Assembly (NCBI GenBank): GCA_976226885.1
Contig: OZ320321.1
Coordinates: 60,326,001-60,390,000 of the forward strand
Length of the DNA stretch: 64,000 bases
Reading direction: 5' to 3'
From: Iphione sp. A-MEVVRFRX5
Taxonomy: Eukaryota
Shown: positions 1 to 64,000 of the stretch, piece by piece
Layout of the letters: each line of letters starts with the position of its first letter
How positions within the stretch are numbered: the first letter of the stretch is position 1
Position numbers and translations under genes: made by a program
The notes under the pieces: generated by a model
The model's database searches: none
What the model saw: only the letters and a program-made list of their open reading frames with translations
Told to the model about the DNA's origin: nothing

Positions 1-318
1 GGAGTACGTGTGTACTGAGCGTAGCTCGGAAGGTTCTAGAAAGGATCTCTCCAGAAGGATCCTGTAGAGAAAGGTAGTATGTGCTATAGAAGGTTCTAGA
101 AGCACCCCTCCAGAAAGATCTCTGGGGGAGGGTGTTACTATCTTTAAGACTGCACAATGGCTAATTTTAGAGCCAGACTCTGTATATAAGGGCACTGATT
201 TCTTGAATAAAGACAGTTCTCATCCGGACTTGGAAGTGAGGACACCAAACGCATATTCTGTGTGGAAGTTCTTTATTTCACAGTGGCCATCCGGCCTGAC
301 GACGACCGACACGTTACA
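1..318 (+). mobile_element. 3' part of an LTR (Gypsy-like), truncated by the window edge
   Basis: TATATAAG at ~183, AATAAA at 206-211, ends ...GTTACA (318), followed by ATAT (319-322). The paralogous site at 4228 (gt-ATAT-gg) has no insertion. Confidence 0.7.
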
Positions 319-2979
319 ATATGGATACAGAGGGTGGTCAGTGTAGGTCAGTGTGTCCTTAAGTGTTTCTTACTTGTCATCTGCTCTTCCTGTTGGACTG
401 ATACAAGGCGATATGCGTAGCTCTTCTATGACAGATTCTGCTCAACCATTCAGTGTTCACTCCCCATGCAAGTATCTTCTCGAGATCTCCACCCATGTCA
501 CCACCTGTGCCCAAATGGTAGATAATGTAGTTTCTCATTTTCTAAAACCCCGGTAAAGTGAAACGGGGGGGGGGGGGACAGCTATTTTGGTGAAGTGTTA
601 TGGGTGCATTTTAATTCTTGGTGTGAAGCGTTATTGGGTACCCCCTGTCCCCCCCCCCTGTAGAGACGCCATCTCCATGCATAAAACACCTGGGTCTTGT
701 CCTGTCCTGGCCATACTTCATATATCCCCATAAGCACAATCTCGTGATAAATCATGTTAACTTGGGACAAAATTGTCAAACTGCCCAGGTGGAAACTGTA
801 TTGTTAAAGTATTTTTTTTTCTATTTTGCAGTACATTGTAATTCTCTTCCGTTTTGGTGTATGCATGGGCTAACAGGACTTCCAGCCTGGCCTTTTTTTG
901 CATGAGCACCACTACACCTGCATAAATTGCATCTTTTCATCTTTAACTCGGCCTGACGCTGGACATCATTGTAATAGAGAACGGGGATGATCTTTACTTG
1001 TTATACCTGTATACAAACTACCTATACCTCCGTGGGTGTCCCAAGAGGAGTGAAGTAGCAGGAGCCCTCATCTAGCTCTACTCCTGTAAATAAGCATCCT
1101 TAGCATGCTATCTCACCACATTTTTTGGCCAGATCCTTATTATTTACGCAGATCATTGGAACATTTGGCTGGTTTCATCACATTCATCATATTGCTAATT
1201 CACGTAGTCTCACCTTTTATCCTGTTTCAGTTACTTGAGTTTTGTTACCTTTCAGAGGTATTCATATGTGATGTGTCTGGTTCCCTACACAGGATCTTAT
1301 CTAGTTCAGTATGGGATGAGTCAGCCTGACCACCTTGTCCGCAGGATCAGTTTCCATGTGTCCAATGTTTCGCCATATATGAGACTACCTGTGGGTCTTG
1401 GTTGACTTCCCGGACAGTTCCAGACCCTTGCGCAGAGGGGGGTGATCCATGTATACAGCAGTGCATTCTCTGTCCAGAACAGTTTTGGAAATCAACATCA
1501 GGGTCAAAATAAGTTTTACTCTCTGTGTACTTTTTAGTGGATATTGTAAGCATATCTGTAGAAATTGTGTAGTTTTGGTGGAAAGTAAAGTTGTGTAATC
1601 TTTGTGTTTTTTGTCTAAATTGAAGCATATCTGTAACAATGAGTGGTTATGCAAGTTAGTTATCATCTCATATGACCTAACATATGTTAGAGTCCCTTCC
1701 TGATGTAAACTCTCATGTCCCTGTTCTAATAATCTGTTTTTCCATCTCAAGTCTGCAATAGAGTGAAATTTATGGACATGGCTTATTTTCAAACACTGGA
1801 CTCCAGCCTAGGGACTCCAGACCCAGACATAAAGAAAGCCTGCAGTTCACTCCCATACTAATAAAATTTCCCATACATCCAGACTTTGTATACCGACGAC
1901 CCTCCTCAACCGGAGGGGTACCGGAATGCGAAAATATGTCCGGTTACGAGGGGGTCCGGAATGGCCACCCGGGCACCATGCGTCTCCTGGTGGGCAAAAC
2001 TGTCATAATGGTAAAACATGATTGAGGCATATTCCATGGAGAAAATGTCAAAAACGGCAAATTTCAAGGAGAATGTGACAAAAAACGGCAAAATTCATGG
2101 AGATTGAGGCATATTCCATGGAGAAAATGTCAAAAACGGCAAATTTCAAGGAGAATGTGACAAAAAACGGCAAAATTTATGGAGATTGAGGCATATTCCA
2201 TGGAGAAAATGTCAAAAAAAACTTTAGGAGGTCACCACGCGCGTCACTCTTATGTAACCATTTCGCGCATCTGTAGTGCTTTTCTTTGTTCTCTGCGCTA
2301 TGTTTTCTCTTCCTTTAGGAGGTCACCACCCACGCGTCACTCTTATGTAACCATTTCGCACGTCTCTGACCCTGCCTTTGTTCTCCCTCAAACTGACGCC
2401 TCCGGTTAAATGGCTGTATTTCCTATGTTAAATACTCAAAAATGCAGCTAAATTTCGTCCGAATACGGAAAAGCAGGGTCCGGTTAAATAGTATGATTTT
2501 AATAGAAAAAACCTTGGTTATTGAAATACCATCCGGTTATACGATGATTCCGGAAGAGAGGGGTCCGATTAAGGGGGGCCGCCGGTATAAGGAAAAACAT
2601 GTGGACACATGGACACTGGGCCTTGCTGAGCTGCTTGGATCTGGCCCTACCCGTATAAAAAGGAATAATAGCGAAGAGAAAGTGGCCCAAGGCCATGATT
2701 AGTACCGACTTTGTCCATACGTTTCCTTTGTCAAAACTGTAGTGAAAAGTGTCATGATTTTGTTTTACTTTATGCCTGTCCTCCTTGCTGTGCACTGGTA
2801 CAACTTTAAACTATGATTTAGGGGTACATGTTCAGAACAATGACAGGAAGTGACAACTAAAAAAATGTGATATAACAGTCAACTCTTAAGATTGAGACAA
2901 CACCATGGAGGAGACCAGATCCTTTCAGGAACAGACTTTCTCATACGGAAGAAAACGACAGAAGACCAGCTTGCAAAGT
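319..2979. repeat. Copy A of a local duplication (pairs with 4228-6223)
   Basis: Near-identical colinear blocks: 319-770 with 4228-4766 plus 5168-5215; 1263-1892 with 5224-5850; 2586-2979 with 5850-6223. Confidence 0.95.
1893..2585. mobile_element. Non-autonomous DNA transposon with TA TSD (Tc1/mariner/pogo-like MITE)
   Basis: 22-bp TIRs CCGACGACCCTCCTCAACCGGA, 17/22 match. TA on both sides. Empty site TGTATATAAGG present in copy B (~5845). Internal ~81-nt tandem repeats at ~2020-2215. Confidence 0.85.
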
Positions 2980-3109
2980 TGTTGTATAATTGATGATTAT
3001 TGTCAGAGGTGGTGAAGGAACAGACATGACTCCATGTGGTGATAAACAAGAAGCAGTTTTATTACTGATGTATACAGAAGAGTTCCAACGTTATCCGGGA
3101 TATACTACA
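2980..3109 (-). mobile_element. 3' LTR (~130 bp) of a Gypsy/Ty3 element
   Basis: On the minus strand it reads TGTAGTATA...TATACAACA with an internal AATAAA. It is directly preceded by the polypurine tract TTTAGGGGAGGAAGAGT (3110-3126) and the pol stop. Confidence 0.8.
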
Positions 3110-3186
3110 ACTCTTCCTCCCCTAAAGAAAATATAAACTCTTGATCATTTACTCTTTTAGTCTCTTAGTGGTTGAGCTTCCTAGAC

Positions 3187-3835
3187 TTAGATATTTTCAA
3201 TAAGCCTCTCAGGTCTTTTACAGGCTCTTACAGGACGCGGTGTAGGTGGTGCAGTTGGTGTTACCTCTGAGGGTACTGGCACAGACTCAGCTCCTTGGTC
3301 AGACATCAGAGATTCTGGTCTAGCTACTTCAGTAAAGGTCTCATCTAGAGATGGTAACACTGAAGGTTGTGCCGGTACGGACACAGTGCCAGCAGCAGGG
3401 GTCAAGTCGGCAGATGGTACATCTACCTCCAGAGGTTTCCCTATGGGTGCAGGTGGTGGAACTAAGCTGTTGAACTTGCCTAGTTGGCACCCTGATAGGT
3501 CTATGAGCTGATCCACATGGCGTTTCCATGTCAGCTCACCTACATGCACCTGATAGGTGACAGGGGATAGTTGTTTCATAACAACCCCTTTGGTCCACAT
3601 TTCCTGCTTGCTGTGGTAATCACGAACCAAGACAACATCTCTAATCTGCAAACTTCTGGTTTTTTCTTGCTTTGGAGACTGTTTCTTTTCCATGGTATTT
3701 TGAAGATTTGGCTTCAAAAGATCGAGTCTTGTTCTCAGACGTCGTCCCATGAGCAATTCTGCAGGTGTTGTCTTTGTGGCAGTATGTGGAGTGGTATGGT
3801 AGTGGAGCAAACACTTGCTAACTTTTGTTCTACTA
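3187..3835 (-). pseudogene. Gypsy/Ty3 pol fragment: integrase C-terminus
   Basis: Translation RTKVSKCLLHYHTTPHTATKTTPAELLMGRRLRTRLDLLKP...VLVRDY...WTKGVV...SPVTYQV...WKRHVDQL is the typical end of a Gypsy integrase plus a Pro-rich tail. 5'-truncated; followed by PPT and LTR. Confidence 0.9.
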
Positions 3836-4227
3836 ACAATGGTTAAAGGGTTGTACTTTACTATTATGCATGTTTTCCCCACCAGGAGAGACAAGTGCAT
3901 ATTTCGCCTTCCAGAATAATCGTCATCCATACCAAATTTCAAATAACAGAGGTACTCTAGTTGACCAGGTTCAACTGTATTTATTTAAACTGTGTTTTAA
4001 ACTCAGTGTTTTCTTTGAAGTTCCAGATGAGCCAAAAAAGTATTTTGTTTTACATGATTAACTTTTATAGGGATATAGTAACGTGAAAAATCACTATGGA
4101 ATGGCTCCAAATCACAAAATCTGGTCTAACATCTGTTATAAATCCGATCAAGCAGCTTTAGAAATTCAGTACCAATAAATAACGTAATTATATATTCTCA
4201 GGTCATATAATTGGAATGAACCCTAGT

Positions 4228-6223
4228 ATATGGATACAGAGGGTGGTCAGTGCAGGTCCGGTGTGTACTTAAGTGTTTCTTACTTGTCATCTGCTCTTCC
4301 TGTTGGACTGATACAAGGCGATATGCGTAGCTCTTCGATGACAGATTCTGCTCAACCATTCAGTGTTCACCCCCTGTGCAAGTGTCTTCTCGAGCTCACC
4401 ACACATGTCACCACCTGTGCCCAAATGGTAGTTAATGTAGTTTTCTAATTTTTTTTTAACCCCAGGAAAGTGACACAGGGGGGACAGCTATTTTGGTGAA
4501 GTGTTATGGGTGCATTTTAATTCTTGGTGAAGCATTATTGGGTTCTCCAATTCAAGGTGAAGCATTATTTAGCATTTTCTGGTGATTGGAGATCAAGGAA
4601 TATATTCCTGGTGAAGCATTATCTGCTCTTTTTTCAAGTGTTATGTATGATTTTAATTCTTGGTGTGAAGCGTTATTGGGTACCTCCTGTCCCACCCCCC
4701 CTGTAGAGACGCCATCTCCATGCATAAAACATCTGGATCTTATCGTGTCCTGGCCATACTTCATATTGTAGTGTGCACATGTAATAAGAGCGTATAGTGC
4801 TAGAAGGATGGTTGGTCCGTGAGAACGGTCCGTAACAGAATCCACGATCCGTGATAGGGTACAGTCCGTGACGACTTCCGGACTGGTAGAGATACTGCGT
4901 AGTAGGGGTACTTCGCAGATTGTTTATTTGCTGCGCATAAACAGATGTCTAGACATCCTATTTTTAGCAACTCTTATGTAATGTTGTCATATATAAACCC
5001 ATGTTTTCTGGAATAAACAGACCCTTTCTCTTTGCACGCTAGAGAGAGACCATTCCATGCACAACAATTTAGTGTATTTTGGAGTGAAACTTATATTCTA
5101 CTTTTGTCAAGATTATTTTACTCAAATCCGTTGACTTCTTATTTCTCTCTACACTAGTCATGTTACAATATATCCCCATAAGCACAATCTCGTGATAAAT
5201 CATGTTAACTTTCGGAGGAATTGATATGTGATGTGTCTGGTTCCCTGCTCAGGATCTTATCTAGTTCAGTATGGGATGAGTCAGCCTGACCACCTTGTCC
5301 GCAGGATCAGTTTCCATGTGTCCAATGTTTCGCCATTTATGAGACTACCTGTGGGTCTTGGTTAACTTCCGGGACAGTTCCAGACCCTCGCGCAGAGGGG
5401 GGTGATCCATGTATACAGCAGTGCATTCTTTGTCCAGAACGGTTTTGGAAATTATCACATCAGGGTCAAACTAAGTTTTACTCTCTGTGTACTTTTTAGT
5501 GGATATTGTAAGCATATCTGTAGAAATTGTGTAGTTTTGGTGGAAAGTAAAGTTGTGTAATCTTTGTGTTTTTTGTCTAAATTGAAGCATATCTGTAACA
5601 ATGAGTGGTTATGCAAGTTAGTTATCATCTCATATGATCTAACATATGTTAGAGTCCCTTCCTGATGTAAACTCTCATGTCCCTGGTCATCTGTTTTTCC
5701 ATCTCAAGTCTGCAATAGAGTGAAATTTATGGACATGGCTTATTTTCAAACACTGGACTCCAGCCTAGGGACTCCAGACCCAGACATAAAGAAAGCCTGC
5801 AGTTCACTTCCATATTAATAAAATTTCCCATACATCCAGACTTTGTATATAAGGAAAAACATGCGGACACATGGACACTAGGCCTTGCTGACCTGCTTGG
5901 ATCTGGCCCTACCCATATAAAAAGGAATAATAGCGAAAAGAAAGTGGCCCAAGGCCATGATTAGTACCTACTTTATGTCCATGTTTCCTTTGTCAAAACT
6001 GTAGTGAAAAGCGTCATGATTTTGTTCTACTTTATGCCTGTCCTCCTTGCTGTGCACTGGTACAACTTTAAATTATGATTTAGGGGTACATGTAATTCAG
6101 AACAATGACAGGAAGTGACAACTAAAAAAATGTGATTGAGACAACACCATGGAGGAGACCAGATTCTTTCAGGAAAAGACTTTCTCATACGGACGAAAAC
6201 GACAGAAGACCAGCTTGCAAAGT
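4228..6223. repeat. Copy B of the local duplication
   Basis: Direct-repeat identity to 319-2979 apart from differential insertions. Confidence 0.95.
4767..5167 (+). mobile_element. Solo LTR, 401 bp, ATAT TSD
   Basis: TGTA...TACA termini. ATAT duplicated at 4763-4766 and 5168-5171. ATATAAA at 4991 and AATAAA at 5012. Empty site TTCATATATCCCC in copy A (~717-729). Confidence 0.9.
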
Positions 6224-9200
6224 AAACTAGGAATTAGAGACTGGAAATGACCAATTAGGAGGATTAAGGAGGCCACGAGAGAGTCAAAGTCAAGAGTATA
6301 TATTTGTGAAGAAACGTGAGAGGGCGTGAAAGAGGACACAAAGGTAGCGGTCTTCCAAGAGTGTGTGACTGAGGGTAGGAGAAAGGGCGCCAGGAAGGGT
6401 ATGGTGAAGGCTGGGGGTATCCAAAGGCATCACCAAGTATGTTGGGGAAGGTATCTGCTGATGGGCAAGGTAGGGTCATTCCTATGTGAATTGAGGGCTT
6501 TCCAAAGAGGGTGTGAGGGATAGAAGGTCTCTAAGAGAAAGAGCATCTGTCTCTGTGAGTTGATTTGTATACATGTACATGTATTTGTGTACATATTCGG
6601 GTACACGAAGGCAGGGGTGACCAAACTGCAGGCGTATATACCATGTTTGTTTTATAGTGTGCATGACCTCTTGACCTCTGCAAATGGTGGTCGCGACATC
6701 CTGCATTTCCATTGGAAGTAGAACGTCGACATATCGCCGTTTGGTCACTCACAGCTCCAGCGTAGCATAAGACAAAACAGAGATTCTTAAGGCCTGGGAC
6801 TCCATGTGACCGCCCACCTGTTGAACCATGGTAGCGGTAAAATCCCTCTTCAAAATTAATATTACATACAGCATTATAAAGTTCTCCAAACAGGACAGAT
6901 TCTGCAGTGAGGGGAGATTATGCTTGCATCTTGAATGTTTGACAGTATTACGAAAGGTCACATCTGAATGTTGTAATTTCAGACGGACACACTAAGCTTA
7001 TAAGGTTATGTGGATTTTACAAGCACTATGTAGTGTGCAGTTATTTTCCAGAACAGGTAAAGATTTGTTAGGACGGCGATATTTTGTAAACTGCTTGTTT
7101 TAAAAGAAAAAGTCCAGCCCATTTCTTCGCAGTACTTGACCTATGGCTGGGAAGGACTTTTGTTCATGATAAGCACTTCTCAGGTAGCAAACAGTCGAAC
7201 AAAAGATTTTACGGTTTAAATACAAGTTGACTGCTTGCATAATTGAAACATTTCCTAGGTACAGACCTTTGCTCAACAGTCAAATGTTTCACTAAGAAAT
7301 ATGAGTTTTAGTGGTTGACAGCACTTGAAGGCTGGTAAAGGCTGACAATGCCCAAGGCACCCAGCCATAGGTCAATGCCAATATGTCTATCTACATGCTC
7401 CATGCACTATATACATAGATCTGTCCTATAGACAATACAAAGACGTGTAGTTAACTTCAGGATTGAAAGAAAGTACTTACATGTCTATTAATTTGTTGTG
7501 TATGGTCCTTGTACTTGTACTTTTATTTGTATTTTTTAGCACCTCAAGTAATCATCATTCTACTGGAGTACATCAAACACCCTTTCGTTTTCATGGTGAA
7601 AAAAGGCTTACTCTACCGTATATAGTTAAGTTTACTCATTCAGAGTTAAGATGTGTTCAAAGAGGAAAATGTAAAAGGTTCTGGTAGACCTATCTCCTAA
7701 TGTTACTGATTTCAGGGAAGAAATTTGCTATCTTAAAAGATTTCCAATACGTTCCGAATACTTCAGGATGGTTTTCTATGTGCATAACGAGACAATATTA
7801 GCACGACGGTAGGTTGTTCGTGTTGCACTAGCTAGCACACGGCACGGTTTATGAAAAGCCTAGATGTCTAGTGGTCCACCCCTGCATTCGTGGCTGTTAG
7901 TTCCACTGTTTTACGTTACAACTTACGTTACAACACGATTGTTTCAATGCTTCAGTTCCTGTAGTAAAAGATAAAATGGTTATAACGTTGTTGAGTCTAC
8001 ATTTGTTTTAGGTTGAATTTTAAAACAAAATCGTCCATCCCAAAAGGTGTTTGAGAGACAGCACTGGCACCATTCGATAAGAACACACTTTGTGGGTTGA
8101 TAAGACCAGGAATCTTCGAAAGATTACTTTTATTAAAAACAAAAACAAGACAACCAGAAATAAGATGCCCTGTGGCACTTTATTGGTCTTGATGTATATA
8201 TATATATATTTATTATATATAATGGTATTCATATCCCGTTGTAGTGTCAACTTCTACACGTACTTGCCAGTGACAACCCGACAGAGGCTTAACGTAATGT
8301 TGAATCTAAACTATCAGAGGAAATTAAAACCTGCGCTTCCGCATACGGAAAGGGGTACACTTCTGGCGCTATTAGCACGAACTACTGGCAAGGTGTTTCT
8401 CTCAGACGAAACGGTCCGTGAACAGGCACCATTTCAAGCTAGAGGAAACGACATATTCTAGATAGCCTCCCGAAATGTGAACGACAGTGATAGTGAGGTC
8501 TTGGTCATAATCTCATTAGGATCCTGGAGGGCTGGGGGCTGGGGCAGAGGGTTGGGGCTGGGAGAAGTTAACTAGGTTCTTCACTCTTTACTATAAAAAG
8601 TCGATGAAGACCTAAACAAACTGCCGCCAACTTAGGAACTGGTGACACTTAACGGGAGATTTGTGTTTTCTCTTGGAGGGTTGCCACTAAAGTACAGATG
8701 AAAAGACACGGGGAAAACATACGACCAGTAGGCTAATAATACCTGTACAATATACATTCGCCCAAATTATTACAAATGTTAAATTCATTGATATAACAAT
8801 CTAACGGTGAGCAGATGGTCGGTCTTCCTTTTTCTTCTTCAAAAGCTATCCACACTGCCACTTAAAGATAACTTAAGGTCCAAGTATGAAAACAATACAA
8901 ACACACCTGGAGAATAGTGGACATAGTTTATACTACCAGAACGGTGTCATATTCCAAACATACGCAACACCTTTTTAAAAAGATTCACAGGACACTTTCT
9001 TTTAATGACGTAACAAGTGTCATGTTTTATCATGATTTCCTTATCTTTTCATTTTTACAAGAGAATGGAGCCCCATGCAATATTCTTCCTCCTGTTAAGG
9101 AAAAAAAAAAGAAAAAAAAGACACACATGCAGCTTAAATCCTTTGCACATTTCCCCTAATTGTTTCGGCGGATGGTTCGGGTTTTTGGTGTACATAACCA

Positions 9201-11568
9201 TGGCCACACAGGTCCTACTATATACAGAGAGACACGCGCACGTCGGTGGAGGATCAAGCCACCGGCTTTAATACCACCAGACTGGGACCAGCAACACTAC
9301 AAACACGGGACCCCCCAAAAACGACAGGGCTATATTTACACTGCCAGTCCTCGAAAAAAAAAAAACACGAGCCAAAACGCCTCCTCACCCAACAGCTATT
9401 TCCCCACTTAGGACGTCAATGGCGATAGCAACAGGATAAGCCCTCTCTGTCGGATAGCAGCTTTTATGCGTGTGCACAAAGAAAATTAGTTCAACTTTTC
9501 CTTCTCTACGGAATTAAGTCCGGAGTCGAAAGTCTTCGGTTCCATGAATTACTGCCGAGTGGCAGTATGTGTTTTTCATTATTGAAGTCCCGGGGACCAA
9601 GCCACTAAAGTTATTCACAGTCTCTGACTGTCTATGACGTGATGACCATTATAGGAAAAATACAATCATTTCATTTCAAACAAACATTCAGATGTCGCGA
9701 TATACAAGAAAGGGGAATAAAATATTCAGACTGCAAATAAAGAACATCTTCGACTGCTCCGAAACCTGGTGGGTATGGAAACAACTACACATATATTTCA
9801 AATCGACCTAGTTCCCTGGATTTCGTAACCAAGTTTGTAGAGATGGCCCTCAACAAGTGCTGCTGTAAATCTCCAATGTTGAAATTTAGGATGTCAAGGT
9901 TAAAATCCCACTTCCAGATCAATTTTAAAACTTACACAACGTTGTACTTTCGAAAGAACAGATACCTAGTAAAACTGGCATAGACGATTTGGAAGCCGTG
10001 TGGATGAAATAACGTACATAAATCATTTGCATATTGTAATTTTACTACATAGGATCTTTCGCCTCCTCTTTCATTATACTACTTGCTTCCATTTCTCCAC
10101 GGATAGTATTGGAAATTTCCAAATTGATAATAATGATACAAAAAATATTCAAATTCAACACGAATTAATCTTTTAACTCCCACCTGGCAATAGTTTTAAT
10201 GGAATGTATTATCTAACGTTGGTTATTTCTAGAATGGTTGAATTTCTCCGTACCAACTGGCGGCGCAGGTACCTCGAGTGAAAAGTATCAGTAGAACCTA
10301 TTTGGGCCTAGAATAAGTTATCGTACTCATCATCGTCCGGGAACAACACTGAAACCCCCCTTTTGCTAGCGCAAATACCTTTCTGACCCGAAAAGCTCGT
10401 GTGCGAATATAGACACGTGTTGACTCATGGATTAGGCATTATTACTGCGATAACAAAGGTCGCTGTCCATGGTTACGTATACCCACTCTCTACTCGAGCA
10501 GAAGAAGAAGCATCGTTGCCATAGTTCCCAGTACATCTCAGTCACGCAAATAATAAGAAAAACATATGCTACATTTTTCAAGTCGATCTTACATACATTC
10601 CATGGTGACAATCGTCTACGGGCGTCGTGAACACTGAATACCTGTTTTTTTGTTTATATCTTCTTGGAACAGAAACAATCAACAACAAAACGCCACCATG
10701 GCAAATAGCACTTCCTGTCTTAAGCCTAGGAGAGGGGTGCCGGGGGGGGGGGGCTGGAGAGGGGAAGGGGGGGGGGGGTTCTGTCCGAGAGACGATGGCC
10801 TGAGGTGTCCACTGTTGGCGGGCGCAGCACCAACTCACCCTCTCTCTCTCTCTCTTTGTGTGACAGCAATGAAAAATGAAGGATTGGCCTGGTCCCATCG
10901 CAGCTCCTCGCGCTGAGTCCTTGACGCGTCCTCGAAGCTGCTTCATCGGCGCTCCTTCCGTGTGCTAGTGATACACTATACATACACGACTACTGACGAG
11001 AGACGGCGGCGGCCGCTGCTGCTGCTGCTGGCAGGCGGAGAAGTAGCAGCAGGTGGCGGTCGGCTTTCTCTGTTGCTGGGTCGCTCACTTCTCTCTCTCT
11101 CTCTCTGCCTCCCTCCCCTCTCATCAGTGCTCGGTTCCCCCGTGCTGGAGCATCGTTTTTTTTTTCTCTCCCCAATTCAAAACCGTCCCTCCCACTGGTA
11201 GCAGTCATTCCACAGCTTCACAATGTCAGTATTACAAAATCCTGCAACGAAAGGAGAGGCCAAAATAAGAGACACCTCAGAACAACGCAGCTTTCAACAT
11301 TACATCAATGAGTATAAGGTTTTAGTTTCATAATTTAAATCTGGTAAACACTTGTTACTGAAATCTTACGAAAGGATATTCAAAGAGAGATTCGAAACAC
11401 CAAAGCATGCAGTAATGTCAGAGATGATATTTGGTCCCACCAGCCTATCTAGGCTCCAGAGTATTATGAAAAAAAGAAACACCACAAAAGTGCTGAGTGC
11501 AGCAAGTGGTTAGTGCTGTGTGTGGTGGTGACGTACCCCTGTGGAGCCTGTGGCCTCACGAGCGGAGG

Positions 11569-11682
11569 CTAGTCACGGCCGGGCGGGTTAAAACTCTGCA
11601 TACCACCCGAGCCCGGCTCCCGCTCGCTCGCCTGCTGCAGCGGTTTCCGTGTCTTCTCTGCCTTCCGGTACATTGTGATCTC
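11569..11682 (-). CDS. VPS26: VPS26 last coding exon (exon 9)
   Basis: ctgtag|GAG ATC ACA ATG TAC CGG AAG = EITMYRKAEK...NPPGRD*, matching the VPS26 C-terminus (EIxLWRK). Phase 0, consistent with the previous exon. Confidence 0.85.
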   Translation of the reverse strand, partial: EITMYRKAEKTRKPLQQASEREPGSGGMQSFNPPGRD

Positions 11683-12255
11683 CTACAGAGGAACAGCACA
11701 GGAGCAGGAGGAGAAGGGAGCATTAGCTGAAGTTTAGTGGTTTTAACGGGGCGTGGTGGAAATTCACAACGCAACTTTCATTTCGCGTGTTGTTTTTTTC
11801 TAATTAAGATGAGGTGGAAAGAGAGGTAACTTGTAACAAGGAGATCACAGGCTTTCCTAGTGGAAAAGCCTCTCTTCATCAGCCGACTCTACTCGTGCGG
11901 TTTTCCAATCCACCTATGCCCTGCGAAACATGTCGAGACAGACTGTAAAGGCTACACATATGTTCACCTCTACTAGCGAAGTGGGTGTGTTCCCTTGTGT
12001 AACTTCAATGTGAGGAACTTCAGTAGGAGAGGCTCACCATTACTGTATGAATTATCACGGTTTTTTTTAGTTGATATTCCACAGAAAGTAGCCTTAGGCA
12101 AAAAAAAAAATACATGTATGTAAACAATATACTTCGGTCTGAGGAGTTTTCGTTATGAGAGGCTCTAGCGAGAGGTACCATGCATTGTACTCTGTGTGTA
12201 TTTTAACCACGCCAGTGTCCGGTGGTGGGGGTGGGGGGGAGGGGGGGGGACTCAC

Positions 12256-12398
12256 CTGTTGCTTGAAGTAGCGGCGCTCTTCCTCGTCGACCAGCACCAG
12301 GTTGAGGTAATAGCGCACCGAGAACTTCTTGTTGATATCCCGCATGGTGGGCGTCAACTCGTAGCCGCTCAGGAAGAGCCGGATCGGAATGGACTCCC
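12256..12398 (-). CDS. VPS26: VPS26 exon 8 (143 nt)
   Basis: (G)ESIPIRLFLSGYELTPTMRDINKKFSVRYYLNLVLVDEEERRYFKQQ; tag| and |gtgag junctions. Confidence 0.97.
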
Positions 12399-12859
12399 CT
12401 ACGACGAGAGAGCGATAAATGTATGCGTGCCTTGTTCGTAAGTGCGACAAGCTGACTAGGGGTGCTACTCCCGGCTCCCTTGTCGTCACAGAGAAGTGAT
12501 TACCGACATGGAGAGGAATGGGAGTCGGGAAGTAATTGTCCAAACTTTACCAAAATAATACTTTTGCAAATATGCAAGATGTATTTATCAGATACTGTGT
12601 TTGACGAAGTATGAACAATGAGTCAGCTGGTCAGGGGGCTTGAAGGGTGGACAACAGAGGGCCGGAGTTCCCTAGCCTAATATCAACGATAAATAATAAA
12701 TGTACATGTACATACTTCTTCATAAATGCGATCTCAACGAAATGTGACTGCCTCGGGGTCTGCAGAGGATTCCTTCCTCGCCGTTCCCCTTCAACCACCC
12801 TGGTTCCATATGTGTCCTACACAGACACTACCCGCTAACCATCTGTAGATGCTTGGGAA

Positions 12860-13200
12860 ACCCAAGCACCACCACACCACCCTGCCTGCTGCAGTGCCGG
12901 GTGTCTCTGAGATGCTCAAAATGAAAGTGTACTTAGTACTTAGCATGCTCTCTCTTAAATCCTTTGGCCCTAGGCTGGTGCTGCCTTCTGGTGGTCTGGA
13001 CAGGTCTACCATAGATCTCCATCAAGTCTCCGTCTGGAGATCTTTTCATGGGCCCTCCAGGTACTCCTTACTCTGAATATATGTTTCTTCATGATCTTCA
13101 CATCAGTTGATGCTGGATTTGTTCTAATGCTGGATGGTGTTTTTTAAGCCCCCTTCACTATGATCAATTGGCACAACCACTTGAATATATAACTGAATTT
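12860..13200 (-). mobile_element. Possible degenerate non-LTR (RTE-like) retrotransposon fragment in VPS26 intron 7
   Basis: Stop-riddled translation ...RSPDGDLMEIYGRPVQTTRRQHQPRAKGFK weakly resembles the RTE C-terminus (R.P...LYG.L..G.R..GRP..RFK). Confidence 0.3.
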
Positions 13201-13405
13201 CAGGGCAATCATCGATGAAACAAATGGAACAACCACACAAAATATATGCTCATAAAACAGAGTGTGTACATATACAAACACGTCTGTACAAGCACGCGCA
13301 TGTGTACACATTCACGCACACACACACGACACAGAAATACAGACAAATGCAAAGACAACACAGACACCCACACATACAAACGAACGAACGAACCTATATG
13401 CTTAC

Positions 13406-13474
13406 CTTTGACGGGTGCACCATCCATTATTTCGTATTTGGCGATTGTTTCGTTTTCGTTGAATGTATTCGGAC
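13406..13474 (-). CDS. VPS26: VPS26 exon 7 (69 nt)
   Basis: (G)PNTFNENETIAKYEIMDGAPVK(G); cag| and |gtaag junctions. Confidence 0.97.
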
Positions 13475-14745
13475 CTGCATGGATAACACAGCACAGTATG
13501 AGCAACATGTTCCAGTAAAATGATTGCGTTGCATCTGACTTTGATAAGCTTTCTCTGGTAACAAATATCACTGAACATGTTAACTACTGCTGATGACTAA
13601 CTTGTTCCGTAAGACTTCATGAGAACACTAGCTTATATTGGGTTAGTTTCATTACTGATTAAACCAACATTTGCGTTTTGCGCATGCAAACATTCCAGAT
13701 TTCATAAAACACCGCATTCGTTATATTATTTACTTATTTATTAATTACACGCAAATCAGAACACAAAGCACGAACAATTTGGGGGTAGATTCAAATTAAC
13801 TTTACAACATTCTATATGCATGATAAAAGGATGCACTAGGAGACTACCTTTCATATTAATGTCATGGTGGGCTTCACTAATCTCTTCTCCATCATATGAA
13901 TCACAATTACTGGATACGAAATACAAGGAGGATAAAATAATTGGAGGAAAAAAACCCCGAAGATTCAAATGAAGCTTGTGCGATTGCAAACGGTGGTCAG
14001 GTGAAGGGACATCAGAGTGCAACTGAGCAGGTGAAAACCCCAGGAGATGATAATCTTTCCCAGAATAGGTGGAAAGAAAAAAAAAACCAAGAGGAAAGTA
14101 GAATCGGGAAAAAATAATTTGAAGATTTGAAAAAAAAACTATACCAATGCCACATTTCAATAACAGTACACCAAAAAATACCCCCCCCCCCAATCACATT
14201 TTTGATTCAGTGGAAACCAGGTTTCACGTAATATGGATTTCCGTAGCGAGATAGTTGTGTGCAGGCAGGCCTCTGCTAACCAGGCCGTTCATCAAAGATT
14301 CCCTTTTAGCTAAACCTATTGACTTCTGAACCTTGTTTTCACCTAACTGATGCCAGAATCTGATGCTTGGTTGGCCCGGAAGGGTACGAGGACATACCAT
14401 AATTCAAGTTGAAGGCCTTGTTACGAAAAAAAAAGGGGGAGGGGGGAGGGGGGGGAGCAGTCGCACGAGGATCTGAGAGTTACATACAACGATATCAATA
14501 CTGGACGCTAATACAGCTTCAGTCACTAAACGGGGAATATTCCAAAACATATAGCAACCGTTTGTGGTAGGAGACGGAGGAGGAGGAAGAGGAGGCGCAG
14601 AAGGAAGGGGGGAGGGTCAAAGTTGTTCTCAATCTCACAGTGTTCGGTATTTATTTGCAACAAAACTATTTACAATGGGACTTTAAAAAGACGGGATTTT
14701 CTTTAACACGGAAAAAAATCTGTAAAAATTAAAATGTTTAAATAC

Positions 14746-14852
14746 CTGACCCTGTTGTTTCACGCTTGATAATTTGAATCTCCATATGTTTGATTTTTAT
14801 TCGCACAAGGAGAAAATAGATCTTCCCCACTATAACATCTTTCAAATGATAC
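14746..14852 (-). CDS. VPS26: VPS26 exon 6b (107 nt, putative mutually exclusive exon)
   Basis: ttttttatacag|G TAT CAT TTG... = YHLKDVIVGKIYFLLVRIKIKHMEIQIIKRETTGS(G), donor |gtattt. Open frame with correct phases. Confidence 0.93.
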
Positions 14853-15731
14853 CTGTATAAAAAAAACACGGGCAGAAAAGAGAGAAAAAGAGGCACTGGT
14901 TGAGTTCACTAGCTACGTCACGGTCTAAGTCAGCAGGCAGAACGGGAGGAGAAGTCCCATGAGGAGACTTCGCCGACCACGGAATACAGGGAAACGATCG
15001 GTCACGTCCTTAGTGGTTAGAGAGGCCAATTACGGCTCATTTCTGCTGCTTTAGGAGGGCTAACCGCCGAGTGAATCGAGCATCGCCGGGTGAATTAATA
15101 CTGTGCAAAGTCTTATACACTAGCTTGCCGCAATGTCCAAAACCACCGTGAAACATCACCGATTATTTCATTTTTTTCCAAATCATGATATTTAAAAAAA
15201 ACATATTAATAGAAAATAAGATGCATCTTGACATCCCGAAAGTAGACGCCCAGGCTGTGCATGCAATTTTTTTAAAGATCTATGTGACACGAGGCGTAGG
15301 TCAGTATGGCTAGAGGTGGTGAGCGGGAGGGGGCAGGAGAAGGAGGCGGCGGCGGCGGCGGGGGGAGGGGCAGCAGGGCCTGTGGAGTTTCAGTGAAGGC
15401 CGCCACCTCTCTCCCCGCCGTCCTCTATCCACGCACACAAGGACGGGACCCTGAAAAGGAAGCGCTTCTCTCTCTCTCTCTCTCTCTCATCTCTCACCGT
15501 GTCCAACCTGGAAACCTACCACACATCTATAATATCCCCCGTACATTTCCAACGGGCGGGAGGAAATGTACAGGAGAAGACGGGGAGGAACATATCAGAA
15601 CAACACGAACAGACCGAAAAAAAAAAAAAAATCAAAGCACAACATGGAGGACAGACGGGCAGTGAATCATAGCGGGCCTCATCGACATTGAAGAAGATGT
15701 TAATGAAGGGGTATTGTACTTGTCGTGTCAC

Positions 15732-15838
15732 CTGCTCCCGTCGACTCGCGCTTAACGATCGCCAGCTCCATGTATTTTATCTTTATTCGTACGAGGAGGA
15801 AGTAAATTTTGCCGACTATCACATCTTTCAAATGGTAT
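15732..15838 (-). CDS. VPS26: VPS26 exon 6a (107 nt, putative mutually exclusive exon)
   Basis: tttctgttgcag|A TAC CAT TTG... = YHLKDVIVGKIYFLLVRIKIKYMELAIVKRESTGA(G), donor |gtgaca. Open frame with correct phases. Confidence 0.93.
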
Positions 15839-16915
15839 CTGCAACAGAAAAGGCTCGGTGTTGACGGGGGCTTCTGCGCACACCGCAGCAGCGGCGGTGG
15901 GTCGGGCGGGATCCAGGCCCTGCTGGCTCGCCTACTACAGCAGCAGCAGCAGTGTTATGGTGTATTGTTTTCTCTCTCACACTTATGAATTAGATCATCC
16001 CGATGCCAGCGGTCGATTTCAAAGTTGTTTTTTTTTTGCTCCAGATGCGGATCAAAGTGACACACAGTCCAACACAGGTGCTTACGAGAACTCCGGGAGA
16101 GAGGCAGGCGAGAACAGGAAGAGTTTTACAGACACCAGATGGGTGGTGGTGAGGGGTTTTCCTTGGGGTGCAGTAAAAATTCAACACACTTTTCCTTTTA
16201 GAGACAAAAAAAAACTTTGGGATTACATTTACTGATATAAAAGTAATGAATTAATTCAAAAGTTATGCAAATAGTTCATACACATATGAATCAGGGCATA
16301 TATGACCAAAAATATCTATAAACAAACAGAAGGAAATAAAAAAAAACTGCTACTTCAAAATGTATGACAACCGAAGAAAAAGTTTACCAGTAACAAGTCA
16401 TGCATATAATTTTTGCCCCATAAAGATGTTTCTTTAGGACACAACCGGTAACGCTTACGTCTGTAAAGCACAGTACTAAATGAAGAAATTCTCGCCGGGT
16501 ACAATATCTGACGGTTAAAAATAAGCTACGCAAACCTAACAATGCCAGTTCTGTTCACTGATGATAATGCATTCATGCTATAGGAGCAGACGTTTGTAGC
16601 CGGCTGCACTGGGAAATGCGGTTTCCCGACCAGGGGGCAGCACCTCCTCTTATGGCCGCTACCTGACGGAGTCAAGAGGAGCATCCAAGATGGCGAGAGG
16701 GTTAAAAAAAAAAAAAAAAAAAAAAAGGCATCTACAAATGGCCGTTCATAGGCGGAACAAGACACTGGAAAGCTCGCTTGAGGCTTGAATGCACTGCCTA
16801 CTTTTTTTTTTCAACATGCACGACTGATGATTGCTGGACTAGGCAGTTCCGATGGCATTCTGACCACGGGCAAACATGCCTCCTGTAGCTACTGGCCGCA
16901 GCTGGCGGCCACCGC

Positions 16916-17198
16916 TAGCTTCTCTCTCTAGGCTAGTCAATGCCCGTGCTCTGCAGTAGCTTCACTCTAGGCTAGTCAATGCCCGTGCTCTGCCGTAGCT
17001 TCTCTCTCTAGGCTAGTCAATGCCCACACTATGCCGTAGCTTCTCTCTAGGCTAGTCAATGCCCGCGCTCTGCCATAGCTTCTCTCTCTAGGCTAGTCAA
17101 TGCCCACACTCTGCCGTAGCTTCTCTCTAGGCTAGTCAATGCCCGCGCTCTGCCGTAGCTTCTCTCTCTAGGCTAGTCAAGGCCCGCGTTCTGCCGTT
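16916..17198. repeat. Minisatellite, 38-40-nt unit, ~7 copies
   Basis: Unit TAGCTTCTCTCT(CT)AGGCTAGTCAATGCCCRYRCTCTGCCG. Confidence 0.95.
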
Positions 17199-17854
17199 CC
17201 CTGCTGTTGCGTATGTATACCGACCGTTGCCGAGCAGGCTAGAAAGGACGGGAGAGGTAGGGAGGAGGCGCACCTGGGCGAGAGGCCCCACACGTTGCAC
17301 AGGCGGCTCCCCCGTTTCGGCAAGCTTCCATTAAATAACAGGGAAACAAGAGACGGATTCCTGAAGGCCAACCGGTTGCCAGGGTGAACTGGGAGGAGGT
17401 GGAGAGAGGGCGACCAGGACACATCGTCGGCTTTTACAATCACAAGTGAACAACTTTTCATGTTCGTCCAATTCAAAAACAGCTTCCCGTTAGGACCACC
17501 TCCAACCGCATGAACTTTGCCCTTTTTGTCTCTCATCACATTCATTTAGTACTGTGCCAAAATAATACTGAAATAGCTATCACTCTTGCAGTGAATAGCA
17601 CTTGCTATAGTTTTTTTTTGGGGGGGCGGGGTAATGATATAAATGTATCCTGTAATTATAACAGAATATGTTATTAGTGAATGGAATAATATGTAAAGAC
17701 ATCGGCATCTCGTTGACATGATGCCTCCAAAGAAAGAAAATCAAAGTGGAACAACATGGAGGGCATCCCTCATCGAATACATCATCAATACAGATGTCTG
17801 AAGTGAAGAATACTGACAATGTACTTCATATACATGAACTCTGTCGTCACGTGG

Positions 17855-18460
17855 TACGTTCTATGAGATTCCCTTTTACCATATAGAGGTTAATGTACAT
17901 AGTTCTTGCAAATAATTCTACATGTACATGTTAAACAAGCAACCTAGGAGACGAGGTTGATAAAATGCATCCAAACAGTAGAAATGCAGTTACTGATATC
18001 AATAAATCATGACGTTGAAAGACAAGCAGTGAATAGTCAGGAATGGCAATACTGTTTTGTCACATAGTAAGTTCTGTGGGATTCCCTTTACTATATGGAG
18101 ATTAATGTATGTAGTTCTTGTATATAGTAGTACATGTACATGTAAAATGACGAACCTAGGAGACTAGGTTGATAAATGCTTCAAAACGGTAGAAATGTAG
18201 TTACTGACATCAATAAATTATGACGTTGAAAGACAAGCAGCGTATACATAGTCCGGAATAGCAATACTGTTTAATCATGTAGTAAGTTCTATGAGACTGC
18301 TTTTACCATTATAGAGATAATGAACGTATTTCTTGTATATAATGTTATATGTACATGTCAAATGGACCAACCTAGTGTCTGATACATTAAAACAGTAAAA
18401 ATACAGTTACTGATGATATTGATACGATAAGTAGTGTACAGTCGGGAACAGCAATGCCAA
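17855..18460. repeat. Diverged tandem repeat, ~213-nt unit, ~3 copies
   Basis: GTTCT(A/G)TG(A/G)GA...AACCTAG... recurs at 17858, 18071 and 18285; ATGACGTTGAAAGACAAGCAG is shared by the first two units. Confidence 0.9.
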
Positions 18461-18525
18461 ATCGATACTGATTTAAGTTGGACGCAACACGTAAAAGCAA
18501 CAGTGAAAAACCAGTGAAAACTTAC

Positions 18526-18690
18526 TTGGATTTGTTGTATTCAAACTCTATGTGCAAGCAATCCTCTATGCCCACCTCCATCTTTATGGAATTGTTCATG
18601 TCGGGGTATTGCGACAACGTGTGGACGATGATGTCCTGCTCCTTGACGACGTCACTTAGCCGCTTCACGATCGTCACGCGCAGGAAGTAT
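18526..18690 (-). CDS. VPS26: VPS26 exon 5 (165 nt)
   Basis: YFLRVTIVKRLSDVVKEQDIIVHTLSQYPDMNNSIKMEVGIEDCLHIEFEYNKS(K); cag| and |gtaag junctions. Confidence 0.97.
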
Positions 18691-19678
18691 CTGTCAGACA
18701 CCAAGAGGACTGTGTCTGATACATCCAACAACCCCAGCTCTGATCACAAACATTTACGGGCAGAAGAACATCCCCCCACCCCCGCCTTACGTTCAACCCA
18801 TGGGAAATTCATACAAAAGACGTGTGTGACTGCCCTGTGACTGTGACTGGCCAATGCCCATAGGTATCGCACCTCAACTTAGAGACAATACCAAACATGC
18901 ACATATCTGACTGTTTATATTTTTAGAGACAGCACATGAAGATCAGGCCTTCCCAAACGGGTTTCAGTTGACATATCATAGCAACCATGTAAGGTGGTCT
19001 TGCCATGGGTACTTAGTTTTCGTAGTGATGGTTCCAGATCCGAAAAGTACGCATGAATATGCAAGACACCGAACAGGCATTTCCACTCATGTAATGAATA
19101 CAATAGACAGAGAATCCTCTAGGGATGGAAAGAACTAATTTGGTATGTTATGTATGAAACATGCACCATGCACACATATCCAGACGCAGGAGAACCAGTA
19201 CCCAAGCGATCAACACATATTTCACATCCCATGGAGCATAAAATACACACAGATGAGTAAGGTACATTAGAATACAGTCTTTTATTTCACACACTCCTGG
19301 AACTGTGTCCGGATTCGTAAAATTAGTGGGTTACAAGAACTTACAGTAATGTGTGACCTTGACTTTGTTACCCTCCCTCTTTTAAAACGGCTGCCGGAAG
19401 TCGGCTGCAAGTAGATCTGTCATGCAGTTCCTTCCCTTTGTTAACAAAGTAAGTTATTTTTTGTATATTTGCCCTTCACAGAAGCCTTTTCAGAAGAACT
19501 TGCTTTACAAAACCCTAACTATCTATTAAAATTCAGCAATAAGAAAAAGAATTTGGGAAATGAGCACTATTTTCTTCAGTAGGCGCAGTGATACACTCCT
19601 ACTATCTGGGTCACTATCACTCCCACTCCTACTATCTGGGTCACTGCCACAGTCACTCTCAGCTGTGAGTGTCAGCGC

Positions 19679-19711
<33 letters not shown>

Positions 19712-19724
19712 GTGTGTGTGTGTG
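19679..19724. repeat. (TG)n microsatellite
   Basis: Direct reading. Confidence 0.95.
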
Positions 19725-19753
19725 CACAGCCAGTGCAAGCGCCGAAGGCGCTT

Positions 19754-19894
19754 GTACCAGTATAAGGACACAGGTGTCTGACTGAGATACAGCCCAGTGG
19801 CACCACCACAGTCAGCCAAAGAACCAAGATGGCTGACTGTGGTGGCGCCACTGGGCTGTATCTCAGGGAGACACCTAGTGTCCTGTGCTGGTAC
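19754..19894. repeat. Long inverted repeat / hairpin in VPS26 intron 4
   Basis: Arms 19782-19818 and 19830-19866 are reverse complements at 36/37 nt with an 11-nt loop. Imperfect pairing extends out to 19754 and 19894. Confidence 0.95.
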
Positions 19895-20115
19895 TAAAGT
19901 AGGCACGCATGGAAAGACTGCCTAAGTAGCATACATACTCTAAGAGCATTATATGGGTTTATGGAGAGGTGCATGTGGCTTGTCTCTTATATATATACCT
20001 CTATTTATAATAGAAAAAAAGTCAAAACATCTTCAAGTCCTTCTTTCCCCAGTGGAAAAAACACTGCCCGTGTCTGGCAGGAGAGCCTCTTTCACGAGCA
20101 GCTCGTCTAACTCAC

Positions 20116-20272
20116 CTTAGTCGGACGTTAGCACCCGTATACGACTCGTAAGGCTTCTCAACTTGGTTGAACTCGAACTCATAGCTGGTGTTTTGCGTCA
20201 GTTCGCCGGGCCGGGCCAGCTCCTTGACGAGCGATGTGAATTCGTGGTGGTTACCACGGTCGTAGTACAATT
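20116..20272 (-). CDS. VPS26: VPS26 exon 4 (157 nt)
   Basis: (E)LYYDRGNHHEFTSLVKELARPGELTQNTSYEFEFNQVEKPYESYTGANVRL(R); cag| and |gtgag junctions. Confidence 0.97.
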
Positions 20273-22231
20273 CTGTGGAGGCAGGCCCAAAGACATCAGT
20301 TCTTACTGTCAACACTCGTTTGTTATGGCATGAAATGGACTGGCAACAAACCCTGTATAGCTTGCGAACTTCATATGTTGGATAACAGATGACAGATTAA
20401 ACTCACAAAAATAAATTGGTCCGGTAACAGTTAACACACAAAAAAAACCAAAATTCTTAAATCTCAAGCTGAAATTACATTCACGAAAACAAGGTAAATG
20501 TTCTGCAAGTGCATGTCATGAATAGTTGTCGCCAACCAAAGCGTGAAAAACATGGTCAGGGAGTTCAGCGTTACATCCTATTTCACTTAGAAATGTTTTT
20601 TTTGACAAGATAAAAACCGTAAAAAAGGAGTGTTGCCTTAACGTGGTTGTTACTGACAAATACCGTGAGGCATACGTGGGCAACAAGATAGTGACAGTGG
20701 ACAAGACACCCAAACCGGTGGATGCAGACAGTGCATGCTTTGCTGAAAACGAAAACCTACGGGGGTAAGTCGTAAAAAAGTGAATTTTAATCTTCCTGCA
20801 TACGCAATCTTGTATATATATATACTGGCAAGCCTGAGAATATAATCTTCAGAGATAATGTACGTGTGTGCGTGTACCGGAAGCGGAAGACGCACGGGAC
20901 GAATGTCAGCCTCCCCATCAAAAAGCCTGTTAGTTTCCTGATTTCTGGTTGTTGTTTTTTTTCTATATGAGTACGTTACAAGCAATCTTGCCCCTTCATA
21001 TAGCTAAATGACAGCTGGTGAGATGCTCCGCCTTAACGCACCATTTTAGTGGTTATGGATGCAGACATCACACAACGAATCAGAGTCAGAAGTTTTAGTT
21101 CCTGTTTGTGCCAGGTAAAAATTAACTTTTAGCGAGTGTTTGTCTTAACAGGGTCAATCGAGGTCAATTTCAATTCTCCCTTGACTTAATAAAGAGCATA
21201 TATTGTTGGCATCGATTTTAAGTCATGGCCCTCTTGCTGTATCTAAATGTCTGTCAGGGATGTTTAGGAAACCTGACGTTCGCTTCTCCCTTCCCATTCT
21301 ATCTCTCAGTCAGTTACTATCTTGTCCGAGACACAGCGTGATCGTTAACGGGTCTGCAGTTCTGTCACCGACATTAAATAATAAAAAAAAAAAACACCAG
21401 TAGGTACAGATGAGTACAGTTTATTCAGCCGAAAGAAACCGTCGCAAATTTGTAGGATGCTGTCCAGTTTTCAGTTTCCGTCAGGTTGAGGCGCATAAAA
21501 ACATAATTCTCAGGCCAGCATTACTCAAATCTTGTTAGCTCAAACCGGCGAACAGAATTAGTGTATCGGTCTTGGAGTATGTTTAATGCACTTGGACTCC
21601 TAAAGTGAGTGTGGCATATGAAGGTATTGAGGGCAGAATGACTGGAGGGCGGGGTACCCATTGCCAAGCAAGACCAGCGAGGAGGAGGAAGAGGAGGAGG
21701 AGTGGGAAGAGGAGAATGCCTTTGTTCTACAGTTGAAAGATGTAAATACAAAAGCTCACCACAGGTGCCTCCTAGACACGAATACCAGCCCGTAATAATG
21801 AGGTAGTATTAGCCAGGTGGTGCACATAAAGGGGAGTCGGATAGGCAAACTCTACATGTTTCATCGTTACAATAGTCTCTTCTGAGTCCGAATGCTCCAT
21901 TGCAATATGTGAGCCTACAGAATCCAGCAGATGGACTACTACGGTAAGAACAACCGGTGCTGGGTTATTCGGGGATGGACGCACATTCATTACTTTACTA
22001 CTACGTCAAGTCTTCGGGGGTGGTTGCGCATTTTAAATGAACTGTTTCTGTTCTGGTGTATTCTACAGGATGGACAAGCCACAACGAGACAAGCCCTTGC
22101 CAGCAATTAACAAAATATCAAATAAAAATCTTTACAAAAAACAAAGTTTACAATCACGATGGAATGATGTCTGAAGGTATGATTTGAAACGAACTGTAGT
22201 GGCATTGTTCTGTAGTTGACGGTGTTCTTAC

Positions 22232-22307
22232 CTATTTGTCCTATGAATTCTATTTTAATTCCTTGGTGCTCTAACTTTGTGCCGGCTTTCCGTAATGTGA
22301 TATTTAC
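22232..22307 (-). CDS. VPS26: VPS26 exon 3 (76 nt)
   Basis: VNITLRKAGTKLEHQGIKIEFIGQI; cag| and |gtaag junctions. Confidence 0.97.
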
Positions 22308-22574
22308 CTGAAATACAAAGCAAAAAGTCACATATGTATCTCACTGTACAGATCACACGTGCATAATTTCTGTAGTACATTTCCAAAGATTCTTAGTATT
22401 CTTTTAAAAAGAAAATCAAAAACACATAAATCTCTTCGATCTTTCTTCCAATTACTAGTGATAAGTTGATGGTGGAAGTGTGTCATCAGAAATCTAACTT
22501 GGAGGCATAGTTGCCATCATGTGGGGTAGAGCTGGGAGCACACTGGTATAACCCTTGCCCCTGTCCCTCACACA

Positions 22575-22830
22575 GAGGGTGAAGTAGGGAGTGCAGCGGG
22601 ACATGACCAGCCCTTGTCCCTAGGATGAAGAGTGGAGTATGGAGTGCAGTGGGACATGTCCAGCCGCTGTCCCTAGCATGAAGAGTGGAGCAGGGAGTGC
22701 AGTGGGTCATGACCAGCCACCATCCCTAGCAAGAAGAGTGGAGTAGGGAGTACAGTGGGACATGTCCAGGTACCACCCCTAGCATGAAGAGTGGAGTAGG
22801 GAGTGCAGTGGGACACGACCCTAGCATGCA
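22575..22830. repeat. Minisatellite, ~53-nt unit, ~5 copies, near the exon 2 donor
   Basis: Unit CCCTAGCATGAAGAGTGGAGTAGGGAGTGCAGTGGGACATG... Confidence 0.9.
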
Positions 22831-22862
22831 GAGGGTCCATGCACGGGTCGACTAGGACCTAC

Positions 22863-23006
22863 TTTGCCTGAGACGGTCTCGCCGTCGTAGTAGAGGTAAT
22901 GGCGCTCCTTCTTGCCGTCCTCCGCCTTGATCTCGGCCGTCTTCCGCGTGTCCTGGCCATCGAGCACAATGTCCACGTCGGCGCTCTGGCCGAACCCAAA
23001 GAAACT
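22863..23006 (-). CDS. VPS26: VPS26 exon 2 (144 nt)
   Basis: ttggcag|SFFGFGQSADVDIVLDGQDTRKTAEIKAEDGKKERHYLYYDGETVSGK|gtaggt, a VPS26B-like N-terminus lacking only the Met. Confidence 0.96.
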
Positions 23007-25020
23007 CTGCCAACACACAAGAGGTACACGGAAGGTTAGCATCACCGATGACACGTCAACAATAGATCCTCAGTAGCTCCGTTCTGTTTTACAAGCAGCT
23101 TGCAAAGTGACCAAATGGTGTATTTAAGCCAATCATACTTCAAATTATGAGTTGTAATGTTTTCTCCTGATATATTTTTGCTCCACAATCGATTCTCACC
23201 GACAAAATGGGACTCTCACAGAATACAACCAGAGGCTTGTACTGTTTCTTCATTAATGTCTCAACACAACTGGGATCCTGAATGGGTTAAAGGTTATCAG
23301 TAATACCTACGGAGGTGGAGTTTACTACACAATACCCAGTGCTTGGAGGGACACTGCCTACAGACTTTCTTTCACTGGCTGCCATTGGCTCACATCAAGA
23401 CTAAATTCTATTTTTTTTTAAAATCTACACATGTACATATACATAAACGCAAATAGCTTGAAATTTTGAGACACGCAGAACAAAAGAATACCAAAACACT
23501 GTTGAAATTTTGAATTCTGAAGTCACACTTTAAACCACAAAAGGCGGTGAAAAAATTATTTGGGTTAGAACATATCCTTTTCCGTACTTCTGAAAATAAG
23601 TGATTATACATGTACTGCCTCACATTCAGTCAAGTGTCTAGCACTCACTATACACATATACAGTATGTACATCAAATTTCATGAGTCCAGCTTTATTAGT
23701 CCAAGAGGAAGAAAAATTTACCAAAATCACTCTTTTCGCTAATATCTCCCCCTAAAAGAATTAATTTAATGTTAATCAAATAAACTTACTGTCTAACGTT
23801 AACCACTAAAGATGTACACCAAATTTTAAGGGTAGACGCCTCGCAATTCCAGAGTATCTAGTGGTACAAGGGCCCATGATTTACGAACACAACATTGCAA
23901 AACTTTTTCTCAAGTCAGTTGACAAGAAGGATTAATAACTGTCATTTGCCAAATGGGAATCTTTATAACTGATATTTCGATATAAATTACTGATAATACA
24001 GAAATCACCTGACATGCATAACGCAAACCTGTCCGCCCACGTTGGGAATGCGTTTTTTTCCCACTTCAGAAAACACGCTCCCTTTAAGTGACACATCACT
24101 ACTACCTGCTGTTAGGCCATGCACACTTCTGCTTGGGCCACGCCATCAGGGGAAGGGGAAGGGGGCTGGGTAGATCGACTGTTGTTTGACTTTTAAGCGC
24201 CATGCCCATGCTGCCTAAACGCTACACACGTCCGGGGCGTTCCAGAGCAGTTAGTTTAGTGGCTCTTCGCATTCTTCCTCCGGCCACACGATCAATAAGC
24301 ATGCATCATCCATGTTGGGTTCAAGTCAATTAAGAGGTAACCACAAAGTGGACGACCGAGAGAGAGAGACGCACACACTGCCTCCGGTGGGGCGGGCCGC
24401 CCGACCAGACTCCTGTCTAAATATTAGGCCAGCGACGGAAACAGCTGCAGCAAAGACATCGCATCGGATCCAGCCCCAGCCACGAGCGTCCGACACTTGC
24501 CGGGCCAGCCCATGTTGTCATTCACTTCTCCAGGGGGAAAGAGACTTTTCGACGTTCTTTATTTTTTTTTTGTGCCCTCCGCTTGGTTCTGCCCGCGGCA
24601 GCCATGCTAGCCTAGTAAAACAGTCCTGCCACCAGGCGGCGCACAGCGGTTGTTTGTTGAGCAAACGGGAACAGCCGGTGACTGTTTACCTTCTAAATGT
24701 TTTATCTCTCTCCTCCTGTTCTTGGGCTCCACCTCCCATGTCCCCCCCCCCCACCAGTCCCTTAACAACCACTGCCGCCGTCTTTCCAAGGTGGCTGGCC
24801 ATGGTTGGCCATGTGTGTTGTGGCATCGCCACTAAGGTAGGGATTGCTCCTCTCAATCAGAGGCGCTCTGTCCCCTTCCTCTTCCCCCCCCCCCCCCCCC
24901 TTTCTACTTACATTACCAGACGCACGGACTCAATCAGGTCTTCACCAGTTGTACAATGCTTAAACATGTGGTATCGCAGTATTATAGACAACGCCATTTA
25001 GACAAATGTTATAGCAAATA

Positions 25021-25876
25021 CAGGAGAAACTCGCTTTGCGACCCTCTCACTTTGCGACCAAATCGACTATTGCGACCATTTTGGTTCGGAACGAAATTAT
25101 TTTTAGTACATTTCCTATGTTAGAGGAACTCACTTTGCGACCATATTGCTTTCCGACCATATTCAGCCTCCGACCACACCTCCTAGGGTCGTTTTCAATA
25201 TAATTTCTTATCACTTTGCGACCATCACCCTGGAGGGGTGAGGCCGAGAGTGGTCGCGGGCGTCAACTTTGATGTTACTCACACCGTGGAGGGGTTGGCC
25301 TGGGTGGTCGCGGGCGTCAACGGCGACGTCTTTGATGGTCTCTCACCCTGGAGGGGTGAGGCCGAGAGTGGTCGCGGGCGTCAACTTCAACGACTTTGAT
25401 GGTCTCTCACACCGTGGAGGGGTTGGCCGGGGTGGTCGCGGGCGTCAACGGCGACGTCTTTGATGGTCTCTCACCTTGGAGAGGGTCGGCCTAGAGTGGT
25501 CGGGGGTGTAGGGGGCGACCTCTCTGATGTTCTCTCACCCTGGAGGGGTGAGGCCGAGTGTGGTGGCGGGCGTCAACGGCGACCTCTCTGATCTCTCACC
25601 TCTTTGAGTCACTTTAAGTCATCAAATTCAGCACTTTTTGGACTTAAAGTCATCAAATCCAGCACTTTTTGGACTTTTAGTCATCAAATTCAGCACTTTT
25701 TGGACCTAAAGTCATCAAATTCAGCACTTTTTGGACGTTTCATATGTTAATAGAGAGAGAGAGAAAGGGATATGATTTCAAGCCCAGACCCCATCCACAA
25801 TCACTTTGCGACCATATTCGCTATTACGACCATTTTGGGCCGGCCCAAGTGCTGGTCGCAAAGCGAGTTTTTCCTG
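25021..25876. mobile_element. Non-autonomous Tc1/mariner-type element (TA TSD) with internal tandem arrays
   Basis: TIR CAGGAGAAACTCGCTTTGCGACC vs CAGGAAAAACTCGCTTTGCGACC (22/23), TA on both flanks. Internal ~65-nt repeats (25225-25600) and four 31-nt repeats (25616-25737). Confidence 0.9.
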
Positions 25877-39822: not shown

Positions 39823-42800
39823 CAATGCATAATCCGCGTGTACCATAGAGTCCATGCATATGTAAAAAAAAAAAAAAAACAATCTAGAGCGTCAGTGCGA
39901 GTGTTATTTTTCTTCTCTTTTTATCTCATCATGCTTCGGCTCAGCGCAGTGTGTGGTGGGATCACAGAGGAGCCATCTAGCGGAAATCGGACAAAACGTT
40001 TCATTTTAACAAGTGCACCTATTTTGAGAGGTTTTCTTGGTGCTTTCTAATGGCCCTAGCGGGTTTCTGTAGTAAACAAGGGTACGCATACAATCAGGTG
40101 TTAGCTGTCATTTGTCAAAGGGCAGTAATGATACTGGTGAGCGACAGAGAGTTCATATACTGTGCACATTTATATCATCCTTAGAAGGATAATTTGACAA
40201 TAACAGGTCAGGTTCACCCACCATCAGTCCATGTACGTGGAATACAATGTACATGTATGCCTGGGCGATATGGCAAGAGTAAATACGATTTTAATGGTAA
40301 GTAACTCAAAACGTACTCTTGAAAAATTAAGTAAATGAATATTGATTACGGCACTATGAATGCTCAGAGGAAGTGAAGGTCCTCTACCAAGTGGAATATG
40401 GTTACAGTGGAAGCTCTGTACCACGGACAGCAACGTGACTGACCCAAAACTGTACATAAAGAGCGTTGTACTTAATAGCGGGAGTATTTAAACATGATTA
40501 TAAGGATCTGGTTGTGTTTGCAGCCTGGACATAATGTGGGATGTCCTTACTTTACAGGGGCTCCACTGTACACATCTGTCGAGTCATAGCAGCTGCTCGT
40601 TCATCGGCCCTACCTACCATTGGATCCTTTCACAAACGCCACATTTTTACAGACGTTTCGATTAGTCATACTCCAGATCGGATCCAAGATGGTGGCCGCC
40701 AGGGGGTGCGGGGGAGGGGCGAGATTCTTAAGGGACGAGCTCCAGTTGCGGGCGGCGCCATGATGGCAGACACCGATGGCGAGCCGTGATGCCAGGCAGG
40801 ATAAGGCGGCCTCGTGCCCTGAGCTGAGCAGACTCAGCAGATAGACTTCACCGTGAAGAGCGGGACGACGGTGATCTAACGCCCTGCTTGATTAGAACCG
40901 GCCGCTCAAGGCCGCCCGAGAGAGAAACTCCGACGACGATAAGTCCAAACTCGGCTCGCAACTGAGCAACGAATAGCTCATTATGGCAAACTTAATTACA
41001 CACACACACACACTGGGAGTGAAGGGGGACAAAAAAAACAACAACAACAACAAACCAGTCTTTGACGTTCAGATGAATGTTAACACTGTTGTTTTGTTGA
41101 TAAGCTGATTTGAAGTGCCTCGACAGAGTAAACCCTGCCCTACAACCTAGACTACAGTACCGAGTAAGGAGGCGGGGGAGGGGGGGCGGGACTTAAACCT
41201 TTGAAGATGGGATACGGTATAGCAATTGCTTGCTATCGATCACGGGCAAACCATGGCCAACCTATTTATTGACGCTGCTTTTTTTGTTCGTATGAAAATG
41301 AACGCCAACGGAACAAACATGAAATGTGATTAATGCACAAAATGCAAACCCAAATGCAGTTGTGTTACGATTCAATAAATGATTCAAGCAATTCAGTTAT
41401 TAGAAAACATACCAGCATATCGTTTGTGTCTAATTATATGATCAGAATTCCTGCAAAGAAATAGAGATTTGTTTAAGGAATGTAGTTTTAAAGGGCATCC
41501 AGCATGCACAGTCCTTTAACGACTGACTTCTGGTAAGTGTGGGCGTAATAAATTAATTATAGCGATAAAAAACAAACTATAATAATTAACATCAGGTAAA
41601 ACTAAGCATGTTTCCTTATTGTCCTCCTTTGAACAATGACTATCAGATTCAACATTTACGAATATACTTCAAAACAAGGCTACACAAATCAGGACTTCTT
41701 CACAGGAGACATACCAAGCACTCATTCACCGATTTGATCGTTTCCAGGTGCGGAAAAACATATTTATTCAGTAAGTACACGTGCTTACAGAAATTAGTTA
41801 AACTTACTAATTAATTACATAAACCTGCACATCACTTTATTTTCCTTTCTTTTCACGAGTGCTTACTGGGCTCATCTCTCTGACCAACATTTTTTATGCT
41901 GGTTTTCAAACGGCCCGTAAACCTCTATCACTGTGGTCAAACTGTTACTTCTCATATGGCATAATGTACATTACATAATAATGATCGAATCATATTACAC
42001 TGTTAGTTATTAATAACTACATGTACACTCGTAACCATTTGGTAGTATATACAAAGGTAAAAGGTAAACTAAACTAAATGGTAATGTACCGATAGGTTTA
42101 TAGTCACACCATTCATGTTAGTTCAATCTACAGTAGTGCTTTCTGGCACTTGGAGCTTAAACATCGACGTTAGTAGACACAACGGGGGAAAAAACAAAGA
42201 AGCCATTTTTCAATGAAGTATCCTTCTAATCGAGAATGGAATTGTCTTACTTAGTAGCTGGGTTTGGTCACTTCACACACATTTTAAATACCGTCTTCCT
42301 ACCGTTTGTAAACACCTAACGTCACTCAAGAGATAGTGATGGTCATTTGTACTTTCAGCGAGCAGAAACAGAAAGTGCCTACACTCATTGATTAGGGACA
42401 ACGTACAACGATAAACAGTCAGCTCAAGTCATTCCAAGAGCAGCTGACGAATGCGCTACTTATCAGTCTGACGTGCACTTGTTTGTGGAATACGGACGTG
42501 TCGTCCTCACCACTGTCCCCCAAACCAGATCATCCTCATGTCGCTTTCTTTTCGTTAAAAAGAAAAATGCAGCTGGATTTTAACGGATGGTGCGCATTTA
42601 GTGGAAATAACTAAGTTTTGGAAAAAGCAAGTTTTACTGCCTCGAACGATGAGGGCAGAGCATGAACTGGGTAGTACAGGATGGGGGAAGGACGAACTGG
42701 CAATGAGAGCGAAACACCGGTAAATTCGTGCCCTCAATGACACAACTGTATTGAATTCACACTAGAAGCCTGCATTTTGAGTTACAACATATGCTGCCAG

Positions 42801-45337
42801 AGGACTAGGAAAGTGACCGCCAACCGACACCATCTGAGTTGGTGTTACATTGTGCTGACCTGCCAGGTCTCTCATCAATATTAACAAGGTCTGAGCTCTG
42901 CCAGGAGAAGCTTTCCTAAGGGACTCGTAGCCCTCATGCCATGCATAGTGTAGAGCTCTTTTGAAGTGATAAACATCCAAATTAAATACGGGTGAGGGCA
43001 TTTACTCTAATGGACTCTACCCCTTCTCCCATCAGCTTGATCAAGTCCATACCTTCATGCCGATTCAGTTAATTAAATACAAGTCCGAGATCAGTGAGGC
43101 ATTGGGCAAACTAATATTTACACGAATACCTATCACATGCGGAAATGCTGCTCAAAACCCGAGATTTTCCTCTACTGACTGCCTGGAAAGATGACACGAA
43201 TTCATGCAGTTAGTTTGCTAGTGTTAACCATGAAAAAACACAACTTGAACCATGTCTTTAATCCAGGCGTGAAAGGGGTTCCCTGGCCTTAATTCTATGA
43301 CAGGTCATCTACAGGTTCATTCACCAATGAAATATTAGTCTTTTTTTTTTGGGGGGGGGGGGTGACTTCAAACCTCAGAGTTCTCGGTCGCATCACACAT
43401 GAAAGACGTTACCACGTATTGCAGTGAAATACTGGTCATTTTGATGAGAACCCTATACATATATGTCTCGGTAACACCAATGTACCAGACTAAAAATTAT
43501 TGTCAAACTGAGAAATAACCTAGTTCAGAACTTCTATCGGTCATTTGTTTTCACTTTAGCTCAACTAACATCCCCTAAATTTATGTGTATATTCTGCTTG
43601 TGTTACATGAAACAAAGTTGCAATGTCTGAACAAAAAATCATATTACAAATGAATTTTTGGTGAATAAATATGACTGCAGAGAAAACATGGTCTGAAGAT
43701 TAACTCAATTTGCTAAGTGATTTCTTACTAAAAGGAAAGAATGCCGGGTTAGTATAAAAGGTTAGTACTAAGGAGGGAATACTCTCCCGAAGCACAACCA
43801 AAGTCCCACACAGAACAGAAAGAGAAACTGGGTGATACCTACAAGTGCCATTATACTCCTTCAACATACATCTGCTGCCAACATAAGATCTATAAAACAT
43901 AAAAGAGGTGCTGTCTCAATTAATGGAACTATCGCATACCTTGAGATCACCTAACTGCTGCCAAGGACTTGTCTTTCATCAAATGGTTTATACGTACACA
44001 GATGTATACGACTGAGCGCCAAATGTACGAGCACTCTAAGTATCCACTGTGACCCGTTTCTGACAGGAATACACTTCTATACTTCTGGCGAAGTGCGTTC
44101 TTATTTTACGTATAAATTCATACATGTATATACTGCAAGCAATGTCACATTTACAAATGTTGGCATATTATATATACTGCTACATAAGTATCTTAATCAT
44201 CCTTAGGTCGTGTGGAGATACATGTACATGTGCATGTATTCAATAACCACGTTACACCCTCAGTCACTCTCGCGGCCCCTTTGTGTTTCCCTCATATCAC
44301 GGCGTCTCTGTCAGTCCGGTCTATTGGTGGAGCTGCTGGGAAGAGTATGTGCGTTTTTTCTCCATTGCTGCTACTGTTTTGTAACGACACTCAATCTAAG
44401 GTACCACACAAAATCTGGAGTCAAGACATTTCCTCCACGATAAAACGGTAACTTTCCTGGGAGGATACTACCAGTCAGTCAGTCAGTCAGTCATACAGAC
44501 AGAGAGACAGACAACTTGAGATGAAGAAAGAAGGCAAGGGGGGGGGAGTGGCTGGGGTCAATGTTTAAGGTAAATGCATATTACTGGGGGCAGAGATGAT
44601 GAATTCTTTCCTCGATCCTAACCAGACCAAAATGTAAGGAATATCGTGGGAACCAGTTCAAGGAGGTGGAATACCTTAAGTTTAGTAGAAGATTATCACG
44701 CCATAAATACAGACACATTGTCTGTATTTCTACCTGTCTCTCCCACACCCCACTCACTCCCCCCACACACACATTCATACATAGCCAAGCCAGCTCATCA
44801 TCTTGCCTTGCGCCTGGCAATATGTGTCAACAGCAGGTGACATTCTCTCACTAGATACCCGTATTTCAATTGCTGACTTAACTACAGAAGGTATTATGCA
44901 ACTGTTAACTGCACAGAGAGGGAGAACAGAAGCTAATTTTTTTTTTTTTTTTTTTTTTGGGGGGGGCAACATTATGCAAACAATTTCTCTCATATAGCGT
45001 TACATCTAGTAATGTACAAAATAACGGCCTCAGACAGAAATCTTTTGATTTACTATTTTTGCCTTTCTAGATATACTCTTCATACAGTTCCATGTCAACT
45101 AAAATTCCAAAATGCTCAATTCACGAAAAATCTGTGTAATAAGACAAAGAATACATAGTGCTTAGGCCCAAACTACTTACATGCAAATGTATCATTCCGT
45201 GAGTCGGTTATTACAGGTGTATATAACATGACTATATATAGCATCACTACTGTAATTTGGTATTTAGAGATAATGATGTGGCAAGGTTGTTGCCAGACAG
45301 CAATTTGTACCAAGATGACAATTACCAGATTTATACT

Positions 45338-45342
45338 CTGTC

Positions 45343-45389
<47 letters not shown>
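45338..45389. repeat. (TCTG)n microsatellite
   Basis: Direct reading. Confidence 0.95.
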
Positions 45390-45391
<2 letters not shown>

Positions 45392-46783
45392 GAAACTGCC
45401 GAGACACCATGTACACGGACATGCAGGGATACCTCTATCAACGAAGTAGATGGGGTCTTAGATTTCCGTTCGTTGTGAAAAAAACTTTGTCGGAGGCACG
45501 TCATTCCAGGAGGAATTTCCACTCAATTTTAATGGGTATGTACTTACAAGTTATTTATCTATGTAACAGCATGGATGTATTAGTAATCTTTCTTTTGAGT
45601 AAATTTCAAACGAATGACTTTCTGACAAGTAGCCTATGGCCGCAAATTACAAAGATATGGCCAACTTGATTATAGAGAAGTTTTGTTTGAAGGGGATTTG
45701 TTAACAGAGGTATACCTGTACATGTTTGCATGTGTATATGCACCACGTGACACCAGGAAATATGCACATTTCGGGGATCGTCTGCAAAGTTTAGCTATCT
45801 ATAGTTCAATATTACATCTGTGTCTTTTGCCACCGACAAGAACTAAGCAGCAATATTACCTGAGTCAGTGAGTTGCACTATAATTATACATCACGAGTAC
45901 CACTCGCGTGTTTATATGCAGCGCGCGAGGTTCTTAGATATACTTTTTTAGGCTCAAGCTCTATCAATAACGAAATTTTTTCTGGTGCAATCTAGAAACT
46001 GTTTGCATCTTACAGTCTATGATGAAAAATATTACAGCAATAGATAGTGAGATGTTGTTAAGTCACAGCGAGGTTTACAGATATCCAAAATATGATTTAA
46101 CTTATAAGCTTTCTATATAATTCTACATACTTCCAAGTATTCGTACCTGGCAATCCCTAGAGCTAGACATTCAACCTCAATAACTAATGGCAGTGTACTC
46201 CATTCTAATCTTGGAATCTATGTTCAAAATTTGTCAGCAAAGCATAGCGTTCGAAGTTGAACCTACAATATCACAATTCGTTTGTTCTCAGGTGCTAAAT
46301 ATACAAAACATCAATGTTAAGTTTAAAATGTGTCCTGTGCTCTTTACCCACCTGCAGCAGTACATCTGGCAATGCCAACGGTTCACAAATTCAGACAGTT
46401 CTGATGTGATCGACTACCAACAGCATCTTGCCGGTAAAACACTTGAGCAAAATTTTGTGATTTTAGCGCTAATACTCGGATTCTGAAGCAAATTCTTGAA
46501 TATAGCCTAATGATGGGGGCACTTTGTGTAAAGGATCATCAAAAATCGACTTTATTTTAGCAGTCATATGACACTTTCAACGCGTTGACAGATGACTTGT
46601 CAGACGGGCACAGGACAACTGACAGAACCACCCCCTTTCTGTTTGACTTAATTCTACACAGCAAGGCTGACACAAATAAATTTTCTCTCTGTCCACTGAA
46701 CCCTTTCATACAAACCTATTATAGTAGTAAATTTGAAATTAACAAAATATAAACAAGACGGCATCTGTACCCATCAAACCTAC

Positions 46784-46786
46784 CAT
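46784..46786 (-). CDS. VPS26: Probable VPS26 exon 1 coding part (ATG only)
   Basis: The minus strand reads cagcgaaATG|gtaggt: purine at -3 and a strong donor. It supplies the phase-0 Met missing from exon 2. As recalled, vertebrate VPS26A also has an intron right after the ATG. Not confirmed by transcript data. Confidence 0.6.
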
Positions 46787-47061
46787 TTCGCTGAAAGGGA
46801 TTCCTCTTCGGTAAAAATAAATATGGCGATAGGGCAAGTACACGTGACCAGGTCAAATCTCGTTTACGCAGAATTGTTTTCGCAAGTCAAATTTATGAAT
46901 AAATGCGGTCGAACTATCGGTTATTAACATAATCGATATGAAAATGTGAAATAAAGTAATTTCAATTTTTTTTGTGAATCAAACTATGAGGCGAGATTAC
47001 CTACATCCGCGAAGCATTACTGACCGGCATTCCCAGGTAATCAAACAGCAGGCCAGTTCAG
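46787..47061. promoter_or_regulatory. Putative bidirectional promoter and first exons between VPS26 (-) and the snRNP gene (+)
   Basis: Lies between the ATG|GT donor (-) and a + strand donor ttcag|gtaaga at 47062. Contains CACGTGAC (46841-46848; E-box/CLEAR-like) and AAATATGGCG (YY1-like). Confidence 0.5.
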
Positions 47062-47784
47062 GTAAGAATCTGGGAAAATCCTGTGTTAACGTTTTGCATC
47101 ACATGTAGCCATTATTGTATTGACATTCTCTACATCGGTATCTGCTTAAATATGAACATTTGTTGTACTTATACCACTTCAAAATGAATTCATCGTTGGC
47201 TCTTTGTGCCGATGTTAAATCCTCTATTGTCGCTCTGGTCGGCAAGATCAATTCCAGGTTGTTTCTTTGATTCTAAGGTTAATTTAATTGCTGTTGCCGT
47301 GCCTTTCCATTTTTACAGCAGTCGCGAAGTGAAATGTTTATGAAATTTTGTAGTGCATTAATCGAATGAGGCAGCAGTGTGGCAATGGGATTCGTCCCCG
47401 CTACGTTTGGAGCAGCTATGTACATGTATATTGTCCTGTTTTCCCCGTGAAATCCAATACTTGACTAGGCAAGACTGCTCCAAACTACGTTTATGGGTGG
47501 TATTATCTATTGTGTACATTGTAGAAAACACGAACCGGTATATAGTGTAGGGGTCAGGTTTTTGTATGTATACTGTACAGTGTGTATTTCTATAAAATTA
47601 ATGCTTTCACATTCATCATACATAGTAACATAGGACAACGTTTTGTCAACTAGACCGTTTGCACTGGACATTTCACATGTTTTTGATGATTCTTCAACAG
47701 GGAGAGTGGCGAAACTTTACGTGGTCATTGAATCCTTAATAATGGCTCGTTTTCTCCTTAGAGCCTTACCTTTCGTGTGAATTT

Positions 47785-50027
47785 CAGTGTTGCCACAACG
47801 TACTTTTTTGAAAGAACAGTACTTTTTTTTCACAATTTCAGGATTTTGTAATTTTTGTACTTTTTTAAAAGTTTTGTACTGTTTTTACTTTTTTTCATCA
47901 TTTCACAAACTCTTTTCAAGAAATCTAGTATTTTTGTCCTTTTTTTGTCCTTTTACAAAAACTTCATCTGCTAATATGGGATTCTGGTCTCTCTCCATAT
48001 TGAGTGTTGACAACTGTTTGCCATGACAACTATATTTCCAGTGCTTTCTTTAGAGGACACCTAGCCTCAAGGATATTTTTGTTGAGTAACAGAATTAGTC
48101 TGCCATCAGTGTTTGAAATTAAAATTTCAAACAGTGCATCCACTGGGCCCTAAGCTTTGATATATACATACATGTGAAAATATTCCTATGTACTTTTCAA
48201 AACAAAACACTGTCAAAATTATTTACACTGTCTAGGAGTATGCTTCTTCCAAATGTATATCTGATGTCAAAATGTGAATACCAGGTTCAGGTTGCAGGAT
48301 TAATTTTGAACACTACTGAAGGGAGTTGTTTATAGTTAGATTGGAACAACATTCAAAATGTATCAGGCAATAAAAATTATGACTAGAGAAAAACAAATTT
48401 CCAACCCTAGGGTTAATGCCACACTGCATACATAATATACATGAAAATAGAGAAACATAGATAGATTATAAGGCATTTGCTATCACTTGGGACTGAAGTG
48501 AAATAAAACACCAAGGATTGAAAGAACTGGACCACCAATTTGCATTTGAAGGACTAGTGAGTGTCAGTCATCCTTCTAGCACAGTTCCTCATCAGATGAT
48601 GGCATGGAAAAACCAAATTCATCATTTTATACACCTTCCTAATGTAAAACTACCTTGCACCACTCAAATGAACAGTGGATCTCTAGATATTATTTCACAA
48701 AGTTTTGGGTTGCTGCCTCATTGGAACTGGATGAAAATCCTATCCTATTTTTAGGAGTGCTATGGGCATATCAAAACCCCAATGTCATCAGATATTTAAG
48801 TCATCATTTTCATTACAAACAACTGATGCAAGATACAGATTGAAAAATCTGTGTACACAGAATAAAGATCGAGGACCAACCTGACTTGTGCCAAGTCATA
48901 CATAAAACTTGTTACTAAGTGTGTGGTGTCTAGTGCACAGGAGAATATTCACATGTACTATAAAACCTTGTTTTTTTTTAATTAAACATGATCAGAGAAC
49001 TTGAAGTTGATAAAGTGTAAAGGCAAGAGTGTCAGATTATAACTACTGAATGGCATTCATGCTCATGCATCCACTTATACTTATATTTATTTCATATAAG
49101 TAATTTGGTGCTCAGAGCAAAAGTAGGAGTTTATTTAACAATATAATACCAGTAACAAGTACAGTTGCCTCTGTCTAAACCAACCAGCTGAGGGACTGAA
49201 CAAAAGTAGTCACCTAAGCCATTGATTAGGGGGTCAAACCACAAAATGAAATCCCTCTCAACCTCTCTCTACAAAGTAAATAATGTCCTAAAAGTGCTGA
49301 ATTTGATGGGTAAAAGTAAAAAAAAAAGTTCTAAAAGTGCTTTTTGTTAGGGTCACTTGAGGGTCTCCTGTCACCTATAGTGTGGATGGCCACCAAGTTC
49401 TCAGGCCAGAAACACTGAAACAGCATGGGCAACTGTCACTTGAGGGTCTTCTGTCGCCTACAAAGCAGATGGCTACTGAGTTTTCACATCAGAAACACTC
49501 CAAATACACAGGCAACCTGGGCTTGAAGTTCCAGTGTCACCTACAAAGTGCTGAATAGTTGCCTCAGGCAACCACAAATCTTCATGTTGTACTGAAAATA
49601 GTGATCTTATTGGCCAAGGGGACTGGTGGCCCTTGATGGAGGCTGTCATATAGAGAATGTACTGAAGTTTGATTCATTCTGGGCAAAAGTAATCATCCTT
49701 GGCGAGTGGTTGCCCTACCCAAATGGTCACAGGGTAAGAGTGTACTGTATTAATAAAACTTTTTTTTATAACCATCTTATAACCAAGAAAACTTCACCAA
49801 GGCGACAGGTGTCATAGCAAGACTGGACTGAAACACTCAGTATGTTGTGAGAGACATGTCATTCACTTTTTGACCTAATGCAAGTATTTTCCCGATTTAA
49901 TGTGTATTAAACTTCAGTGAGGGAAGTTATGAAAGTGTACTTCTTTTGTACTTTTTTCAAGCTCATTTTGTACTTTTTAAAAATAATTTCTGTACTTTTT
50001 TCTGGCAAAGGGTCCGTGGCAACACTG
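47785..50027. mobile_element. hAT-like DNA transposon (2243 bp, non-autonomous or degenerate) with 6-bp TSD
   Basis: 12-bp TIR CAGTGTTGCCAC; subterminal GTACTTTTT repeats at both ends; GAATTT duplicated at 47779-47784 and 50028-50033; internal ~80-nt repeats at ~49350-49560. Confidence 0.82.
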
Positions 50028-50966
50028 GAATTTGTTGCATTAAAACCAGACAACTATAAATGGGTGTTTTGGGCTTGAGACGACAGACTAGCTCAAGTTG
50101 GTTAGCCGGCGGGGAGTCACAGGAGAGGCAAAGTAACAGGCCTGTTGTAGGTGATGGCCCCTTAGATGATAGTTTCTTTATTAATCGCTGCCACCACAAT
50201 AAAAGGCATCTGGTAACCATGTGGTATTGTGTCATCATGCATTTCTATGAGGGATTTACGCACATCACACCATGAAAAGTACAGCAGACATGTTAAGCCC
50301 AGCTTACTAATGCCTCCTGCACCCACTCACCACACAAAAGGTACAAACAAAAAATTTATGACATACGGATATAACCTACCACCTCACTACCACCTCCCCT
50401 ACCCAGGCACCATACCCAGAGTGCAATAAAAAGAAATTTAAACCTATACCCTGCTTCCCACCTCACTACCACCTTCATTGAAATATATTCTTTTATTATG
50501 CTCGTTGGAAATCTGCCTCGTTGAACAACTGAATACCACCCATAGTTATTGTATCTATCCCACCATCTGGTTACACTTTTCTTACGCCCATCCACTACAC
50601 ATAATAGAAAACAAAAAGTTTCAGTCCCATGCATAGGCTTCCTACCTTATCATACCACCCTACAGGGACTAGAAATTGGATAACTCATGCAATGCAATAG
50701 GCTTACCACCTTTTCAACAACCTTAAGTCTCCCCCCCCCCGGCTCCCCTTCCACTACATGTAAAGTGGAGAACAATTTTTTATTCCCGTACATCGGTCTC
50801 GTTCCCTTCCTATTACGCCACTGCACCTTCCTCGACTTCCTGTGGATCTCCCCAGTGAGAAATATCTGTCCTACATTTTCTCACCTCCTAGCTACATCTG
50901 GACTATTTATTGATTTATTGATTTTTTTTATCTTGCAGGTGCACCAGGCCGTAACAGTCAATCACA

Positions 50967-51030
50967 ATGGATATCCGACCGAACCACACCATCTATATCA
51001 ACAATCTAAATGAGAAAATCAAGAAAGATG
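50967..51030 (+). CDS. SNRPA: SNF/U1A-U2B'' first coding exon
   Basis: MDIRPNHTIYINNLNEKIKKD; the exon starts at 50939 after ttgcag; donor |gttcgt. Confidence 0.95.
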
Positions 51031-51316
51031 GTTCGTACCCTATTCCAGATACTTCGTAAAATATAAACACAGAGTAAACACATAACATGGTTAGAAATAT
51101 GCCTATGGGAGATGCTTCGTATATAAAGATGTGTTTTCAGTAAATTGTAATCCTTCAGTCGTTTGCTCATCCATATTCATGTCTGTCATCGCCAGTTGAG
51201 AAGGCGGTCTTCTTATTTTGGTTCTATTCGTATTTGCTTATTCGTGTTATTTTGCTATGTTCTAAAATCAATACATGTGCTATTTTCTAAAATAAATGAA
51301 TTACGTTTTCTTGTAG

Positions 51317-51489
51317 AACTGAAGCGATCCCTGTATGCCATCTTCTCCCAGTTTGGACAAATTGTGGATATAGTTGCCTTGAAGACCCTAAAGATGAGAG
51401 GCCAAGCTTTCGTCATTTTCAAAGACATCAACAGTGCCACTAACGCACTTCGATCAATGCAAGGATTTCCATTTTATGAAAAACCAATG
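51317..51489 (+). CDS. SNRPA: SNF/U1A-U2B'' coding exon 2 (173 nt; RRM1)
   Basis: (E)[57 protein letters not shown]; ttgtag| and |gtgcgt junctions. Confidence 0.98.
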
Positions 51490-51944
51490 GTGCGTTGACT
51501 CTTTTTAGGCAGCCCTTTTGTGCTATGTACTAATAGTAAGAGGAAAGAAAAGTGCACTTGTGTTGCCAAAGAAAAATTGTAATACTACAGTAAAATCTTG
51601 GTATATCCATGTATAATAAGTGCATGTACTTGTCACCCAGTGCTGACAGTCCATAATTCGTAGGTAGAAGTCACCCCTGACACGGCAGATAAAAAGGTTG
51701 AATGTCACAATGTAGAGTTTGACTCCAGAGTAAAGGTCATATCCTGTAGGCACGCACATGATTCATCTCTGTCCATCACTCCACTACAGATTTTGTGAGC
51801 TGACGAAATCACAAGGTAGACAAGTGATGTTATAATAGAAATATCTTTACGAAAATAATCATTTGATACATTGCTACATACCTAACGTGTACTCATTAAA
51901 TGACCATAACTAATGAAAAACTCGTATTATATGCCTTATTGCAG

Positions 51945-52099
51945 AGGATATCCTATGCAAAGAAAGATTCAGATGTGATTGCGAAAATGAAGGGGACCTT
52001 TGTCGAGCGACCCAAGAAGAAGCGTAGTGAGGAAGAGCAAGCGGGTGGTGGAAACAAAAAGAAAAAGAAGGCAGCTAGCCAACAGCCTCCTGTACAGAG
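51945..52099 (+). CDS. SNRPA: SNF/U1A-U2B'' coding exon 3 (155 nt)
   Basis: RISYAKKDSDVIAKMKGTFVERPKKKRSEEEQAGGGNKKKKKAASQQPPVQ; ttgcag| and |gtgagt junctions. Confidence 0.97.
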
Positions 52100-53746
52100 G
52101 TGAGTAAAACTCACACAGTTGACCGATTACCAACAAGATTTTAACCATTCGGAACAACGTTGTTTTATCACATGTGTACAACTGACTAATCAAGTGTCAT
52201 TGGTAACGTATAGAAACATACAGTTCTTGTAGCCTCATTTTGAAGTTTACATGAAGCAGCGATCATATGCAGGGAAAAAAACGCGCAAAAATGTTATTTT
52301 GTATAATGATGTCTGTAGGCGATCAGTCAAGTGGACTACAGGACTGGACTGGACTACATGTACTTCCTCACGGAAATCACACCATCGCTTTAAGGGCTTT
52401 CAGTAACCTGTGTTATTATGCGAATAGGAAGATCATAGATGTTAATCAGTGGAGGTCATATCTGCCTATAGTGGTGTGGTGTGAAAGCGGATGATATGAC
52501 CTCCACTTAATGCAAGGAGGGGGGGGGCGTAGTCCAGTTGTAAAAGTGGGAGGAGCTGGTTCTTTACTGCCTGAGCTTCTCTGAGCCGGCACGTAAGGGT
52601 CTTAGATCACATCTGACTAAGGAATGGGTGGGAGAAATCAGTGACCTGGTGTCTGGAGGTGATTGACAGCCCGTGCAGGCCATGGGTAGGGTGGGAGCAC
52701 ACTCCACCAGGCCGCCTCGTGGTCCCCCGAAGCAGTCTTCACCACAATTTAAAATATGTACCTACACGTATTGGTGCATGCATACATGTGAGATGGTCAT
52801 GTGAGCAGGTGCAGCCATACATTAAATGGACTAAGGAACAAGAAAATGGCCTGTGTAGTGTGGAGATTGCTACCCTGTTATGACACAAAGAATGTTGTTG
52901 TCATGCCTCCTGTCTTGGTTGCTTAGATACTTTTGTTGACAAGAAATAGTTCCTATTTTCGTTTTTTGGGGGGGGTCAAATTGTGCAGGGGTCTTAGAAA
53001 GCATACATGAGTGGACACTTGATGAATGGAATCTGAAGTAAAAACAGTGTGTATGAGGCTTGACGGTGAGGGTTTGGCCCCGGGGGGGGGGGGCTATAGA
53101 CTTTATAGGTCCATGCTCTTATAAATTACAAGATATTTATAGGTAACAGGTGACATATTTAGAATGAGACCGAGACTTGGAGGGCATTTGATGTTTAGGC
53201 CGTTAAGAGTAGTACTGCAACAGAACTTAACCCAGTCTGCAGGAATGAAATGAATTTGGACTTAACAGCTGGTTTAACTCGTTAAGTAGATTGAGAACAA
53301 ATAATTTTTGGGTCATCATAACATTTTTTTTTTCAAGAAAACTGGTTGAAAGAAATGCTTCCCCATATAGTATAGCTAGACACTGACAGGGAGTTGGCAG
53401 AAAACCGGGGGCAGGGTCGAGAAGCAACGAAATAAAGATGAGAGATGAAAGACCCCGACTGACGGGGAGTAGAGGAGAGACAGACAGACAGGGCACTAGA
53501 GAGACGCCAGGGAGGGAAGAATGGAAGAGAACAGTGAATGAGATGAATAGGAGAGAAAGTAATCCGAGAATTCAAGAATAATGTCTTAATGACAAAGGTT
53601 TATTTTTTTCTTAATGACAAAGGTTTTTTTTTTTATTGTTTTAGTCCTTTCACCACTGCGCGTTGTACATGACGAAGAGTCAGACATGATTAGCATATCT
53701 TGTAGTCGGTTTTCTCATGATTTTGTCCTTTTCGTCCATGTCGCAG

Positions 53747-53935
53747 GCCTCCTGGTGCTGGTGTGATGGTTCCTCACGTAGCGCCCGCCCAGCAGATTAC
53801 AGCACCTGCGCCTGTACAACCCCTGGTGACGGCCCCACCAACCTCCATCCCAGAACAGCCGCCACATCACATTCTCTTCCTGACGAACCTGCCCGAGGAA
53901 ACCACCGAGATGATGCTTAGCATGCTCTTCAACCA
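53747..53935 (+). CDS. SNRPA: SNF/U1A-U2B'' coding exon 4 (189 nt; linker and start of RRM2)
   Basis: [16 protein letters not shown]...[29 protein letters not shown](Q); phases match the neighbouring exons. Confidence 0.96.
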
Positions 53936-54149
53936 GTATGTACCTGTTTCGGATTTTTTTTTTCATACATAAACGCTTACTAGACTAGTAAATGAACTGC
54001 CATATCATGACTGATCCGACTACAATAAATCTTAACCAAGGCAATTAAAAAAAGGGGGGTGGAGGATGTCCGTCACCCTATTTCACTGTCACTTCCTTTA
54101 AGTGTATCTCGTACGCAAATCTAAAGCAAACCACTCCCTTATCTTCCAG

Positions 54150-54309
54150 GTTCCCGGGATTCAAGGAGGTACGATTGGTTCCTGGCCGCCACGATATTGC
54201 CTTCGTGGAGTTTGACACCGAGGCGCAGGCGGGTGCTGCCAAGGATGCGTTACAAGGATTCAAGATTACGCCGACAAATGCCATGAAAATCTCCTTCGCC
54301 AAGAAGTAA
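54150..54309 (+). CDS. SNRPA: SNF/U1A-U2B'' last coding exon (RRM2)
   Basis: [52 protein letters not shown]; total CDS 741 nt = 246 aa. Confidence 0.98.
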
Positions 54310-54693
54310 AGAGGCTCTGGTATATTGACCTGGGTTGGACAGCATGGGTCTTCTTAGGTCTGTTTATGGACGAGAGGTGTAGGGAAAGTGACAAAGGCAC
54401 CTTTGGTATAAATGTGGTAAGATTCATTGTTCATATTGTACATTAATCATCATTACAAATCTGTTTGCCTCTTCGAATTGTACTAGTTGATCGTCGCGCG
54501 ATTGGGGAAAGCGTTTTTGATCGTTAAGGAAAGGTAAACTGTTCACAGACTTGGTTTGTAAAATCTCAAAATTCACCCCCCCCCCCCCCCACGTGTGTTT
54601 CCCTCCCTGAAGTGAAGTAGCAGCTTTCCAGCAGCTTTGAAACGGAAATGCTGGTTAAACTTTCCCTCTTGGGTACAGACGACAGTGGCTGGC

Positions 54694-54798
54694 TCAGCAT
54701 TGCACCCAGGTCAGTCGGCATTGCACTAGGCAGCCCGTCCGCATTGCACCGTGCTAGCTGGACGGGGTGCCGGCTGATTGGCATTGCACCAAAGCTGA
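54694..54798 (+). promoter_or_regulatory. PIE-like U1A-binding RNA element in the 3' UTR (four AUUGCAC boxes)
   Basis: gcATTGCAC, with boxes at 54699, 54720, 54743 and 54783, inside a hairpin closed by TCAGC/GCTGA. Confidence 0.8.
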
Positions 54799-55064
54799 CT
54801 TGATCACTCTCATTATTACTACCGCCGGTAGTGGCTCCTAATCCTAATAAGAGAACACTCGGACCCTTGACAGGGCGGCAGTATGTGTGGACTGTCAACT
54901 GATCAGAGCAGCAGGTAGATACAATTTCATTTTTAAAAAAGTACTGGAAAGGGATGGTGCACTACATGCTTTAAAAAAAAAAGCTCTTTTCCAAAATTGG
55001 AGGTAAGTTCCTCGGAAGCTGGATTCCATGGATTAGTCAACTTTTTCCAGGTAACACTGTCATC

Positions 55065-55070
55065 AATAAA
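55065..55070 (+). terminator. Candidate poly(A) signal (AATAAA) for the snRNP gene
   Basis: First canonical AATAAA I found downstream of the stop and the PIE-like element. Site use unverified. Confidence 0.4.
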
Positions 55071-55143
55071 AAAAAGTTTCAAATTTAACTTTTGTTTGTC
55101 CTTATTACATATCCGAGAGAGAGTGAGAATTAAGTGGTTTTCC

Positions 55144-55598
55144 CAGGGTACCCACTGCACAGGGGAAATGGCCAAAACAATTCTGTCCGGGAAAATGCAG
55201 GAAATTTGAAAATTTGGAGCAAACAACAAAAAAAACATTTAAGACCCAGTCATTAGTTTTAAGACAAGGTCAATATCATTAGTTGTAAAATCGTCCATGT
55301 ACTTAATGGCAGTCAAACATTAACTGTTTCTATTTTCCTTTTGCTTTCTGACCGTATTATGAGCTGTTCACACTGGAGTGAGTCTTAAGTTATGGAATTG
55401 AGAATCCTGTACCTAACACTGGACCTTGTAACGTATGATGCAAAAAGGATACATATTACATGCTAGAGAACAAACAACTTGAATTAGAATTTGATAATTC
55501 AAAGTCCTGTCATGTAAAGTTGTACAGAAACCAACACAGGGAAAACTGCCATGGCACAGGGAAAACAATTTGAAAATGAAATTTGAGTGGGGACCCTG
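55144..55598. mobile_element. hAT-like MITE with 6-bp TSD
   Basis: TIR CAGGGTACCCACT vs CAGGGTCCCCACT (12/13); TTTTCC duplicated at 55138-55143 and 55599-55604. Confidence 0.8.
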
Positions 55599-58500
55599 TT
55601 TTCCGCTCCCCTTTGTAAGAACTACCAAGCAGTGCGTAATGCGTAATGCTGGAGAAGAACCATCCGTGCAGTTGCGAAACCAACTAGAATTTGAAAATGT
55701 TCTCCACAAAATAGCACTGGGCTCAAAAAAAGTTTTCCGTGATTTCTGAAGAACGGGAGCATAATTGCGTCCCAGAATTAATGAATTGTCCAGCGCAACT
55801 ACTAGCATTTTCTACGGACGTAGGACGAGAAACCGCTGCCAATTTATTTTCAAGAGTACTTTTATTGCATTGTCTGACGTAACTTTTTAATATTTCTTTT
55901 AATGCTCTAGGGAAATCCCTTACACGCCTTGACCTCGCATGTAAGAGAGGACCAATAAAACTGGCGTTGACTTGATTTTCTACAGTGAACTTATTTAAAG
56001 CTTACAAACATTGTGCGGCAAACCTCGGTAGAAATCCAGGCTAGGTTACGATACAAACATCTGCGTTAACCCGGTCAAACTGAAAGCATTTTGTTCAGTT
56101 TTTAACTTTCGAAATACAATACCGTTATATAAAACTGTCTATCGAAGACCGCAAGTGTACAGGAGGGGGGGGGGACACTCAACAAAGACAAAACGCCCAG
56201 ATACAATAAGATTTGTATGATATTTAATGATTTTGCACAACAAAGTTGAGAACAATGTTTCTGTGATGGTATCAATTTCTCCGATACAACTCACGCATCT
56301 TACACCTCTAGATTCTAGATACAAAAATACAGCATTGTTACAGCGTTGGGCCCGCGTGGTAACAATATTAGGGAACGGCGCTACATCACAGACAACTTTG
56401 TGATCTTTTACAGAGAATGATGGGGCCCTTTGCAAATTAATTTAAACGAACTAAACCCAAAATAGGGATATATATTAAGAACGAAACGAGAGGTTGAGAT
56501 GGGCGGAGATGCTTGACACCTCTGGGCACTACTATCAACTACCCGAGGCACTGCTCCGACTGGTGGCAACCAGGGCCACTCCAGGTGATGGTCACGTCTT
56601 CCCTGCCTTCACGCCCGTCCCCGACCAGCAGGAGGAGGAGGAGTCCAGACTAGCAGAGCCTGCGTCACCCTTACGGTACCGCGGACCATGACCAAAACGG
56701 ACCTCCCGATGGCGGGGATCACTCGTAAACCTGCCCCCTTTCACTGAAATCGATTTTTGTTTTGTTTTGTTTCCCTCAGAACTCTCTTGTCTGCACCAGA
56801 CCCGGCCGACTCGCCGGGCCGTGTGTAGATAATGCCGCAGGGGTGCGATGGTGGTAGAACATTGGCGAGTGGAGGTGGTGGTATAATGAATGATGGTCGT
56901 ATGAAGTTCACGACTTAGAGGAGGAAGGTTCCTGGAAGCAGCGGAGTGTTTTTTCTCATTTTTTTTCCCTCTAAACATATAATTAGCCTAATATACGTGA
57001 CTCCTGTGCGTCCGTACTCCCCATATGTCTTATATGGTGGTAAACGACAGTAAACAACTCTTTTTCATCGAAAAAGAAAGCAAAAACAATCATTACATAA
57101 AATAGTACAACATAAACACATAAAATGTAAATATAAATGAAACATCTATATTTGTGTATCTCGTGTCGATCATATATTGTAACAAGTTGTTTATCAATTA
57201 TTTACGCCCTAGTTTTTTCTTTTGTCTGCTGGTAAAAGGTTTTAATCGCTTTCCACTGTTCCCTATACTGGAACCCACTAACCATCACCTGGCATTACAG
57301 AAGTGCGGGTGGAATCACCACCGTCTGTACTAACAGGTAACAAGGTAACACAGAGGCAGAATACAAACTAACGCAACCACATCTGGCCTAAGGTTACCAA
57401 CGCACAGCGGTTACTTTAGCAACTGGCTCTAAGGGGCCCGCCAACCTGTCCCCATCGCAGCCATATACTAGAAAAAAAAAAAAATAAGCAAAACCAGGGA
57501 AATGGAAAAGACAAGAAAAAAACACTTTTGTGCTACAGTACATCCATTACCGAAGAGCGTCATTATCAAAATTATACTCGAAAAATGGGTGGATTAAGAT
57601 CTCCACCATTCAAAGTTAAAGTAACATACATTTTACATTAAGGCTACGTGAGCTGCACAACCGCACTGCCAGAAGGAAGAGTCCATTAAGACAGGATTAT
57701 TCCCTGGTTGAGAGGGCTGGCTAGAAAAGGACAGTCATAGGCTCAAAACAAACTGTTTAGTACGGCATCTCAACCGTTCATTTTAGGTTTTACTCGCTAA
57801 AGCGAACTGATTTGCCAGTGGCGGGCAACCCTTCTCACTTCCTTGACGGCGATATATTTTATCTTCAATAAGATATAAATATTGAAAAGTACTATATGGA
57901 ACGGAACATACTTAAATTAGTTCAAAGTAAAACTCCATTTCTATCAATCAGAGCTGTAACTTGTCCTAAGAGTAATAACATGATAACAGGGTGAATTTCA
58001 TTCATTAAGAGAATAAGAAGATCGTTAAAACCGCGCTTTGTAACAAGAGATGGGAGCGCTAGTCAATACACATGAGTGGATTTTTAGTATTATGATAATG
58101 GTGAGTCGCAAGAACCGGACCAGTCCGTACAAAGCATCGGGATTTTAAGAACCCGACATGTTTTTTTTGTATTTTTCTTTTTACAGAGATGTGCTTGACC
58201 TAGAAAAAAGTCCTTACAATACCATGCATTACATATAAAACTATCAGTTGCGCTAGGAATGGCCTGTGTGGTCGGGTCAACCTTTTACTCTCAAGAAACA
58301 CGTGAGCGTCTTGTAGGATGGATGTAACAGTATATGAACACTCTCAGTCACTCAAACCGGTTAAAATGAAACGTTCATGTGAGGTTATTACCTTCTGAAG
58401 CATTGACGAGGGCTATCTACTACCAAATTGAACGGAATTTTTTTTTTCCAGCCGGTGCAGAAACTACATGTCTACACCCACGTAGAACCTATGCCACACG

Positions 58501-60614
58501 AATCCAAAGGAAAAAAAATAAGCAATGATTATCATTTCTTTTCTCATCCCTGCCCTCCCCTCCCCCCTCGATTTGGTGTCCCCATTTGTGCTAACCCACG
58601 ACTGGTATTGCTAACAATCTGGTATGCGATGAAAAAGTAAGTGAAAAGGACTGTGGCGTCTAAAAACTTCATAAAATAATTTGAGTAGCTCATGAAGCTA
58701 CCTTGAGTAGCTCTCCTAAATGAGACAATCCCCTGGAGGCAGCTGGCAGACTCACGCTCCTCAACAACGGGGCTTTGGACTTTCTTTGTATCTTTTTTTC
58801 GGGTTTTAACTTCTTTTTTTTTCAATTTTTTTTGGTCACGTTTCAACTCACTCGTCTAGCTGTGCACATTATTAGGCAATAAGACCAACACCGATATGAG
58901 CTCCCTGTTTGTGTGAGGTGAGCCGTTTTACATGCCCTCTGAGGCCCAATGCTTCACCCAGTCAACATCAACAATGCAGGGGTCAAAAGACGACGCTCCG
59001 GGGACAAGAGTCAAACAACGGGCCGGTGGTCTACCTGGTGGCATTAAGCAGGCTTCGTCCAACGTTAATCGCACAAATTCATCATCTCAAGGTACCCCAT
59101 ACTACCAACTGGTTGCAACACAATACGCAACAGCACAAGGTATTCTTTTAAGTAGCTTGGTAGTATGTCTCCTGCTGTGGCCGTACTCGGCAAGCCGCTT
59201 GTAATTCAGTGCTTTTTTGGATTTTTTTGTTTTTTCGTTTGTAGGTGTACATGCATACAGACAAATAACACGGATCAAAATACAAGGTCGTCTTCCACAG
59301 GTGCGATGATGCTGACTTCTCGACGTCAGTCCCCGCGGTCGGTGAAGTACTGTCCACTGGCTTGAGGCCTCCTCCTTTTATCGTCGTCTCGACGGCTGGC
59401 GTCCGTGGTGGTGACCCGGCATTGAGACGCTTCCGTGACGTCAGCAGCGTTTGGGTGAAGTCACATGTCAACTTGGCAGAAGCTCCCCGCAGATTTGTAA
59501 CCATGGAACTACTAGACAATACATTTTTTTTGTTTTTACGCAATGTACAAAGCCATATCAGGGAGGGGCTTGCTCGCTCGTTTCGTCGGCACAGATACCT
59601 ACTTGAGGTCCGTCGTGCAAATTACGTTAAGCAACACAGCCCCGCCTCAGAATCCAGGCCAGGTAGTCGGTGTGCATCCATGCTTTCCAATCAAATCCCA
59701 CGTCTATCAACAGCCTAAGCTTTTTTCTCCCTACATTAACACCTCATTTAAAGAGTTAGATCTGCACGTTTCTCTTTGTCTTAATAGTAAAAACTATCGC
59801 AATGAACCGTAACAGAAGTCTAGCCAACTCGTTAACAGCGGAAACAATTACAGATAAACTTCTCACAAATGAAAAAATTAATAGTCTTTACAGTGAAAAA
59901 TGTCTCCGGTGATGTTGTTTGCGTTTTGTCGTTTTTTTTTCATCTCTTGGACAAAGGAAATGTGCCTCATGATATGACAGTTGGTCATTTGTTTGTCCAC
60001 AATGGGTGGTTGGTACTGTAACAGGAATTCTCTTCGACAACAGGATAAAAACAGTCTTTAAAATTGATGCTGATATTTGTTTCACTTTAAAGAGCGGATG
60101 GGCGTTTTCATGATTAATCATAAAAACTGAGTTCGACCTAGCAGATCCTCCGCCGAGCAACCAGTGCTGACTACGAAGGACCAGTGGTATTTTTTTCTTT
60201 TTATTTATATGTAATCTGCAACTGTGGAAGTGTCTGTTATACATATATAATATTTATATATCACAATGTTCTGTTCTTTGTCTCTCCAGCATCGTGGTTA
60301 TCTTGCAACCTGTTAACGGCTTGACAACATGCGTTTGATAAGAAGTCCCATACCAACGTGTCCATGTGATTTCAGGTTCGTTTTCGTCTTTTTTTTTTGT
60401 TTCGGTTTTCTTCTCGCCGCCCGAGGGACAGAGTGCTTGCTCTCGACAAGTCTTACCGCGACCGCCGCCACATGCAGAACCTCCCAAGGCGAAGGCACGC
60501 ATCTCCTGGTGGTCGCGGTCCACAACGACGAAAGCTGTCCCGTCTGTCGGAAGCCGGCGCAAATGGACAGCGTGCTTTCTTTGCTGAGTGTGTGCTCATC
60601 AGCTTTCTGTTTTC

Positions 60615-60618
<4 letters not shown>

Positions 60619-60645
<27 letters not shown>

Positions 60646-60830
60646 TTTGCTCCTGCTGACAGCAAACGCTGGTTGCTGCTGCTCCTATCCACATCTGCAT
60701 CAGCTGCTGCTGCTGCTGCGGCTGCTGCATACTTGGCTGTAGTCGCCGCTATTGTTGCAACTGTTGCTGCTACACTTGCTGCAGGCAGCTGCTGCAATCG
60801 CGACGGCAGCTGCACCCGCTGTTGCTGCCC
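60619..60830. repeat. CTG/CAG-rich trinucleotide tract, including (GCT)9, in the probable Pur-alpha 3' UTR
   Basis: Direct reading; lies downstream of the Pur stop at 61193 on the minus strand. Confidence 0.9.
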
Positions 60831-61192
60831 ATTTTGTTTTTGTGTCTTTTTTTTTCTCTGGCTTGCTGTCCGTTTGTACAAGTTGAGTTGGATTTTCCCA
60901 GATTGCGTGTTCGAGTGGCTTGCAGGTCGGCGGCGTCATGGCATGGCCGAGAGGAGGCGGCCCCCCCCCCCGCGCCGGGGGTAGCTGGTCGCCGCCGCCG
61001 CTGCCGCCACATCCACTCAGTTCCGCCCACCGTTCGTCGGCCCGGTGTCGCAGGGCCGCAAGCTTCATGTTTTAAGTCCGATCAAATCATCATCACCCAG
61101 CACATTCCCTCTGCCTACTACATTGATATATATCCTTTTAATCCTTTCATTGTTTTTTTTTTATCTAGTGTCCATTTTCCTTCAACCAGTCA

Positions 61193-61303
61193 CTAGTTGC
61201 CATCTCGATTCATCTTATCAACAAAATCGGACAGTATATCTCGAAACCTGGCCCAAGATTTTTCTGGAATGGTAATGGCAGTACGAAAGCTTGGCGACCT
61301 AAC
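61193..61303 (-). CDS. PURA: Pur-alpha last coding exon
   Basis: ttccag|[36 protein letters not shown]; end of PUR repeat III (compare fly FRTSITIPEKCWIRFRDIF). Confidence 0.93.
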
Positions 61304-61378
61304 CTGGAATCAAAAGAAAAAGGTTTTAAATCGTGAGGACCCAATTATAGATTGTCCTGATCAACTGTACATGATGTA

Positions 61379-61556
61379 CTGTTGAATGCCTATTTGTGAC
61401 CACCAATCTGGTCTCAGCCCAAGTGGTCGCAATGGTGCTATTGGTCGCAAAACGGTCAAAGTTTACATGGGAATTTACACTCCTGTTCCCAGCTGTGATG
61501 GTCGTATTAGTGAGAATGGGCGAAATTTGGTTTGGTCGCAAATAAGCATTCACCTG
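61379..61556. mobile_element. 178-bp MITE with TA flanks, related to the 25021-25876 element
   Basis: TIR CTGTTGAATGCCTATTTGTGACC vs CAGGTGAATGCTTATTTGCGACC (19/23); TA flanks; internal GGTCGCAA repeats. Confidence 0.7.
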
Positions 61557-61927
61557 TACATGTGCAGTATGTAGACTAATACTTTACTGAATGATAGATT
61601 GTTGGAGTTATTCTAGCTACATACATGTGTACAAGTAAGGAATAGTGCTTATACCTGCAATAGTGAGGGTGGTGGAATACTGAGGGAGCTGTATTTTACT
61701 GAAGTAGCCGAAAAAATACACATTGTTTTCACCCTAACACAGTACACATTCCTTCTTTTAGCTGCAACAAGTGATCACTGAATGGTTTCTGGTGCCTCTA
61801 GTCAAAGAAGACGCGGTCATGTAGGAATATGCAGATATTTATTGAAGACAGACATATATGTACATGTATGTACATGAAATCAGTTAGGCTGAAAGGATTC
61901 TGAGGAGGTCAGGAGGACGGCCAAGCA

Positions 61928-62022
61928 CTGACAAGGTGTTGGGACTTCTAAGGGTGACAGGAGGACAGCCAAGGACAGGGGTACCACCTGACAAGGTGTT
62001 CGGACTTCTAAGGGTGACAGGG
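61928..62022. repeat. Two ~60-nt direct repeats
   Basis: CTGACAAGGTGTT(G/C)GGACTTCTAAGGGTGACAGG occurs twice. Confidence 0.85.
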
Positions 62023-62553
62023 GGCAAAGAGCGGGGGTGCCGCCTGATGAGTTGTGGGAACTTGTAAGGGATGTTCTAAGATGTCCCAAGGTGAGAGGCC
62101 TCATTTCAACCTGATTTTAGGCCTGAAATACCGAGGGAGTGACATATAGGAATATAGAGGAATCTATTCTGTTCCACGGAACTGTGTGTGGAATGGTGGT
62201 GAGGGTACTGGAATAGCGAGGTGACGGAATAGTGAGGTTTTGCTGTACTTGAAAATACAGTGGAATCGCTTGATGCGGACACCACTAAATCCGGACATGT
62301 CACGCATTACGGATAGACATGAGACAGAACCCAGTGTGTACAGCCATTTCTAAATACTCCTGTCATTCCAAAGTCTCTTTTTATGGATAGTTTTCCCCTT
62401 GTTGTCCGTATATGAGCGATTTCGCTGTATTCCATTGTGCATAAATTATTTCAACCTTGATCTATAGTGAAGAGAAGTAACCAAGACACTACACACAGTT
62501 CTTGCGTTCTGCGTTACGTCATGCCATGAGAGAATATAAAGAGTACCAAATAC

Positions 62554-62660
62554 CTCTGATATACGCATGAATACTCCTCGTGGATTCTGTCCCACATCAA
62601 AGTAAAATCGTTTACCATCTACAGTAAGATGCTGTGGGTCTGGTAGATCACCATGTACTT
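62554..62660 (-). CDS. PURA: Pur-alpha penultimate exon (107 nt)
   Basis: (E)[35 protein letters not shown]; tttcag| and |gtattt junctions; PUR repeat III. Confidence 0.96.
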
Positions 62661-63833
62661 CTGAAATCGGAAAAACAACGCAACATTTAAGACGATGACT
62701 TTAAAATTAGTCCGGGGGTATAGTTTTGTTCGACATCGATTATATTTCAATTAAATAACCATTTTTTTAAAGTAAAGCTTCTATTCGTAATTCTAAGAAA
62801 TATAAAAATGTATGTATACATGTATGTATAAGTACGATATATATATAACCGTATATAAATATACACAATCTATACTTTATCATATGTGCGTATGAAATGT
62901 ATTTATCGGACAGAACATTTCCCATTAACGTTGGCGGTGCTGCTGTTGCAATCAAGTGACCACAAACGTCATTTAGGTACCACGTTTACGGCGAACAGAA
63001 GCGGACCTGTGTCAGCAAACCTGACGAAATTTCGGACGCCCAGCTACACCGTCTGCTGTCAACAGGCGTAGATGGAAGTCAAGTCTGGAGGAAAACGGCT
63101 GGGCTAATTTCAAACACAATGCCCTTTGACTGGGCATCTCTAATGGGGGTGCAAGCAAATCGCCTTGAACCGGGCGCTTTTCCTGCTCGACACAGATCAG
63201 TGGAGCTGGTGACACAGTGCTCCCGGCCTTGACCTACATTCGCCTACCACTGGCTGGCCTTTTTCTAGTTACTGTTAACGTCACCAGATGGCAGCGCAAT
63301 TCCTCATCTGGTCTACGGACCAATTCATCTTAACTAAAAGGACACAGAGAGACTTCAAAGAGGAGAAGCGTGGCAAAATCTGAGTGTTACTTGGAATCGT
63401 CGTCTACAGCGTGATAATTACTGCAGCTTACGGGAAGAGTGCGTGATTCTTTGAGAGAGTGGGGGCTTGAACAAAGAAAAGAAAGAGTGCACGTGTATCC
63501 ATTTGCTTATAAAACGGGGCGGGAGTTGGTTAATATATATATTTTTTATAACGGGAATTCTTCTTAATAATAGTTTCTCTACAATTCAAGGTAGTTTGAA
63601 TAGAAATGTTGCCGAGAGGGAGGGGACGTATATATATAGATTGCGGGGCTGAGATGAGATGCTCTTTCTTCACTGGTGTGGGGGTGGGTGGGTGGGTGTA
63701 CGACCAGGCTGACTGGGGAGGCCCCTACCCAGCGCGGGCCCGGGGGGGCCCGCCGAGGCCTCCCCAGTGGCAGCGCGTCGCTGTTTTTTTTTTTTTTTTT
63801 GCTGTGGCGGTGAATGGTAGCCTGGGCACTGAC

Positions 63834-63954
63834 CGTGGTCGTCTGTCCCAAACTCATCTAGTAGGTCAGTAAGGGCGTCACGGAACTCGATCATCCCTTG
63901 GGCAGGAATGGCAATTTGGGTGCGTTGCTGGGAGCGGAGCACTGTCTGCGACAC
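63834..63954 (-). CDS. PURA: Pur-alpha exon (121 nt; end of PUR repeat II); upstream exons lie outside the window
   Basis: ttgcag|[40 protein letters not shown]|gtcagt. Confidence 0.96.
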
Positions 63955-64000
63955 CTGCAAGCACAACCAGAGCGGTGTCCAGGTCGGGCATGGCACACAG

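What the first reader, a model, noticed from the sequence alone, without database searches (positions are those of the whole stretch)
14746..15838. VPS26 has a tandemly duplicated exon 6 that looks like a mutually exclusive exon pair
Seen in sequence: two 107-nt exons (6a 15732-15838, 6b 14746-14852), each with intact AG/GT sites, the same phases and open frames. They encode an identical 21-aa N-part (YHLKDVIVGKIYFLLVRIKIK) despite many synonymous differences, which implies purifying selection on both. The C-parts differ: YMELAIVKRESTGAG vs HMEIQIIKRETTGSG. Because 107 is not a multiple of 3, including both or neither shifts the frame, so only one-at-a-time use gives VPS26. The 879-nt spacer is too long for steric exclusion. 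Recalled knowledge: the segment matches residues ~185-220 of human VPS26A in the C-terminal arrestin lobe, where vertebrate VPS26A and VPS26B also differ; 6b resembles VPS26B. Inference: one gene makes two retromer variants by splicing, analogous to the vertebrate A/B paralogues. I know of no description of this.
Basis: partly seen in the sequence, partly recalled or inferred. Interest (0 to 1): 0.87.

Follow-up and report, generated by a model that had tools for sequence, protein, structure and literature searches.

The report
Ancient alternative exon pair in VPS26
This invertebrate's single VPS26 (retromer) gene has two interchangeable copies of one exon; the pair also occurs in molluscs, brachiopods, ribbon worms and annelids, and oysters use one copy per mRNA, so it is a genuine but ordinary kind of alternative splicing that the papers searched do not describe for this gene.

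Summary
A minus-strand VPS26 gene has two 107-nt exons, 6a (15732-15838) and 6b (14746-14852). Both have AG/GT sites, the same phase and open frames. They are 72% identical in DNA, and the first 21 codons show 12 synonymous and no amino-acid changes.

The pair is not private to this genome. The same 6a-then-6b layout, with a 580-879 nt spacer, occurs in Owenia (annelid), Lineus (nemertean), Lingula (brachiopod), Crassostrea and four environmental contigs. Priapulus and a starfish have one ancestral exon. Capitella, Paralvinella and Octopus keep only 6b.

The 6a copies group together on a tree (93/92 support). Synonymous sites are saturated while amino-acid change is low, so both copies are under purifying selection.

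RefSeq lists equal-length isoform pairs that differ only in this exon for more than ten mollusc species and Lineus. Intronless oyster contigs encode the 6a-only protein; it was seen on 12 contigs against 114 for 6b.

Including both exons gives a stop at codon 4 of 6b in all five genomes checked. Skipping both shifts the frame.

The exon pair is real and ancient, and is a new member of a known kind. No RNA data exist for this genome, and the functional difference between the isoforms is unknown. The earlier notes searched hold nothing on VPS26.

The parts
22863..23006 (-). VPS26 coding exon 2 (SFFGFGQSADV...ETVSGK). The ATG lies on an upstream exon that was not located with certainty.
   Evidence: AG/GT flanks and frame. 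Pfam Vps26 positions 1-44, E 5.7e-10.
22232..22307 (-). VPS26 exon 3 (76 nt)
   Evidence: AG/GT flanks. tblastn to VPS26 proteins.
20116..20272 (-). VPS26 exon 4 (157 nt)
   Evidence: Pfam Vps26 positions 70-120, E 1.4e-19.
18526..18690 (-). VPS26 exon 5 (165 nt). It ends with AA; the codon is completed to Lys by the first base of 6a (A) or 6b (G).
   Evidence: Pfam Vps26 positions 122-175, E 4.5e-24.
15732..15838 (-). Exon 6a, the divergent copy (...KYMELAIVKRESTGAG). It is probably the minor or regulated form.
   Evidence: Orthologous 6a exons in Owenia, Lineus, Lingula and Crassostrea. The 6a copies lie on one side of a tree branch, support 93/92.
14853..15731 (-). The 879-nt intron between the two copies
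   Evidence: The equivalent intron is 580-879 nt in nine genomes or contigs.
14746..14852 (-). Exon 6b, the canonical copy (...KHMEIQIIKRETTGSG)
   Evidence: 33 of 35 residues identical to the VPS26B chain 2r51_A.
13406..13474 (-). VPS26 exon 7 (69 nt; GPNTFNENETIAKYEIMDGAPVK)
12256..12398 (-). VPS26 exon 8 (143 nt)
   Evidence: Pfam Vps26 positions 236-275, E 1.1e-17.
11569..11682 (-). VPS26 last coding exon, up to and including the TAG stop

Best explanation
Exons 6a and 6b are an ancient tandem duplicate of one VPS26 exon, and one copy is used per mRNA. The gene therefore encodes two 325-aa VPS26 proteins. They differ at six residues of this exon (human VPS26A positions 206, 209, 210, 212, 216 and 219): Y/H, L/I, A/Q, V/I, S/T and A/S. 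Four of these (206, 210, 212, 219) separate nearly all 6a-type from 6b-type sequences across phyla. The duplication arose in a common ancestor of annelids, molluscs, brachiopods and nemerteans, and 6a was later lost in some lineages. Exclusivity is enforced at least by the reading frame. Because 107 is not a multiple of 3, joining 6a to 6b creates a TGA at codon 4 of 6b, far upstream of the last junction, so the mRNA should be a target of nonsense-mediated decay (inferred). Skipping both exons shifts the frame. Exon 6b is probably the default and 6a the minor, regulated choice (inferred). This rests on weaker pyrimidine tracts before 6a in several species and on roughly tenfold fewer oyster contigs for the 6a isoform. 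What the isoforms do differently is not shown. As an inference, the changed residues lie on the strand just before the loop that human VPS26A uses to bind VPS35, so they may tune a partner or cargo interface of retromer.
For: Anatomy in the window. The same ordered pair, with both exons 107 nt and AG/GT intact, occurs in Owenia, Lineus, Lingula and Crassostrea and in four environmental contigs. A single exon is found in Priapulus and Patiria, with the ancestral KHMELAIIKRETTGSG, and a 6b-type single exon in Capitella, Paralvinella and Octopus. On the tree the 6a copies lie on one side of a branch (93/92), and the lophotrochozoan 6b exons plus the single exons group together (94/91). By the Nei-Gojobori method, pS is 0.6-1.1, while pN is 0.05-0.10 for 6a and 0.01-0.05 for 6b. 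Equal-length X1/X2 RefSeq isoforms differing only in exon 6 exist for Lineus, Crassostrea (3 species), Haliotis (3 species), Biomphalaria, Pecten, Mizuhopecten, Mytilus trossulus, Ruditapes and Mya. Intronless contigs from four sequencing runs encode the oyster 6a-only protein, whereas the genomic gene spans about 6 kb. That protein is on 12 contigs against 114 for 6b. A JGI contig encodes a 6a-type protein without interruption. The stop at codon 4 of 6b on read-through is present in all five genomes checked.
Against: No transcript data could be obtained for this genome, and its own VPS26 protein was not found in the protein collection. The only annelid annotation with the pair in its genome (Owenia) lists only the 6b form, so use of 6a in annelids is inferred from conservation. 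No element that controls the choice was found. The functional consequence is untested, and the predicted structure was unusable in the C-terminal lobe (pLDDT below 50).
Confidence: 0.88

Rival explanations
1. Exon 6a is a silent relic in this particular genome. It is conserved in sequence until now but no longer spliced in, on its way to the loss already seen in Capitella, Paralvinella and Octopus.
For: Exon 6a has been lost repeatedly. The Owenia annotation uses only 6b. No RNA evidence exists for this genome.
Against: The window's 6a has an open frame, AG and GT sites and a pyrimidine-rich acceptor. It differs from Lineus 6a by only 4 non-synonymous against 17 synonymous changes, which is not the pattern of a decaying exon.
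Confidence: 0.06
2. The main role of 6a is regulatory rather than coding. Including it together with 6b makes an unproductive mRNA carrying a stop, which lowers VPS26 output.
For: Inclusion of both exons gives an early TGA in all five genomes checked.
Against: That TGA follows automatically from the conserved YHLKD coding sequence. The peptide encoded by 6a is conserved across phyla. Full-length 6a-only mRNAs and RefSeq isoforms exist.
Confidence: 0.04
3. The two copies are an assembly artefact: haplotypes or a collapsed duplicate placed in tandem.
For: None found.
Against: The copies are 28% divergent in DNA and have unrelated flanks. The same arrangement occurs in nine other independent assemblies or contigs.
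Confidence: 0.01

Closest known systems
Mutually exclusive exons derived from tandem exon duplication (for example, the human tandem duplicated exon substitution events reviewed in PMC9741552 and PMC8373072)
   Same: Adjacent homologous exons of equal length and phase, ancient, both under purifying selection, giving isoforms identical except for one homologous segment.
   Different: The gene (VPS26) is not among the cases found in the papers searched. The pair is restricted to lophotrochozoans. Nothing is known about how the choice is regulated.
Vertebrate VPS26A / VPS26B paralogues
   Same: Two VPS26 variants exist in one organism. The vertebrate paralogues also differ in the second half of this exon and not in its first 20 residues.
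   Different: The vertebrate forms are separate genes. The 6a/6b split is an independent event: outgroups have one exon, and both copies are closer to VPS26B. The known A/B functional difference maps to the C-terminal tail (PMC8635440), which the two isoforms here share.
Mutually exclusive exons controlled by competing RNA structures (docking and selector sites; Dscam, 14-3-3, ATE1; PMC6071210, PMC7797038)
   Same: A two-exon cluster from a tandem duplication.
   Different: No complementary intronic elements shared between species were found. The window has only a 12-bp perfect pairing flanking 6a, in GC-rich repeat-like sequence that pairs about as well elsewhere.
Oyster alternative oxidase duplicated-exon isoforms (PMC5589949)
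   Same: A duplicated exon is spliced alternatively in a bivalve housekeeping-type gene.
   Different: Different gene. The VPS26 pair was traced here across four phyla.

Membership tests
VPS26 (Pfam PF03643), retromer subunit | Sequence match to the Vps26 profile along the whole domain | tested here: met
   Six exons match profile positions 1-44, 70-120, 122-175, 177-211 (both 6a and 6b) and 236-275, each above the 27-bit cutoff. The exons are colinear with VPS26 proteins by tblastn, mostly 75-94% identical for the closest proteins.
Mutually exclusive exon pair from tandem exon duplication | Neighbouring exons are homologous, with the same length and phase | tested here: met
   Each exon is 107 nt with the same phase. 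They share 77 of 107 bases and 29 of 35 residues.
Mutually exclusive exon pair from tandem exon duplication | Each copy has its own usable splice sites and an open frame | tested here: met
   AG|...|GT at both copies in the window and in eight other genomes or contigs.
Mutually exclusive exon pair from tandem exon duplication | Mature mRNAs carry exactly one of the two | tested here: inconclusive
   Met in relatives: equal-length RefSeq isoform pairs and intronless oyster contigs with 6a only. It could not be tested for this genome because no transcripts were available.
Mutually exclusive exon pair from tandem exon duplication | Inclusion of both or of neither is unproductive | tested here: met
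   Both included gives TGA at codon 4 of 6b. Neither included gives a frameshift with a stop in the last exon.
Mutually exclusive exon pair from tandem exon duplication | Both copies are kept by selection | tested here: met
   pS is 0.6-1.1 against pN 0.01-0.10 among orthologous copies. The 6a copies lie on one side of a tree branch, support 93/92.
Mutual exclusion by steric hindrance | The intervening intron is too short to be spliced out | tested here: not met
   The spacer is 879 nt in the window and 580-838 nt in relatives.
Mutual exclusion by U2/U12 splice-site incompatibility | One U12-type donor or branch site within the cluster | tested here: not met
   The donors are gtaagt (e5), gtgaca (6a) and gtattt (6b). 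None fits the U12 consensus (consensus from general knowledge).
Mutual exclusion by competing RNA structures | A docking site complementary to a selector next to each copy, conserved between species | tested here: inconclusive
   Exact-complement scan in five genomes: nothing shared. One 12-bp pairing flanks the window's 6a, and it is not unique. Gapped or GU-rich pairings were not searched.
Orthology of 6a/6b with vertebrate VPS26A/VPS26B | Each copy groups with one vertebrate paralogue | tested here: not met
   Both copies score best against VPS26B. Priapulus and Patiria have a single exon.

The most novel reading that the evidence does not exclude
Lophotrochozoans make two functionally distinct retromer complexes from one VPS26 gene by swapping this exon. 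That would be an independent, splice-based counterpart of the vertebrate VPS26A/VPS26B split. The 6a isoform would change a partner or cargo interface near the VPS35-binding loop and would be used in particular tissues or conditions.
Probability: 0.35. Interest if true: 0.6.

Novelty: new member of a known kind. Interest (0 to 1): 0.45.

Why it matters
Retromer is a central endosomal sorting machine, and how its variants are specialised is studied almost only through the vertebrate VPS26A/B paralogues. Here, natural selection has kept two versions that differ at about six positions of one short segment, in four phyla and probably for more than 500 million years. That marks a small, well-defined part of VPS26 as functionally tunable and gives two natural variants to compare in binding assays. 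It also adds a clear, datable case, with several secondary losses, to the record of ancient duplicated-exon splicing outside vertebrates and insects. It does not reveal a new mechanism.

Tried and rejected
1. I tried to find this genome's own VPS26 proteins, or any transcripts, in the protein collection. A search with the closest relative (Tegillarca, about 91% identical) listed no window-encoded protein. The spliced protein has no reference form, so it could not be looked up.

2. A search restricted to the exon-6 region, meant to list all 6a-type proteins, did not separate the types, because scores differ by only a few bits. Isoforms are also hidden inside 90% clusters. Listing cluster members solved this.

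3. I suspected a second, arthropod-like pair (RYMEV against KHMEV). The proteins are only 79-89% identical overall, so they come from different species and are not isoforms.

4. Intronic pairing scans gave little. The first scan timed out. The window has one 12-bp perfect complement flanking 6a, about -43 kcal/mol against -29 +/- 4 for shuffles, but that arm pairs as well or better with other sites. Nothing comparable was found in four other genomes.

5. An AlphaFold2 model of the oyster 6a isoform from a 37-sequence alignment had pLDDT below 50 over residues 152-337. No structural statement is drawn from it.

6. The papers that give VPS26 residue-level contacts (Shi 2006, Lucas 2016) are not held. 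The position of the variable residues relative to VPS35, SNX3 and cargo sites therefore remains an inference.

Full report
**Observation.** The minus strand of 14600-16000 shows two exons of 107 nt, 6a (15838..15732) and 6b (14852..14746). Each is preceded by AG and followed by GT, and each starts one base before a codon boundary. A codon-by-codon comparison gives 77 of 107 identical bases. Codons 1-21 encode the same peptide despite 12 synonymous differences. Codons 22-35 carry 6 amino-acid and 5 synonymous differences. The repeat finder sees similarity only over the exons plus about 13 nt of flank (D4), so the flanks are unrelated and the spacer is 879 nt.

**The gene.** Stop-to-stop translation of the minus strand and inspection of the junctions give a complete VPS26 gene:
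- exons at 22863-23006, 22232-22307, 20116-20272 and 18526-18690;
- then 6a or 6b;
- then 13406-13474, 12256-12398 and 11569-11682, all with AG/GT.

With an upstream ATG the gene encodes 325 aa whichever copy is used. The exons match Pfam Vps26 in order, and 6a and 6b match the same profile positions 177-211. Against solved structures, 6b is 33/35 identical to VPS26B chain 2r51_A and 6a is 29/34. Both align to residues 185-218 of VPS26A chains. The exon carrying the ATG was not located with certainty. In Owenia, Lineus, Lingula, Crassostrea and Patiria the ATG is the last three bases of exon 1. The window has a similar site (gaaATG|gtaggt) at 46784-46786, which I list only as a candidate.

**The pair in other genomes.** A profile-free search with exon 5 gave full-length VPS26 proteins, and two word-based searches gave about 300 more. 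Their exon-6 segments fall into three groups:
- an ancestral type, KHME(L/I)AIIKRETTG(S/T)G, in cnidarians, echinoderms, hemichordates, Priapulus and arthropods;
- a 6b type with Gln at position 210, in lophotrochozoans;
- a 6a type, (K/R)YMELAIV(K/R)RE.TGAG, in molluscs and a nemertean.

Three ab initio mollusc models (Tegillarca, Mya, Nucella) read through both copies in the order 6a then 6b.

I then fetched genomic loci and searched them with both window peptides.
- Owenia fusiformis, Lineus longissimus, Lingula anatina and Crassostrea each have both copies. The order is 6a then 6b, each copy is 107 nt with AG/GT, and they lie 798, 752, 580 and 687 nt apart.
- Priapulus and the starfish Patiria have one exon of the ancestral type.
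- Capitella, Paralvinella and Octopus have one exon of the 6b type. The Octopus and Priapulus loci contain N runs, which I left alone.
- A degenerate DNA pattern for the 6a peptide found four more environmental contigs with the same pair, 613-838 nt apart.

**Age and selection.** A maximum-likelihood tree of the fifteen 107-nt exons puts the five 6a copies on one side of a branch (93/92). It groups the lophotrochozoan 6b exons with the single exons of Capitella, Paralvinella and Octopus (94/91), apart from Priapulus and Patiria. The duplication therefore predates the split of annelids, molluscs, brachiopods and nemerteans, and 6a was lost several times.

Nei-Gojobori counts show synonymous sites at or near saturation (pS 0.6-1.1). 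Non-synonymous change is small: pN 0.05-0.10 among 6a copies and 0.01-0.05 among 6b copies. Both are under purifying selection, and 6a evolves several times faster.

Relative to the outgroup state (H206, L/I209, A210, I212, S/T219 in VPS26A numbering), each copy has its own derived residues. Exon 6a gained Y206, V212 and A219. Exon 6b gained Q210.

**Use in mRNA.** Members of the 90% clusters, classified by their exon-6 peptide, show RefSeq isoform pairs from one gene that have equal length and differ only in this exon. The species are:
- Lineus longissimus (X1/X2; 6 differences in 332 aa);
- Crassostrea virginica, and C. gigas/angulata (8 differences in 337 aa);
- Haliotis rubra, H. cracherodii and H. 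rufescens;
- Biomphalaria glabrata, Pecten maximus, Mizuhopecten yessoensis, Mytilus trossulus, Ruditapes philippinarum and Mya arenaria.

Babylonia areolata has two VPS26 genes, and both keep the two forms.

The oyster 6a isoform is encoded without interruption on contigs of 1.4-2.9 kb assembled from four sequencing runs, whereas the genomic gene spans about 6 kb. These contigs must derive from spliced RNA. That isoform was seen on 12 contigs and the 6b isoform on 114. For Ruditapes the counts are 1 and 19. A JGI contig likewise encodes a 6a-type protein, and a 6b-type sister sequence sits in the same cluster. So 6a is expressed, alone, and as the minor form.

**How exclusivity works.** Joining 6a to 6b gives TGA at the fourth codon of 6b in the window and in Owenia, Lineus, Lingula and Crassostrea. 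This is a by-product of the conserved YHLKD coding sequence read one base out of frame. The stop lies far upstream of the last exon junction, so nonsense-mediated decay is expected (inference from the usual 50-nt rule). Skipping both exons shifts the frame and replaces the C-terminal lobe with about 100 unrelated residues.

The other known ways of enforcing exclusivity find no support:
- The spacer is too long for steric exclusion.
- The donors do not fit the U12 consensus.
- Exact-complement scans found no intronic pairing shared between species.
- The window has a 12-bp perfect pairing flanking 6a (within 15914-15950 and 15346-15382), but the GC-rich arm pairs as well or better with other sites.

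The acceptors before 6a have poorer pyrimidine tracts than those before 6b in Lineus, Lingula and Crassostrea. This fits a regulated minor exon.

**What the isoforms may do.** This is not shown. In my reading of the arrestin fold, recalled and not tested here, the exon encodes two beta strands of the C-terminal lobe. The first half is invariant and includes residues L197 and R199, which were mutated in the VPS26B entries 3LH8 and 3LHA. The second half carries all the differences. It is followed in the next exon by the EIMDGAPV segment, which I recall as the VPS35-binding loop of human VPS26A. The cargo pocket lies between strands beta10 and beta18, with V168 and F287 (PMC13174498). The AlphaFold2 model was unreliable in this lobe. 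The idea that 6a retunes a VPS35, sorting-nexin or cargo interface is therefore a hypothesis only.

VPS26A and VPS26B do differ at 7 positions in the second half of this exon. However, the exon is more conserved between them (81%) than the proteins as a whole (about 70%). Their known functional difference lies in the C-terminal tails (PMC8635440).

**Novelty.** Full-text searches found no paper holding both VPS26 and 'mutually exclusive exons', none of the retromer papers that mention a mutually exclusive exon concerns VPS26 by title or abstract, and no listed paper combined VPS26 with the duplicated-exon terms. The isoforms do exist in automated RefSeq annotation. Tandem-duplicated, mutually exclusive exons are a well-known device, and earlier notes of this scan report many other such pairs in this same genome. 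Those notes call the genome an annelid, which I did not test. The earlier notes searched hold nothing on VPS26. I rate this a new member of a known kind, well supported by comparative evidence and of moderate interest.

Noticed in passing
The same divergent gene pair is found in Owenia, Lineus and Lingula, there only about 0.6-2 kb apart. This is conserved microsynteny, possibly a shared promoter region.
   Followed up: partly
window 46784-46786 (- strand), tentative; L002:3001, L003:3001, L004:2001, L008:2001, L014:1501: In five other animals the VPS26 start codon is the last three bases of exon 1 (ATG|gta). The window has a look-alike site (gaaATG|gtaggt) at 46784-46786, which would imply a first intron of about 24 kb containing the two N runs. 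It was not verified.
   Followed up: partly
window 14853-15731 and the equivalent introns in L002, L003, L004, L008, L016, L017, L018, L020: The intron between the two copies stays within 580-879 nt in nine genomes or contigs. The intron before 6a ranges from about 325 to 2690 nt, and the one after 6b from about 378 to 1271 nt. A length or content constraint on the spacer is possible but untested.
   Followed up: partly
window 15914-15950 and 15346-15382: An inverted repeat with a 12-bp perfect core (CAGCAGGGCCTG) brackets exon 6a and could loop it out. It lies in GC-rich, repeat-like sequence, the arm pairs as well elsewhere, and no counterpart was found in four other genomes.
   Followed up: partly
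window 16916-17197 and 17838-18414 (intron between exon 5 and 6a): There are two tandem-repeat arrays: about five copies with a 40-nt period, and about three copies with a 212-nt period. They are probably ordinary intronic satellites.
   Followed up: no
L001 (Capitella), L007 (Paralvinella), L005 (Octopus); cephalopod proteins P0424-P0427: Exon 6a has been lost independently in at least two annelid lineages and in cephalopods, while the remaining exon keeps the 6b hallmark Gln210.
   Followed up: yes
proteins P0189, P0380, P0381 and P0198, P0418 (Babylonia areolata): This gastropod has two VPS26 genes on different chromosomes. Each is annotated with both a 6a-type and a 6b-type isoform, so the exon pair survived a whole-gene duplication.
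   Followed up: partly
protein P0001 (Acipenser sinensis, flagged UNVERIFIED_CONTAM): This 453-aa VPS26 model repeats the segment encoded by exons 3-5. It is probably a gene-model or assembly artefact.
   Followed up: no

What the first reader, a model, noticed from the sequence alone, without database searches (positions are those of the whole stretch)
54684..54808. Four-box PIE-like autoregulatory RNA element in the 3' UTR of an invertebrate SNF/U1A gene
Seen in sequence: the U1A/SNF recognition heptamer AUUGCAC occurs four times in ~90 nt (54699, 54720, 54743, 54783), each preceded by GC, in this gene's own 3' UTR. They sit in one hairpin: outer stem UCAGC/GCUGA; GUCAGUC pairs with GAUUGGC (or GUCAGUCGGC with GCCGGCUGAU); inner stem CCCGUCC/GGACGGG. 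Box 3 forms a C-G-closed 10-nt loop AUUGCACCGU, like the U1 snRNA stem-loop II loop. The first-box context CAGC-AUUGCAC-CCAG-GUC closely matches the human U1A PIE as I recall it (CAGC-AUUGUAC-CCAG-A-GUC), and boxes 1 and 4 occupy the PIE topology. Established: the two-box vertebrate PIE binds two U1A molecules and inhibits poly(A) polymerase. Inference: this autoregulation predates the U1A/U2B'' split, and here may form a four-protein, more cooperative switch. Caveat: the nearest canonical AATAAA is ~275 nt downstream, farther than in the human gene.
Basis: partly seen in the sequence, partly recalled or inferred. Interest (0 to 1): 0.88.

Follow-up and report, generated by a model that had tools for sequence, protein, structure and literature searches.

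The report
Four-site PIE-like element, invertebrate SNF
The 3' untranslated region of an invertebrate gene for the spliceosomal protein SNF/U1A carries four copies of that protein's own RNA recognition site in one folded element. Similar site clusters occur in the same place in worms, brachiopods, ribbon worms and molluscs, so the self-regulation loop known from vertebrate U1A is probably much older than thought.

Summary
GCAUUGCAC occurs four times on the + strand at 54699, 54720, 54743 and 54783. These are the only + strand copies of AUUGCAC in the 64 kb. They start 390 nt after the stop codon of a clean five-exon, 246-aa U1A/U2B''/SNF gene with the ancestral VALKT loop.

With the boxes held single-stranded, the flanks fold into one irregular hairpin (-43.5 kcal/mol; shuffles -26.8 +/- 3.8). 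In it every box directly follows a C-G closing pair.

The 5' part (54695-54715) matches the Rfam vertebrate PIE consensus at 19 of 21 bases. Boxes 1 and 4 sit where the two PIE boxes sit.

Ten orthologues were examined. SNF 3' UTRs of an annelid, a brachiopod, a nemertean, a scallop, an octopus and two transcript contigs also carry AUUGCAC boxes, mostly as arrays of U1 stem-loop II-like hairpins. There are 24 boxes where 1.2 are expected. A tick and one further transcript have none.

It is not a formal PIE member. Stem 2 is missing, the poly(A) signal is 276 nt away, and the Rfam model gives no hit.

Best reading: an SNF autoregulatory element. Binding and mechanism are untested. The papers I could search describe PIE only in vertebrates.

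The parts
50967..54309 (+). U1A/U2B''/SNF gene. Five exons: 50967-51030, 51317-51489, 51945-52099, 53747-53935, 54150-54309. 246 aa, stop codon 54307-54309.
   Evidence: Spliced CDS of 741 nt with all GT-AG introns. RRM1 is about 86% identical to Drosophila SNF in PDB 6f4g. Closest full-length proteins are about 78% identical, from lophotrochozoans. The tree places it weakly in a clade that contains annelids.
54310..55070 (+). Presumed 3' UTR, from the stop codon to the first canonical AATAAA (55065-55070). A weak TATAAA lies at 54407 and AATAAG at 54846.
   Evidence: Hexamer scan. No transcript data for this species. Orthologous transcript contigs L002 and L130 carry their boxes inside the mRNA.
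54694..54798 (+). Whole four-box element: one irregular hairpin from the outer stem UCAGC (54694-98) to GCUGA (54794-98).
   Evidence: Fold with boxes held unpaired: -43.5 kcal/mol against -26.8 +/- 3.8 for 500 shuffles of the non-box bases, z = -4.4, 0 of 500 as stable.
54699..54705 (+). Box 1, AUUGCAC. The preceding C54698 pairs with G54794. It sits on the 5' side of an 11 x 11 nt internal loop.
   Evidence: The context 54695-54715 matches the Rfam PIE consensus at 19 of 21 bases with one gap.
54710..54719 (+). 5' strand (GUCAGUCGGC) of the 10-bp central helix. It pairs with 54773-54782 (GCUGAUUGGC) and corresponds to PIE stem 3.
   Evidence: Constrained fold.
54720..54726 (+). Box 2, AUUGCAC. 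C54719 pairs with G54773. It lies in an asymmetric internal loop (9 x 1 nt).
54729..54771 (+). Apical arm: GGCA/UGCC (54729-32 / 54768-71), CCCGUCC/GGACGGG (54734-40 / 54760-66), and a GC/GC pair closing the box-3 loop.
   Evidence: Constrained fold.
54743..54749 (+). Box 3, AUUGCAC, in the apical loop. CCGC-AUUGCACC-..-GC is nearly the same as the Drosophila U1 stem-loop II ligand GC[AUUGCACCUC]GC.
   Evidence: Ligand sequence from PMC5992148.
54773..54782 (+). 3' strand of the central helix (GCUGAUUGGC).
54783..54789 (+). Box 4, AUUGCAC. C54782 pairs with G54710. It sits on the 3' side of the 11 x 11 internal loop, opposite box 1. An alternative local hairpin is UUGGC[AUUGCACCAAA]GCUGA.
55001..55008 (+). 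5' splice-site-like AGGUAAGU, 57 nt upstream of AATAAA. A possible U1 snRNP site or the donor of a 48-nt mini-intron. Whether it belongs to the system is uncertain.
   Evidence: Vertebrate U1A 3' UTRs carry a U1 site that acts together with PIE (PMC3157836).

Best explanation
The element is a cis-acting autoregulatory site in the 3' UTR of the SNF (U1A/U2B'') mRNA.

It displays four AUUGCAC heptamers, the sequence that SNF/U1A RRM1 reads in U1 snRNA stem-loop II. Each heptamer directly follows a C-G closing pair, within one folded hairpin.

Proposed mechanism:
- SNF made in excess of what U1 and U2 snRNPs absorb binds these sites on its own (pre-)mRNA and lowers its output. This is negative feedback.
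- By analogy with the vertebrate PIE, the most likely step affected is 3'-end formation or polyadenylation in the nucleus.
- Four sites, and box-box pairing in the free RNA that the protein must open, would make the response steeper.

Shown by sequence: the boxes, the fold that presents them, the near-identity of the 5' part to the PIE consensus, and the recurrence of such boxes in SNF 3' UTRs of several phyla.

Inferred: that the mRNA includes the element, that SNF binds it, the direction of the effect, and the step affected.
For: - Four boxes in 91 nt, and no others on the + strand in 64 kb.
- The host gene is SNF-type and its RRM1 is about 86% identical to Drosophila SNF. That protein's binding to GC[AUUGCACCUC]GC has been solved and measured (PMC5992148).
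- With boxes unpaired, the flanks fold at z = -4.4 versus shuffles, and all four boxes follow a C-G pair.
- 54695-54715 matches the Rfam RF00460 consensus at 19 of 21 bases, and boxes 1 and 4 lie in the PIE positions.
- Orthologues carry sense-strand boxes downstream of the stop codon: Lingula 4, Lineus 4-5, Pecten 3, Ridgeia 2, Octopus 1, transcript L002 2, transcript L130 5 plus 2 degenerate.
- Enrichment: 24 AUUGCAC in 19.4 kb of sense 3' flank against 18 in 281 kb of background, 1.2 expected, P about 1e-22. Without the window: 20 against 1.8 expected, P about 8e-15.
- 19 of 24 UTR boxes form C-G-closed hairpins with a stem of at least 4 bp, against 0 of 18 background boxes (P = 1e-7).
- A covariance model trained on 9 hairpins finds the untrained ones in Lineus, Ridgeia, Octopus and lamprey.
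- The full heptamer is invariant, not only GCAC.
Against: - There is no transcript evidence that this species' mRNA reaches 54699. A weak TATAAA at 54407 could end a shorter mRNA.
- The canonical poly(A) signal is 276 nt downstream, whereas the PIE lies just upstream of the signal, at a conserved distance (PMC5071671, PMC6884704).
- PIE stem 2 cannot form, because CAAA stands where CUGG should be.
- The Rfam PIE model gives no hit in the window, even on a 221-nt stretch at E <= 10.
- My hairpin model scores the window boxes at only 13 and 10.6 bits.
- The free-RNA minimum-energy fold buries parts of the boxes.
[quoted passage not shown] The U1A inhibitory peptide region is poorly conserved here (alignment).
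- The tick and one transcript (L129) lack boxes.
- No close relative was found, so there is no alignable orthologue and no true covariation test.
Confidence: 0.72

Rival explanations
1. The element binds SNF and feeds back on SNF output, but not by inhibiting poly(A) polymerase. Candidate steps are the choice between a proximal and a distal poly(A) site, splicing of a 3' UTR mini-intron coupled to nonsense-mediated decay, U1 snRNP-dependent repression through the nearby 5' splice-site-like sequence, nuclear retention, or cytoplasmic decay or translation control. This shares the binding step with the best explanation and differs in what follows.
For: - The boxes are far from the poly(A) signal here (276 nt). 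They are at least 700 nt from the 3' end in transcript L130.
- Lingula and Octopus have poly(A) hexamers both before and after the boxes.
- AGGUAAGU lies at 55001, 57 nt before AATAAA, with a possible 48-nt intron. U1-complementary 7-mers are roughly 4-fold enriched in these UTRs.
- The poly(A) polymerase C-terminus is reported as not conserved outside vertebrates (PMC9136276).
Against: None of these steps has direct support. The 5' splice-site enrichment rests on overlapping counts and few sites. The near-identity to the PIE 5' half argues for a shared mechanism.
Confidence: 0.3
2. The boxes are bound mainly by another GCAC-reading protein, the RBPMS/MEC-8/couch potato family. These proteins bind tandem GCAC motifs as dimers and can bind U1 hairpin II. 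The element would then serve control by that protein rather than self-control by SNF.
For: Four GCAC motifs are spaced 14-33 nt apart. MEC-8 RRM1 binds tandem GCAC with spacers of 8 nt or more, and binds U1 hairpin II with a KD of 0.24 uM (PMC5311487).
Against: The full heptamer AUUGCAC plus the preceding C-G pair is kept in nearly every box across phyla, not only GCAC. The boxes are tied to the SNF gene itself. No GCAC in the element lies outside a heptamer.
Confidence: 0.06
3. The cluster has no function. It is a chance or recently duplicated short repeat, or a fragment derived from U1 snRNA, lying in or beyond the UTR.
For: There is no primary-sequence similarity to orthologous UTRs beyond the boxes. 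Box number and arrangement vary widely between species. L130 looks like a recent tandem amplification, with identical CCAAC/GUUGG stems.
Against: - Chance is about 3e-7.
- No tandem repeat is detected, and the element is unique in the window.
- There is no U1 hit in Rfam.
- The same kind of box recurs in the same gene region in at least four other phyla, at P about 8e-15 without the window.
Confidence: 0.04
4. The AUUGCAC motifs reflect microRNA biology. Either they are a cluster of miR-92-family precursors (mature miR-92 starts with AUUGCAC, from my own knowledge), or they are four miR-92 seed matches (GUGCAAU) in a transcript from the opposite strand.
For: The heptamer equals the miR-92 family seed region. 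Box 2 plus 3 nt (AUUGCACUAG) resembles miR-92b as I recall it.
Against: - The boxes are 21-40 nt apart, too close for separate precursors, and lie in loops rather than stems.
- No miRNA family hit at E <= 10.
- No coding gene is evident on the - strand downstream up to 64 kb, and the - strand ORF across the element has no Pfam match.
- Orthologous transcripts carry the boxes in the SNF sense orientation.
Confidence: 0.02

Closest known systems
Vertebrate U1A polyadenylation inhibition element (PIE; Rfam RF00460; Boelens 1993, Gunderson 1994/1997, Varani 2000, as cited in PMC9977717 and PMC6884704)
   Same: - It lies in the 3' UTR of the gene for the protein that binds it.
- AUUG(C/U)AC heptamers each follow a C-G closing pair in one stem structure.
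- The outer stem is CAGC/GCUG.
- The 5' part CAGC-AUUGCAC-CCAG-GUCAGU matches the consensus cAGC-AUUGuAC-CCAG-A-GUCUGU at 19 of 21 bases.
- Boxes 1 and 4 take the places of PIE boxes 1 and 2, and the central helix takes the place of stem 3.
   Different: - Four boxes instead of two.
- About 50 nt carrying boxes 2 and 3 stand where the PIE has a small apical loop.
- Stem 2 is absent, so boxes 1 and 4 face each other in an 11 x 11 loop.
- AATAAA is 276 nt away, instead of about 10 nt.
- No Rfam hit.
- The host is a single ancestral-type SNF gene (VALKT loop), not the vertebrate U1A paralogue.
- The inhibitory peptide region is poorly conserved.
U1 snRNA stem-loop II, the natural SNF/U1A RRM1 site (Drosophila ligand GC[AUUGCACCUC]GC, PMC5992148)
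   Same: AUUGCAC lies on the 5' side of a loop closed by C-G. Box 3 (CCGC-AUUGCACC..GC) is almost the same sequence. The orthologue hairpins have 10-12 nt loops and 4-8 bp stems, like stem-loop II.
   Different: It sits in an mRNA 3' UTR, not an snRNA. Three of the four window boxes lie in internal loops rather than a 10-nt hairpin loop.
Arrays of stem-loop II-like hairpins in SNF 3' UTRs of Lingula, Lineus, Pecten, Octopus, Ridgeia and transcript L130. This group is defined here; I found no description of it in the papers searched.
   Same: Same gene, same region, same strand and same heptamer with a C-G closing pair. The stem CAGC/GCUG recurs in Lingula, Pecten, Ridgeia and window box 1.
   Different: In those species each box has its own separate hairpin, spaced 25-260 nt apart. 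In the window all four boxes are packed into one 105-nt nested fold, and they score poorly with the hairpin model (13 bits).
Other U1A-regulated 3' ends (IgM secretory poly(A) site, SMN; cited in PMC3157836 and PMC9977717) and U1 snRNP sites that repress poly(A) sites (Guan 2007)
   Same: U1A-type boxes near 3'-processing signals. A 5' splice-site-like sequence lies near the poly(A) signal (55001).
   Different: Those elements act on other genes or involve non-consensus sites. Here the sites are consensus and lie in the protein's own gene.

Membership tests
Vertebrate U1A PIE (Rfam RF00460) | Lies in the 3' UTR of the U1A/SNF-family gene's own mRNA | tested here: inconclusive
   The genomic position is right: 390-480 nt after the stop codon and before the first AATAAA. 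Relatives' transcripts contain their boxes. There is no transcript data for this species.
Vertebrate U1A PIE (Rfam RF00460) | At least two AUUG(C/U)AC boxes, each directly 3' of a C-G closing pair, in internal loops of one stem structure | tested here: met
   The constrained fold places all four boxes after C-G pairs. Boxes 1, 2 and 4 lie in internal loops, and the fold is z = -4.4 against shuffles.
Vertebrate U1A PIE (Rfam RF00460) | 4-bp stem 2 (CCAG/CUGG) separating the two box loops | tested here: not met
   CCAG follows box 1, but CAAA follows box 4, so no pairing is possible in that register.
Vertebrate U1A PIE (Rfam RF00460) | Poly(A) signal immediately downstream, at a conserved short distance | tested here: not met
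   The consensus has AUUAAA about 10 nt after stem 1. Here the first AATAAA is 276 nt after box 4, and only AATAAG occurs at +57.
Vertebrate U1A PIE (Rfam RF00460) | Score at or above the Rfam gathering threshold (50 bits) | tested here: not met
   No RF00460 hit at E <= 10 on 3.5 kb or on 221 nt. Orthologues reach 25 bits (L130) and 22.8 bits (Pecten), both below threshold.
Vertebrate U1A PIE (Rfam RF00460) | Cooperative binding of two protein molecules and inhibition of poly(A) polymerase through the U1A 103-119 peptide and the polymerase C-terminus | not testable with these tools
   The peptide region aligns as FVERPKKKRSEEEQ against frog FVERDRKRQEKRKV. A basic patch is kept but the sequence is not. 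The polymerase gene is not in the window.
U1 snRNA stem-loop II-type SNF/U1A RRM1 binding site | AUUGCAC at the 5' side of a loop closed by a C-G pair | tested here: met
   Box 3 is nearly identical to the Drosophila stem-loop II ligand.
U1 snRNA stem-loop II-type SNF/U1A RRM1 binding site | Cognate protein with intact RRM1 RNP motifs | tested here: met
   Exon 2 is about 86% identical to Drosophila SNF RRM1 (PDB 6f4g), E = 5e-29.
Lophotrochozoan SNF 3' UTR hairpin arrays (defined here, model R1) | Each box in its own hairpin with a 10-12 nt loop and a stem of at least 4 bp | tested here: not met
   Only box 4 passes the strict scan, with two G-U pairs. Model R1 gives 13 and 10.6 bits for boxes 2 and 1.
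miR-92 family precursor cluster | Roughly 60-nt hairpins with AUUGCAC in the 3' arm of the stem; a match to Rfam miRNA models | tested here: not met
   The spacing is 21-40 nt, the boxes lie in loops, and no miRNA family hit appears.
RBPMS/MEC-8 tandem GCAC site | Two or more GCAC motifs separated by about 8-14 nt | tested here: met
   Four GCAC motifs have spacers of 14, 16 and 33 nt. This is not discriminating, because every GCAC sits inside a full AUUGCAC. Binding itself is not testable here.

The most novel reading that the evidence does not exclude
The element is a true homologue of the vertebrate PIE. On this reading, a 3' UTR mimic of U1 stem-loop II with a CAGC/GCUG outer stem already controlled SNF dosage in the bilaterian ancestor, before the jawed-vertebrate duplication that produced U1A and U2B''. 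It has since been expanded (four nested sites here, arrays of 3-7 hairpins elsewhere) or lost (tick). In this species it would work as a four-protein cooperative switch, possibly together with the U1-type site near the poly(A) signal.
Probability: 0.35. Interest if true: 0.78.

Novelty: new variant of a known kind. Interest (0 to 1): 0.64.

Why it matters
U1A autoregulation through the PIE is a textbook case of a protein controlling the 3'-end processing of its own mRNA. The papers I could search describe it only for vertebrates. They tie it to features reported as conserved in vertebrates: the poly(A) polymerase C-terminus and a fixed short distance to the poly(A) signal.

Finding the same recognition heptamers in the own 3' UTR of single-copy SNF genes in annelid-like, brachiopod, nemertean and mollusc genomes has three consequences:
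- One of these copies has a 5' half almost identical to the PIE consensus. Self-control of this protein therefore seems not to be a by-product of the U1A/U2B'' split, and is probably hundreds of millions of years older.
- It raises the question of how one protein that serves both U1 and U2 snRNPs senses its free pool.
- The natural variants with 1 to 7 sites at very different distances from the poly(A) site could show whether polymerase inhibition is the ancestral mechanism or a later vertebrate refinement.

Tried and rejected
1. One scan of JGI metagenome contigs for three CATTGCAC boxes within short spacers. It returned 120 loci, mostly tandem repeats. None encodes SNF (tblastn).

2. Search for close relatives of the window protein. 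Two profile searches and one library-wide phmmer found nothing above about 78-82% identity. There is therefore no alignable orthologous UTR and no real covariation test of the nested fold.

3. Vertebrate positive control. The Xenopus locus was withheld by the tool, and I did not pursue it by other means. I used the Rfam consensus printed instead. Nasonia was not on record, so no insect was examined.

4. The lamprey locus shows only one stem-loop II-like hairpin, 1478 nt after the stop codon. It is unclear whether that lies in the UTR.

5. I did not type the spliced 246-aa protein into any tool. For that reason the exact-sequence look-ups for this species (its cluster and its transcripts) were left out.

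6. The pair counts on alignment A4 are circular, because those hairpins were selected for pairing. I rely instead on the comparison of 19 of 24 UTR boxes against 0 of 18 background boxes.

7. Rejected readings: a tandem repeat, a repeated element in the window, coding ORFs across the element, snRNA or miRNA families, and an overlapping convergent gene.

8. Literature searches found no report of a PIE outside vertebrates. Subscription journals are mostly not held, so this is not proof that none exists.
Full report
**1. Observation**

The window contains ATTGCAC six times. The four + strand copies lie at 54699, 54720, 54743 and 54783, and each is preceded by GC. With the window's base composition, four copies in any 91-nt stretch have a probability of about 3e-7. 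The stretch is not a tandem repeat. It is unique in the window and shares nothing but the boxes with orthologous loci.

**2. The host gene**

Upstream on the same strand lies a five-exon gene: 50967-51030, 51317-51489, 51945-52099, 53747-53935 and 54150-54309. All introns are GT-AG. The 741-nt CDS encodes a 246-aa protein with two RRMs and the C-terminus KISFAKK.

- Exon 2 is about 86% identical to Drosophila SNF RRM1 (PDB 6f4g, E = 5e-29).
- It carries the beta2/loop 3 sequence VALKT. Delaney et al. assign this sequence to the single ancestral protein that existed before the jawed-vertebrate duplication into U1A (LVSRS) and U2B'' (PMC4114683).
- The nearest full-length proteins are lophotrochozoan, about 78% identical over the whole protein (an unnamed JGI protein and the annelid Ridgeia). 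Vertebrate U1A is at 67% or less.
- A maximum-likelihood tree puts the window protein in a weakly supported clade (90/79) that also holds Capitella and Ridgeia.

The source is therefore an invertebrate, probably an annelid or an allied lophotrochozoan. No close relative is present in the databases reached.

**3. Position relative to 3'-end signals**

Box 1 starts 390 nt after the stop codon. Between the stop codon and the element the only hexamer variant is TATAAA at 54407. After the element come AATAAG at 54846 and the first canonical AATAAA at 55065, 276 nt after box 4. I have no transcript data for this species, so the inclusion of the element in the mRNA is inferred.

**4. Structure**

The unconstrained fold (-55.2 kcal/mol, z = -1.98) pairs the palindromic UGCA cores of the boxes with one another.

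When the 28 box nucleotides are forbidden to pair, as they would be when read by an RRM, the rest folds at -43.5 kcal/mol. Five hundred shuffles of the non-box positions give -26.8 +/- 3.8, so z = -4.4 and none of the 500 is as stable.

The helices of the constrained fold are:
- 54694-98 UCAGC with 54794-98 GCUGA.
- 54710-19 GUCAGUCGGC with 54773-82 GCUGAUUGGC.
- 54729-32 GGCA with 54768-71 UGCC.
- 54734-40 CCCGUCC with 54760-66 GGACGGG.
- A GC/GC pair at the top.

In this fold every box directly follows a C that is paired to a G: C54698-G54794, C54719-G54773, C54742-G54757 and C54782-G54710. This C-G pair plus AUUGCAC is what U1A and SNF recognise in U1 stem-loop II (established knowledge; ligand sequences in PMC5992148).

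The boxes are placed as follows:
- Boxes 1 and 4 face each other in a symmetric 11 x 11 nt internal loop.
- Box 2 lies in a 9 x 1 internal loop.
- Box 3 lies in the apical loop. Its context, CCGC-AUUGCACC, is almost the Drosophila stem-loop II sequence.

**5. Comparison with the vertebrate PIE**

The Rfam RF00460 consensus and its structure were printed by cmscan. The order is: stem 1 cAGC, box AUUGuAC, stem 2 CCAG, an A, stem 3 GUCUG, a short loop, CAGAC, box AUUGcAC, stem 2' CUGG, an a, stem 1' GCUg, and then AUUAAA about 10 nt further on.

Similarities:
- Window 54695-54715 aligns to the 5' half with 19 identities in 21 aligned bases and one gap.
- Topologically, the outer stem corresponds to stem 1, the central helix to stem 3, box 1 to PIE box 1, and box 4 to PIE box 2.

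Differences:
- CAAA stands where CUGG should be, so stem 2 cannot form.
- An arm of about 50 nt with two more boxes replaces the small apical loop.
- The poly(A) signal is not adjacent.

The Rfam model reports nothing in the window at E <= 10, even on a 221-nt stretch. No Rfam family reaches its threshold anywhere in the window. The element works like a PIE in design but fails three defining features of the curated family.

**6. Conservation, the decisive test available**

I fetched the SNF loci or transcripts of ten relatives. I then scanned the sense strand downstream of each stop codon.

- **Lingula (brachiopod):** boxes at +173, +197, +224 (AUUGUAC) and +282. Three of them lie in C-G-closed hairpins.
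- **Lineus (nemertean):** four hairpins at +1492 to +1839, after an insertion of palindromic repeats.
- **Pecten (scallop):** three hairpins at +407, +670 and +706, with AATAAA about 130 nt later.
- **Ridgeia (annelid):** AUUGUAC and AUUGCAC at +138 and +148, plus a degenerate CUUGCAC hairpin.
- **Octopus:** one hairpin with an 8-bp stem at +134.
- **JGI transcript L002:** two boxes at +125 and +152.
- **Logan transcript L130:** five perfect and two degenerate hairpins, all with CCAAC/GUUGG stems, at +203 to +403.
- **Ixodes (tick) and JGI transcript L129:** none.
- **Lamprey:** a single hairpin at +1478, 22 nt after a GGUAAGUAC motif. Its status is uncertain.

L002 and L130 have uninterrupted coding sequences, so they are transcripts. 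The boxes are therefore part of the RNA in those species.

Counts:
- 24 AUUGCAC in 19.4 kb of sense 3' flank, against 18 in 281 kb of all other sequence on both strands. The expectation is 1.2 and the Poisson P is about 1e-22.
- Leaving the window out: 20 observed against 1.8 expected, P about 8e-15.
- 19 of the 24 UTR boxes form C-G-closed hairpins with loops of 10-12 nt and stems of at least 4 bp. None of the 18 background boxes does (Fisher P = 1e-7).
- A covariance model built from nine hairpins of three sources recovers the untrained hairpins of Lineus, Ridgeia, Octopus and lamprey, and nothing outside SNF 3' flanks below E = 1.
- The Rfam PIE model itself gives sub-threshold hits exactly on the hairpins of L130 (25 bits) and Pecten (22.8 bits).

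The stem CAGC/GCUG, which is PIE stem 1, recurs in Lingula, Pecten, Ridgeia and window box 1. Human and Drosophila U1 stem-loop II have other stem sequences. The shared stem therefore hints at common descent, but it is too short to prove it.

**7. What it most likely is**

It is a binding platform for the gene's own product, giving negative feedback on SNF output. I put the confidence that it is a functional SNF-binding cis-element at about 0.7.

The step affected is uncertain. Polyadenylation inhibition is the known precedent, but several facts leave room for other mechanisms:
- The boxes are far from the poly(A) signal, both here and in L130.
- The inhibitory peptide is weakly conserved.

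The alternatives include poly(A) site choice, U1-dependent repression, and a 3' UTR intron. A strong 5' splice-site-like AGGUAAGU lies at 55001, 57 nt before AATAAA. With the AG at 55050 it would define a 48-nt interval. U1-complementary 7-mers are roughly 4-fold enriched in these UTRs, but that rests on few and overlapping counts.

**8. Rivals**

- **RBPMS/MEC-8 family.** These proteins bind tandem GCAC motifs and even U1 hairpin II (PMC5311487). However, the whole heptamer plus the C-G pair is conserved, and the link to the SNF gene is specific.
- **miR-92-type readings.** These are excluded by the spacing, by the loop position of the boxes, by the absence of Rfam hits, and by the sense orientation in transcripts.
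- **Chance or neutral repeat.** This is excluded by the cross-phylum enrichment.

**9. Novelty**

In the papers I could search, the PIE is described as conserved among vertebrates or mammals (PMC5071671, PMC3157836, PMC6884704). The evolutionary study of the U1A/U2B''/SNF family does not mention UTRs or polyadenylation at all. Eight full-text searches found no invertebrate PIE.

I therefore class the element as a new variant of a known kind, with two reservations. Subscription literature is largely outside the library. Binding and function are untested.

**10. Limits**

- No close relative was found, so there is no covariation test for the nested fold.
- No insect, non-vertebrate deuterostome or cnidarian was sampled.
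- The frog control locus was withheld by the tool, and I did not seek it by other means.

Noticed in passing
window 20109-22982 (- strand) and 50967 (+); L003 1-2436, L004 1-1405, L007 1-1718: Vps26 and SNF lie head to head (Vps26 on the - strand, upstream of SNF) in Lingula, Lineus and Ixodes. The window also has Vps26-like exons on the - strand, about 28 kb upstream of the SNF start codon. This is an old microsynteny shared by lophotrochozoans and a tick.
   Followed up: partly
window 55001-55008, 55048-55054, 55065-55070: A 5' splice-site-like AGGTAAGT lies 57 nt upstream of AATAAA, and a CAGGTAAC lies 11 nt upstream of it. GT55003 to AG55050 would form a 48-nt mini-intron preceded by a pyrimidine tract. 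This could be a U1 snRNP repression site, like the one next to the vertebrate PIE, or a 3' UTR intron.
   Followed up: partly
L128 10483-10524 (lamprey, +1456 to +1497 from the stop codon): GGTAAGTAC is followed 22 nt later by a stem-loop II-like hairpin, cctcc-ATTGCACCGC-ggagg. This could be a one-box lamprey counterpart of the U1 site plus PIE. It is unclear whether it lies in the 3' UTR.
   Followed up: no
window 54435-54441 and 54477-54483: Two ATTGTAC (the variant PIE box) lie 42 nt apart in the proximal 3' UTR. Only four + strand copies exist in the whole window. Neither follows a C-G closing pair.
   Followed up: partly
L130 963-1466 (Logan SRR1810205 transcript): Seven hairpins with the same CCAAC/GUUGG stem are present: five with AUUGCAC, one with AUAGCAC and one with AUUGCAU. 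This looks like a recent tandem amplification of one SNF-site hairpin within a 3' UTR.
   Followed up: partly
L004 about 5000-5960 (Lineus SNF 3' flank): Palindromic MITE-like repeats (cttagttttgtac...) are inserted between the stop codon and the hairpin array. They give sub-threshold Rfam hits to several plant MIR families on both strands.
   Followed up: no
window 54576-54590: A run of 15 C lies in the 3' UTR, about 110 nt upstream of the element.
   Followed up: no
L003 6460-6500 and L006 9271-9276: Lingula and Octopus have canonical poly(A) hexamers both upstream and downstream of their box clusters. This suggests short isoforms without boxes and long isoforms with them.
   Followed up: no
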